Of a stretch of DNA of 64,000 nt, positions 1 through 64,000 are shown piece after piece. The DNA lies in contig BCIN01000006.1 in NCBI GenBank assembly GCA_039545335.1, positions 558,001 through 622,000 on the forward strand, in the 5' to 3' direction. The stretch comes from Kondoa subrosea. Taxonomy: Eukaryota. The translations under genes were made by a program, and so were the position numbers. The notes under the pieces are model-generated. The model was given only the letters and a program-made list of their open reading frames with translations. It did no database searches and was not told the DNA's origin. Each line of letters opens with the position of its first letter. The first letter of the stretch is position 1.

Positions 1-1831
1 TAAGGCTGGGTTGAGATACGGATAGACTTCGACATCTCGGTAGAAGTGAGCAATAGATCGAGCGGAACCATCTTTATTTTTGAGTTTCATTGAGCTGTAT
101 CAACCTGCTTAGCCAAGAAGTTGAGTAGCTAGGGTGCTGTACTCACCCAATGACGATATACTTGACAACACCTTGTTTGCTCTTCAAACAACCTTTTGCA
201 CCTTTCCCAACCGGCAAACGCATTTGAAAGGGGAAAGAGTGCGCGCCAGTATTGCCTTTGAAGAAACCCTCTTCATCCGGCTGAGAATCAAAGCAAGGTA
301 AAGTTTTCGCCATCTTCCCTTGATCGCCTATGCTATCGACAACAACGGCGTGATGGTAGAAGATGTGACGAGCACCAGAAGTGAGCTCTGTCGTATCAAT
401 TAGTACTTCGACCATTGCAAGCTAAAATAAAAGAAGGTAAAGCTCACCCTCAAAGCCAACGATCCTAGCTTTCGGACAACCGATCCAGACTTCTCCTTCT
501 CTAGTACTTCTTACTCTCACTTCCATTTTGCCCTTGAGTAGACCACCTTCCACAACTAAATTGCTGTCCAGAACCACATCCAATTCCACTCTAGCTTTAG
601 TTTTCGCTTGTTCCAATATGACCGTGCTTGGTTTTCTGGTCAACGTATGTTCTGTACCAGCTGAAGAGCCATTAGAAACAGAAGAAGCAGTAGGAAGGGT
701 CGGTGAAGCTTGAGAAGCTTCTGCTAAAGTTTTCTTGCTATTGCTTGGTGCTAGTAAACGATTGAGTTCTCTTTGTCTTTTCACTGGGTTGGCTCCTGCT
801 GATAAGAGAGTGCTTTGACGTTGTAATGGACCAGAAGATATAGCAGAAGAGGATGATGCGATAGAAGGTTCTCCAATGATACTGCCTGGAACTGGAATAC
901 TGTCTTGAGAGGTGGGAGGGCTGATAACAGGAGGCATTTGCACTTGAGGTACTAGTTTGGCAGCTCGGGCGGCGGCCATTTCTGCTGCTGAAGTATAAGA
1001 GGAAGCGGTTGTTGAGGAGGAAGTAGCTGGAGATGCTTCGCTGTCCAATTGAGAAGAGGCGGGAACATCGACAGCTTGCATCCTCTGTAGGTCGATGGAG
1101 TTGGATCTTGGTCGCTGAGCTGCTTGCATGTTGGACAGATGCGAAAGTTCCATCATAGATTGTGGCCGACTGAGAGTTTGCGCTCGCATTCCAGCAGGCC
1201 TGCTTTCGATAACGACTGTTTCGCCATGTAAGTCACTGTAGCTTTTTGTAGTTTGCACGCCTTGATGTGATTGAGATCGGGCATGCATTGTCTGAGGACC
1301 GCCATATCGAGATGGAAAGTCTTGCTGCGATAGAGAACGTTGGTGCTGTCTCATTTCAGCTGATCTTGCAATGCTGGATAGCTGATTGAGAGATTGAACA
1401 TGTCGCATGTTATGAATTGAGGCAGAACGGGATAAACTTTCACTTCGTTGACGTTGATTCATTGCAGGCCTTTGCTGCTGCTGATAGTGGTGTTCTTCAA
1501 GTTGATGCTGGACGGTCATCGAATCCGCTTCCTCATCCAACGGTTCAGCCGAGCTGTCTCCTTGATATTCATACTCTTCTTCCCCCTCATCCTCATCATA
1601 AGAATCATCTCCGAGCACAATAGGCGTAGAGTCATCTATCCTAGCCCTTCGTTGACCGCTTGATGTTGTTGAAGGGATGCTTGCAACTGAAGTCGGTCTT
1701 TCAGGTAGCGGTCTTTTCAGAACTGAAGCCAAGTGACCAGATCCGCCTCTTTGCAAGCAAGTGACCAAAGGATTGGGTGCAGGCACCTCAGGCGAAAGAG
1801 GTGGGTCGAAATTGATGCCTAAGCCTTCCAT
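1..1831 (-). CDS. Arrestin-fold domain protein with long low-complexity N-terminus (3' end runs off the window)
   Basis: ATG at 1831 (MEGLGINFDP). ORFs 422-1888 and 143-415 are joined by GT-AG introns. Segments ARVELDVVLDSNLVVEGGLLKGKMEV, HSFPFQMRLP, GVVKYIVI and IAHFYRDVEVYPY resemble basidiomycete arrestin-like proteins. Confidence 0.7.
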
Positions 1832-2179
1832 GTTTGGGTTCTTATAAGCTCTCGGAATCACAATGTAGCGGGTATTAAGGCATAACAAGGAACGAGAAAA
1901 AGTAACAAGGTCACTCGATTCAAGCTAGGACCAAGGAAAAGTGGAACTTCAACGAGCAAACAACAAAGTGCAACGAAAAAAGCGCGTGACGCGAACAATA
2001 AAACCCGAGACGCAGCAGGCTCGCACGCTAAGCAGAGCACGGAAGAAGAGCGGAACAGTCATATCACGCGAGAAGATGGCAGTACCCTGGAAACAAGAAA
2101 TGTCAAAGAAATTTATGCGCAAGCATCCTTGACTCGAACTGCGGGATTTGATACCCCTGTACATGCGAGAACAACAGCC

Positions 2180-3761
2180 ATGACATCCAGCGACAGCCCT
2201 GTGCAGCGGCATTTGACCATTGTCGTAAAATTGGGCACCTCATCTATCGTTTCCGAATCTACTCTTCAGCCGCAACTCTCTGTCCTGTCGTCTATAGCTG
2301 AAACAATATGTACATTACGGGCATTGGGTCATCGAGTAGTCCTGGTCTCGTCTGGCGCAATCGGTATGGGACTCAAGAGAATGGGTTTGACGAAGAAACC
2401 TAAAGCTTTGGCAGACAAGCAGGTCGGCAGAAGGTGTTGCTGATCAGTCTTGTGCTGATTTATCTATCTATCTGCTGTTCGACAGGCGCTAGCTGCTATT
2501 GGTCAAGGTCGACTGATCGCTCTATACGACGCACTCTTTACACAGCTTGGGCAGCCAATCTCTCAGATTCTGCTCACTAGAACAGACATAGCTGAAGTGA
2601 GTCCATGCCGTTCATCGTGCCTCTGCGGCTGATGTTGATCTGGCCAGTGATTCTCTAGAGATCCCGATATCTTAACGCAACCAAAACTCTGTCGTCTCTG
2701 CTCGCAATGGGTGTAGTACCTATAGTCAACGAAAACGATACGATCGCAGTACAAGAGATCAAGTTTGGTGACAACGATACTCTTTCTGCTATCACGGCAG
2801 GAATGGTCAAGGCAGATTACCTTTTCCTTCTGACGGATGTGGACTGCCTGTACACTGATAACCCTCGCAAAAGCCCCGATGCGAAACCTGTAACTGTCGT
2901 TCGAAATCTTGAAGCAGTACGCCGAATGGGTAGGTCAATCATCGATTCACATCTATATGATGTAATTGATGCGGTTTGGACCTACAGTATCTACCTCTAC
3001 GCTTGGCTCTTCCCTCGGTACAGGCGGCATGGAAACGAAGCTCATAGCCGCTGAATTAGCGACAGGCGCCGGAGTATCAACTATTATATCCCATTCTTCC
3101 AAACCTCAAAATATTCTCTCCATCATTTCTACTCCTTTACCCTCTCAATCTTCAGGAGAGATCGAATTCGGTTCTTTAGAGCACATTCCAACACATACTA
3201 TCTTCTTACCTAGTTCCGAAAGAATGCCAGATCGACGTTGGTGGATCTTGCATGGTTTAGCACCAAGAGGTTTGATCGTTATAGATCAAGGAGCATACAG
3301 AGCTATCTTCTCTTCTCGGAAATATACCAGAAACGCAAACGCCATAGCAAATGAAGGAAACGGCGGAAGATTGCTAGCTGCTGGTGTAGTCAGTGTGGAA
3401 GGCAATTTTGCTGCTGGGCAAGCTGTTAGAATAGCTGTGAGAAGACCGATCAGGCTGAATGATGGTGAAGATGGTTTAGGATCGGCTGAAAGCAGTATTG
3501 GCGATTTAAGAGCTTTGGATCAGGCTCTAAGCGAAGGTGCGATGGAGACTGTGGAAGTGGGGCGAGGGCTAGCAAACTATAACTGGCAAGAGATCGATCG
3601 CATCAAAGGCATGAAAAGGTTAGATTTACTTTGGCTGGATCAGAGCGAGCTCATTGTGTTGCGAAATCAGTTCGGAAGTCGAACATATTCTTGGTTACTC
3701 GGAAAGCGAGCACGTCGTGGAAGCGATTTCTGGCATTCGTACAACAGAAACTATAGAGTAG
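2180..3761 (+). CDS. PRO1: Glutamate 5-kinase with C-terminal PUA domain
   Basis: Motifs [47 protein letters not shown], and PUA-like [15 protein letters not shown]...GRGLANY. Several short introns; stop TAG 3759-3761 follows the last intron. Confidence 0.95.
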
Positions 3762-3841
3762 CATGTCTATGAGCAATAAATTAAAGTTCGTGAATATGCA
3801 TGGTAAGGTAGTACATGGTTGCAGAGATTGTCCGATCTTGT

Positions 3842-5753
3842 TTATTTCATCTCATCCACTTCATTCATGTCATCCATCTCCATATCAGCCCATGCTTCGC
3901 TCCTAAGAGACAGCTTTGATATGTCGTCGCTAAATATGGATGCATCAATCGAACTTCTGCTCTCTATGCTGACTGAAGTTGTGGTGCTGAGGGATATAGA
4001 GGAAAGATTGAGATGTCGGAAGTCTATTGCGCTCCGATCTCGTTCGCGAAAGCTGCAATGTCTGTTCAGTACTGTAGACCTATATTGCTACAATTCTTAC
4101 TATCGTAGAGGTCTACCATCCTCATCTAGGGGTGAAAAAGCGGTCTTTTGAGCGGTGAAGACTTCATCCATCAGTAAAATATGACGTTTTTGATCTTCTG
4201 GTGTTTGTGTCGAGAATGATCGCGGCTCTGCGTACCGTAATGCTATTGATGGGTCATCTTTGATGAAGCTGAGACGCGATAGCGCTGTTTGAGGTGAAGT
4301 GAGGGGAGCAGGCTCAGATAAGCTTTCCGGTTTAGCTAGCTGTCGCTCTGCGCCAAGCGATAAGTCACTAAATTGTATCGTGGTAGTAAAATCCTACCTA
4401 GCCAGAAGGTTAGGTAGTCTATTGTTTCCGAACAAAACGGCTCCATATACGCCAACCCGTCTGGCGCGTCTGAGATTTGAGAGAAGCAATCAGCGAAGAA
4501 AATCTTGCACATAGTGCAGCACACCTTCTAAGATATGCAGCTCGCATTGCGCGTTGACCAGCTCCGCTTGCAGTATTTCGCCTAGGCGATGACTGTAGAT
4601 TAACGAGCTGTCGGGCTGAATGATGAGACAAGGTGTTTGCACGAAATGCAAAGCCTTCTTTGGTATCCGGAATCGGCTCTCTCTTTGGTACCAGATTTGC
4701 ATGAAGTCGGCCTGCAGAAAATTCAGTTACAGTGACAGATTGCCAAAGTATACTGACACAATCATTGGCTTTGAAATGCGTCAGTTAAAGCCGTTAGAAG
4801 CGTACGAAGTTGAACTTACGAGGATACCGGGTCTGAAAATGGGCGATGATCCGGTCGAGTAAATCAAGATCTTTCATAACCTGCGAACATTTGAGCTGAT
4901 GATCGAAGTCAAGAACCCGTGGCTAACATATGTCCTGTGATGCAGTTAGTATGATGGCTTAAGTGAACCATGAAGGGGCTTACGAGCTGAGTATAGATAG
5001 CTCGTAGTTCACTTCTTCTACGGCTTCCACCGTACTGCATCCATGTAAGCAATGCCTCTGGTTTTGATGATGCAAGACTCACGATGCTCTTATCCAAGCC
5101 TTCATGGTCATTAGAGCTAGTCCGCAGAGTAAAATCATGCCATTCTCACCGGTCTTAGGGCAGAGCTATGCAAATAGAATCAGTATTGCAGTTGTTGTCT
5201 CACTGATACACGTACGATGCGCTTCTGGCCCAGGGAACATCTCTGGTTGTCTGTCAGAGGTACTGAAGTCATTTCCGATAAGGTTGCTCACTTGAAATCA
5301 CCCAAAGCAGATAGAACCAGCGAAAGGATATTTGTTGGAAAGAGCAACGAGAAGCGTAGAGCTATATGGCTATTCTCATCACATAAGTGCATGCTCCGAG
5401 AAACAGCCGAGGATGACATACTTTCCGCACTGTTGTGTAGCAAAGACGTGCATGGCAGGGAGTTCCAATATGGCTTGAGCGAAAGCCAAATCCGCGGCTT
5501 GTACCCAGAAGTCTGTTGAAGAAGCTACTGGTGCTTTTGTACGACCACACCCTCGCTGATCAAAGGCGATTATAGTAAAGTTCTCTTGCAAATAGGCACA
5601 ATTGAAGAACTTGTCGAGAAAATCCGTCGACAGAAAGCCTGGATGCAGTAGACATAGAACAGGTTTGTAAGGTGATCTATCCGAAATAGTACCACTAGGT
5701 GTGGAAATGCGGTAGAAGAGGGAAATGTCAGCATTCAAATGAACGAAAGGCAT
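3842..5753 (-). CDS. Alpha/beta-hydrolase fold protein
   Basis: MPFVHLNADISLFY...LCLLHPGFL...IIAFDQRGCGRT is a typical hydrolase N-terminus. Multi-exon, with an acidic C-terminal tail ending at TAA 3842-3844. Internal exons were not fully resolved. Confidence 0.75.
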
Positions 5754-5994
5754 GCTGACAGGCGATTTCGCAGAAGAAGAGAGCGGTAAGAGAGATGATA
5801 GGCATTTGACGAACGGCAACAACGGGCAAAGAAAATAGCCATGCTTTAGAAGCGGTCTTCTGAACAATGTAGCGGCGAAAGAAAATCAATTTATAGACAA
5901 CAACATTCTAAGTGCTGAAGGCTGAAACAGTCGCAGCGGCCCGACAACTACGTTGTGCGTGAAGGTATACATGTAAACACTGCTAGATATCTAT

Positions 5995-7096
5995 CTACAA
6001 GCGAAGTGAAGGATGGTTGACAATGGATAAGGATGCTATAATGATCTAGAGCAAAGTCCCTCAGCGGGAATGTCACGACACTATTACCTCACTTACCTCG
6101 AGCATTTCCTCTGCAGCATCGGTCAAATAGAGAGGTTCGAACTGTTCGAGAGCACCAGACATCAGCGAGACATCTGTCGAATGTACTGTTTCTCCTTACG
6201 GCAGGGTTCTCATCGGATCTGAACGCTTCGAATGAAACCATGGAAAAAAGCAGACAGAGGACATACGCTCGTGTGTCGAGTCTTTGAGTTGTAGCCATAA
6301 GTGCCTTGTCGCCCTTTCTCTGCATCGTCCAATAGGCAAAGCCATTGTCGGGCCAAAGTGGTTCAGTGTTCATTAAGCACCATTCGTAACTCTGACCAGA
6401 GTATTTGAAGACTCTTGTGTTACGACTGGAATTCCTACTTGAGTCAGATTTGCAAGCAGGTGCCAGTATCAGCGAGCATACGCCATGAAGCCCTTGACAC
6501 CTCTGTACACGATAAGTCTCGGTCGAAAATTGCGGCATTGGAACCTACAGCAATTCCTTCATTGGAGCGACATTCTTAGTATTAGGCGCGGTAGGTAAAG
6601 TAATTATGCTCTTGTCTCGGCTGCTTCGATTGATCTCTACTCTGCCAATCTCTTTAGATGCAGAAGTTAAGCGACCTTCGGCTATTTTGAGCGTATTTTG
6701 GGATTGATAAGAAGTGTACAGGATTTCAGTTGAATTGCCGCTGGTCCAGACTTGCTGCGATGAGAGAGTCAAATGTGTGTAGATAGGCTAGCAGAAAATG
6801 TACGTACTGAAGCACACTGAATGCCATCTACCAATACTGACGAGCTTTTCCAAACGCGTTTCTTGTGCTCGAAATGGTATCCAGTAGGCAAGCGAAAGAA
6901 ATGACCATCTTCGACTTCATCCTTTGAATTCAGTTCTAGCTGTATAGCGGTTGCTGAAAGCGAGATCAGCGGACCAGGGAGATAAGCAAATTGGAGTTGC
7001 TGCGGCTGGATGAACGAGTCTTACGCGGCGTGACTACAATCAAGGTATTAGCTTGACAGATAGCCATAGGAGTGGACTTTGTCACTTACACACCAT
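5995..7096 (-). CDS. Hypothetical protein (DUF6593-like beta-rich fungal protein), micro-exons at 5' end
   Basis: Splicing of GTAAGT/GTAAGA...AG introns gives MVFTPPTAIQLELNSKDEVEDG. Later exons include RVFKYSGQSYEW. The last exon is IIIASLSIVNHPSLRL*. Confidence 0.55.
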
Positions 7097-7733
7097 CAAG
7101 AGAAACGCTGGCGAAAATTGACTGCTGTTTGATTGTCAGTGTAGAGTGCTCTTTTGCGCAAGAGTTCAGATGAAAGAGAATGAGCAAAGCAGAGCGCGGT
7201 TCAAGAGCAAGAGGAATTTGAAAATTGCAAGAGGGTCTGAACTTTAGCTTCTGTTCTTTGATGATAGTGGAGCAACGAATTTAGACGGTGGACTTAGTAC
7301 CATTGCGAGTCTATTCAGTCCACTACCATGATATGAATGCAGGCTGTTGTCGATTATATCGTGTACAGAGAACCTAAGGAGAACTATCGATGCCCATGGT
7401 ACTGTTGGACGAATCAATGCAGTTCACTGGGAAATGTAATCGGCTCACCTTAAAGCAACGCTCTTCTACTCAAGTGAAACCTGATCGATATATCCGATTG
7501 CTGATGGCGACGAATACGACCGTACGAATACTCCTCTTGCTTCGTTCCGATTCCTATATCATGTAACGGATCAATGCAATTGTTTGAAAAGTGCGAAAAG
7601 CTGACCTAATGTAATAGTCTGCTGATAGAGCCCATGCTGCTCACCAAAACAGCCTTGTCCTTTTCAACGAGCTTGACCGCAAAGTTCACGAGCAATGAAT
7701 GCTCTTGCTTCGCTTGACCTTCGCTTGAGACAT

Positions 7734-9121
7734 TCATGCCAAACTTCTCATAAAGCGATGATCACCCATCTTCCCACTCCTGAAATTCCCAAGCAATGCT
7801 TTACCGTACGATCTTTTCCTATTCAAACTCGATTGAAATCCAGCGTCAATATGATCCATTTTAAGTGGTGTAGTTTTAGGTAAAAGAGCAGCTTCTGCTT
7901 CGACTTTTGGAATTGGAGCAGGTGCAGAGAAAGGTCCCAAAGGAATTGCATTGGAAGAAGGCATGAGATCCAACAGTTGAAGTGATTTGTCCTGGAAATC
8001 AGCAGTACTATCTTTCCTGTTGATTGAAGCTGGTCTATCTTTCTCTTCGTCGTCATCTTCCTCCGCTTCTGATCCACCCATGTCTATATCTTTATCTCTC
8101 ATTTGATCTGAAGTAGTAGCTACATTGGAAGCCTTGTTAAACGAATTCTTATGACTAGGATCTTCAATAGCTGAGCTCGTACTATTAGTTGATGTACTAC
8201 CCGATGTGGAGGGTTTAGTAGAAGCGAGAGAATCGCTGATCTGTTTATACTTCAATCCATCTTGACATAGCGAGCGAACCATTTCTATCGCTATCAGACC
8301 AAGTACATCTGGTATTTCATCTGCATCTCGAGGTTCTAGTCTGAGTTGGCCTTATGAGCGGGATGTGCAAGAGAACAAGTAAAGACAAACCCTAAGAAGT
8401 CGCGAAACCTTTTTGCTGTGAAACATATCAGGGCTGCTTTTCAATACTGATGTGAAGATAGCTAGCCTTTGCGATAGACGAAGGACGCTGTTCTGCATTC
8501 TGCGTAGTAGTTGTAATCATCCAGAGACATTCCGCTAGTCATCTCATTCGCTGCCTAAACATCATCTTCAGCGATACATCATATTCTGAACGATGAAAGC
8601 ACCTTCAAGCGCTTCCTACTACGTTCATCAAGCTCCCAATCCTCTTCAGGCTCTTCATCCGATAGATCATCCTTCTCCAACACTGCTAGCCCATTACTCA
8701 AGCTGGTCATAAGATCCCAAGGCAAGCTAATCATCCTCTTCTTGTTCGCACGAAGTTTGGTCGTCTCTTCAGACGAATTGTTGAGTGTAGTCATATCAGG
8801 TTCATCGTTCTCTGGTAAAGATTCTCCACCATCCAAAGATAATTTCCTCACTTCTTTCCAACCCAAATAGGTAACACATCTTCTTAAAGCAGAAGAATCT
8901 TTCCGAATCAAGAACAAAACATCTTCGACTATTAAACCTTTGGTGTTACCAGATAATTTGGCACGTCGTTTCCTAGCTAAAGCGATCATGGAAGATAATT
9001 GCATGCGTAAGATATCTTCTATGTATTCTGCTGTAGGCTTCAGAGCTCCAGGATGTCGAGCTTCTCCGTGAACAAACATCATTTGCTGGATTTCTGACGT
9101 GAAGCGGTATCGTCCAGCCAT
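7734..9121 (-). CDS. SPT3: SAGA complex subunit Spt3 (histone-fold TBP-binding protein)
   Basis: YRFTSEIQQMMFVHGE, VEDVLFLIRKD, YLGWKEVRK, LPWD, and C-terminal LLGNFRSG match Spt3. Confidence 0.9.
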
Positions 9122-9427
9122 GGCAGAGATTAGTTATAGGGTGGTCGACGCTATCAAGTTCACACGGTATTGGCGTAATCCACCTTGGCTGTTGAAGAAC
9201 AGTGTAAGGATTGTACTCAATTCCTGACTCTCTAGCATTACGCCGGAGCGGATTACAGAAGATTATCGGTACAGCTCGTCACGACCCGCGGAGTCAGACA
9301 ACGAAATTGATTCCAATGAACAGCATACCCATAGCATTAAACTTTCCGATGTATCCACACATAATATATATTATTGGATGCTCGAAATCCTTTCCGATCA
9401 TATTCCATACTCCCGAATCTATTGCCT

Positions 9428-10689
9428 TTACATTTGAGGCCACACTTTGCTTTCCAACATCAATGTTCGTTGGAACAATTTGCTAGCTAGCTTCTCATCC
9501 AAGATACCGATATCGACATAACCTTGAACATTGGTAGCGATTCTTCCAGTAAAGTTACCAAACGCATGACCTGGACATAAATGATCATTAGCTATGCTTT
9601 ACAATTTCATTTGGGGTGTCCGAAAAACGCACTAGTCCAATGAGAAACCAATTTCTGAGCAGGAGTTAAATCTGATCCCCATAAACCAGCAACCAACTGT
9701 CTGTCCAAAGTACGAGGTGTCATTAATGGTGCGTTTGAGTTCTCGTTGCCTTCTTCGTCATCCTTGTCTGATTGGAACAACCCATTCTCAATCATCTTTT
9801 CCTTCACTAAACCCCATCCATCGTGATAGACCTGTCCGTCCACATGGTTGCAAATCAGATCAACACTGATTGTGCAGTGAAACATGAACAGACCTGAGCC
9901 AATGACCAAATAATAACCAAACATTCAGGTAAAGGAGCATCAGTAGCAGCAGCCAAAAGGAAATCGACCGAAGACCAATTAGCTGGAGTCAATTGATTAG
10001 TTGAATCTTCACTTGATTGAACATTATCATTCGGGGAATCGGAAAAGGAAATATCAGCTAAACCAATTTCAGTTTCATCTTCTAGTTCCAAAAGGATGTG
10101 ACCGAGGAAATCTATTTGTTGATGAATTGTTTGAACGGCTTCACAGATCAGATCGACTGTCAACCACCCCACACATGAACAAAGTCAAGCTTTGAATTGA
10201 GTTCAATGACTGACGAGAATTCTGTTACTCGATTAGCTTTGTTACAGGTATAGGGACAGTGAAAACAAACCTGTTCATGTGGGAAATTCCTCTCTTCGAG
10301 CGTTGTAACTTTTGCAAGCGCATGACCGAGCAATTTGACGAATCCCAATCGAGCGTGCAGACGATGTTGATTAACCCAATGCATTAGTACTTTAGGTGGA
10401 ACGCTATCTTTACCCTGTCCGAACACAGAATATGAGCTTTCATCGAGCCTTGAATGTCAATGATGCGGACCATTGCATTAAAGAATGGATTGAGGGAAGT
10501 GACTTGTAAGTAAAGATCTTTGTGCTGATTGAGCAACTTCTCTGTGAGTATTGTGACCCGCTAAGCTCCTTGATCGAGCAAGCCATGAGACAGCATGAGC
10601 TCACCAGTTAATAATTCGCTTCGGTTTCGCTTTGACATTGAAGCGAAATCATCAATCGGACCATCTTGAGATCTGATAGAGCCTGGCAT
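9428..10689 (-). CDS. TenA/THI-4/PqqC (heme-oxygenase-like fold) family protein, divergent
   Basis: The spliced product reads LLTEKLL...TSLNPFF...LMHWVNQHRLHARLGFVK...ECLVIIWSLAQVYHDGW...SHWTSHAFG...LESKVWPQM*, which follows the pattern of fungal TenA_E-like proteins. Confidence 0.65.
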
Positions 10690-10780
10690 AGCTTGCGTGA
10701 GTTCCAAAGTCAAGGAGAGAGAGAAGGGGAGAAACATCGGGATTGCATTTATTGTTTTGTAAGTTTTATCATTCGCATGA

Positions 10781-10798
10781 CTCTCTCTCTCTCTCTCT
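10781..10798. repeat. (CT)9 microsatellite in the divergent promoter region
   Basis: ctctctctctctctctct read directly from the sequence. Confidence 0.9.
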
Positions 10799-10977
10799 TT
10801 CCCCATCTCCGAACTCCTTATCTCAACCCGCCAAAGACTCAACATAGTACCTTGAGGCGACTTGATATACCTGATCTTATCAGAATAACACGAACAGACA
10901 GCGAAACCAGCCATTGTTATCGTGACAACTCACGCTCTTATCTCCCCTTTTCCCCCTTTCTCTAATCAACAGCAAGC

Positions 10978-12818
10978 ATGGGTCGATCTCTCATACCTCT
11001 GCTGATAGGCGGCATGCTACTAAGTGGTGTAGCAAATTCAATCTTCTCAAAGGCAAGTCCACTCCCTTTACCAAGGGGGAACATGGGCTGACTCGACTTA
11101 TTCTCGAATGTTATAGTATCAAGACATGCAATGCGTTGCTGATTGCGATACGGATCATCCTAGAGTCTTTGAACAACCAGTATGGCAAACGGCGACTATG
11201 TTTTTGGGAGAAATGCTCTGTTCGTTTAAATCTCATCGTTCCTCCTTTATCCTTCAACCTAATATCGATGGGCAAATAGGTCTACTAGCTCTCAGATTAA
11301 TCTTATCGCCTTTGAATCCATTCAGACCTCAATCGTCTAACAACACAGAAGAAGAAGAATTAAAAGGCAAATACAGCAAACTCGTTTCAAATCCATTAGA
11401 TTCCGGTATCGATATTGATGAAGCTTACTTACCTCCTCAATCATCGTCTAGAATATCAGCTGGAGTTGTACCATCTAAACTTACTGGCCAAGCATTGGAA
11501 GCTAGACATGGTCCTACTGTAGATCCAGTTGCTTTAGCTGTAGATCAAGCTGTTCCTGTTTATGAAGAAGAAGAGAGGTTGAAAGGTTGGAAACAACTGT
11601 TGTTTGCTTTACCAGCTTTGTTCGTTCCATTTGTGCTTTTATCAAGTTCTTTGCCTGATAGAATCTTTGCGATGGATGAACAGCTTCGATATTTGCGGCA
11701 CTACTCTAATGAACGTCGGACTCCTCTTTACACCCGTATCGATCTATCAAATGACCCGATCCGCCCTTGTCCTCTTCGTCGGCTTCTTTTCAGTCATTTA
11801 CCTCAATCGAAAACTATCCAAACCTCAATTTGCAGCTTTGGGTTTAGTCACTTTAGGTGTTTTCATTGTGGGTATGAGTGGAATGTTCAAGCCGACTACA
11901 AACTCGGCTGCTTCGGTTGATGGGGAAGTAGTAGAAGCTTCTCGAGTTTTGCTGGGAATTTGTTTGATCTTGTTTGCTCAAGTTTTGTTCGTGCTTCGAT
12001 TTTCCTGTGTTGAGTTTTGCTCATGAAAGGATTGTCCGCGAGCAGCACCGCTTCGCAATTCGTTATTGAAGAGAAGATCATGACTAGATATTCAGTCGAA
12101 CCACTCGTATGTGATCCTGTTAATCTATAGTCAAACTCGTTTTGATTCAACGATTTCGATCATATACAGCGAGCAGTAGGACTAGAAGGCACTTTTGGTC
12201 TAGCTACAACTCTCTTGATTATGGGTCTCGCTTTCCTCTTTGTTGGCTCAAAACCATCAGGTCAAGGAGGTTATTTCGACGCTCCTGATGGTTGGCATCA
12301 AATCATTTCCAACTCAGCTGTTTGGCATTCTTCAATGGCGATTTGTATTTCCATCGCTTTATTCAATTTCGTGCGTCCCTCAACACTCGCAATCAGTATA
12401 TGAACTGATAAAGAGAGTTGGGCGTACAGTTCGGATTAGCTGTAACGAAGAGTGTTTCGGCAACTGCTAGATCAACAATCGATTGCTGTCGTACTTTGGG
12501 TATTTGGGCAGTTTCGCTTTACCTAGGTTGGGAAGATTTTCAATTACTGCAAGTTGTCGGTTTCGTTGTTTTGGTTTATGGAACTTTGTGAGTCTCCCAT
12601 CATCATTATTACGAAGTAGGATGGAATGCTAAAATTGGATGGAACACAACAGCGTCTTTAATGATTTAATGAGGTTCCCAAGTTTTTGTTACGGCAACTC
12701 TGAACTTCCTAAAGGGTTGTCGTCTTCTCAATCATCACAAGTGGAAGAACCGAATCACTCAAGGCAAAAGAAGAAGAGCAGTAGTGTTGCAAGAGAAGAT
12801 ACACCTCTTTTGTCTTGA
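10978..12818 (+). CDS. SLC35F6-like nucleotide-sugar/drug-metabolite transporter
   Basis: GGMLLSGVANSIFSKYQDMQCV, FEQPVWQTATMFLGEMLC, DICGTTLMNVGL, SIYQMTRSALVLFVG, FVIEEKIM, ARSTIDCCRT. The first intron is GC-AG. Confidence 0.9.
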
Positions 12819-13169
12819 AACAGTGGCATTCTGTTAGGGATCAATATGTGTCTGTGAGGCATGCCAATGTTGTGGCATTCATTCATTCTGTCTATTTGGC
12901 ATCGTTTGTTTGTTTCTGTTAGCATTATTCCACAGCATTATCAATCATTTTGTACTATCTAATTGTATAACTCATCGAAACAATGTACTTTTACCTGGTG
13001 TCCAGACTCATAAAACCGAGTTTACTGATGACTATCGAAGGCGAACGTATGTCAAGCAGTCGCGCTGACAAGGAGCAGCCGGTTATCATTGTGCTCGACT
13101 TTATGTCATTGCATTTGTCTATATACATTAGTCTATTTGAGGCTTTCAACTTTCGGTAGTGCAAAGCAT

Positions 13170-14923
13170 CTAATACTTGACCAGATCCTACAAGCGTGCA
13201 GTGTCAGTACACGATTACTCATTGGAAGATTCAAAAAGCAACGAACCTGTCTCAAGACCTGTCTGTATCTGACGTCGTGATCTGCCTCAGATCCAGCACC
13301 TGCTTTGAGAGCGCGAACTGCAATTCCAGCATCCTTCATGTCATAGCTCTTCACCCAAGTTCTAACGTTCTTGTCAACAGCAAGCTTGAGCATAGCAATG
13401 CATTCCTTCTTGGAACCGCTGTAATTAGTAACATGATCAGGATTGGATTCAGCAACAGAAAGTTCTAGTACGAACATGTGAGTGACCATGAATCTAGCAC
13501 CGTTGGCAGCGAAATCTTGAGCTTGCATAGATGGTAGAGGTTCGTTTGGCAGACCAACGCTGACAACCACACCGTGTACGGAAAGAACAGACATGAGGTC
13601 AGAAAGAGGAATAGCTGAAGCGAGATCGACAGTGGTAATCTAAGGCAAGTATGTCAGAAGAACCCGGTGAAAGGTGGAAAAAGCGACTTGCGATGATATC
13701 GAGATCCTTGACATCGTCAGACTTGAGGCCTTCTTCAGCTCCACCAGTCTCAACGAATTTGGTAGCTCCCATCTTCATTGCATCTTCCTTCTTGCTGGAG
13801 GTGTGAGAGATGGCAACAATTTCATCAGCTCCCAAAGCCTTGGCCCATTGAATGGCGTAGCTATCACGGTGATGAGTATTAATTTGAATGATGCTGGAAG
13901 TATGCTTACTGTCCAAGACCTCCAATTCCAACGACACCGACTTTCTTTCCTGGACCGCAACCATTGCGTACAAGAGGAGAGTAAGCAGTTAAACCTAAGC
14001 TGGGAGTCAGCAGTAGATCAGCGAATAAGCGGCAAACCCACCTCCGCACATCATAGCAGCAGCTTGTTCAAGTTCGAGTTCGTCTGGTATCTGTTCATAC
14101 AATATTAGACAGCTTCGAGACGCAAATGGAGGAAACTAACCTTGAAGACGAATCGTTCATGAGCTCTGATACCAGAAGAGTAACCTCCGTGAGCGATGTC
14201 TCCCTTGGCACCTTCGTGGCTGTATGAAGCGTTGTAGGTGTCGACTTGTTGAGGGCAGTAGTTTTCGTCTATCGAAAGCCAGTAAGAAAAGAGAAGCACA
14301 ACACAAGCAAAGAACTCACTGTCAGCCTTGCATCGGTCACATTCGAGACAAGCCCAAACTTGAGCACCAACACCGGCTGAAAACAGAGTGAGAAACGTCA
14401 AACATCGAAAAGAGCTGGCTCACCTCTGTCACCAGCCTTGAATTCAGTAACCTTGGAGCCAACACGGGTAACGATTCCTGCGACCTCATGACCACTGCAT
14501 GAGGTATAAGTCTGTTGTATCTTTGGGAAAGACTTGGACGAACGTGATCATTCCAACGCTGTCTTTTGGAATTCCCCCTATTCAAGCCAAATCAGCTCTG
14601 ATTCAGAAGACATATGAGCAAGCTTACATTCTCCCCATCCACCAGAAATGGTGTGAACACTGTGACAACTCATCAATTCCTGGCTTTCGAGAACACATCG
14701 GGAAACTCACTCTGAACCGCAGACACCGCAGAAGTGGGTAGCGATTTCGACATCGTAGTCTTCCATACGCTTAGGCTCGAAGTCTACGACCTGTTGAAAG
14801 CGGCAGTAGATGAGAAATCACGGAACTTCGGACATGTCATATATTGCGACTCACCTCGAATTTGTCCCAATTTTCAGGGCTTTTAACTGCATATCCTTTG
14901 AAGATCGCCTTTTCTGGAGCCAT
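13170..14923 (-). CDS. Zn-dependent NADP alcohol dehydrogenase (Adh6/cinnamyl-alcohol dehydrogenase type)
   Basis: FKGYAV, CGVCG, GHEV, AGVGAQVWACLECDRC, HGGYSSGIRAHERFVF, GIGGLG, VRYR. Many introns. Confidence 0.93.
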
Positions 14924-16262
14924 TTCTGCAATAAGAGAGTAAAGTCTTGGTTTGAGAGAAGCTTGAGAATGCTGGGAAAATCGAAAACGAAATCTGCCTT
15001 TCGCGTAATGACCGCATTGTTTGTTCAAGTAAGAAAGTCTCCGATGTGGGCTCTCTGCCAGCAGCGGCAGGAGTTTGGAGTATACGGGAGCATGTAGTGA
15101 TAGTAGTAGGCCGTCGTCACAAGCTCGGTAGTGTCGGAGGTCACCATAGAACACTTTGCGGTGTATTTGTTTGTACAAAATCATTATCGCTTGCTAGCTT
15201 GACGTGATATACATGGTATGCTGCGACAGCATGTCGTAGATTGGTTCTGTATCAGAAAGTCAGAATGCCGTCGAATAAGCAGGCCAACGGATCAGAGCGG
15301 TGAATGCGACGCATCCCTCTCCCACAAGGGAAGAAGAGGGCAACAGAGCACCGTAACATAGGCTGACAGTGATAGTCTACGGAGAAGAGAGAGAAAGAAG
15401 TCAGGGAGGACCAACGAGGTGACCGCAGAGGTACCAGCAACTAGAAGCTGACCATGACGCCATCAAGCATAACGAAGAATTGATCTACCTCGTGAAAGTA
15501 CATTCGCCAGCCTCTGCAATAGTACGCACAGCACTCCAGACGAAAAGGCAAAGGATCTACAGCAGAACTACGCAATGATATTTTCTGAAATAGCGCGATC
15601 ATCCCTTGAGCAGATACTATGGACGAACTGGAATGCGGATATTGCGGATTGCAGTGCAAGTAGCAATAAGCTCGTCAAGAGAGTATGTGAAAGCAACTGC
15701 ATTGGACAGAACATTGGCAAGGCAAATTCGACTGGAGTTCTGGCACTACGGCAACGAGCGGAAAACAGTAAGACAGTGCATGGGCCGAGTGTTTGTGTGT
15801 CAGTCAACCTCCATCAAGTGCATAATCTGACAAATTGGCTCGAATATCGTTGCTATAAGTCAAAGTTCTGTGCTGCTTCATTTTATGGTCGAGCTCCTTG
15901 GATCTGTCTTCTGCTGTGCTTCTACAATGCGCTGAACGGATGTTGCTCTTCGTGTGCAGAATTTGTGCTAAGGACTCAAGGCAAGATCTTCGCAGCAAGA
16001 GTTTTATTCGATAGTCGCTTGAATGTTCTTTCCCTTGTCTGCACTACTTCTCTGCCGCTTGGTGCACTGCAATTACTGCAGCGCTTTATCAATCTTCGCA
16101 CATGGCCACGACCTTCAGTGTCCTTTAGCACAGCTCGCAACCCTACCTGTTATGCATCGCTTTTCTTCGCCTTATAGTCACTGGTGATGGATAGTGTACC
16201 TGCTCGGGTTACACTGGCTATATAAAAGCGTGCCGCTTCTATTTGACAACGAACGAAGCAAG

Positions 16263-17242
16263 ATGTGCGCCTGCTTAGACATTCAAAACGCACTCGACCT
16301 CTCTAAAGAAGTTCTAGCTCTGAAAGCCTACGATCCTACTCCAAAGGTCAATGACATCTTCTCTCGCCTGGTCAAGCTCTGCCTCGACTGCCATGATCCT
16401 CACTTCGTCGAACGTGTTCAAGAGCATGATCCCAAATTCGATGTCAATGCATTAGTAGATTGCTGNTTGAAAGCTGAATCGTGCATGGAAAATCANTGGG
16501 CGAAGAAGATTGNAAGCGGTGAGGCGAAAGTGACGGATTTTTGGTATCACCAGAATTATGGTTCGTTGACCTTTCCCTTCATAGTAATACATCGTAATTT
16601 CCCAACCAAAGTCGACATTACTGAATACGAAACTCAAGCATTAAAGTCATGCGGATTCGATTTCAAAGACAGACAAGATCATCATGTCGTGTTGATCGGA
16701 TCTGGTCCTCTTCCCTTGACGGCTTTCTTGCTCGCTCAAGCTTTCCCAAACGTCCAAGTGACTCTGATCGATCGCGATGCTGAGGCTCATAGTATGGCAG
16801 AGGCATGGATGAAGAAAGTGAATGCGGAAACGGCTTCGAGACTGCATTTCGTGTGCAAGGATTTCTTTGGTTGCTCTGCAGAGATGTTCAAGGCATTTGA
16901 TGTGGTTTACGTTGCTGTCAGTGCACTCTTTTCCTCAGACTGAAAAAGGTCAACTGATTCATTCCGTTTCAGGCCAGCATTGGAAGCGATCAAGACCGAC
17001 ATGGAGGTATTGCCGCTCATTTAGCAACACTCTTGCGACCTAGTGCTTGGTTGGCAGTCCGCACAGCTGAGAACGCTTGCCGCTTACTATACCACTCTTT
17101 CCCTTTGGCTCAACTCCAGAAAGCTGGTTTCCAAAACGCAACTACCTTTCCACCTCCAGCTAGTATTGTCAACAACGTGCATATCGCTCAGCAAAGGACT
17201 AAGGAATGCGATTGCGGAAATCATGGGCATAGACAAGCATAA
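16263..17242 (+). CDS. NAS: Nicotianamine synthase (NAS family SAM-dependent aminocarboxypropyl transferase), copy 1
   Basis: PTPKVNDIFSRLVKLC, AESCME..WA, FWYHQNY, IGSGPLPLT, IDRD, FDVVYVAA, VRTAENACRLLY. Introns at 16561-16611 and 16917-16972. Confidence 0.88.
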
Positions 17243-17444
17243 GGGATTGTTTCTTTGCATGCCATGTGTGATAAAGCAGCGTTTTGGATATATGCAATGC
17301 ACAAGCAGCTTAACGATGTAATCCCAATTCATATTTAAGCCTCGCAACGGATTCGGCTCAAAGGAGAGAAATCCGCGATTTTTAAGAAAATGGGCAGCCG
17401 GCAAAAAAAGAGGGTCTGGTCCTTGGAGAGACCTGAATCCTAGA

Positions 17445-17584
17445 AGCCTGACGTGGGGGTCGAACCCACAGCCTTTCGATTGGACTGGTTTTAAGAGTCG
17501 AATGCTCTACCGATTCTGTTGAGGATACGATTTAGAATGTGCTGCTTTGGTTGAATGAAAGGAAAACTTACGAGCTAGCCGGGC
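17445..17584 (-). tRNA. tRNA-Lys(CUU) with D-arm GT-AG intron (17516-17571) and anticodon-loop intron; copy 1
   Basis: Exact reverse complement of 22474-22613. Confidence 0.85.
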
Positions 17585-18569
17585 TCTTAAGCGTTGATGT
17601 GCGGAGCCGGCTTTGACAATACAGAACTAATTGAACAAAATTTGTAAGACAAAAATCAAGAAAATCAATCGAAAACGCTCTTGAAAGGATTTCAAGCACG
17701 TATTGGAACCTCTAGATGGTAGGCAAAGTGTAGAGTTTGATCAGATCGGTTGGAATTCGAGAAAGGATTGACTCAGAAGCGACAAAAAAGGAGAGAGCAT
17801 GTTTTGCGATCGGTCTGATTGATCGGCAGATGAGGGAAGGACATGAAGGACATGAAGCGCGTTGGATTGTCAATCAGCGTGTGAGACTGGAAGACAGGTG
17901 GCCGGGTGATACTTATACTTGACAGAGAATGACCAGCGAGGGAGACAAAGAGCCAGAAGATGAATGATGACCATAAGACATGGTCAGGTGCTTTGATGGC
18001 TATTCAAGTTGGACTCCACTGCAGGCACTATGGTCGGGTGGACAGTCATGAAAGGGAAACAAGGGAAGAAGGCCTGTCTTGAGCGTGAAGTCAAGCAAAG
18101 CGGAAAGAGGCAAGACGGGGACTGGTATAGAGGTGAATATCCGCAGACTATTGTGGAATTCATCTTAAGCGGTTGCTCTCCTACAAACCGTCGTCGCGGA
18201 TCGAATCGATTGGAATAGTGAAACATCAATTCAGCCGATTCTGTGCCAGTCGTGCTCGAGGACACAGAGTCAAAGGATAGCTTGAACACATACGATGCGA
18301 GAAGTCTGCGTTGACAGTACACGGAAAGACAGGAACGAGGAAGAGAATGTCGCAGGCAGTACCAACACCGCAGGGAAGGACAGCAAAAGAGTTCGAAGCA
18401 ACATGATACAGGCATTTACATGAGCCTATTCTTTTTCCTCTTCTTTGGGCGGAGGTGGAGGTTCTCGCGTTTTCCAACCGAAGAGACTGAAAGCAGCGGT
18501 AAAGAAGGATGCAATCTGATCATCGATACCAATTAGGTCTACGAGCACAGCTCGATTGCAGACAACGTA

Positions 18570-19542
18570 CTACCACCAGACTAGGTGGACCAATTTCATC
18601 AGATAGCCAGGGAAAGCACATGCGCGTCTACCTACATAAAGGCAACCACAAGCAACCCCACTATTGATAGTCAGTTCAGAATTCGGAGCAGGAGCACATG
18701 ACTCACTTCCAGGTCCTAACTTAGCTTTTCCACCGGCCAAGAAAGTCTGTTCAGCGGCTCTCTGCACTATGAAGACGGCCAATACTGTTTCAAGCAGACA
18801 AAATTGAGCCCTAAACTGGCCTGATCAGTCAATCATCAATCAGTATATGTGTAAAGACGATTTACCAGAAGCAGAGGTACAGCGGCCAAGCTGAATCAGG
18901 TCAGTTCAGGGTTATATCCAAGCGCGTTACGCTCACGAGATTTCACTATACTACTTGTTGGATCATCTCCTTCATGCCTAGTCCATGATATTAGCTATGC
19001 TATAATGCTACTAAACAAACGTACCGAAAGACAAACAGCGCCGAAATTGCTGCAAAGAAACAGATGATGCCTGTCAATGTATAGTCAGAATGAATGCCAT
19101 ACAAGATGATCAGGGCTCACAAGAGGTCAACGCCCAACCTCGAAGCCACGATAATTCCCACATGACTGCTTGGTTCAGTAACAAGAAGTCCAGCAAAAGC
19201 GTGCTTCTTACTTTGAGTAGGTCCACAGCCGGGAGCAGCACATTGCTGTAAGCAAGTTGAAGCAACGTCTGTGAGCAGCGGTCTCAAGCGTATGTCAATT
19301 TTCAAGCGAATGATACGAACCAATATTCTATTGAGCAACATTGAGCTTAGGTTATGAAGCGCATACGAGCAGAAGGTACTGACTGAGCATGCATGCCAAT
19401 CAAGGACTCCGCATCGCTGATCTCCTACTTCCAGCAGATAGAGTTCTGGCTTACATAGCGCAACAAGGGGGATTAGAAGTATAGCAGCGATAGTAGTAAA
19501 GCCTATAATAATGGCATTGATCGTAGTGTCGCTCAACGCCAT
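18570..19542 (-). CDS. Orphan multi-pass membrane protein encoded by many small exons (palindrome spacer)
   Basis: Starts MALSDTTINAIIIGFTTIAAILLIPLVAL. A series of GTAAG/GTGAG/GTACG...AG introns follows, with hydrophobic exons (IICFFAAISALFVFR, WPLYLCF, FCLLETVLAVFIV). The 3' end is uncertain. Confidence 0.55.
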
Positions 19543-20160
19543 GAAGTGAGATCGAGACAAGACAAGACAAGAGCAAATTGAAATTCGAAGCGATCAGAAG
19601 TGTATATGACAAAGGGGAAGGAAGATCAAGATTGTCCTTAACAATCTGATAAAGCAAGTCTTCTATAGGCCCAGCAGTTGAAGTAACCTTCGGACTCTGT
19701 AACTGTCCAGACAGTGGATCCTCTTCGAAACTTGAGATGGATTAATGGATTTCCACGTTCGCTCGTTCGCTGACGGCGACACAACGCGTTGAGAGGACTT
19801 TTAACCAGTCCTATACCATTTTAAAGGCATCTATGAGGTTGTTGGTCATCATAGAAGAAGAACAACCACCTTCAAGAAATCTGGAGAATGCATTGTAATT
19901 CGAGTCCCTGATGCGCTGGTCACAGTGTGAACTGGGATGCTCAGCATCTGCTATTCCATCCCACGATATATGGCAGTGATACAGCTTGACTTGCACGAGG
20001 CTTTCATCTCGGCTTGTTGCGTAATGAATCCAATGATTGCCTGATTGATGAAGATACTTTCATTCCGTTACTTACGTACTGTCCTGAGACTTGTCTTACG
20101 CTATTCTTCCTCGCTCTCTTCTCCTTCTCCTTATCCTTTTCCAGTTCCATATCACTGCGA

Positions 20161-21549
20161 ATGACAAGCCAATCAAGCGGTGACGGGGATTCTACGAAGT
20201 TTGCGAAGAAGATGCTGACCCGTCAGATGGTGCGCTATACTTATACTGTACTTTGCGATCGATAACTGATGCTTAGAAATGAAGGATATCTTCTCTTGGA
20301 TCTCCTAGAGCTACGTCTTTCAGCCCGACCTCAGCAAGCACTCAAGTCGGCAGAAGAGCTAAGGAACAGCAAGCTGATCGAGTCATTTTGTCATCGCATT
20401 CCTGCTCATATCAAAGAACATCCTCGCTTCAAGGTACAAATAGTCAAAACCGGAAATGAGAAACATCCTTACGCATGCATAGTGAAGATGTCTATACCTG
20501 TGGAGCCTAAAGGTCCAAAGACAACTCTTAAAGAGGTGCTGCGGACATACTTTACTCAAGACGAAAGGAATCCTTGCTCTCCAGCCGAACGTATGTCAAC
20601 ACACCGCTCTTTAAGCGTTTTCTTGCGCTGATCACACTGTTCAACGCTAGTTGTACTCTGCAAGCGCTTCTTCCATCAGGAAGACAAAAAGAAACGAGCT
20701 CGTTGGCGCCGAGACTATGCGTTGGTAGCAGCATATGCCTTAGAGCACGGAAGTGAGGAAGCGGAAGAATTGCATCGAGCTACTATGACAAACAAATGGC
20801 CTCTTAATAAGCTGACTGTTCTGGTCAAACAAAGACTGAAGAAACAGAGGGGCATTCGGGTTACTACAAAAAGGGCTCGTCTAGGCGAAAATAAACCACA
20901 AATCAAGATCACCAATATTGGCAAAGATCTCTACGTTTTCCGTATAACCAAGCAGCAAGAGCATCTTGTTTCCTCGTCTTCCTCTTCGCGTGCTTTCGAT
21001 CATCTGTCTTCGACCTCACCTCGTTCTGTCGGTAAGAACAAGTCGCACGAAGAGGTTACCGCATCAAAGCCGTCGATGGCACAAGGGGACCTACAGGATA
21101 CCACTCAGATCAAATTCACTTCTAGCCTCTCCCCGGAAGCAACGGAATTTGTGCCAGTCAATATGCCTGGCTTGGTCCAAGAGGAAGCAGAAACTTCACA
21201 GTATGAAAAGACGCAGAATTTGGAACAGAGAATTGAATGTCAAGCAGACGAGAAGCCGGCGTTGCGGAGACTTGATCCAGACCATTTGCTGCGGAATGTC
21301 CTGCGAGCACCAAGAACACATCAAGCTCCGGGATCATCACAAATCGTTAGCGAAATGAGCCAGATAACATTCAATTCTTCTACCTACACAGGAATCGACC
21401 CTTATCTTTACACAACATTGTCGAAATTGGCATATCAACAGCCTCTTTCGCCAGCTCAAACTTCCATCCTCAACATCCCGTCAAGAGGTGTGCCTAGGGC
21501 GTCTTCCTACTCGGCTCGTATGCCATACCCGTATGTCTACTTGGAATAG
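20161..21549 (+). CDS. Orphan basic protein with PAM2-like motif (palindrome spacer)
   Basis: ORFs 20161-, 20269-20631 and 20722-21549 are linked by probable introns. SSLSPEATEFVP lies at 21121-21156. Confidence 0.55.
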
Positions 21550-22473
21550 CTCTACTCTTCAATTTGCAGGTAAGTCTCCTCTTCTTGTACAGGCCAAAAG
21601 TGGTGCAGCTGAAATTCCAGCTATAGTATTATGCCACAAACTATCTCTCTGCAACCCTAATAACACTATCAGGCCGACCGTTACGCGAGTTTTATCGGTC
21701 AATGCATCAGAATTGGTGGCAGTGTATTTTTGAGTCGCCTCTGGTGCTCATCTATAGCCGCCTCATATCTATCGATGTCCTGGTCATCTGTTTGACCTAC
21801 TTTTGATGCCTGTTGCGCGATGTGACGACGTACTTGAAAGCTATTTGCCGGAGCAAGACATGTTGAATCTTCTTGCCTTCGGTCTGTGTCGATCTGTGGC
21901 CCAACTCTCCATATCTGCATACTTTCTCGGCGCTCATACTACTGTCTTCCATCTGTACATGCACGAAACTGTTTCTCGGCCAAGACCTCGCGTGCTTCCC
22001 TTATTTGCCTTTTCATGACTGTCCACCCGACCATACTGCCTGCAGCGGAGTCCAATTTGAACTCTCAAACCACCTGATCAGGGCTCTTGATCCTTGACCT
22101 TCTGGCTCTTTGTCTCCCTCGCTGGTCATTCTCTGTCAAGTATAAGTATCACCCGGCCACCTGTCTTCCAGTCTCACACGCTGATTGACAATCCAACGCG
22201 CTTCATGTCCTTCATGTCCTTCCCTCATCTGCCGATCAATCAGACCGATCGCAAAACATGCTCTCTCCTTTTTTGTCGCTTCTGAGTCAATCCTTTCTCG
22301 AATTCCAACCGATCTGATCAAACTCTACACTTTGCCTACCATCTAGAGGTTCCAATACGTGCTTGAAATCCTTTCAAGAGCGTTTTCGATTGATTTTCTT
22401 GATTTTTGTCTTACAAATTTTGTTCAATTAGTTCTGTATTGTCAAAGCCGGCTCCGCACATCAACGCTTAAGA

Positions 22474-22613
22474 GCCCGGCTAGCTCGTAAGTTTTCCTTT
22501 CATTCAACCAAAGCAGCACATTCTAAATCGTATCCTCAACAGAATCGGTAGAGCATTCGACTCTTAAAACCAGTCCAATCGAAAGGCTGTGGGTTCGACC
22601 CCCACGTCAGGCT
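22474..22613 (+). tRNA. tRNA-Lys(CUU) with 56-nt GT-AG intron (22487-22542) and 11-nt anticodon-loop intron (22567-22577); copy 2
   Basis: Removing both introns gives GCCCGGC TA GCTC AATCGGTA GAGC A TTCGA CTCTTAA TCGAA AGGCT GTGGG TTCGACC CCCAC GTCAGGC T. D, anticodon and T stems pair perfectly; the acceptor stem has one C4-A69 mismatch. Confidence 0.85.
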
Positions 22614-22648
22614 TCTAGGATTCAGGTCTCTCCAAGGACCAGACCCTC

Positions 22649-22655
22649 TTTTTTT
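22649..22655 (+). terminator. Probable Pol III terminator (T7) for tRNA-Lys; mirror copy at 17403-17409 on the minus strand
   Basis: Run of seven T about 36 nt downstream of the discriminator base. Confidence 0.6.
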
Positions 22656-22815
22656 GCCGGCTGCCCATTTTCTTAAAAATCGCGGATTTCTCTCCTTTGA
22701 GCCGAATCCGTTGCGAGGCTTAAATATGAATTGGGATTACATCGTTAAGCTGCTTGTGCATTGCATATATCCAAAACGCTGCTTTATCACACATGGCATG
22801 CAAAGAAACAATCCC

Positions 22816-23795
22816 TTATGCTTGTCTATGCCCATGATTTCCGCAATCGCATTCCTTAGTCCTTTGCTGAGCGATATGCACGTTGTTGACAATACTAGCT
22901 GGAGGTGGAAAGGTAGTTGCGTTTTGGAAACCAGCTTTCTGGAGTTGAGCCAAAGGGAAAGAGTGGTATAGTAAGCGGCAAGCGTTCTCAGCTGTGCGGA
23001 CTGCCAACCAAGCACTAGGTCGCAAGAGTGTTGCTAAATGAGCGGCAATACCTCCATGTCGGTCTTGATCGCTTCCAATGCTGGCCTGAAACGGAATGAA
23101 TCAGTTGACCTTTTTCAGTCTGAGGAAAAGAGTGCACTGACAGCAACGTAAACCACATCAAATGCCTTGAACATCTCTGCAGAGCAACCAAAGAAATCCT
23201 TGCACACGAAATGCAGTCTCGAAGCCGTTTCCGCATTCACTTTCTTCATCCATGCCTCTGCCATACTATGAGCCTCAGCATCGCGATCGATCAGAGTCAC
23301 TTGGACGTTTGGGAAAGCTTGAGCGAGCAAGAAAGCCGTCAAGGGAAGAGGACCAGATCCGATCAACACGACATGATGATCTTGTCTGTCTTTGAAATCG
23401 AATCCGCATGACTTTAATGCTTGAGTTTCGTATTCAGTAATGTCGACTTTGGTTGGGAAATTACGATGTATTACTATGAAGGGAAAGGTCAACGAACCAT
23501 AATTCTGGTGATACCAAAAATCCGTCACTTTCGCCTCACCGCTTACAATCTTCTTCGCCCANTGATTTTCCATGCACGATTCAGCTTTCAAACAGCAATC
23601 TACTAATGCATTGACATCGAATTTGGGATCATGCTCTTGAACACGTTCGACGAAGTGAGGATCATGGCAGTCGAGGCAGAGCTTGACCAGGCGAGAGAAG
23701 ATGTCATTGACCTCTGGAGTAGGATCGTAGGCTTACAGAGCTAGAACTTCGTTGGAGAGGTCGAGCACGTTCTGAATGTTGAGACAGGCGTTCAT
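22816..23795 (-). pseudogene. NAS: Nicotianamine synthase copy 2 with premature stop at codon 21
   Basis: Reads MNACLNIQNVLDLSNEVLAL then TAA (23733-23735), where copy 1 has AAA (16323-16325). The downstream core matches copy 1. Confidence 0.7.
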
Positions 23796-25128
23796 CTTGA
23801 TTTCCTTCGATGGACAAGAGAAGTGGGTCTTTATAGCAGGTACACTAGCCATCACCATTGACTGTAAGGCGAAGAAAAGCGATGCATAATAGTTATCATA
23901 GAGGTTGTAGAATCGAGCTGTGCAAGATAACGAGGAAGAAGCAGGGTCGTACTTTGGTATTTGGAGTGGAACTTGAGACTGATGCAACCGAAACGCGAAC
24001 TTATATGTGACAGAAGCAAGGTGTTGACAGTAACTGGCGTTATGTTTGGCTTTGGTACAACAAGATTCGAAGCGAGCAACGCCATATCGATTGGCTAGAT
24101 GTGTCCACCACAATGATGACCATCTATTGTATGCAAGCGCGGCAGTATCGCAGTGCTGATATGATACAGCAATGTCTTTGCCTTGAGATAGCTATACTTG
24201 CGTCCGGTAATGAAAAAGGCTGGGTTGATTTGGGGAGATGACAGAGTACTCAAGTACAACTTAACGACATAGGCCAGGTGAAAAGCGAGATGTTTTAACC
24301 ACTTGATGATCAAATTGCTGTCATGCAAAATTCGATTTTCGTGTAGGCTACACTATAAGATGCCGGCAAGCATGGTCCAGAAGCATAAGTAGGATCATTG
24401 AGCTGCTACACAGGCAGCTATAGAGCGCTTCGAAAAGAGGAAGAATTCGAAGGCTCCTTCCAACATTCGTTTCGCTTTCGACACGACCATTCTCGCTCCA
24501 ATATCTGAGTGAAACGCAGGATATACCAGTCTATGATATCACGAGCTATATATCCTCCAAATTCGAACAGAGTCGCTGTGCAAGATCAATAGATTTCCTG
24601 CTTATTCGGAGCTTCGACCGCCGCCTACGTCTTGAAGTACTGTAGCTTATACGGCGAACTTGCTCAGAAATCTCTTCTTGTCACTCGCTAAGGCTGCTGG
24701 ATTTCTTTCCCTCATTCTCGATGGCAGAGCTTGTAACATGCACTATGACTGCTCTTTTTCTTTCTTCTATGTGTCTGGCTTTAGGCGCCTTTCATCTAAC
24801 TGACTGCTAATCGGCGAACGAAGTTGAATTGCGCTCGAAGACTCAGTTCAACTCGAATCCATAATTTCCAGACACTTGTCAATTGGTGAACAAGATTTCG
24901 TATTGCTTCGCGACCAGCTACAACGTATGCCTTCGGTACTACAGTAGCTCCCTGCTCGCCGATCCCCGTGCCCTGTTGATGCTCCCTTTTCGGTTCATGT
25001 CATCAATCCTGTCTTCGGCTTGGGCAATCGCTTGTGCGCCTGAAAGCTCTTTTGCCCTACAGGACAACGGGTTGAGGGTTATAGATTACAAAAGATAACT
25101 GTCTTCCAACAAACTTTCATTTCAATTT

Positions 25129-25228
25129 GGGGATGTAACTCAGTTGGTAGAGTGCCTGCTTAGCACGCCCTTCGTATTCGAAGCACACTGCATGCATGAA
25201 GTCTACGTTTCGAATACGGTTAGTTCTA
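25129..25228 (+). pseudogene. Degenerate intron-containing tRNA-Ala(AGC)
   Basis: GGGGATGTAACTCAGTTGGTAGAGTGCCTGCTTAGCA [~27-nt intron] TGCATGAAGTCTACGTTTCGAATACGGTTAGTTCTA. The D arm is intact, but the anticodon, T and acceptor stems carry mismatches. Confidence 0.7.
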
Positions 25229-25789
25229 CGGTCCTATCAAGCTACAACACCTTCTTACCTTCAATTACCAGTACTTCTCCATTTGAAACCATCTTTTTTT
25301 GCCTTCTGGACCTTTTTTTGCTGGCCGCCCTTCCCTCTTGCTGTCCTGCCTCACCGAGTTGCGAGAAGTCAGACGTCGGAATAGAGGAGAAACAGTCAAA
25401 CACAAATCTTTTCACAATGTTCTCTGTCATTTTTGGCCATCCCAACCATAGCCTACGAACCAGCATCATCCAATACACCTGTCCACCAATTTTCAGCCTT
25501 ATCGCATCACTGGATCTCTTGCAGATCACATTCATGCACTTTATGCCGAAAATGTATAGATTACGTAATCATAGAATGAAATGAAGATCTCTTCGTATCC
25601 GTCGCGCGTCTTAACAGCACAGAGGTCTGCTCCTGCATACACTAGTACCCTCACTTATGCTGCAACACAACCGCTCGGCACGACATTTCGGCAACCCCTC
25701 ATCTGCTCAAGTCAAAAAACGCATGCCTATTCTTTCAGCCTATAAACCTTGCTTCGCAACGAGCATGATACCATAAAGCATTCGCGATT

Positions 25790-27810
25790 ATGAACATGGA
25801 TAAGACCTCGGCGGAGACAGAGATTCCAATACACACAAAGGACAAAGACGATGCAATTCCTACAGAACCTTCAACCCCTGCTCCTGCTCCAGACGGCGGA
25901 TATGGCTGGGTCGTCCTGGCTTGTCTGTTCATGAACAATGCAGGCAAGTCAGTCCCTCATTACAGCGCGATGCATTGACTGACTTATTTACAGCAACATG
26001 GGTTTGTTCCAATACTTCAACCTAAATCGCCGACTAACAATGTGCTTAGGGTCTCAACACAACATGGGGCGTCTTTCTATCCTTCTTCATTGCCAACGAT
26101 TACTACCCTGGAGCAACAAGTCTGCAATACACTTTCGTTGGAGGGATGTCGATAGGGCTGGCATTACTGATCGCGCCTCTGGCAAATTATCTTTCGAAGC
26201 GCTTTCACTTTGTTCGTGGTGATATCTGCATATTGAAGTTCCGCTAAACGAAATGATTCAGAAAGTACCTATGGTCATCGGCATTTGTCTATTCAGCGGA
26301 TCCCAGATAGCAGCTGCTTTCACGACCCAAATCTGGCAACTCTTTCTTACCATTGGAGTCATGTTCGGATTCGGCTTAGGTTTGCTCATGGTGCCCACAA
26401 TACCTTTGACCCAGCAGTGGTTGTGAGTCATAAATGCTATTGTCCTGCTTGATGCTTATCACTCGCGCATCAGCAACAAGAAGAGAGCTCTAGCCGCTGG
26501 TATCTCAGCAGCGTTCGTCGTGACTCGATGTGCTGTTATTCTAGCTAATCATTCGGACTGATAGAGGATCTGGTTTTGGCGGTCTTATCTTTTCCATCAC
26601 TACCCGTATTATCATTGAAAGGCACAGCTTGGTAAGTCCTATTAAGATCTTGACGCAAAGATGCTGGCTCAGTGTGACTGTAGAAATGGGCATTCATAGC
26701 CAATGGGCTCATTTCCTTAAGTATCCTGGTACCAGTCACAATATTCTCAAAGTGTGAGCAGTCCTGCCCTTGGCCTTGCAACTTTGCCTCACATGACACC
26801 TAGCTCGGACGAAAACCATCTCAGCCAAATTTGAGCCTTTACAGCTTTCGCTTTTGGCTCATCCGTCTTTCGCTTGGGTCTGGCTCTGGGGCGTGTTCTC
26901 AATGTTCGCATACGTCATTTGCTTATGTGAGTCATTGCATTCAAATGGCTGAACTTCGCCAAATTATTCTACTTGCAGACACAATTCCCACCTTTGGCAC
27001 TCAAGCTCTCGGTTTCACTCAATCTCAGGGATCAATCTTGCAAGCTGTATTCAGTGCTGGTCAAATGGTCGGAAGACCAATGATCGGCCTTGCATTAGAT
27101 CGATTCGGGCGGATCAATATGGCCGCCTTTTTCACCATAGTTAGCGGTCTAGAGATCTTGATCATTTGGTGCGTCTAAAGCTCGACTTTGTGGTGATTTC
27201 TCATTGTATGTAGGCTCAATGCACGGTCTTATGGTGTAATGATCTTCTTCGCTGTTGTCAATGGTCAGTTCCGGTCCAGCATCTGTTGTATCCGTCTAAC
27301 TTTATCCACAGGCATGTCGGGAGGCGTCTTCTGGTACGCGAAACCATATATATTAACAGCTTCCGCCTAACGCATATACCTGCAGGGGAGCAAGCGCTCC
27401 TGTTACTACTGAATGCGTCGGCGTGCAGCATTTGGGTTCAGCGTAGGGTATACTGCTCGCTGCCGAAACAACTACTGACTCGTTGATAGTCTGGCTATTC
27501 TATGGCTCTCGGTGGTTGTGCCATGCTTGTTCAGTTCGCCGATTGCGGCAGCTCTAGCAGACTAGTACGCGCGACATGCGAAACCATATTGCACAAGCTA
27601 ACTGTATGCACAGCGAGCGAGGCATCGGACGGATGGGGTATGTTTCTTCTTTGGCAAATGCGAGACAGATCTCTAATCTCATATAACAGCGTCGCTATTT
27701 ACCTACCTGCAGTTGGATTCTCGGGAGCTTGCTTCGTTGTAGCGGGTATCATCCTCCTTCCTGCAAAATTCAAGATTCAGGGGAATTACAAGATCTTCCA
27801 AAAAATATGA
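25790..27810 (+). CDS. MFS monocarboxylate-porter (Mch/MCT) family transporter
   Basis: PDGGYGWVV, ATWGLNTTWGVF, IWQLFLTIGVMFGFGLG, GQMVGRPMIGLALDRFGRIN. Many introns. Confidence 0.9.
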
Positions 27811-28189
27811 TGCGAAAGTCAAAGGTTTAACTGGTTGTACACAGTGTACGAAGTCCAAGTGTATATAGAAGTGGCACAAAATTGCATTGCATGGTACTCT
27901 TTGCTCTAGCCCAGAGAACATATTGCCTTGGTCCACTATGTTGTCGTGCCAGCAATGCGACATAGACAGACAGTAATCGCAGACAGCAAGCCTTCAGCAA
28001 TATCGAGAAATAGAGAAGATCATGAGCACCCGACCAGCTGCGAACATGGGAATGAGTCAATGACTAGGGCCGTCAGCGTATGCTTGTCATATATACTTAC
28101 CGCAGCCAGAGTTTCTGAGGAGTATCGTTTTTTCCTACAAACGGCAATAAGTTTCGGGAATGCAGGCCTACCGTGCGAAGTCATACAGC

Positions 28190-29757
28190 TTAGGCCTCAA
28201 TCTCTGTCAACAGCCTTTTAGCGAAGCTGGAATTTGAGTAATATCGCAGCTTACTCTGCAGCCATTCTTCAAAGGTGTAATTCTCTTTCCGACTATAGGA
28301 AATATCCTTGTCTTTGCAAACCTCTGTTACATAAGTAAATCATCGGTCAGCGAGCTTTCCTCTCTCTCTGGGTCAATGCCAACTGACTTTTCAATTTCTT
28401 CACCGCAGCCAAGATCACTCCTTCGTCGGCTTCATCCGTTTGCAAGCAAGTGTGAAAGCTGAAATCTTGTAAATCCGGTACACGATCAGCCAAGAAGAGA
28501 TTTGTAATCTCTTGAACCTTAATATAGCGATGATGCATATGCTGCAAGAAAGCAGTTGCCAGAATTTCGACATTCAGAAACTCCGAATCTAGAGTATTCA
28601 GGAAACAAAAGCCCTTCACGTTATCACTATACACTATCGCTATCAGAATGCAGACCATACAACTTTTGGAGTACGTACGGCAAACGGGCATCATTGGTAA
28701 AGTAATCCTGCAAAGCAAGATAGCTAAGTTGAGGCAATCTACTGAACAAGCGATCGCTTTGAATGGCCGGATTGATGGGCATGAGCAAACAAAGTTTGAC
28801 CAAAGTAGTAGGCAAATGATCAAAAATGGCTTTGGTTTGAGCATCGGAAAGCTCTTGATCAAATTCGAGGCTGAAGTCGGTCATCACATTAGCTGCATCG
28901 ACATCGTCTGACGGGACTGCTGAAATTTGATTGTTTCCTGCTTTAGGAACGAGTTGCAGATGAAGGCGATCCAAAGCAGGGAAGCTGAAGAAGTATTCCA
29001 ATTGCCCAGCCAAATCTTCTTGTACCGCTGAAAAGCCTCTCAATCTGATTTCGCGAAGCTTACTGATATCTGCGTTAACATATACCAATTTAGATATGAT
29101 TTCGTTGATTGGTGGAGGTCTATTATTGCCAACGATTCCAGTACAAATATGCAAACTGGTCAATGATCAAAGATGTTGCAGCGTATGGAGCTATTCTTCA
29201 CTCACGTAGATAGCACAGAGAGTTCAAAGACACCCTCGATTAGATTGATACGATGTTTTTCGTTATGCCAGCCAGTGGGGTACTGCATTCATAGACTATC
29301 ATCGCACGAGACTCAAAGTCCGCAAGCAAGCTGACTCACATTCTGGAAAGAGAATTTCTGAATACGAATACCCGTTGGACCTTCCTCCAAGTCCAAGCCA
29401 AACATCTTGATGAAACCATTGCGAACGGATTGATGAAAGTCAAGCAAAGGATTGCGGCACAGGACCGCTTGCACGCCTTTCTGTAAACTCTTGCATAAAG
29501 TGGAAAGCTGACTGAGTCTAGCCTGATACTGCTTATACTTCTTTACATTCAACAGGCTAGGTTTGGGCAAAGCAGAGAAGATAGCCAATTGGACCTAGCA
29601 GCGAATGATCAGGCTCTGATACGAATGAGATGTTCACATGGTTGGGAATTACATCGAGAGGCATGTCTTGAAGCGAAACTCGAGGACATTCAGGACTTGG
29701 AGAGCGAGCGATCGACGAATAGCCAGAGCTACGACGTTTAGAGCGTGTCGTGGGCAT
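28190..29757 (-). CDS. F-box-like / RNI-like lineage-specific protein
   Basis: The spliced N-terminus SLQDMPLDVQLAIFSAL...LSQLSTLCKSL resembles an F-box. Later segments are LRR-like (KLREIRLRG, ALDRLHL, QLSYLAL). Confidence 0.55.
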
Positions 29758-30054
29758 ATCGAGCTGCTGATGAGGCTACTGGCAACGCTGACAGAGCTGT
29801 AGAAGGACTTGGCCGCTCAAGTCAAGGGCGCACAGACTTGAATAAATCAAAACAAGGCATCTCAAGTTCTCAATGACGTGGATTGAGATCCGAATATCAG
29901 CTAGCACGTGCTGTATTGGAAATACGACGCGTCTACGAGCTTTTGAGCTCGAAAAGACGAACTTCGATAACGCCTTTGTCTCGCTTCTAAGAACTTCAAG
30001 ATACATTACTAGGGTCTGTCATCCTCCCAAGCTGCATGACCCTCATGGTTCGCC

Positions 30055-32267
30055 CTAAATCAAGTATCGGACTGTGATTTCAGAAGCAGCAGATGGTACG
30101 AGCTTGCCTGATAGCACCTGCTGAAGCAGATCAATTGGCGAATAGTGTCTTGTTACTCCTTGCAGGACTTTAAACCATTGTACAAATAGTGCTGAGAATG
30201 GTATAGGTCGATTCTAGGTAGAAAGATCAGATTCACGAGCTAAATGCTTTGCCAGACTTTACCTTCATGCACAAGTTACCATCTTTCTGCAATTCGAAGC
30301 TCAGGCCACCTGTACCGTCGGTCAGACAGACTTCGCGAGTCGGCAGTAGCAGGGCAAATACCAGGCAGTCTGTGAGAATCTTTGATTCGTAGCATGACGG
30401 CAAATAGCGGGAAATGATTCATGAAAGCCAAAGTGCTCTCGAGCATTGCATGAACCAGGATCATAGCTACTCTCGTCTGCAAAAGTGGACTGAGCTTTGG
30501 GACTGATCTAAGAAGCAAAGCAACTTGCGGCAGCGAAAAGAAGGTAGTAAGCTAATACCGTGGGAAAGAGAAAGGATGCTAAAGTGAAGAGGATTGTGCC
30601 GATCAGTAGTTGCTCCAAGCTGTAAGCACTCGGTTCGTTCCGTTTGCGTAGGACATTGTATTTCTTGCCTGTAGAGTCATCAACAAAGCCTCATAAAGTC
30701 TGGTGCAAAGCATCACCTCTGAAGATGTTGAATAAGGTGTATAATACAGATAGATGCCAGGAATAGATTGCTGTTGCTCCGAGGTAGAAGACATGAATAT
30801 GCAGGGTGACAAGTGAAAGCAAGTCGGAGAGTATCGCAAGTTGAAAAGTAAAGCCCAAATAGCCTGAAAGTCCGATGTATCGCACAATTTGAGGTAAATG
30901 TGGTGTGACAGAAATATAGACTGCCAAATATCGTAAGTAATAGAATATAGAGATAGCTGATCTCGTATGTACCATTTTCCCAAAGAGCGAGAAACCAGAG
31001 GAAGGCATCGCAGAAGAATTTGCCAAGCTCGTAATTGAGCTTCAGACCTGCTGGCCAGTCGTTTAGCTGAAGGAGGAGATTGCGAATGCCGACAATTGAG
31101 TAGGACTGGCTACCGCTTTAGTAGCTGCCACTGGAGGTCAAGATGAACTCACAGTAATACATTGGCGCATACAATACGTGATGAAGCTTTGGCTTTGTAT
31201 TGCTATTGTCGCTGTTGCCCGCCCGATGATCACATCGTTTGCGATGAGCCAAAGCATACTGTAAAATCTAGATGCGAGGATATCAATGTTTCCTGCTTCT
31301 ACAACAAGAGTTCAGCTTACGATATGTAGCATGTTCTGTATGCTGTCGTCTCTGCAGCCGATTGAGACAGAAGGACCTTGATTTGGCTTGGGACAGCTAC
31401 AATTTGCTGCAATCTGATTGCGAGCTGTCGCACTGTTCGACTTATGAGGAAAACTCTCGGCACTATCAACCTGGCTACCTGCTACAGATATGCTTTGTCG
31501 AATTAGCCTCTCATCGACTTTCGAGCTTGAAGGCGAAAGCTCTGAAGCTGGACGGGAAACGACCCGTTGTTGTTGTTGTTGTTGAACATACATGGCGACC
31601 TTTGCAAGACGATTATACTGCGTGTCTTGACGACCCATTGGTTTCAGCCTGCGAATCTGATCATGGACGCCTTTTACAGCATTGATCTGCCAGCAGGGAT
31701 TAGTTGCGCATACCGGCAAAACCGAAGACGTACTCGACCGAGTAGTTCTTCCAAGCTTTGGTCTCTGCGATTATTGAAAGGAGAACGCTGGGTGAAATTG
31801 AGTTCCAAAGCTTGTCTCGCTGGAGTCTGCATTGTATGTTCCGCACTATCAAAGTGCTGGCCAAGATCCGCTTGTTCCCATTGAATTGGCTGAGCTGACA
31901 GCGTTCGCAACTGCCTGGTATCTAGTGGCCGAAAGAGAACAATGGTGACATTTGGATCTGAACAAATGACATTCGCTCGAATTGAGGGAGTGAAGGAAAG
32001 CAGCGAGGTCTTTGCGATAGATTCCGATATTCCGAGAGTACCAACGACGACCAAGGGATACTTAACATCACTTCTACCGAGCAGAGCTTCTGCATCATGC
32101 ACCTGAGAACCGCTCAGAATAGACTACAAGCGGGCAGAGATATATCTAACAGTATCTACGTGGAGCACGCCTACTACACATGCAATGCGAGGATCGATCC
32201 GCCATCCATAGACGAAGCCAGCATCTCGAGTGCGGATATTGTTTGGCCAGTAGTAGATGCTCAGCAT
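30055..32267 (-). CDS. GPI1: GPI-GlcNAc transferase subunit Gpi1/PIG-Q
   Basis: WPAGLKLNYELG, RYNVLRKR...LEQLLIGTILFT and MNHFPLFAVMLRIKDSHRLPG. N-terminus MLSIYYWP...GFVYGW. Confidence 0.92.
31566..31583. repeat. (GTT)6 microsatellite within GPI1
   Basis: gttgttgttgttgttgtt read directly from the sequence. Confidence 0.8.
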
Positions 32268-32697
32268 GCTCTTCACAGGCTTCCACGTCTTCGCAGATGC
32301 GTTTTGAGGTCTAGCTCTTGAGATGTAGGCTGTCCCTATATGCGCTGGAGTCTTTAGCCAAGCAAGCGAGAGAATATAACAAACAGTGCAAACAGCAGAT
32401 GCGAGGTCGCTTGAAGGACCAGCGAGCACCAAACAAAGCTGAGCGAAGATGACAAACAGGCCTACGAGAGGGAGTGAAGGAAACAAAGCTAGTTCATCAC
32501 TCATAGACCCATGCCCAGGAACAAGCTTGGAAAACTTGGGAAAACAGGAATTCTGCACGGTACTGCACTCAAGTCAGTCGTGAGGGTCTCTAGCATGCAG
32601 CTGATCTGCATTGCGCGAAATTGACGTTAAACTGCCACACACAAGTATTTACACTAGAAACAAACAGCATACACATCTTCAAAGAAAGTGTCTCATT

Positions 32698-35600
32698 TTA
32701 ATCCCACTTGCTTCTCCACTCGCTGAAACCCGGCAGGCTTTTGGTGCCTACCAGAGAGCGAACGATGCTTTGCACCTAGAGTACAATTCAGCATCACACA
32801 TCCACCTGGAAACAGCTGATATACCTCGTCGCATTCGCGGAAAATCCAATGTACATGTACCAAGGCAGCCGCGAATGTCTGAAACTCCTCATCCTATTTT
32901 GAACGGTTAGGCTGGACTCGACTTGGAGACGATTACCTTACAGCGAAATGTTGCCAGCTCAGATGGCCTTCATCTAAATTTTCTTTGATATGTGGCCTAG
33001 GTAGATTAAGAGTCGAAAGTCGGAGAAGCGAAGGTAGAGCTTCAGGTAATGGATCGACATGTCGCAAAGAAGCAGAGGTCATGCCTAACACAGACAAAAT
33101 TTCGGAGACCAAGATAGGATTCAGGAATAGGGTTCTGTGCCGCAGACGAGCTCGCCATGTCGGATCAAGACGAATGACAGCATGGGTGAGCTGTTGCATC
33201 GGTGTTAGCAGGGCAATACAAGGGCTCGTCCACTTCTACTGACCTGTACCACACCGTGCGTTAGAGCTCTCTGAGCCTTGTTCAGCTTATCGTATTTTTC
33301 TGCTGGCCATTTCCCCTGGAAGCTGATCTCCAATTTCGCCGTCACGTGAGCAGAATTGAGTGACTCTAGTCTTCGAGCGAGCGAAATGAAGGCAGGGCGA
33401 TAGTGATCGATATTTCTGTGACCTGTACTCTTTTCGGTGTCCTCAAGCCACGTTTCAATCAAATGACTGTAAAGGTCCGACAAGCTTGATAGGGTTGACG
33501 CATAACCTCTTCGAAGCATTTTACGACCAGACTGCAGTCATGTCAGAGAGTGTCGGTTAATAGGCGGTTGCTCTTACAGTCGGCGGTATCAGGCCCAGAG
33601 CAGCAGCAGCTGTTAGCCCAATTAAAACCAAAAGAAAACGCCTCCATGCGACTTCCCAACCAGTTCCTAAGCAAGATATCAAACTTTCCCCTGACATAGT
33701 GCTAAATTCAGAACTTACCTGGATTACCAAGCTGAGCTAGAACAAGATCTTCGTAGCTGTATCCGACGATCAAGGCAGCACTACAGAAGCATCAATATAC
33801 GGCGGCTTTCGAAGAGGAGGGATTCATACGTGACTCCAATCAAGATTGCAAACATGAGGTATCTCGGAGGAGCGTATAATCGAATGAAGATAAGCGGGAC
33901 CAGGAAAATCTGCTGGCGAGTCAGTCAGGTTCTTTATGAAGATTGGCTTCAACTTACAGCAAAGACAACCGCAAGACTAGAAACTGGGTATCAGTCATAC
34001 TCGGCAACAGAATGGCTGACGTACGCATAAGGATTGCCTGAACCGCCTGCGATGTACCAAATCAACATGCCGACTGTACAACATAAGTTGGAGTACCTGG
34101 CTGACGAAAGCATAGTGCTCACCAATTGCCCCCACTGGAAGTGAAAGACGTTAAATTCAACAAACATGACGAACAAGCACGCATACGTAACGTCCCAGCC
34201 GACCGCAATATATAACTACGGCAATATGAGCAACAGTGTAAATGTGACATTGTAGGCTGACCTGTTGATCTGATCACTAGCATATATCTCGAGTCCTAAT
34301 TGCGCCATGATTAGAACCCAGAGACCACGGTTCGAGTAGGTGAAAAAAGCCGAGCTCTGAAAGATCTGAGGCATCCATACTGAGTGTGCCATATAATCAA
34401 GTCGGTGCATTGTCATGGCATTCAACATTAGACTGACGAGCGATAGAAATGATCATATATCGGAAACAGAAAATCGCTTCAGCTGTTCCTAGCCATTTGT
34501 ATGTCTTGTACATCGTCAGAAGAACTTTTGATGCATGCGAAGAGCCATCAGGATCTAGATCAGATGTTCATCAGATCTTATTGTCTTGTGCATCAGACTT
34601 AGTGACCTTTCCCCTGATGCTTCGTCTTTGCATGAGCATCATCCGGATCTTTCATAGCATCTTCGTGGCTTTCATCCACATCACTATGACCCGGTGCAGT
34701 CAACGCTTGACCCAGATGTCTCAACCCAGTAGGTAACCACAATCTATTCCTTTGCCTTTTCTTTTGCGTGGACAACAAAGCTTGCAAGAATTGGATCAAA
34801 GCTTCAGAGAGCATGACCAGATCGTGAGAGTAGGCATGAACAATGAAGAGCGGTCGAGCAGAGAATGGCAAATGACCCTGTTCATCTGTCTGTATATCGG
34901 GTTTGAAATACGGTCGGAAAGGTTGAAGGACCTGTATCCGATCTGTGTTTCGGAACGATGAAAGAGTGTTCTTGAGTCGCTCCAAATTTTGTTCCGCTGT
35001 AAGAATCTCCTTTGATAATTGCTCGTTAGTGAGTTTGCGAGAATGTCGGCGATTATTCATTTCGGATAGAGCTGTATTGGCTTCTTTCAACCCTGCCACA
35101 CATGCATTTCGCAACGGCGAAGAGGCTTCTTTTAGTAGACCAAGAAGATTATTGATACCTAGATCAGGGGAACCCGTCTTCTCTTTCGATTGACTTTCAG
35201 TTTGAAACAATTGATGCGCATCGTCGGCTTGTAACTTGCTGTTGGCTCTAGGTCGTCGAGCATCTGCTTCTCCCGGGATTCTTTGATGCGTTCTTGCAGC
35301 CAGAACAGGATAAGAGTTGAGCAAAAGCAGAGCCAGATTAAGTTCTTGTAAATGCTTGAAGAGTTCTTTCAGATCTTCTGCGTTCATTCGACCATATTCC
35401 ATCTCCAAATCAAGCATAGGTCTGCGCGTAATATGCATTCGGATCAGCTTAATGCTCACGCAGATTCCTTTGTACACGTACAATTGTCCCTCCAAGCCTT
35501 GCATCGCAGCTAATAGACCTGCACGAGACTTGATCGCTGCAGTCGAATGATCAGACCAAGTATCGCTCGTAGGCGAATCCGCTAAGATCTCCTCTTGCCG

Positions 35601-36761
35601 TTCAAGAGCAGATGTCATGGAACTCATTACGCCCGTTACAGCTGCCAAATACTGTGTGCACAAGGCTGATTCAGTATTTGGGATGTTTTTAGCAACCATT
35701 TTGCACACCTTGCTCGCTTGGGTCTGAGGAAAGATGAGCAGTGTGCATACGATACCAAAGCCAATGTAGTATGACACTGACAACAAGAATTACTTGCATT
35801 GGACACCGATCGGTCAGCTCAAGCTTACGCGGGATCAAGAAAACGTCTGCTAATAGGTATTGCGAAGTAGGAAATAGAGGTCCATAACTGTAACGGGTTT
35901 TAGCACTAGTTTAAGTTCACATCATCGGCAGAGTGATTTACCTCATCATGACATCCACTACTATAGTACCGAAAATACTGAAGAGTTTGAGCTTAGGGTA
36001 GTAGCATCGGATGTAGGCGAAGAAGAAGGCGCCAATCGCAAAGAAAGCACCATACACAGCTGAAGATCTAGGATCAAGGAAGAATCCTTCGCTACAACAT
36101 GAATATAAGAACAGGTGTATGATGCAAAGACTGAAGAGCTATGACTTGCAAAATTGAAAGACGGAATTGCTGGTCGATATTCGTCGAACTTGGTCCTTGG
36201 CTATTGAATTGTCGATATAAGTGGAAAGAGCATATTGAAGCAGAAATCACCTTTGCTGCCTCATTAATTGCGATGCCAATAAAGTTTGACTTCTCGCTTG
36301 CAAGCTACAAAACATGCCTAAACAAGCCCAGGCCCAACCGAATAGTGTGCCGAGCTTGTCTGGATCTCAGGTTTCAATAGGAATAACGAGCAGCTCTGCT
36401 CACAACGAGCGTTCCAATAGCCATGATGAAAGACTGTCATACAAGCGAACTTACACATCAGCTGACAAACTGAATGCGAGATGGTCTAACTGACCTGAAC
36501 AGGCATAGCACAAGGTATGATGAAGGAAGCGATTAAGCCAAAGAACGCAGCATTGCCCATGACTTTCAGACTATTATGAGGAAGCATGACGATCAAAGTA
36601 GCTAATGTAGCTAGAGTGCATCGTAGTACGGCCTTCAAAGAAGTAGGATCCAAGTGTTCTGTCACGAAATCCGGAGTATGTTTGCGTAGGGTTGTCTTAA
36701 GTGAAGAAGATTTCTTTCCAGCTACATGACTCTCGATATCCTTGTCTTGCGATTTCGACAT
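32698..36761 (-). CDS. Aromatic-acid-exporter/FUSC-like (ArAE_2, Bre4-related) ER membrane protein
   Basis: LKAVLRCTLA...MGNAAFFGLIASFIIP, YGPLFP, NRLWLPTGLR, NRGLWVLIMAQ, GMLIWYIAGGSGNPY, GWEVAWRRFLLVLIG, SGRKMLRRGY. Confidence 0.85.
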
Positions 36762-36949
36762 GTTTCGGATAACACCCAATGACCGAATTGTAGCAAAAAA
36801 CAATATGACACAGCGGGATCAACAGGCAGGTCTAGGAAAAGGCAGAGGTATCTAAGTCAGGTATATCGGGTCTCAGGTATGCTCCAGCTTGATCATGCCA
36901 GCAAGCGTTGATGATCAAACAGCGTAATATTTTTCTTCTTGAAACAGCC

Positions 36950-38242
36950 ATGTCGGCCGCCGCATCAGCTGTATGCACGCGATGCAAAGCGACATTCAAT
37001 CCCGAGGCCAACACAGCGGCCGACTGTCAGTTCCATCCAGGCGGGCCTGTCGTGAGTTCTACAAAGGAATAGCAAAGTGAAATTGCTGAGGTGATTGCTG
37101 CGCTAGTTCCATGAGGGCAACAAGTCATGGTCCTGTTGCAGCAACATCAATAAACCTGTCCTGTCCTTTGACGAATTCCTAGCTATTCCAGGCTGCACTT
37201 CAGGCAGTCACTCAACAGAGAAAGTCCAAGTCGCTGCTCCGGTCCTATCTGAGGCTCAAGAGAAGGCTAAACAAGCTTCTGTCATTCCTTCACCTGTTTC
37301 TTCTTCTTCTTCCTCGACACCTGCACCTTCTCCCAAACCAGTAGAAACTTTGTCCATTCCACCTAGACCTAAACGCACCTCTTCATCTTCAGAACCACTA
37401 GAAGCGTTATCGATAAGTAAAGAACTCGAACAAGATCCTTCCGATGTCGTGCCAGGCGAAGGAACTAAATGTCAACGAACTACCTGTAACGCACAATACA
37501 CAAATGGGATGGAACGATCAGAAGAAGAATGTACTTTTCATCCTGGTGTACCTGTCTTCAGAGAAGGCTCGAAAGGTTATATTTGCTGCAAGCCGAAAGT
37601 TTTGGATTTCGATGATTTCCTCAAGATTGAGGGTTGCAGCAAGAACAGGCATCTGTTTGTCGGTCAACCGAAAATGGAGGTCAGTAGAGCGCCGAATTAG
37701 CTGCAATGAAGCTTAGTTGGCGCAAGTGTTGACAGAGCGAAGAGAATGTTAAAATTAGGATAGATCATTATCAAACACCAACACAAGTTCATGTTAGTCT
37801 CTTCGGCAAGGGAGCAGACAAAGCCGCATCATCGATTCAATTTGACTTCTGGGAGGTGCGAGAGAAGGTGTCTTAAAGGTATCAATTGTCTGAGCTACCT
37901 CATCCCCACGCACAGATTCGCTACGATCTTCATCTACCGAATGGCAAGAAGGCGAAACGGACAATTGTGAGTCCTACTATTCAATTATTTGTTACGACGA
38001 ATAAAGACAGCCTGTTACAGCCCTTATTCGGGCCTATCAATCCATCTAAATCGACTTACAAGATCATGAGCACGAAAGCTGAAGTCGTACTTGTCAAAGC
38101 AGACGGTCGAAGTTGGTCAGGTTTAGAGCAAGATGATTCGGATGGCAAATGGAATCAAATTACTTTCGGTGTAGGTGGTCGCACGGGAACAGTAGGCAGC
38201 AGAGAGGAAGTCAAAACACATGCTGTGCATGCTAGAGATTAG
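36950..38242 (+). CDS. CHORD-domain Hsp90 co-chaperone (two CHORD + CS domain; CHORDC1/Chp-1 like)
   Basis: CTRCK...CQFHPG...FHEGNKSWSCC; CQRTTC...CTFHPGVPVFREGSKGYICCKPKVLDFDDFLKIEGC; IRIDHYQT; LFGPINPSKS...LVKADGRSW. Confidence 0.93.
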
Positions 38243-38387
38243 AGTAGAGCTACTAGAATACGAATGCCCTTGAAACTGAACACAGTGCATTTTGTTCCTA
38301 AGGAACGATGCTTTGACTAGTAGAGAGAGATAGAATACACGATATGATATATACCCAAAACCACATTTTACTGCCACCGCCGTACAT

Positions 38388-41039
38388 CTACATGAAGTCC
38401 TTGAACTTGCTCTTGGCTCGCAGTCTAGCGCCGAAAGTGTAGATGAACCATAGGAATCTGTGCAATTAGTCGCTCAAATTAGATGGTATCAAAATTGAGC
38501 AGAGTATAGGCGTACGGAATGAAAGCAACGGTAGCGAAAGCCAAGTAAGAAGTGCCCCAATCTACACCTGCATTGCGGTAAAGCGGAGACGCGATGTGAA
38601 GCATGCCGGCAGCTAGAGCTGATCGACAGAAATCATTTGCTGCCAGTAAGGATGCTGCAAATCGAGGGCTGCAAATTAAGTGTCAGCAGTGTGTTGCAAT
38701 CAGCAATCCATAGAGACTCACTAAACCACGCTGACGTAGATCAAAGAGCATTGGAAGAGGAAGCTGTCAGTACGGTCAGCATACTGTACCCTGAGCAGCA
38801 ACGAAACTTACAAGTTCGCGAAGGCCGTCAATGCTACTGCGATTAATGGAACATACCACGCTTGTCTTTCCGCCGTCCACGCATACATGAAGCTAGCGGG
38901 AAATAAGCCGAAGGTATGTATGTACGAAGAGAATACATACAGAGCTCCAGTAAGGATGAAGGAAGCGACTAAAGCGCTATCCCATCTCCTTTCGTGCGGA
39001 CACCCATTATTCTTGATGGTGAATGGTACAACCCAATAAATTTGATATAGCCTTCATATCCATTTAATCAGTTCCGCGTCACGGCCAGAGAAAAGAACAC
39101 ATACACGTAGATGAAGCAACCGCAAAATCCACCAACAGCGATGCTGACAAATGCAACACCTTCCAAGCCTAACGAGAATTGGTAGTGCTGGCCGAAGACG
39201 ATAGGGAAAGAAGCGAAGAACATGTAGTAGATAGCATAGATCAACGAAGCTGCTCGGGCATCAGTGCAAGTGCATGCCGGTCAAATGTATACTCACTGTA
39301 CAAATTTGCGAAACAGATTGCTGGATCGAGCAAACCAATTTTGACTGGTCTGAAGATTGTGTGCATAAAGAGATGACCGGGAGTTAATTGACTATCGCAT
39401 AGGTCAGATTATATTGCGATCATGGAACGGTGAAAGACTGGCGCTTGTTTGATTTCTGATGCAGATCTGAGCTGATGGTTTCCAGTCAATTTGCGCAGTC
39501 GCCTAGCTCTTTTGAGTAAGATATGGTCGGCACTTGTTTCGGGCAAGCAGCAGAATATGACGATCCATGTGAAGGCTAGAAGAACTTCAGAAAGTGCGGT
39601 GAAGAGGTCGACAAGCGGAGCATTCACCCATAATCCAGAGCAACTCCCACATAGTCCTGTCATGCCATCAGAGATTGCAGATGCACTGCATTTAGCAGAC
39701 TCACCAGGTCCATCCTTTATATTCTGCAGCAAAACCAGCGAAAACAGGGAAGATACTAGGACCTGTCAGCCACACCTTCGTACTTAAGTAAGGTAGCTAC
39801 TTAGCACGATTGGGACTGACCAAGATATGCTGAGAGGACCCAAAAGCTGTACATGATTGGTAGATAGGTAGTAGAGACCTATATTGAGATTTAGCAGGTT
39901 GGGCAAATCACTTTGGAATTGCTGACCATATCACTGCGCGGGCGATTAGCATAAAACCCGACAAATACAAGAAATCACTTACCCAAGTGTCGCACCGCCT
40001 GTTGCTAGACAAGATGACCCCTAAACACTCTATAAGCACTTGCACCGCGAAAGAGAGAGCGAGTCTGACCATCAAACCGGTCAAGAATCGCAATATCAGG
40101 AGAGTAGTGAACGAGTTTGTGATAGGCGCGCCAATCTGCAGGAGAAGAAAGCCCAGCATTGGCCAAACATAGAAGCCATTTCGACCAAGACTTGGAACCT
40201 CTATAGATGCACTTAGCATGTACAGAGAGAATGGTAGCGGGATATGTTACCAGTCATTGGTGCGAAAAGCATAGCACCGAATCCTGTCACAGAGATTTAG
40301 CACACCATAGCTGCCTGGACAATTGCACTCACCATAAGCTAGCACGTAAAGAGACAGTGTGAGGATGACCATTTGTTCTGAACTTTGACCTAGTTCCGTA
40401 GCGATCGAAAGCCATCCCTGTTCCAATCGGTTAGTCAGAGGTCTGCTAGACGGCCCGCATTGAATCTTACTCCAGTAATGATGGAAGAGCCTCCATATAC
40501 AGCACCTTGTCCAGAATATCAGCTCCGATACGCAGAGCCCAGAATACTATTCACATGTCATCAAACTATGATTCGAGGAGAAATAAGCACAGCTTGGCGA
40601 GATATTAATCTAAAGACTGACCATACTGTATCAGAGTGGAACGCAAGTCAGCTCAAAGGCTCCACTGCTACATTTAGACACACTCACGAACACCTGTAAC
40701 GAAGCCTTTCTTAGCTCTTGACCAATTTCTCGGATTTTCAGGATCGTTTGGACCCTCCCAATCGACAATAGTGAAAGAGTAACCATCAAACTTCTCTCCA
40801 TTCTTTGTTTTTAGCTCGATAGCATCTGAATCCTTGAGTCCAACCTCTTCTTCGACGCTTTCAGTTCGATAGGGATCGGTTTTGGCAGAGCCTGGCGAGT
40901 CTGGGACGGACATGGATCGCGTAGAGTATTTCTCTGGCACCAGATAACCAGACCTTTCATCGGGGTATTGCAAGACTTTGTGACCGGAGAGAATGCGTAT
41001 AGTTTTGCCTAAGAAGGTCTCTCTAAAGAGGTCCTTCAT
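38388..41039 (-). CDS. MFS DHA1 multidrug/polyamine transporter
   Basis: MKDLFRETFLG...QYPDE, VDWEGPNDPENPRNWS, EVPSLGRN, LPETSADHILLKRARRLRKLTGN, LLAANDFCRS. Confidence 0.93.
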
Positions 41040-42574
41040 GATGATGGGAATGCGAGAAAGGAAGAGTACAGTGTTGGTCGAGCAGGACAAGCAAGCGAAA
41101 ACGTTTGCTTTAAGAAGACTAGAAGAGGTATTATAAGATCACATGGCACAGGTTAGAAATGAAGAGGCAGATAGAAGTCTCGGGAAGTCGCATTTTTGTG
41201 CTTAAGGACTTTGATTTGAGTGCGTACAAGTGTCCGTAGGATGTACAGGTCCATTCATTGGGCCTAGGAAAGTCTCCCATGCATTAATGTTGGGACGCAG
41301 TGCTGGCGAGAAATGTTGGGGAAATAGCAAGAGGGAGCTGTCTCTGGTCGAGCACAGAGCAAATGCAATGCGCGAACAGTGAAGCACAACGTTGGACGAT
41401 TGAATCCAAGATAGTGTTTGCCTGCTCGCAGATCGAGGCTCAGCCTCATCAACCTGTTCAACGATATCATTTCTGAAGAGGATACATGCACAAGGAAATC
41501 ATGAAGACGAAGAGCAGCAAACAATAGATGGGACTCAGTGTGAGAGCTCGAGGTTTCAAGGATGTTCGGCCATTTCAGAATCACGAACAAACGGTCGGAA
41601 CGAGGAGAAAGCAGTACTCGCTCTCGCACTTCAAGGATCGTTCCAAAGCTTTCCAGCAGGACCACTGTCCAAGTGCAGCAATTCTTTCCCCCATGCGACT
41701 ACTTGCTCATAAAAAAATTGCTTTCAAATCTGCTTGTGTAAGCGATGAAACCTTGCACTGAAGGCATTCCTGTCAATTGTTCCAACGCTATCTCTTGATT
41801 TGACGGGTAGATTTGCCTTCGGCGCATTCAGACTTTACATATACTACGCTCTTGGATGTGTAGCTTGTTCCTCTTTGAGAAGCTGATCTTTGCTGTATTG
41901 CTGTGCCGCTAGTCGTACTGCACTGCTTCCTTGCAGTCCATTTGCTTGTGTGCCACAGCTAATTGGTCTCAATCATGTTTTCTGGGGAAAAATCGAGGTT
42001 CGTTGGAATTGCAATCGAGCAGAACGGACGAAAGCCTGGACAACGTGCAGCTAATGAAAACGTTATGCGCTGACGGCGGAATGCGGCTTATCTCAGCGCT
42101 TCGGCCAAATCAACCTTCTTTTTCATGGGTATCAAATTATCGGCGAGTTCCTGCGCTGCTTCGCCTCACAGGAACATACATGTCTGCCACTAGTTGTCAG
42201 ACTTGCTCAGAATGCTAGAATGCTCGATTTCTTCCTGTCGCTAGAATTGATCTCCGCTGTACCTCAAGATAATATGGCAGTCTCTCCGACAAACTTTATC
42301 TGCCCGATCATAATGCACATAATGCGCCTTGCCGCTGGACCAAATGTTATCGTTAGTGATTATTATTGGCTCTCCGCAGCGGTATAAAATGGCAGGTGAG
42401 ATATTCTGTTTTTCTTTCTTCACCTAAATCATTCCTTCTCCAAGGCTTTCCTTCTACCAAGGCTTTTCTTCTTCAGTCACTCTTTAATAGTGAGTCTTCA
42501 CTATATGTACGACCCCATCGATCTGACAGGCTGCCAGACTCACACTCCTTTACAACACAAATCTACAACAAGAC

Positions 42575-43375
42575 ATGTTCCACCGCATTTCTCTCATCAT
42601 TGCCACCGCGGCCTTCTTCGTTCTTTCAGCCCAAGCTGCTTCTTGGGACAAGCCAACTTCAACATTGGTTGAGAGACAAGCTGCAGCTGCACCGTGAGTA
42701 TTATCGAAGCATACAAGAATATCACTCAATGACTCCGCACAGCCTTGTAACTGCATTGGCATACGTCAGAGTCAATGTTGTTGGTGGTGTCATCGACGAC
42801 TGCGTCACTGCTCAAGTTGCGGCTGATGCTCCAACCGATGTCGTTACAAGTGCTATCGAAGCCAATGCCGCTGCCCTTATTGTAAGCTTGAACTTTATAG
42901 TCTATCTCTTTCAGCATGAGCTCATCCATTGCACCAGAAACTGGGACAACTTACAGCCCTCAACATCTGTGCAGCCGTCAATAACAGAGCTCCAACATGT
43001 GATGCAACGACTGGTACCGGTTGTGGATTAGGCGATTGTCTTCCAGGCTACGTACAAGATGCGCAAAGCAACTGTGTCATCCCTCAGCCCAGCTCTCGAG
43101 CTCGTAGGCGTCATCTGGCAAGATTCTCTCTCTGCCCAATCTCCTCTGAGACAGCCTGCGCTATTGATGGTTCTTCTCGACTCACTTCTGCTGATATCGA
43201 CGCTCACAACTATGTCTGCCATGATCTTTCCTCTTCCATCGAGTCCTGCGGCTTTTGCGGAAATGTTTGGTATGTATCCACTGTGTCTTATCAATTACGC
43301 TTAAACTGATAACGCAATGTGTGCAGCACTGGAGCGAATGAAGGATGCATGGATGGCAAGTGTGTCGGCATCTGA
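42575..43375 (+). CDS. Small secreted Cys-rich PriA/Cpl1-like protein, copy 1
   Basis: Signal peptide MFHRISLIIATAAFFVLSAQA and three introns. C-terminal LCPISSETACAI...YVCHDLSSSIESCGFC...CMDGKC. Confidence 0.8.
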
Positions 43376-43724
43376 AGCAAAGACAACAATTGGCGCTGGG
43401 GGTTTGGCAGTATCTGTGGTCTGTACTCTGTATTTTTGACAGTTTCTATCTTCTAGCATGGGGTAATTGCAATGTTATGTTTTGTTCTTGTTTCAATTGT
43501 GTTGTCACTGTCGTGTGCATGTGCTTTCACGTCTGTGGTCTGCAATCTGATAACTTCATAATTCGATCTTTGTGACCTGTTCGACCACATACTATATATC
43601 TTGCAGCAGTATACCTGATTGAGATCTGATCCGAGACAGCACGAAGGACCTGACAAGCATAAAAGATAGGCAGATATAGGCTGCAAGAGCGCGGCGTGTT
43701 TGCAATTTGGAATCTTGGCCAAAC

Positions 43725-44832
43725 ATGAGCGTAGAGGAAGAGCCAGTCGTCGTGCTTTCGGTCAAGGATCGTCTCAAGGCTTTCCAGCAAGCTCAGTCGC
43801 CAAGTCCAGCAGCAGCAGCTCTTCAACCCAAGCTGCTTACGCGCAGGCCGTCATCAGATTCAATCAAGTCTCTCTCACAGTCTATAGTCTCTGCTTCTTC
43901 TAAACCCTCCTCACCCGGTCAGAAATCGACGTCTCCTCGTTTGACTTCTCCTGTTCAACCAGTCCGCAAGACCTCAACCAGCGATCTTTCACCGCATAGG
44001 CCATATCCATCTGTCAAATCCCTCACATCGCCTCGCAGCACAAATGAACCCTCTTTCAGAGTAGAACCACCTTCTCCCCAATTATCTTACCAACCGAGAA
44101 TGAATCCACCCAAAAGATCAGATACTGGATCAAGTACGATGACTGTACCTCTGACCAATAGACCTCCGCCAATCTTACCACCTAGAAAAGCCAATTCCCT
44201 GTCCTCTACTCCAAGCCCTTCGCCAGTAGGACTGAAACCTTCTTTACCTCCTCGACCTCTGATCAAATCTTCCCCGATGCCCAATTCGAATTCACCAAAG
44301 ACCAATTCACCCAAATCTCCACACGGTCATTCTTCTTCTATGCATTCTATATCGTTATCTTCTGATGGAGGTGATGATCTTCATGAACGTCTAGAAGGGT
44401 TAGGTATCTCTTCTTCTCCTGCCAGTCAAGCACCTACTTCTTCTGCTGCGCCTTCAACAATATCATCTTCTTCTGGTATAGAAGCAAGAGGGAAAGTTCG
44501 ACCAGTAGATCCAAGAGCGAAGAAACGCTATGAGAAACTTTGGATGTCGCAAATGAATTTGATGATGGATGATGGTGGTTTACCTGGTAGTTTTATTGAA
44601 GACGACGCAAAAATGTCGGGAAATGTCGTTGCTGCTATTTGGAAGAGATCCCAAATACCGCAAGAAAGATTGAGAGCGATATGGTGTGTTTCATTTTCAT
44701 CTCGAGCTACGAAAAATCAATGCTGAATGGAGAATAAGGAACGAATGTGATGTTGAAAAGAATGGATCGATAGATAGAAATGGGTTTATCAAGGGCATGT
44801 GGCTGATCGATGAAGAACTACGGAACAGATAG
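43725..44832 (+). CDS. Pro/Ser-rich protein with C-terminal EH domain (Irs4/Tax4-like)
   Basis: Poly-proline motifs PPILPPRK and PSLPPRP, then KRYEKLW...VVAAIWKRSQIPQERLRAIW|NECD...GSIDRNGFIKGMWLIDEEL. Confidence 0.8.
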
Positions 44833-45109
44833 CAACCTCAAGCAGATTGAGCTTTTGGATTGGACTCCCTGCGCAAGATATCGGTCAACATAGCTGATCA
44901 CCTTCAGGATGGGTTAGGCACGACTTCAGACGATGAGATGATGGTGCATCGGTCCGAAGGCATGTTTCAGTATTGTTGTCATAAAGGTTGACTAATGTAG
45001 TTTCCGTATTCACAAAAAAGATTGAATATTGAAGCAAGAGAGAGGGTCATCTCAGGTCACATCTCTGACAGGAGCTTGCAGCACAACATACATTGCACAC
45101 ATTGGGAAA

Positions 45110-45390
45110 CAAATATTCGCTTAACCGTATGCAACGAAGCATGTTGTTCGCCTTGTTTGTACTCGTTCCAAAGCCGGCCTTTGCTTGCTCTATACTACTA
45201 GAATGGCTTCAACCAGGCAGCAACAAGATAGAATGAAACCTCACCTATGCTAAAGTACAAACTTGGAGTCAAAGGAGATTGTGTCTTGTTGGCTGAGGGA
45301 GAAGGAACTACCGCTACCAGGCTTAGGACAACAGCTTCACCGGATTTCGCCTTGTGGAAAGCTTCAAACCTGGTCTCGCATTCGAATCTC
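45110..45390 (+). pseudogene. Truncated, internally deleted cysteinyl-tRNA synthetase remnant
   Basis: ATGGCTTCAACCAGGCAGCAACAAGATAG matches the CysRS start at 48281. It is joined to sequence encoding KGDCVLLAEGEG...[11 protein letters not shown], which matches 49290-49440 with frameshifts. Confidence 0.85.
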
Positions 45391-45402
45391 GAATCTGTTC
45401 GA

Positions 45403-48400
45403 CTGGCTCGACGAAATCATAATGTAGAAAGGTTAGATGCGCAAGAAGATATATGCGAGTCTCGCAGATCCGAAATGAAGCACAGCAAGGATAAATTCCA
45501 GTGATAGAGCTCAATGTTTCAAGGATGTTCGGCCATTGAATCACGAAGAAACGCGAAGAGAGGAGACCGGTGCTCGCCCTTGCAGTCGAGAATTGGTCCG
45601 GAGCTTGCCAGCAAATTCACTCCCAAGCCCAGCAATTCTTCCATCCATGCGACTACTCGCTCATAAAAACTTGCTTTCAAATCTGCTCGTGTAAGCGACA
45701 AAACCTTCCACGCGTGGCTCTGAAGGCATTCTTGTCAATTGTTTCAACGCTGTCTCTTGATTTCGTGGGTAGATCTGCCTTCGGCGCATGCAGACTTTAC
45801 ATATACTACGCTCTTGGATGCGCAAATTGTTCCTCTATAATTAGCTGGTCTTTGATGTCTCGCTGTGCCGCTGGTCGTGTTGAAATGCTTTCTTGCGGTC
45901 TATTTGCTTTTTTATATCTAAGCTTGACATTCTCGATCATGTCTATCTGACTAAAAATCACAATCACAATCGAGCAGAACGTACAAGAGGCTGGACAAGT
46001 AGCTGTTGAGGCACGTCATGTGCTGACGGCAGAATGCGGCTTATCTCAGCGCTCCGGCCAAAACAACTTTTATAGACATTCAAATATAGGCGACTTTGTG
46101 CGTTGCTTTGCCTCACAAAGACATGCAAGTCTACTACTAGATACCACAAATGCTCAGCAATTCTGGAATGCTGAATTTGTTTCTGTCGCTAGAATCTGGC
46201 CCCGCTATACCGCAAGACAACAGGGCGGTTTCTCCGATAAGCTTTGCCTGCCCGATCGTAATGCACATAATGCGCTTTGCCGCCTGGACAGATGTTAAGG
46301 TTTTCGATTATTATTGGCTCTCCGCTGCAGTGCGAAATGGCAGGTGAATTATTGTGTTTTCCTTGCCTCATCTGATTTCTCCTTCAAGTTCAGCTCTTCT
46401 CTTTGGTCACTCTTTATAGTGAGTCTCTTCAATACGTGCAATTTCTTCCATCGATCTGACAGCTATTAGACCCACACTCGTTAACAACCCAAATCCAATG
46501 TTCCACCGCATCTCTCTTCTCTTTGCCACCACGACCTTCTTCGTCCTTTCAGCTCAAGCTGCTTCTTGGGACAAGCCAACTCCAACCTTGGTCGAGAGAC
46601 AAGCTCCAGCTGGGCCGTGAGTAATTGCTGAAGCATATATACAAGAACATTACTCATCAACTCTGTACAGACATGTGACTGCATTGGCCTACGTTAGAGT
46701 GAAAGTTCTTGGTCATAAAATCGACGACTGCGTCACCGCTCAAGTCGCAGCTGATGCACCAATCGATGTCATTACGGGTGCTATTGAAACTAATGCGGCT
46801 ACTCTTATTGTAAGCTTGCACAACATGATGTATCTCGTTCAGTTTGAGCTCACACATTACCTTCAGAGTTTAGGACAACTTTCAGCCCTCAATGTTTGTG
46901 CAGCCGTCAATAATAGAGCTCCAACATGTGATGCGAAATACGGCACTGGTTGTGGTTTGGGCGACTGTCTCTCAGGCTACGTACAAGATGCGCAGGGCAA
47001 CTGTGTCATCTCTAAGCAGCCCAATTCTCAAGCTCGCAAACGTTATTCGGCTCGAATCCCTCTCTGCCCAATCTCCTCCGAAACAGCCTGCGCTATCACT
47101 TGTTCTTCTCGAACCCCTTCTGCTGATATTGACGCTCATAATTATAATTGCTACGACCTCTCCTCTTCTATTGAAGCTTGCGGATACTGTGGCAATGTTT
47201 GGTATATGCTCTTTCTGTCTTGCAAGTCAGCTTGATCTGATAATGATACGCACAGCACTGGAGCGAATGAAGTATGCATGGATGGCAAGTGTGTCGCTAT
47301 CTAAGGCCAGGGAATGACATTGGGTTTGGCATTTTCTGGATTACATGTATTTTCTTTTCTAGCATAGATTAATCACAATGTTTTGTTTTGTTTCTTCTTC
47401 CGTTTCGTCCTTCATTGTCATGTATTGTATCAGATCTATCACGTCTCTCTTGCGAGTCTGCTCAGTCGAACGGCTCTGTGACCTGTCCCGTTAGACAACA
47501 TTTCATATCCTTAGCAGCGTTCGAGACTCAGTTTTGATCTCAAGAGGCCGAAGATCTGACGAGCATACAAGGCAGGCAGGCGGAATGTTGGAGAGCGAGA
47601 CGATTTTACCAACACTCTTTCGGCTTCTCCAATTCACAATATGGTTGAGGTGTCGAATTCCTGGCAGAAGTGTTGATTCAGGTGACACCGGTCCATACTC
47701 GGTGGTTCAATTCTGAACTCTTAATGTCACTCTTTCCGCATAGAGGATCAGGATGTTGGAGCAAAGAAATTGAAATTGAAAATGAGAAGAGAGAAAAAGA
47801 GAGGAAAAAGAGAGCAAGAGAAGAAGGAAGTAAGAGACAGCAGACGATGTAACAAGACGTAGAAGGCTCAGCTGTTTTCTTTTTTTTTAGCATTCACTGG
47901 TACTGTTGAGGTAGCTCATCAAGCGAAAGCTACTCGCACGAGGGAAGGACAATTGATGCTTGACTGAATGGATTGTAGCATAGGCATACACTCTTTACTC
48001 GACTGCACGGCCTCCTGTCTTGCTTCGGTAGTCCTAGACGTTCTTGCATAATTTGGATTCATGGCCGGTTGCACGCAAGTTGGGGTTTGTTTTAAGCCCT
48101 GAGCTGCAAAGATGGTTCAGATCGTCCCAGTCTTAGTGTCTGACTTTCATGTACAAAGATAGCTGTTGCCAAAAGAAAGCAAATAATATTCATTCGCTTG
48201 ACTGCATGCAACGGACCCTGTTGTCTAGCCTTGCCTGTACTCGTCTCAAACTCAGCCCTTGCTTGCTCTTTACCACCAGAATGGCTTCAACAAAGCAGCA
48301 GCAAGATAGCTGGCTGGCTCCTTCAGCACTCGAACCTGTGCCAAGTTTGAAGGTCTACAATTCTCTTACTCGGAGTAAAACAGAGATGATTCCTACTCAA

Positions 48401-49440
48401 GGGAAGCTCTTTACGTGGTACAACTGTGGTCCTACTGTCTACGATGATTCACACATGGGTCATGCAAGAAATTATGTAACTCAAGATTTCATTCGACGCA
48501 TTCTGCGCGACTACTTTGGTTTTAATATACACTTTGTCATGAATATCACAGATATAGACGATAAGGTACGCTCAGTTGTGGATCAAGGCAAGACTTTTAA
48601 TGAACAAAGGAGCCGTACAGATCATCTTGCGAAGTCGCGAGAACTATCTGTTTAGCGAATACGCTTCCCAACATCCTGATCTATCGCAACCTCTTCTGCA
48701 AGATACTGAAGCCGCTTGGCAAACTTATTGCAAGAAGAACTTTGAACCCCTTCTACCTCCAGAACTTGTCGCTCTAGCTACAGATCAATGGTCTCAACTT
48801 CTATCCAAGCTAGAAGAAAACAAGGACACGCTGCTAGAAGGTCTGAAAGCCAAACATGAGAAATTCAGCATGTATCTAGCAGCACTTTCAATCGCTCGTC
48901 AAGCAATGAACATTTCTTCTCAAGCACTCTCATCACCTTCTTCTTCTACATCCTCTTCTTCTTCTTCAGATCTACTGAAAGCTACTGAACCAGTTCTTGC
49001 ACCTTGGCTGGATTCACAAAAAGGATCAACAGTAACCGATCCAGCAATTTATCGAACTCTTCCAGCTAAATACGAGAAATCATTTATGGACGATATGACT
49101 AGATTACGTGTTGAACCTCCAACAACTTTAACAAGAGTGACCGAATACGTACCTGAAATCATTAAATTTGTCGAAAAAATCATTAAGAATGGTTATGCTT
49201 ATTCAACGGAAGATGGTAGTGTTTACTTTGATGTAAAGAACTTCGATGGAGCAAAAAACAATAACAATACTAAGGATCAAGAAGATTGGAATCATACTTA
49301 TGCTAAATTACAACCTTGGAGTAAAGGGGATTCTAAATTATTAGCTGAGGGAGAAGGAAGTTTAGCAACTGGATCTGGCAAAAAAGCTTCATCGGATTTC
49401 GCACTTTGGAAAGCTTCGAAACCTGGTGAACCAGCTTGGG
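45403..49440 (+). repeat. Copy B of the tandem segmental duplication
   Basis: See copy A. Copy B retains a PriA-like gene and the intact CysRS 5' part but no intact EH-domain gene. Confidence 0.75.
46498..47304 (+). CDS. Small secreted Cys-rich PriA/Cpl1-like protein, copy 2
   Basis: Starts MFHRISLLFATTTFFVLSAQA. Same three intron positions and Cys pattern as copy 1. Confidence 0.8.
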
Positions 49441-50986
49441 AATCACCTTGGGGTAAAGGTAGACCAGGTTGGCATATTGAATGTTCTGTGATGGCGTCCG
49501 AAGTGTTGGGAACTACTATGGACATTCATTCGGGTGGTTCTGATTTGGCTTTCCCGCATCATGATAATGAAATTGCTCAGAGCGAGGTAAGCTATTCAAG
49601 GTTACGGACAGCTACTTGTCAAATCCCTGATCGTCTTGCTAAGGCCTGCCATGATTGCCGACAATGGGTCAACTATTTCATACATACCGGGCATCTGCAT
49701 ATCGAAGGTCGCAAAATGAGTAAATCACTCAAAAATTTCATCACTATCAAGGTTTGCTAGGAGTTCTCTGCCTGATAACTGTGCTGATAAAGATGATCAC
49801 AGGAAACGCTGCAGCGACTGACTGCTCGACAGCTCAGAATGGCTTTCATGTCGCAACCTTGGCATGGCACCATGGATTTTAAGGAATCTGCAATGCAAGA
49901 AGTACGGACGAAAGAAGCGCTTTATAACGTATGTTCTTGCGTCAAATTAATATTTCTTGGCGCTCATCACCCATTCCAGAATTTCTTCGCAAATGTGAAA
50001 GCGCTGATACATAAAGCGAATTCCGAGCGAACTTTGGATGGCAATCATAATCACAATGATCCTGAAAGAGAACTTCTCAAGCGTCTTCATGAAGCTCAAA
50101 CAGATTTGCATGCTGCTCTCTGTGATTCGTTTGATACGCCTAAAGCACTTGATATACTCGCAAACTTGGTTTCTACTGCGAACATCTACATCAACTCTGG
50201 ATCTAGTATACCGAATACTGCACCGCTCGAAGCGATAGCTATTTGGGTAACCAGAATATTGAGAGTGTTTGGTTTGGGTGAAGGACCAGGAACAAGATTT
50301 GCAGGTCAAGAAATAGGTTGGGGAGACCTTCAGGATGAGAACAGCTCTATGTCTAGTGATGTGAGTCAGTTCTACCACAGGTCGACCTAAAACTGACGGT
50401 AGCGATATAGCGAGAGTCGATACTTCTACCTTACCTATCCGTCTTGTCTAAATTCCGTGATGAAGTGCGGCGGCAAGGTCGAGGCAACAAAGAGCTCATG
50501 AAGCTCTGCGATAGGCTGAGAGATGAGGATCTAGTTGAGCTGGGAGTAGCTGTAGACGATCAACCAGGTCAGTCCAAGATCGGCTTAGCTCACTTTGAGG
50601 CTAAACAAATATGTGGCTTGACAGATGGGCATGCACTGGTCAAGCTTGTACCTCGGGATCAGCTGATACGAGCAAGAGAAGAGAAACAGGCTGCCGCGAG
50701 CGCTAAAGCAGCAAAAGCGGAAGAGAAACGACAAGCAGCCGCAGCTCTTGCCAAAGCCAAAGCAGAATCAGAAGCTAAAGATCTCGAGCTGGGTCGATCA
50801 ACACCTAAAGAATACTTCGCAGCACAGGCAGACAAGTACAAGCAATTTGACGAAGAAGGGCTGCCTTCACATGATGCGACTGGAGATCCATTGGCCAAAG
50901 CAGCGATAAAAAGGCTCAAGAAGGAATGGGATGTGCAAGTGAAGAGGCATGACAAGTATCTGAAGTCTCAGCAGCAGGCTGCATGA
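48206..50986 (+). CDS. CRS1: Cysteinyl-tRNA synthetase (in-frame ATGs at 48206 and 48281)
   Basis: [83 protein letters not shown]. Confidence 0.97.
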
Positions 50987-51447
50987 ACATCAATGCAAGC
51001 CATTGTATTCGTTACACAGCAGGGAATATCTTTACCGTCCCAATGTGCGAGATGTGCCATCGCTGAGCAATTCTATATACCTATATAAGTTCTCGCTTTT
51101 ACCCTACTCCGCCGCACTTGGGGGCCTATAAGCACCTTAAAACGTCGTAAATGAGACCGAGTAAGGTAACTGAGGTCGGACCAGGTAATCGCGCTCTTTC
51201 TCGACTGCCTATGCACATCAGAAGATCAATGAGAGCCGAAACAAGCTGGCTTACTGCTTGGGTCTCGATCGTTTCGCCCTTCACCGCACGACTGCACCAT
51301 TCTTTGGCATACGTAGGTGTCCAGCAGATGTGCAAGTCAAAGCTAAAACAGTTGGTCAGCTACAATTCACAGAGCAAGACAAAAACATTATACTCACGTT
51401 ACATTGGAAGAAACCGGATTCATCCCTTCTCGTGCCCGTATCAATGA

Positions 51448-52341
51448 TCATTGTATCAATCCCAAAGACTTGAAGAACATAATGTAAGCCGCACATCGAT
51501 GAGCAGCAGACCACTTGTCCCCCTCCGGTTCCGCTAACCCAACTTCAGAGAAGAATCGATTGGGTTCTTGAAAGACTTTAACTTCTTTTTCCGTGTAAGA
51601 GCCAAGGATCAATTGTAAAATTTCGAGATAGAGAGGAGAATTGGAAGGTAAGCATGGGAAAGGAAGGTAGTCGATCTATTTCCGAAATAATATCAGCATG
51701 GCGGGCGGTTTAAAGGGTAGGCTTCCTTTATCGCGTGGTAACGACCGAGATTCATAAGAACTTACTTCTAAGATGATCCCTTGAGTAGTATTACCATTCT
51801 CTCGCCTTTGAACAATCGGTGCAGCTCGAATGGAGAAGTCTCGCAATGTATAGCAGTATCCCTCTATGGTGAAAGCAGTTGGTCTGGCTGTGCCATAGAG
51901 GAATTTACTATCAGTGCTAAGCTTAACCTAGAACCTTTCCCACGCACATGACCAGCCTGGAGCTCGCGAATCTGGGTTGACAATCTTCTTTGCCATCAAT
52001 TGTTCAAAGGTCTCGTCCCATTCAGTTATTGTATATCTCAGATGAGGCTCGACAGAAGCATTTGAAGAAGATGAAGAAGAACGGAAGGGAGCGTTTGGGT
52101 CTTCAATGAAAGTCGCGATAGTAGCTTCACCAGGATTTAAAGCTGTTCGCATATGCCACATGCTTCTTGGTCTTACATTGCTCGGACCAGTTTGGCCAGG
52201 ATTGAAGCGGAAAGTACGAATCACAGTTGTAGATTTGGCTATGATGGTAGCTCCATGGAAAGCAACCAGATTCTCCCTTAGATAGGTGGGAGAAGGTCTA
52301 TCTGTTCGCTCCGGTGTAGGAAACCAGCAAGCCAGCAGCAT
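51448..52341 (-). CDS. MED20: Mediator subunit Med20 (Srb2)-like; true start may be slightly upstream
   Basis: The spliced product contains FTIEGYCYTLRDFSIR...GIILE|IDYLP, a Med20-type pattern, and ends HRCAAYIMFFKSLGLIQ*. Confidence 0.7.
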
Positions 52342-53128
52342 AACGCGTGCGAGCGGTGCTCGACTGTTTCTCGATAACTTCGCTCACGGTACTTGACCTG
52401 CGACGAACGACTGCATACGCCTCACCTGCCTTCTAATTACGATCGACAGCTCGCACAATAGAGCTCTCTAATGAAAGCACTGCTGTAGAAGTTTCAGAGA
52501 CTCGAAAAATTCGACAAAGGGCCTTCATTAATGTACAGAACGCCTCAAAGTCTCCAATCACGGCTTACTGACAATACATACGCTAAGATGCCCAGCTGAC
52601 TGTATCCTGTCTCATTACTGTACACTGGGATCCAATCTAGTTCATTTCGAGCGACCGAAAAGAATCCGCCGAACACAACAGCCATGCTTCTAGACCCTGC
52701 TGTACTATTCTTCAGCCGGGGCGGATGACCACCTCTGTCCAGAACTCGCATGTTCAGTGTATTTCGACCTTCTCTTTATTCTTTTGTTAAAGATGCGAAG
52801 ACATTAGAATGCTTAGAAAATTGACAAGAGGCTGAGTGGTAGTTAAATTACATCTTCTGTCCATTGTTCTTTCGGGTTACTTATAACGCTACGCCTCTTC
52901 CGCGCATGCTCGCTGTTATGTGCTCCGTCACCTCTTGTCTTTTTCATTATCCCTGTTTTCATTATCAGCATCTTACAGTTCTGGAAGAATCCGAAGTGAC
53001 TGCTGACCCGGACGCGTGCGTACCCTTACCATATGATGCTTGCCGGCAACGTTGGGTTTAATGTTTGTTTTCACTTCTTCACAGACCCCTTTTCTCTCTC
53101 GCTCCCCTCGATCGACTTCATTTGCAAT

Positions 53129-54588
53129 ATGGCCTTTTACTCTAACCTTCCCGCGATTCCTCTTCAGCAAGCCGAGTAAGTCGCCTAAGTCTTTCCTTAT
53201 TGGGTACGCGTGCTAAACGTTCCTTTTCCTTATGTTCAGCTGGACAGACGATCAGCTCAACGAATTGATGTCTTCACTCAGCGATAATGAAGTTCTCTTC
53301 GACAGCAATCACACCTCAGCTACTTCTCCAGTACCAATTCCATCTTCAGCAAATGACGAAGTCAGCTATGCTCTCGCGCCAAGTACAGCTCCGGCTCCAA
53401 TCTTTCTTGACAGTCAGTGGGCGCCAAGGTACGCCTCAACATCTCAATGTCTAATGATATGTCACATTCTGATCTTTGCACTTATCGTACAGACGCAGAG
53501 GCGCATTTAGTGGTCCAGATGAAGGCATGCTTTCCACTTCAGCACCCACACCTTCGCTTTCCCCAAGTTCTTCTTGTTCTTCTGCTTTATCATCAATCAC
53601 GTCAATGCGGAGCGCCAGTCCCACTCAGATGAATTACGCGATGCAACATCCTATTCCTTTGGGCGACAGAACTTGCGACGCACCTCATAGCGCGTATGGA
53701 TCAAGTTTCCCTACTTCTGATCTTCTTCCAACTCATTCAGCGCCAAATTACTCATCTGCACCTCATTATCAATATTACAGCGCTCAATCTGCTCCAATTC
53801 ACATGGCTGGTTCCATGTCTTACGCTTCGAATTCAGCAGACCAAAATATGCCTTCATCTTGGGGAAGAACACCTAGAATGAGATCAAGCTCTCGCGCTTC
53901 CCCTTATGTCGGTTCTCTCTCACCTAGGAAAGTCTCTCACCTCGATCTTCCTCCGCCTCCTCTTTTCACTCAATTCGATCCCCATGCTGCTCCGCGATCT
54001 CGCGCGAACACGATGCATTCATATGGTCAAGACCCGAGCTCTGCTCCAGCTCATCTGACCAGCTACGGGAGACCGGAGCCAGTCAGATCAAGGTCAACTA
54101 GCAGCAATACACCTCGTTTACCGAGTTCTCTGAAAGCAAAACGAGCTCAGGTAGCTCAACAAAAGAAAGCGTGAGCTTTTCCCTATTTGTCCGAGAAAGA
54201 TCGGTCTGACTCTTCTATTAAAAGGTCTCTCCGCGCTACTATGGCAGTCGCAAAACTTCCTTCTTCCGGCCAAATTTCACCTTTACCTAGAACTCCCTCG
54301 CCAACTTCTGCTTCAGCCCCTACTTCACAACAGTCGCAACCTCTTTCTTCATCATCAGAAGAAGCAGAAGCCGCATCACCAACCTTAGCTGGAGTCTCAA
54401 AAGCGGAAGCAATAGCAGCACTAAACACTTTGGAAGCTTTCTTATCTAAAACTGTTCTCGAAGATCGACCAGCAGACCTCAAGAGTTCTCCTTCTTCTTG
54501 CACTAAATCGACTGCTGAAGGTGAATTCAATCAATCGCACCGCGATCTGATCAGAGAACTTCAAAATCGATTGATGGGACGCGCCTGA
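53129..54588 (+). CDS. Hypothetical Ser/Pro-rich, largely disordered protein
   Basis: Starts MAFYSNLPAIPLQQAD|WTDDQLNELM. Three GT-AG introns link ORFs 53232, 53476 and 54187, and there is a short helical C-terminus (AEAIAALNTLEAFL). Confidence 0.65.
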
Positions 54589-55081
54589 ACAAGCTTAACA
54601 CCATTTCCTCCAACTCCGATAGCTACACTAGTCCTCCCCTTACACTATATCGCTCCTTGATTCGCCTCCATTGGCTCTTCGCCCTCTCTTACCGCTAGTG
54701 TCACAAAATGTCAATGATCAGTCTTTAGCTTTTTGTCACCTTCAGTATCATTTATGCAACAAAAGCTGCACACAAGTATACATACACCTCTGAAGCTTCT
54801 TTCCCCTCTGGCTGGCTACTGAGGGGAAAAGAACTCGACCTGTTGTTGTTGTACCGCTCTGGCTCTTTTGTTGCTGTTCTACGTTCTTTTGTCATTTCAT
54901 CGTTGTACAGGAGCAGTAGGGAAGGGTATTTATAGCTTGTGCCTTGTAGAATAGCCATTACTCACTGTAATCTTCCTTGAAGGAATATTATTTATTCGCT
55001 CTTTCTTCACCTCGTGTTCTCTTTGCTGTGACCTTGCTTTCATATGTAATGTAATAAAAGAAATGGTATTGCATGCTCTAA

Positions 55082-55100
55082 TGTCTGTCTGTCTGTCTGT
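55082..55100. repeat. (TGTC)n microsatellite
   Basis: tgtctgtctgtctgtctgt read directly from the sequence. Confidence 0.8.
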
Positions 55101-55106
55101 TTTCGC

Positions 55107-56714
55107 TCACATACCAATGCTTTGCTGTTTGCTATCGTTCCAAACATTCTTAGCAGCTTCAGGTTCTTCAATCTCCTTCTCATCCTTCTCATCAGTCAAG
55201 ACAACTGGCTTCTCATCGTCTGTTCCTGGATTCTTCTTCTGAGCCAAGAAAGTAGCAGCCGTATCTTTGTGTAAGGAATAGCGAGGAGGTAAAGAACCAG
55301 CTTGTCCTCCTCCTTCTTCTGCTTCTGCATTATCGACGACGACCCATGAAGAGAATTCTCTTTCCTTAGCTGGAACAGCGGGTGCAGGAACAACAACAGC
55401 ACCAGGTAGAGGTAGTACTAGACTTTCGTTCGAATCCGCTGCTGCATTGGCTTCGGCTCGAACTTCATCTTGAGCTGTAGTATCGCTGAGAGATCTGTAG
55501 ATGCTGAATTGGACTGACATAGCCATGAGTTGAAGTAGCTATATTGAGCAATAAGTAAGCTTAGCAAGTCGAGTTGACAAGCTTGCTTACACAGGCAGAT
55601 GCAATCAAGAAGGTGGCGCCTCCTTGACTGACCAATGCTGTATAGCCTGAAAGAGCCATATCGCCAGCAGCCATAAAGGTAATGGTAGTGAACTAGAGAA
55701 GCTGTCAGAGCAGACCGGAAGCAGATTTGTATCACTTACAAGCCAGGCAATGACAGTAGAGAAGAAGGAAATTGTCATCAAGCAGGGACCGACACCAGGG
55801 TAAGTCAAGAAGACATCGCGATGATACCTTGAAACTTGAGGTCAGTATAAGTTTCCTTGTGTAATGTGATAGACTTACTGAGGTCTCTAGCAAGTAGGTC
55901 GAGCGTAGCTGAAGAATGACAAAGTGCTATAGTAAAGCATATATCCACTGCAAACTGCTCAGCTTTTTGGGCAAGCTATCCTTTGAAGCGAGAACTCACG
56001 TTAAGCCAGTAGCGACCGGAACTGAGACCATTGTTGGGCCCAAACCTTTCAAAGACTCGACAGCAGCCAATAAAGTGGGCATAGAAGCCTTGAAAGCTGT
56101 AAAGATCGCGCGTTCGAAGAACCCGAAGGATGTCGAAAGAGACGCAAACTTACCGACTGATTTAGACAAAGATCCATCCATCTTGATGACAGTCTTATTG
56201 TAAAGTAGATCCTTGTAACCTTCCTGTAATCGACCAGCACAGCTAACCGAATTTGGACTATTATCTCCCGTCAAACCAGCGCAGACATTCCAAACACCAA
56301 TTCGGACTGTGAATTGACCATCACCGACTGAATGAGATAGAGGTGAGTCGAGACCGGTGGAAATGGAAGGCAAGCCGATGATAGTAGGCGATGCTGGATC
56401 TTTACGGCGAAAAGTATCGACCTTGACGGTAGCTTTTCGATCAATCAGCTGAGACAGCAGAGAGGGGATATGCGATGGCTTACCGACTGCTAGTCTGGAA
56501 GTAGGAGTAGCAGAAGCAGCGATCAGAAGAGCGAATGAGGCGGTGAGCAGAGTGATCTATCGCAAAGCTTTAGCTGAATGCCTACTTTGAAGAAGAAGAA
56601 ACAACGGACGCAGAAGAGACGCATGATAGCCCATCTGGGAGTCGCCTTCTTCTTGCCTTCTTCAGTATTTGGAGATCGGGGTGGAGCAGTGAGAGGCTGC
56701 CATCTTGAGGCCAT
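55107..56714 (-). CDS. SUR7/PalI-like tetraspan membrane protein
   Basis: N-terminal TM (ITLLTASFALLIAAS), RIGVWNVC...SC ectodomain motif, further TM exons, and an acidic tail with an LPPRY (PY) motif. Confidence 0.6.
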
Positions 56715-56866
56715 ATTCAAAAGCGATTCGATTTAGCGTTGTATTTGTAGACGGACCAGCCGTAGGTTTGACAGATAGAAGAAAGAGAGACAAAGTGGTT
56801 GAAGAGGAAGAAGAAAAGAAGCGACTGAAGGACAGAATGATCTGGCGCCGACAAAGGGAAGTCATT

Positions 56867-57443
56867 TCATGATTTGACGATCGCTCTGATTCGAGTTGTG
56901 AACTTCTCGCTTCGTATAGGCATTTCAGCAGAGTAGAACGGATCCTTCAATTGATCAGCATAAGCTTCATAAACCTTTGCGAGAACGGTCTCTGTCGTGG
57001 GATGAGATGGTGAGCTGATCAGAACCAGCTTCGTCCCTGTAGGAGTCTGCATGCAGGACATCTTGAAGGTTTCCGCTTCGATAACCTCGACGCCAGAACT
57101 TGGTCCAGTCGGATTCAAGCGAGCTGTGATTGCGTGAATACCGTGAAAGGTTCCAGCAAGCACCAGATATTCGTTTGAGGTGAGTCCTGGCAGGCCATCT
57201 GCGTTGGATGGTTAGATACTGATCTAGCATTCATGCAAGGGACAGGCAAACCTTCATAGTTTTGTTGATAGATCAGACCGCCTGCTTTATTACTGTACCC
57301 AGATGATGCTCCCATCAGCAATGGCTGAGAAGAGGACCACTCTTGCATACATAATCCAAATGCCAAAAACTTGAGAACTTGCGACGACGTAATGCTGTCA
57401 GCATGTGACGGCCGTAGCGCTCATTGACGACTCACGATGACAT
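56867..57443 (-). CDS. TRS23: TRAPP complex subunit Trs23 (synbindin)
   Basis: NKAGGLIYQ, LTSNEYLVLAGTFHGIHAI, QTPTGTK, LKDPFYSAEMPIRSEKF. Confidence 0.95.
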
Positions 57444-57721
57444 GCTGTCCTCTTTTGCCAATCAGATAAAATAGCGCTGTATTAGCAGTTGCTCGCCAAG
57501 CTTTGATTTTGAGGCAACAACAATGACATCTTTGGCTTTTTAGGTCAGCAGCTCACTCTCGAGAGAGCAATGTCAACGAATGTGCACGTATAATCCAAAA
57601 GCTATGTACAACATTAGAAGTAAATCAATCGCACTGCGACTTGATGTATAATTGTCCAAGATGTTTATACTGACCCAAAAGCCTACCATCTTCTTCTTTC
57701 CTGTGATAAGCATTGAATTGA

Positions 57722-60333
57722 TCACACGATTGTTCCTCTGACTACTTTGGTCTTTCTCAACATATTCTGATCACATCAAATAAGCGACACTTCACATAGT
57801 GGACAGGAGAGACACGTACTTCATGAGCTTTCCTGTCATATGGTGGATCCGCGCCAGTGCCGACGATCAGCTTCGTAGCAATGGAAGGAACGCCTTCAAA
57901 CAATGGTCAGCATTCAGATCAAAGCCTTCTGTAGAGGGAATTGCTCACCTTTTGAGACAACGAAGAGGTAACCAGGACCGGGCGGGTACCTGGAAAGAGT
58001 TGGTGAGTATTCTACTTCTCGCGCGGTTTGGGGAAAGTACGTACATGTTACCATTGCTTGGGTTCTCGAATGTGATTTGACCTCCTTTAGTAACTCGAGT
58101 AATTTTGAGTTCCACCAAACGTTGATCAATAGCAACACCATGAGTTCGGAAACCGCTGAATCACTCCTTTTGAGCGCATTTCGACAACTCGAGTAAAGAA
58201 GAACTTACAAGTCCATAAGAACAATGGAAATGTCGCCTGTAGAGGTACCTGTAGGCCATCGTACTTTGATCGAAGTGGTTCCGCCATAGGACAATTTAGC
58301 TGGAACTCCGCTCTTGAACGAAGGCCGTGGTTTGGTCATGTAAGGTGGTGAAAGATTCTCGATTGTGTATTCGGTGTGGTAAGTCTTGTCCGTGACATCG
58401 CTGGAACAAGGATCAGCACATCTCTAGCTATGTGTTAGGCAGGTCTTACGCATTTGGGTTCGATCCTGCAATGAGAATGCTCCCATCGGCGGTGATAGTA
58501 GCGACCGAATGATACCTGTAGGTTACATTGAAGAACATCAGCTTGACGCAAGCTGGAAGGTTCAAGAAATGACCTACAATCTAGCGATCTTTGATGCAGG
58601 AAGATTCTGCCATCTCCTGTTACCGCTACCGAGCGGATCGTAAAGCAGACCAGCGAAAGCAGGATTTCTAGCGTTTGATTGTCCAACCATATCAGGAACA
58701 TTGCCTGTGTGAGCGTATGCTCGCCACATCAGCTCTCAGCTGAAAAAAGCGATCATTCCCCGCACCGTAGCCAGCAATACCAGTATTCGCACCATTGAGA
58801 ATGACTACTTTCCCATCAGGAGTCAATACCATTTCTCCCATTACTCTACCAGTTTTAGTGGGTAATTGTTCTACAGTCCAACCTTTCTTAATTCCTGCAG
58901 TGTTCAGTTGCATTCGTTGACATTGCTTGCTCGTTCTAGCTTGGGAAGACATGTATTTCGCATCTTGTTTGTCATTGACGGTACTTCCACCGCAAAACAT
59001 AATCTAAACAATCATTGATTGAGCAATCGCACATGCTATTTAGACTGTAGCTTACTTCAGGAGTCCAGTTATTGGCTACTGTGAGGGGTAGGAGAGCAGA
59101 AGCAGCCGTGAAAGGGTAGGTGATTCGTACACCGTTGGGCATATCAGGTAAACGCATTTCTTGACCAGTAGCGTAATTGAAGATCATATTGATAGTATTG
59201 GCAGCAACATAGACTCTTCCAGAAGGCAACAAGTACATGACTGGAAACAAGTTGGAGTTGAGTGCAGAAGCCAGGAAATTTGAATGAAGTTGTAGACCGC
59301 CATTGTATGATTTGGTAGGGAAGAACTCGTAGGAAGGATTATCAGTATCTTTGGCGTTGTTGAAGCCTCCCTCTGTCATTCCGCCCATGACTAAGACTGA
59401 ACCATCGCTGATTCGCACAACACCAGGATACCAGCGAGAACCAGCTAGACGAACAGTGTTTGGCCATTCTTTGATTGAGCAACCACTATGACCGAGCATC
59501 AATGATCAGCAAAACTTTGCAATACATCGATCTCGCTCACTTGTCATTGCAGTTGTCGAATATTCTGACACCCATGATACCGTTCCCGTCATAATACGAG
59601 GCTTTACTGACAGCTGGATTACCTCCGATATTTACCATCGTTCCGTTTGAAAGCCACGATCCACCAGCGCAGAAACTGGGCATCTCTTTATTAACCGCCT
59701 TTGCGGGCAATGACAAAGCAATTTACCTGTTTGTCTGAGCATCCAACGGAATACTCTTTCCAGTACGTAAATTGAGCCATTGGACCCAGCCTGCATGTTT
59801 GGGATATTTGCCATTGGCTGCTATCTGAAGAGGGTTGTTTTCCGCCTTGTCGATGATGCTGTCCGCCGGCGTTTGCGCTAAGCGATCATTCACTAGCAGG
59901 CTCGTAATTGGACGAACAGAACTGAATCACGACCAGTAACAGTCAATTGCATGGCGCTGACTTGCGATTTGAGTTTGTTAGTCCTTAGTACAGATTTGCC
60001 TGTCCAAGCAGGACCTGTCCGTCGCACAGACAGAGCACATAAGCATCTATGTGCCAATATTCGCCAAGTGTACGGACCCATTGCACGCTTCCAAAGATGA
60101 TGGTCTCCGTCTTCTGCTTGGTACTGTTCATCCAAAGCATCTCCACCAACTAATTCCAGCATAGTCTCATTTGTAGCAGGCATAGTATCGAGGTAGAAAC
60201 CGTCCAAGCCGTTGCTGTTGGATTCCCTTTTATGCAAGGCCATCCGTTCATGAGTGTTGGCTTCCGTTCCAGGTGCGGTAGACAGACATATCGCTAGAGT
60301 GATAGTCAAAAGTAGAGAGCGACTGAGGGCCAT
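57722..60333 (-). CDS. Secreted copper radical oxidase / glyoxal oxidase (CAZy AA5_1)
   Basis: Signal peptide, VSAMQL, FCAGGSWLSNGT, RWYP, YPFTA, YHS, IAGSNPN, GFRTHG, VPARSWL. The Cys/Tyr/His ligand motifs are present. Confidence 0.92.
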
Positions 60334-61003
60334 GTTGGGCAGCAGCGAGAACAAAGCAGAGCAGTCAGGAGTTCTTGTGTTTATCTCAGACTGGACGCGT
60401 TGCTTAAGGGTATAGCGGCAGGTTTGCCAGAGTGTTGTAGATGAGTGAAATGAGCGTAAAGCAAGTCACAGACTTGGAGAGAAAGGCGAAAGAAAGTGGC
60501 AGATGAAGAGAAAAGGAGCTTTGACCTTCCCTCGCTCGGCAGGTTGTTTTGAAACCATTGGAAATAGAGTTGCCGCGCAACGGCACAGAAAAGCTTGTGT
60601 CTTCAATCATCCTTGCGGATCGCTTGCTGCTGACCTGCAGAATTAGGCAGGATTCAATGCTTCGAAGCGAAACTCGAATGTCGAATGTCTTGCCAAATCT
60701 TGCCCAAGAAGCCTATCTCTCTTGTCCTCTGCGATGCTATCTTCAGTGCTGCTGTCTATTCTTCTAATCTCGGTTCTTTCTTCGTATTATGCTCAATTTC
60801 TGGTCATCTGCAAATGTCTCTCATGCTGTAGCGATTCCGAGCAGCTGCTCATACTCTGCCCCTCACCGCGATCATCAGTCTTGTCGCGGTCACGCTCCAG
60901 TCAGCTAATGAACACTGCCCGAACGCTTCTTCGCCAAAAAGCACCGCATTCTTCATTTATGTCCTAATTTCGTTACTCTTTTCCTCTTATCTAAAGCACT
61001 GCA

Positions 61004-62609
61004 ATGCCTAGCCCATTAAGGATACCTCAATCTCCTTTCCTAAATCATGATCTCCTGCTTTCCCCCAGTCCAACAATCTTAGGCTTACCATCTTTGCAGA
61101 AAGTCTTGCCTAGCAATATCGTTCTCCGTGATCTCATGAGCACTGATGCAGTAGCTCTCAATGATCTGTTCAACGAATTGATTAGGCTTGACCATGTTCT
61201 TGATTTGGTCAATGAAAGAAGTTTGGGAGAAAGGCAAGAATGGGTTGAAATGATGCTTAGACGAAGATACCCTTGCGTTGTCGCTACTTCTCATAGTCAA
61301 GTCGTTGGCTTTTGCGCTTTGCAAGTAAGTTTCTAGATTTCCCTTTGTTTTTGCGATACAGAGCTGATAGCCATATAATAGCCATTCAATGTGGACGAGA
61401 CGAATTGCGCTGTGTTCAGTGGAATGTTGCAATGTTGCGTTGCACATTCATATCGGTAAGTCCAAGTCATTCGCGTCCGATATCTAAGCTGATGTCCGAC
61501 CAGACGACAAGGGCTCGCCAGTCATATGTGGCATTCGGTGCTCACACATCGCTTCACAGAAGAGCGGAAACTCTACGTAGCTTACAGTCCGTTTCCTACT
61601 TTCCATACATGCCTCGAACTCATTAGTGATGAATTTAGCCGATCTCTTATCGTGTAACATCGCAGCTAATCGAGCTATCAAGAAATGGAACTTCAAGCAG
61701 GGCGGTCAAATCCCTTCCATAGCACTACAAAATGGGAAACTGCATGACCAGATCTTTTACTCTGCTTTCATTTCTCCTCCGCCTGATATCAGTGAAATTG
61801 CTTTCCCTGTCAAAGCACCAGAATCGGAAAGCGAGTCTAGCGGAACTGAAGCTAAAATAGAGGAAGGTGAAATCAAGACTTCTGTTCGGGATGCTACTTT
61901 GGAAGATATACCTTGCAGTAAGCCTTTGGGGGTTTCAAAGTATGATTTTAATTTCTGCGCGTTGTCTAGTAACGAAGGTGCTTTGCCATACCAACACTCT
62001 CCGAATGATTTACTTACATTCCCTCGACAGATCGCTAATGAAGTAATTCAAAACTCGACAGCATTCGAATGGTTCACTCCAAGATCTGAAGAACAGATGA
62101 AAGACTGGCTAACAGAAGTACAAGAGCAAGATCTATATTGCTTAGTCGCTGTTGAAAAAGGAAGAGTCATTGGCTACTTTGCTTTAGAACCGTATGCTTT
62201 CAAGCCATTTCTGCTATCCTAATGACATTGTGAATAGTTATGATTATGGCGAACGAGATGTCTATCCTTTTGTCGCGCAAATTGTTGTCTTCATCGAACC
62301 AGCTCGAAGGCGGAAGAAGATCGGAGAACTACTCTGGCGAGCTGCTCTGGCACACCCTAACATCGCAAAAAGAGGATTGCGGACGGTCATTGGTGATGTA
62401 GCAACATGCAACAGTGCCAGCTTGAACGCTGCTTTGAAGGCCGGGTAAGTCTTGATTGTCAATTGTAACGCAAGAAAGCTGAAGCTCGATCAAGTTTCAA
62501 GATGATGGTCAATGTGAACAGGCTGGAGTGCAAATTTGGAGAATGGCTCGACAGTTGTTGGGTGGTAAAGCAGCTTCAACGGCCTGATGCATCTCAAAGA
62601 CAAAGGTAA
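61004..62609 (+). CDS. Tandem GNAT acetyltransferase (phosphinothricin/YncA-like, two domains)
   Basis: Domain 1: LRDL...YPCVVA...VVGFCAL...YRRQGLA...GKLHD. Domain 2: VRDATLED...IANEVIQNSTA...VIGYFAL...RRRKKIG...NSASL...KFGEWLD. Confidence 0.8.
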
Positions 62610-62770
62610 TTGGGAGACTACTGTCACATCTGCGAAGTATTCTGTCATGAACGATATTACATGGTATTCAGGAGGTATTTTGTACAGCTTTGTGCAATGG
62701 CATATTTGTGCCCTATTTACACTTTATTACAGTCAATTACGGTCCACGAAGCTTGCGCAGCTGCTCAGAT

Positions 62771-64000
62771 TCATGCTGGTTGTTTCTTCTCCCCGTTTGA
62801 CGAGCCGTTGCGCTTCTCCTTACTGGCTCTGCGCTCTTCCCTTTCTTTAGCAATCTTACTTGCGAATTTTGACTTCTTTCTGATCTTTTCACCGTTACGA
62901 TAGAAGTAATACAAGGGCGGGCCTGCGCAAGCGGTCAAATCAAATCACAGCATTTGGTTAGCTCTTGACGTACATAGGAACAATGCAATGATTGCGAGAA
63001 TTAGAGATGGCCAGACTTGAGTTGCCTCGCCAGAGCCAATGTTGGTGTACACTATATGAATTTGAGACATAGTACTCTCCTGAACACTAAAAACATACTT
63101 GGTACGCTGTACAGAGCTGCCACGCCAGATAGGAAATCGCTGCAGCATCATATGAGCTTCGTGCATCGCAAGAACACGAGCCTTACTGACCGGAGGAAAT
63201 CATTGGGACCAGTAGCGGAAGCAGCATATGGACCATAGGCAGCCACTGAGAGATATCATTAAGAAAGTCTGACATTGAGAAATTCATCTCACCAGTGTAA
63301 TCAATCGAACTTTGGTAAATGGCATAATTTGCTATGCCAACAAGCAAAGTGCCAATCATAGGAGCAATCCAAGGTATTCCATACGAAGGACCTAAGCTTG
63401 TTCCAGCAAAGATAGCAAGGCCCATAAATTCTAACGGGATCAGATATCGGAGCCACCATAGACGGGCTGTCATTGATCTCACACGCTATCATCTAGGAAA
63501 TAAAGGCGACTCACATTCGGGAGTGACCGCATCTTCACCTTCGACCCGACGCTTCTTTCTAAAGTAATGGATAGAAGGTAGAAAGCTGAAATATGCTATC
63601 ACATAACCGATGATCAATGGCAAGAAAGCAAGACTGTAATTGTTGCGATAAGTATGACAAGAAGACGCCGCTAATGAACGTACTCACCTGGTTGCAATTG
63701 TTCCGAAACCCCTAGCAGATTAACATTAGTACATGTATCGCACATTGTCAGTAGCGAATCACCATTTCTTGTATACAGGAGTGAAACCTTGCAGAAAGGT
63801 GAAGATAAGGCTGCGATAAAGTTTTTGAATCAGCGATATTAAAAACGTTGACATGCTTACGAGTCTGAAAAGCCGGATACTGCACTAAGCCAGGCGATAA
63901 TGGGTTCCGTGAACAACATGTAGAAGGGTCGAGTCCAAGTAGTAATCACGTCTCGCATAGTCAATTTGTTTTTGCTCAATTCCTTTGGTCCGTAGACATT
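62771..64000 (-). CDS. MFS DHA1 transporter, 3' part (5' end outside window)
   Basis: TRPFYMLFTEPIIAWL, PEARLWWL, IPWIAPMI, AAYGPYAASATGPNDF, PYYFYRNGEKIRKKSKFA. Confidence 0.9.

Follow-up and report, generated by a model that had tools for sequence, protein, structure and literature searches.

Can a nuclear tRNA gene whose D loop is broken by an insert with mRNA-type splice signals still yield a tRNA, and which machinery would take such an insert out? A tRNA-Lys(CUU) gene present twice in the window (the whole stretch of DNA analysed here, 64 kb long) raises this question. The first-pass annotation had described a 56-nt insert running from GTAAGT to CAG within this gene, and re-reading the sequence returns the same layout, with 13 nt ahead of the insert and 71 nt behind it. 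In the plus-strand copy (copy B), exon 1 (22474–22486, +) supplies tRNA nt 1–13, comprising the 5′ acceptor strand, nt 8–9 and the 5′ strand of the D stem. The 56-nt spliceosomal-type insert (22487–22542, +) lies between nt 13 and 14 and splits the A box. Exon 2 (22543–22566, +) covers nt 14–37, with the anticodon CTT within it, and is followed by an 11-nt canonical tRNA intron at 37/38 (22567–22577, +; placed by ARAGORN); exon 3 (22578–22613, +) covers nt 38–73 and carries the B-box-like GGTTCGACCCC intact. A T7 run (22649–22655, +) begins 35 nt past the tRNA 3′ end and is a candidate Pol III terminator. The insert itself opens with the donor GTAAGT and closes with a CAG acceptor (CAACAG end); a branch-like TCTAAA precedes its 3′ end by 17 nt, and its longest T run is 4.

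Exact removal of the insert was predicted to restore a tRNA-Lys(CUU) with an 11-nt intron at 37/38, and it does: with 22487–22542 deleted, ARAGORN calls a 73-nt tRNA-Lys(ctt) with a standard cloverleaf and that intron. The further expectation that standard finders would miss the gene also held, as ARAGORN reports no tRNA in the uncut window, with or without intron mode, and a search of all 64 kb against Rfam at gathering score is empty. Exon 1 ends in C and the insert in G, which leaves the insert boundaries no room to slide; a GTAAGT fixed at one boundary together with a YAG fixed at the other is therefore expected by chance about once in 130,000. With the insert removed, the gene retains 20 of 21 stem pairs, the sole acceptor-stem mismatch being C4 opposite A69, where relatives have C–G, G–C or T–A. 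All universally conserved tRNA positions that were checked by eye are intact, and the anticodon and T stems pair perfectly. Region 22350–22750 is spanned unbroken, without joints or additional pieces, by one contig in each of two DNA runs (80% likeness; the runs come from one sample, possibly the source of this very DNA, and are not independent).

A mirror copy had been placed at 17445–17584, and this second copy (copy A, 17584–17445, −) is indeed identical to copy B over all 140 nt. By sequence identity to copy B, its exon 1 lies at 17572–17584, exon 2 at 17492–17515, the 11-nt canonical intron at 17481–17491 and exon 3 at 17445–17480 (all −); its 56-nt GT–AG insert (17516–17571, −) matches that of copy B at 100% over 56 nt, and a T7 run at 17403–17409 (−) is again a candidate Pol III terminator. 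The two copies sit in the arms of one inverted repeat of 1,713 nt and 99% identity, whose left arm (16256–17968) holds copy A as well as a portion of a nicotianamine-synthase-like gene, and whose right arm (22090–23802) carries copy B; part of the nicotianamine-synthase-like gene is duplicated by the repeat. The copies are thus a recent duplication rather than independent, and we count them as one observation.

The surrounding DNA is eukaryotic and intron-rich, with about 46% G+C. Three introns read by hand in a cysteinyl-tRNA synthetase gene measure about 50–55 nt; they begin with GTNNGY, contain CTRAY-like branch sites and finish in YAG. A heuristic that joined open reading frames and required GTNNGY, a YTRAY motif and YAG together gave 47 candidates in 34 clusters, including 25 unambiguous mRNA-type introns with a median of 55 nt (44–114). 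Set against this median (from a heuristic that itself required GT, branch and AG), the 56-nt Lys insert is of typical intron length for the genome, in line with the size claim of the first-pass annotation. The best named matches of the cysteinyl-tRNA synthetase fragment are all basidiomycetes, of several subphyla, at only 50–54% identity, and another open reading frame of the window has no match above 67%. The organism is accordingly taken to be a fungus closest to Basidiomycota, lacking a near sequenced relative in the collections searched; an ESM Atlas comparison of the synthetase fragment hinted at Ascomycota and was given less weight than the named basidiomycete matches.

In 5′ splice site, branch motif, YAG end and length alike, the window insert agrees with a spliceosomal (U2-type GT–AG) intron. 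Other identities fit poorly. A canonical eukaryotic tRNA intron is rejected by position, the insert lying at 13/14 and not at 37/38. A length of 56 nt is far too short for a group I or group II self-splicing intron, and no Rfam match to such a fold was found over the insert at gathering score or at E values up to 5. A mobile intron or transposon was likewise rejected: within the 64-kb window the insert matches only the two repeat-arm copies, and it is unrelated to the insert of a nearby tRNA-Ala gene. No terminal inverted repeat or target duplication was seen by eye around the Lys insert.

The first-pass annotation had assigned the gene to a class that tRNA finders overlook. Candidate members of such a class were sought in metagenome contigs with a pattern of two D-arm halves 36–66 nt apart and an AG before the second half, the first two bases of the insert being left free as a built-in control. 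The pattern fixed both the position of the insert and the D-arm sequence, so a shared position is by design and silent on the frequency of other positions; it also fixed the AG, making a 3′ AG informative for the window gene only. There were 86 matches in 85 loci. Inserts starting with GT numbered 15 against about 5 expected (binomial p 3e-4), and deleting the insert produced an ARAGORN tRNA call in 7 of these 15 versus 0 of the 71 others (Fisher p 1e-6). The called loci are L016, L035, L051, L057, L076, L078 and L082. Four further GT loci fit by eye, namely L004, L024 and L068 (contig-end truncated) and L085, in which a second insert must go too; the remaining GT cases (L062, L063, L069 and L075) are not tRNA-like and were set aside. 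In 596 Gb of prokaryote genomes, the same pattern gave 50 matches, none starting with GT and none (0/50) restoring a tRNA.

After duplicates were collapsed (the L004 insert is the same as that of L016, and the L024 insert the same as that of L078), nine further distinct genes remain in which an insert of the form GT...branch...YAG separates nt 13 from nt 14. Eight are tRNA-Lys(CUU) and one, L078, is tRNA-Thr(AGU); L076 is called Phe by ARAGORN, yet it shares its exact mature sequence with the L016 group and was counted as Lys(CUU). The contigs of L016, L035 and L082 share one sample prefix and each bears an interrupted copy, so at least three interrupted copies coexist there. L085 has an additional insert in the T loop. 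On these sequences the putative D-loop intron arrangement is not a one-off, and it recurs in unrelated environmental DNA.

The signals within the inserts are consistent across this set. All ten D-loop inserts (the window insert and the nine others) are 47–57 nt long. Those of the relatives begin GTAAGA, GTAAGT, GTAAGC, GTATGA, GTGAGT or GTAATT and end in CAG or TAG. A CTAAC, CTAAT or CTAAA motif precedes the YAG end by 11–17 nt in all ten and in the T-loop insert of L085: the window insert has a spacing of 17 nt, all the remaining inserts one of 11–13 nt. The TCTAAA of the window is one mismatch from CTRAY, and L057 likewise has ACTAAA. Among L016, L035, L082, L051 and L076, the insert interiors are 46–75% alike, on a global measure that gives about 60% for unrelated inserts, and the last 20 nt are 70–95% alike.

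The exons behave differently. The same five loci have identical 73-nt mature sequences, whereas their D-loop inserts and their canonical introns of 16–25 nt have diverged. Taken together, the four distinct Lys(CUU) mature sequences vary at seven stem pairs (4:69, 5:68, 7:66, 28:42, 29:41, 31:39 and 50:64), and almost all of the changes are compensatory. Relative to L057, its nearest relative, the window gene has changed on both sides at 28:42, 29:41 and 50:64, and it is through compensatory changes that its anticodon and T stems remain perfectly paired. The exceptions to covariation are the C–A at 4:69 in the window gene and a T–T at 29:41 in L085. These comparisons support the view that the exons of the interrupted genes are under purifying selection; features of a tRNA pseudogene (lost cloverleaf pairing or conserved positions, neutral divergence of the exons) were not found. 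The observation made by the first-pass annotation is thus confirmed, those of its proposed computational checks that were run all turned out in its favour, and its spliceosomal-type reading is supported by the comparative evidence, with nine further distinct genes carrying an insert at 13/14 and compensatory stem changes consistent with selection on the exons.

A third interrupted gene of the window, absent from the first-pass annotation, was read by hand as tRNA-Ala(AGC) (25129–25281, +). Exon 1 (25129–25165, +) covers nt 1–37 and is followed by a canonical 27-nt intron at 37/38 (25166–25192, +); exon 2 (25193–25218, +) covers nt 38–63; a 53-nt GT–AG insert (25219–25271, +) then lies between nt 63 and 64, in the 3′ strand of the T stem; and exon 3 (25272–25281, +) supplies nt 64–73, with a T7 run (25294–25300, +) 12 nt past the 3′ end. 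The insert begins GTTAGT, has TCTTAC 15 nt before its end and closes with CAG, its boundary being ambiguous by 1 nt. It is unrelated to the Lys insert (p 0.78). With both segments deleted, ARAGORN calls a 73-nt tRNA-Ala(agc) at default settings; with the GT–AG insert alone deleted, it makes no call. A permissive Rfam search gave one sub-threshold tRNA match, at 25129–25228 (23 bits, E 2.6). The G3–U70 pair is present. There are two stem mismatches, and T53–A61 stands in place of G53–C61, which makes this the weaker case; the gene may be decaying. A scan for D-arm-like sequences on both strands of the window found no other tRNA-like gene, so three of three tRNA genes in the window are interrupted, representing two independent loci. 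Together with the T loop of L085, the 63/64 site of this gene indicates that putative inserts occur at positions other than 13/14.

A T5–T7 run lies 6–73 nt past the 3′ end in all nine genes with enough downstream sequence, and no insert contains a T run longer than 4. The downstream T runs and the intact B-box-like sequence favour transcription by Pol III. Avoidance of T runs inside the inserts was considered as a Pol III signature and dropped as uninformative, the mRNA-type introns of the window being equally free of T5 (0 of 25; T4 occurs in 7 of 25). Introns carrying a substitute A box were also entertained as a general idea and rejected: similarity between the insert and the D arm of its own gene is significant only in L085 (p<0.001), with p 0.16 for the window gene and p 0.18–1.0 for the other eight. 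In L085, the inserts contain copies of the A-box and B-box regions. Fungal Pol III generally reads through T4. Speaking against Pol III is the split A box, for which no substitute is evident in the window gene, and the T4 run in the window insert could weaken Pol III read-through.

Taken together, we think it probable, with a fair margin left for error, that the two-copy window gene is a working nuclear tRNA-Lys(CUU) whose D loop is split at 13/14 by a genuine spliceosomal (U2-type GT–AG) intron. The same reading, held with that same confidence, has the 13/14 position used in Lys(CUU) and Thr(AGU) genes of other eukaryotes, forming a wider set of tRNA genes, interrupted by mRNA-type introns, that had not been described before. 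RNA polymerase III would transcribe the whole unit as far as the T7 run, and the spliceosome would then excise the 56-nt intron as a lariat via GTAAGT, TCTAAA and CAG, as the sequence and its conservation suggest. Folding of the D arm, and with it the cloverleaf, would have to await this removal. End trimming would fall to RNase P and RNase Z, and the tRNA splicing endonuclease and ligase would take out the 37/38 intron, an established pathway that is assumed to operate here. Evenly balanced, in our judgement, is the broader proposition that Pol III-transcribed tRNA genes of this fungus and of uncultured relatives regularly carry spliceosomal introns, at several positions (13/14, T loop and 63/64) and in several isoacceptors (Lys-CUU, Thr-AGU and Ala-AGC). 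Some isoacceptors may be present only in interrupted form.

Three other accounts of the locus have to be weighed. The window copies could be dead, a spliceosomal intron or a look-alike having inserted and killed the gene while intact genes elsewhere supply the tRNA. In a 2014 review of tRNA introns (PMC4090602), eukaryotic tRNA genes with an insertion in the D or T arm are usually considered pseudogenes, nucleomorph and red-alga cases apart, and the mismatch of C4 with A69, the T4 run and suboptimal TCTAAA branch site of the insert, the split A box and the imperfect Ala gene nearby (two mismatches and no G53–C61) would all suit decay. Against this stand nine other distinct genes that keep the architecture together with intact cloverleaves, their exons co-varying or identical as their introns diverge, and the three loci of one sample prefix (L016, L035 and L082) that each carry an interrupted copy. 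The window gene itself has kept the universally conserved positions checked by eye, the pairing of its anticodon and T stems through compensatory changes relative to L057, and its T7 terminator. We therefore regard death of the window copies, a recent inactivation of this one locus included, as improbable; the recurrence probably marks tRNA genes of a real kind that has been overlooked, not dead copies.

A second account retains the spliceosomal intron and places the tRNA inside a Pol II transcript, spliced co-transcriptionally before RNase P and RNase Z cut the tRNA out. Spliceosomal introns ordinarily belong to Pol II transcripts (PMC12530127), a split A box should weaken TFIIIC binding, and in the L016 group sequence is conserved both about 25–45 nt upstream and over a trailer of about 70 nt. 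Against this origin stand the T5–T7 runs behind all nine genes with enough downstream sequence and the inserts, whose own runs never exceed T4; the B-box-like sequence is intact, the window copies have only 384 nt of upstream sequence in common, with different genes beyond, and the U6 RNA of fission yeast is a precedent for a spliced Pol III transcript (as cited in PMC5855946). A Pol II origin accordingly seems to us unlikely. The third account makes the insert a non-canonical tRNA intron cut by the tRNA splicing endonuclease, with GT and AG ends that are incidental; D-arm introns of this sort are known in tRNA genes of the Guillardia nucleomorph and Cyanidioschyzon, according to PMC4090602. 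The junctions of the window insert, named by the first-pass annotation as the place where a bulge-helix-bulge would overturn its reading, do not form one: at most 2 of 4 central-helix pairs are possible, as is the case for the L078, L085 and Ala inserts, whereas shuffled window inserts most often reach 3 (328 of 500). The L016 group does attain 4 of 4 central-helix pairs, through a TAGC/GCTA palindrome at the 3′ end of the intron and without a flanking intron helix, but 4 of 4 is also reached by 33 of the 500 shuffles. An endonuclease substrate would, moreover, predict neither the conserved GTRNGN start, the CTAAY at a fixed 11–17 nt and the YAG end nor the failure of 71 of 71 non-GT inserts to restore a tRNA, and we consider this account very improbable. 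Because the window insert lacks a bulge-helix-bulge, and because the endonuclease model leaves its GT start, branch motif and spacing unexplained, we assign it to the spliceosome and infer that the spliceosome removes it.

In recent reviews and textbooks, spliceosomal introns and tRNA introns belong to two distinct systems, each with transcripts of its own (PMC12530127 and PMC10275265): the first of these, from 2025, sees no relation among the three intron types and assigns spliceosomal introns to Pol II transcripts, and the second, a review from 2023, draws a contrast between the spliceosome and tRNA splicing. The word stem 'spliceosom' is absent from the accessible text of PMC4090602, and the accessible part of PMC5855946 lists no tRNA case of a spliceosomal intron. 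Among the full-text articles searched, drawn mainly from outside the subscription journals, none turned up that describes a tRNA gene with a spliceosomal intron. If the reading favoured here is true, this would be a fourth way to interrupt a tRNA gene and, besides U6, a second independent case in which the spliceosome processes a probable Pol III transcript; two splicing machineries would serve one small RNA, and a split A box would be tolerable. Genome annotations made with standard tools would silently be without these genes. The tRNAscan-SE 2.0 paper (PMC8450103) models non-canonical introns for Archaea only. Should spliceosomal tRNA introns prove regular, tRNA supply would depend on the spliceosome and current finders would under-count the tRNA sets of these genomes.

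Comparison with known systems places the inserts apart from both established kinds of tRNA intron. The 11-nt (Lys) and 27-nt (Ala) introns of these genes resemble the canonical 37/38 intron; the 56-nt and 53-nt inserts differ from it in lying at 13/14 and 63/64, in their greater length and in carrying splice-site consensus sequences. With the bulge-helix-bulge introns of Archaea, Cyanidioschyzon merolae and nucleomorphs they share a location outside 37/38 (D arm included), the presence of several introns per gene and the tendency of finders to miss the genes (PMC4090602 and PMC8450103). For those introns, however, recognition depends on RNA structure and the splicing endonuclease does the cutting, and the nucleomorph examples are 3–24 nt long and without GT, branch and AG signals (same sources), whereas in the present case the motif is absent from the window insert and spliceosomal signals are present.

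Closer parallels lie among the structural RNA genes of fungi. Spliceosomal introns occur in the U1, U2 and U5 snRNA genes of Rhodotorula hasegawae (Takahashi 1993, 1996) and in ascomycete rDNA (Bhattacharya 2000), both as cited in PMC5855946. The likeness lies in mRNA-type introns within fungal structural RNA genes; the difference is that the Rhodotorula snRNA genes are transcribed by Pol II and rDNA by Pol I, and that neither is a tRNA. The nearest case is U6 snRNA, whose genes carry mRNA-type introns in fission yeast and in some basidiomycetous yeasts (Tani and Ohshima 1989, 1991), the Schizosaccharomyces intron having a B-box match (Frendewey et al. 1990, by its title), again as cited in PMC5855946. 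There, as here, a GT–AG spliceosomal-type intron sits in a short non-coding RNA gene with Pol III promoter and terminator features and splits a highly conserved part of the RNA, and the B box of the Schizosaccharomyces intron recalls the L085 inserts with their copies of the A-box and B-box regions. The U6 intron is usually explained by reverse splicing, its host RNA being at the catalytic centre of the spliceosome. The host RNA here is a tRNA and not a spliceosome component, so that this account is not obviously applicable; a tRNA is not at the catalytic centre, and the argument from proximity does not explain how a tRNA gene would gain an intron. Two further differences separate the present genes from U6: the intron splits the A box, and the Lys transcript would also contain an endonuclease-type intron, bringing two unrelated splicing systems to bear on one RNA.

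The tRNA-Lys(CUU) gene and its mirror copy lie in the arms of an inverted repeat (16256–17968 and 22090–23802), whose 1,713-nt arms are 99% identical and flank a 4.1-kb unique segment. Both arms carry the tRNA gene together with part of a nicotianamine-synthase-like (PF03059) gene, which has its own 56-nt intron. In the minimum-energy fold, a segment ~20–28 nt upstream of the tRNA pairs with its nucleotides 1–8, in exon 1 (22441–22481, plus strand, and the mirror copy); this predicted pairing may be due to chance, because it is without covariation support.

Conserved flanks, ~25 nt upstream and ~70 nt downstream of the tRNA, surround four metagenomic tRNA-Lys(CUU) genes of identical mature sequence (L016, L035, L082 and L076). 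All four keep a 5′ leader hairpin that takes in tRNA bases 1 and 2, and in L076 two of its pairs are altered compensatorily. The conserved 3′ trailer of ~70 nt contains a T-arm-like hairpin and a terminal T5 run. This flanking element could be a processing or stability aid to the short exon 1.

Two further isotypes carry GT–AG inserts. The tRNA-Ala(AGC) gene of the window (25129–25300, plus strand, including a trailing T7 run) is interrupted twice, by a 27-nt canonical intron and by a 53-nt GT–AG insert at nucleotides 63/64; it has two stem mismatches, and T53–A61 replaces G53–C61. A metagenomic tRNA-Thr(AGU) gene (L078:294–420, plus strand) has, at 13/14 as in the tRNA-Lys(CUU) genes, a 50-nt D-loop insert (GTGAGT...ACTAAC...CAG), identical in the contig-end-cut locus L024, no canonical intron and a T5 run 6 nt 3′ of the tRNA. 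Elsewhere in the window, a GA/CT-rich hairpin (10698–10813) gives weak, sub-threshold matches to several microRNA families of plants and insects (19–25 bits, against gathering scores of 53–95), most likely low-complexity noise.

A tRNA-Lys(CUU)-like metagenomic gene (L085:301–675, plus strand) is interrupted three times: its D loop holds a 57-nt GT–AG insert, its T loop holds a 62-nt insert (GTACGT...GCTAAT...ACAG), and it also has a canonical intron of 11 nt. The D-arm (A-box) region of this gene is copied almost exactly inside its D-loop insert (P < 0.001), and the T-loop insert starts with a B-box-like copy. These copies may reflect intron birth by internal duplication, or they may be promoter elements retained within introns, as they are in the U6 gene of fission yeast.
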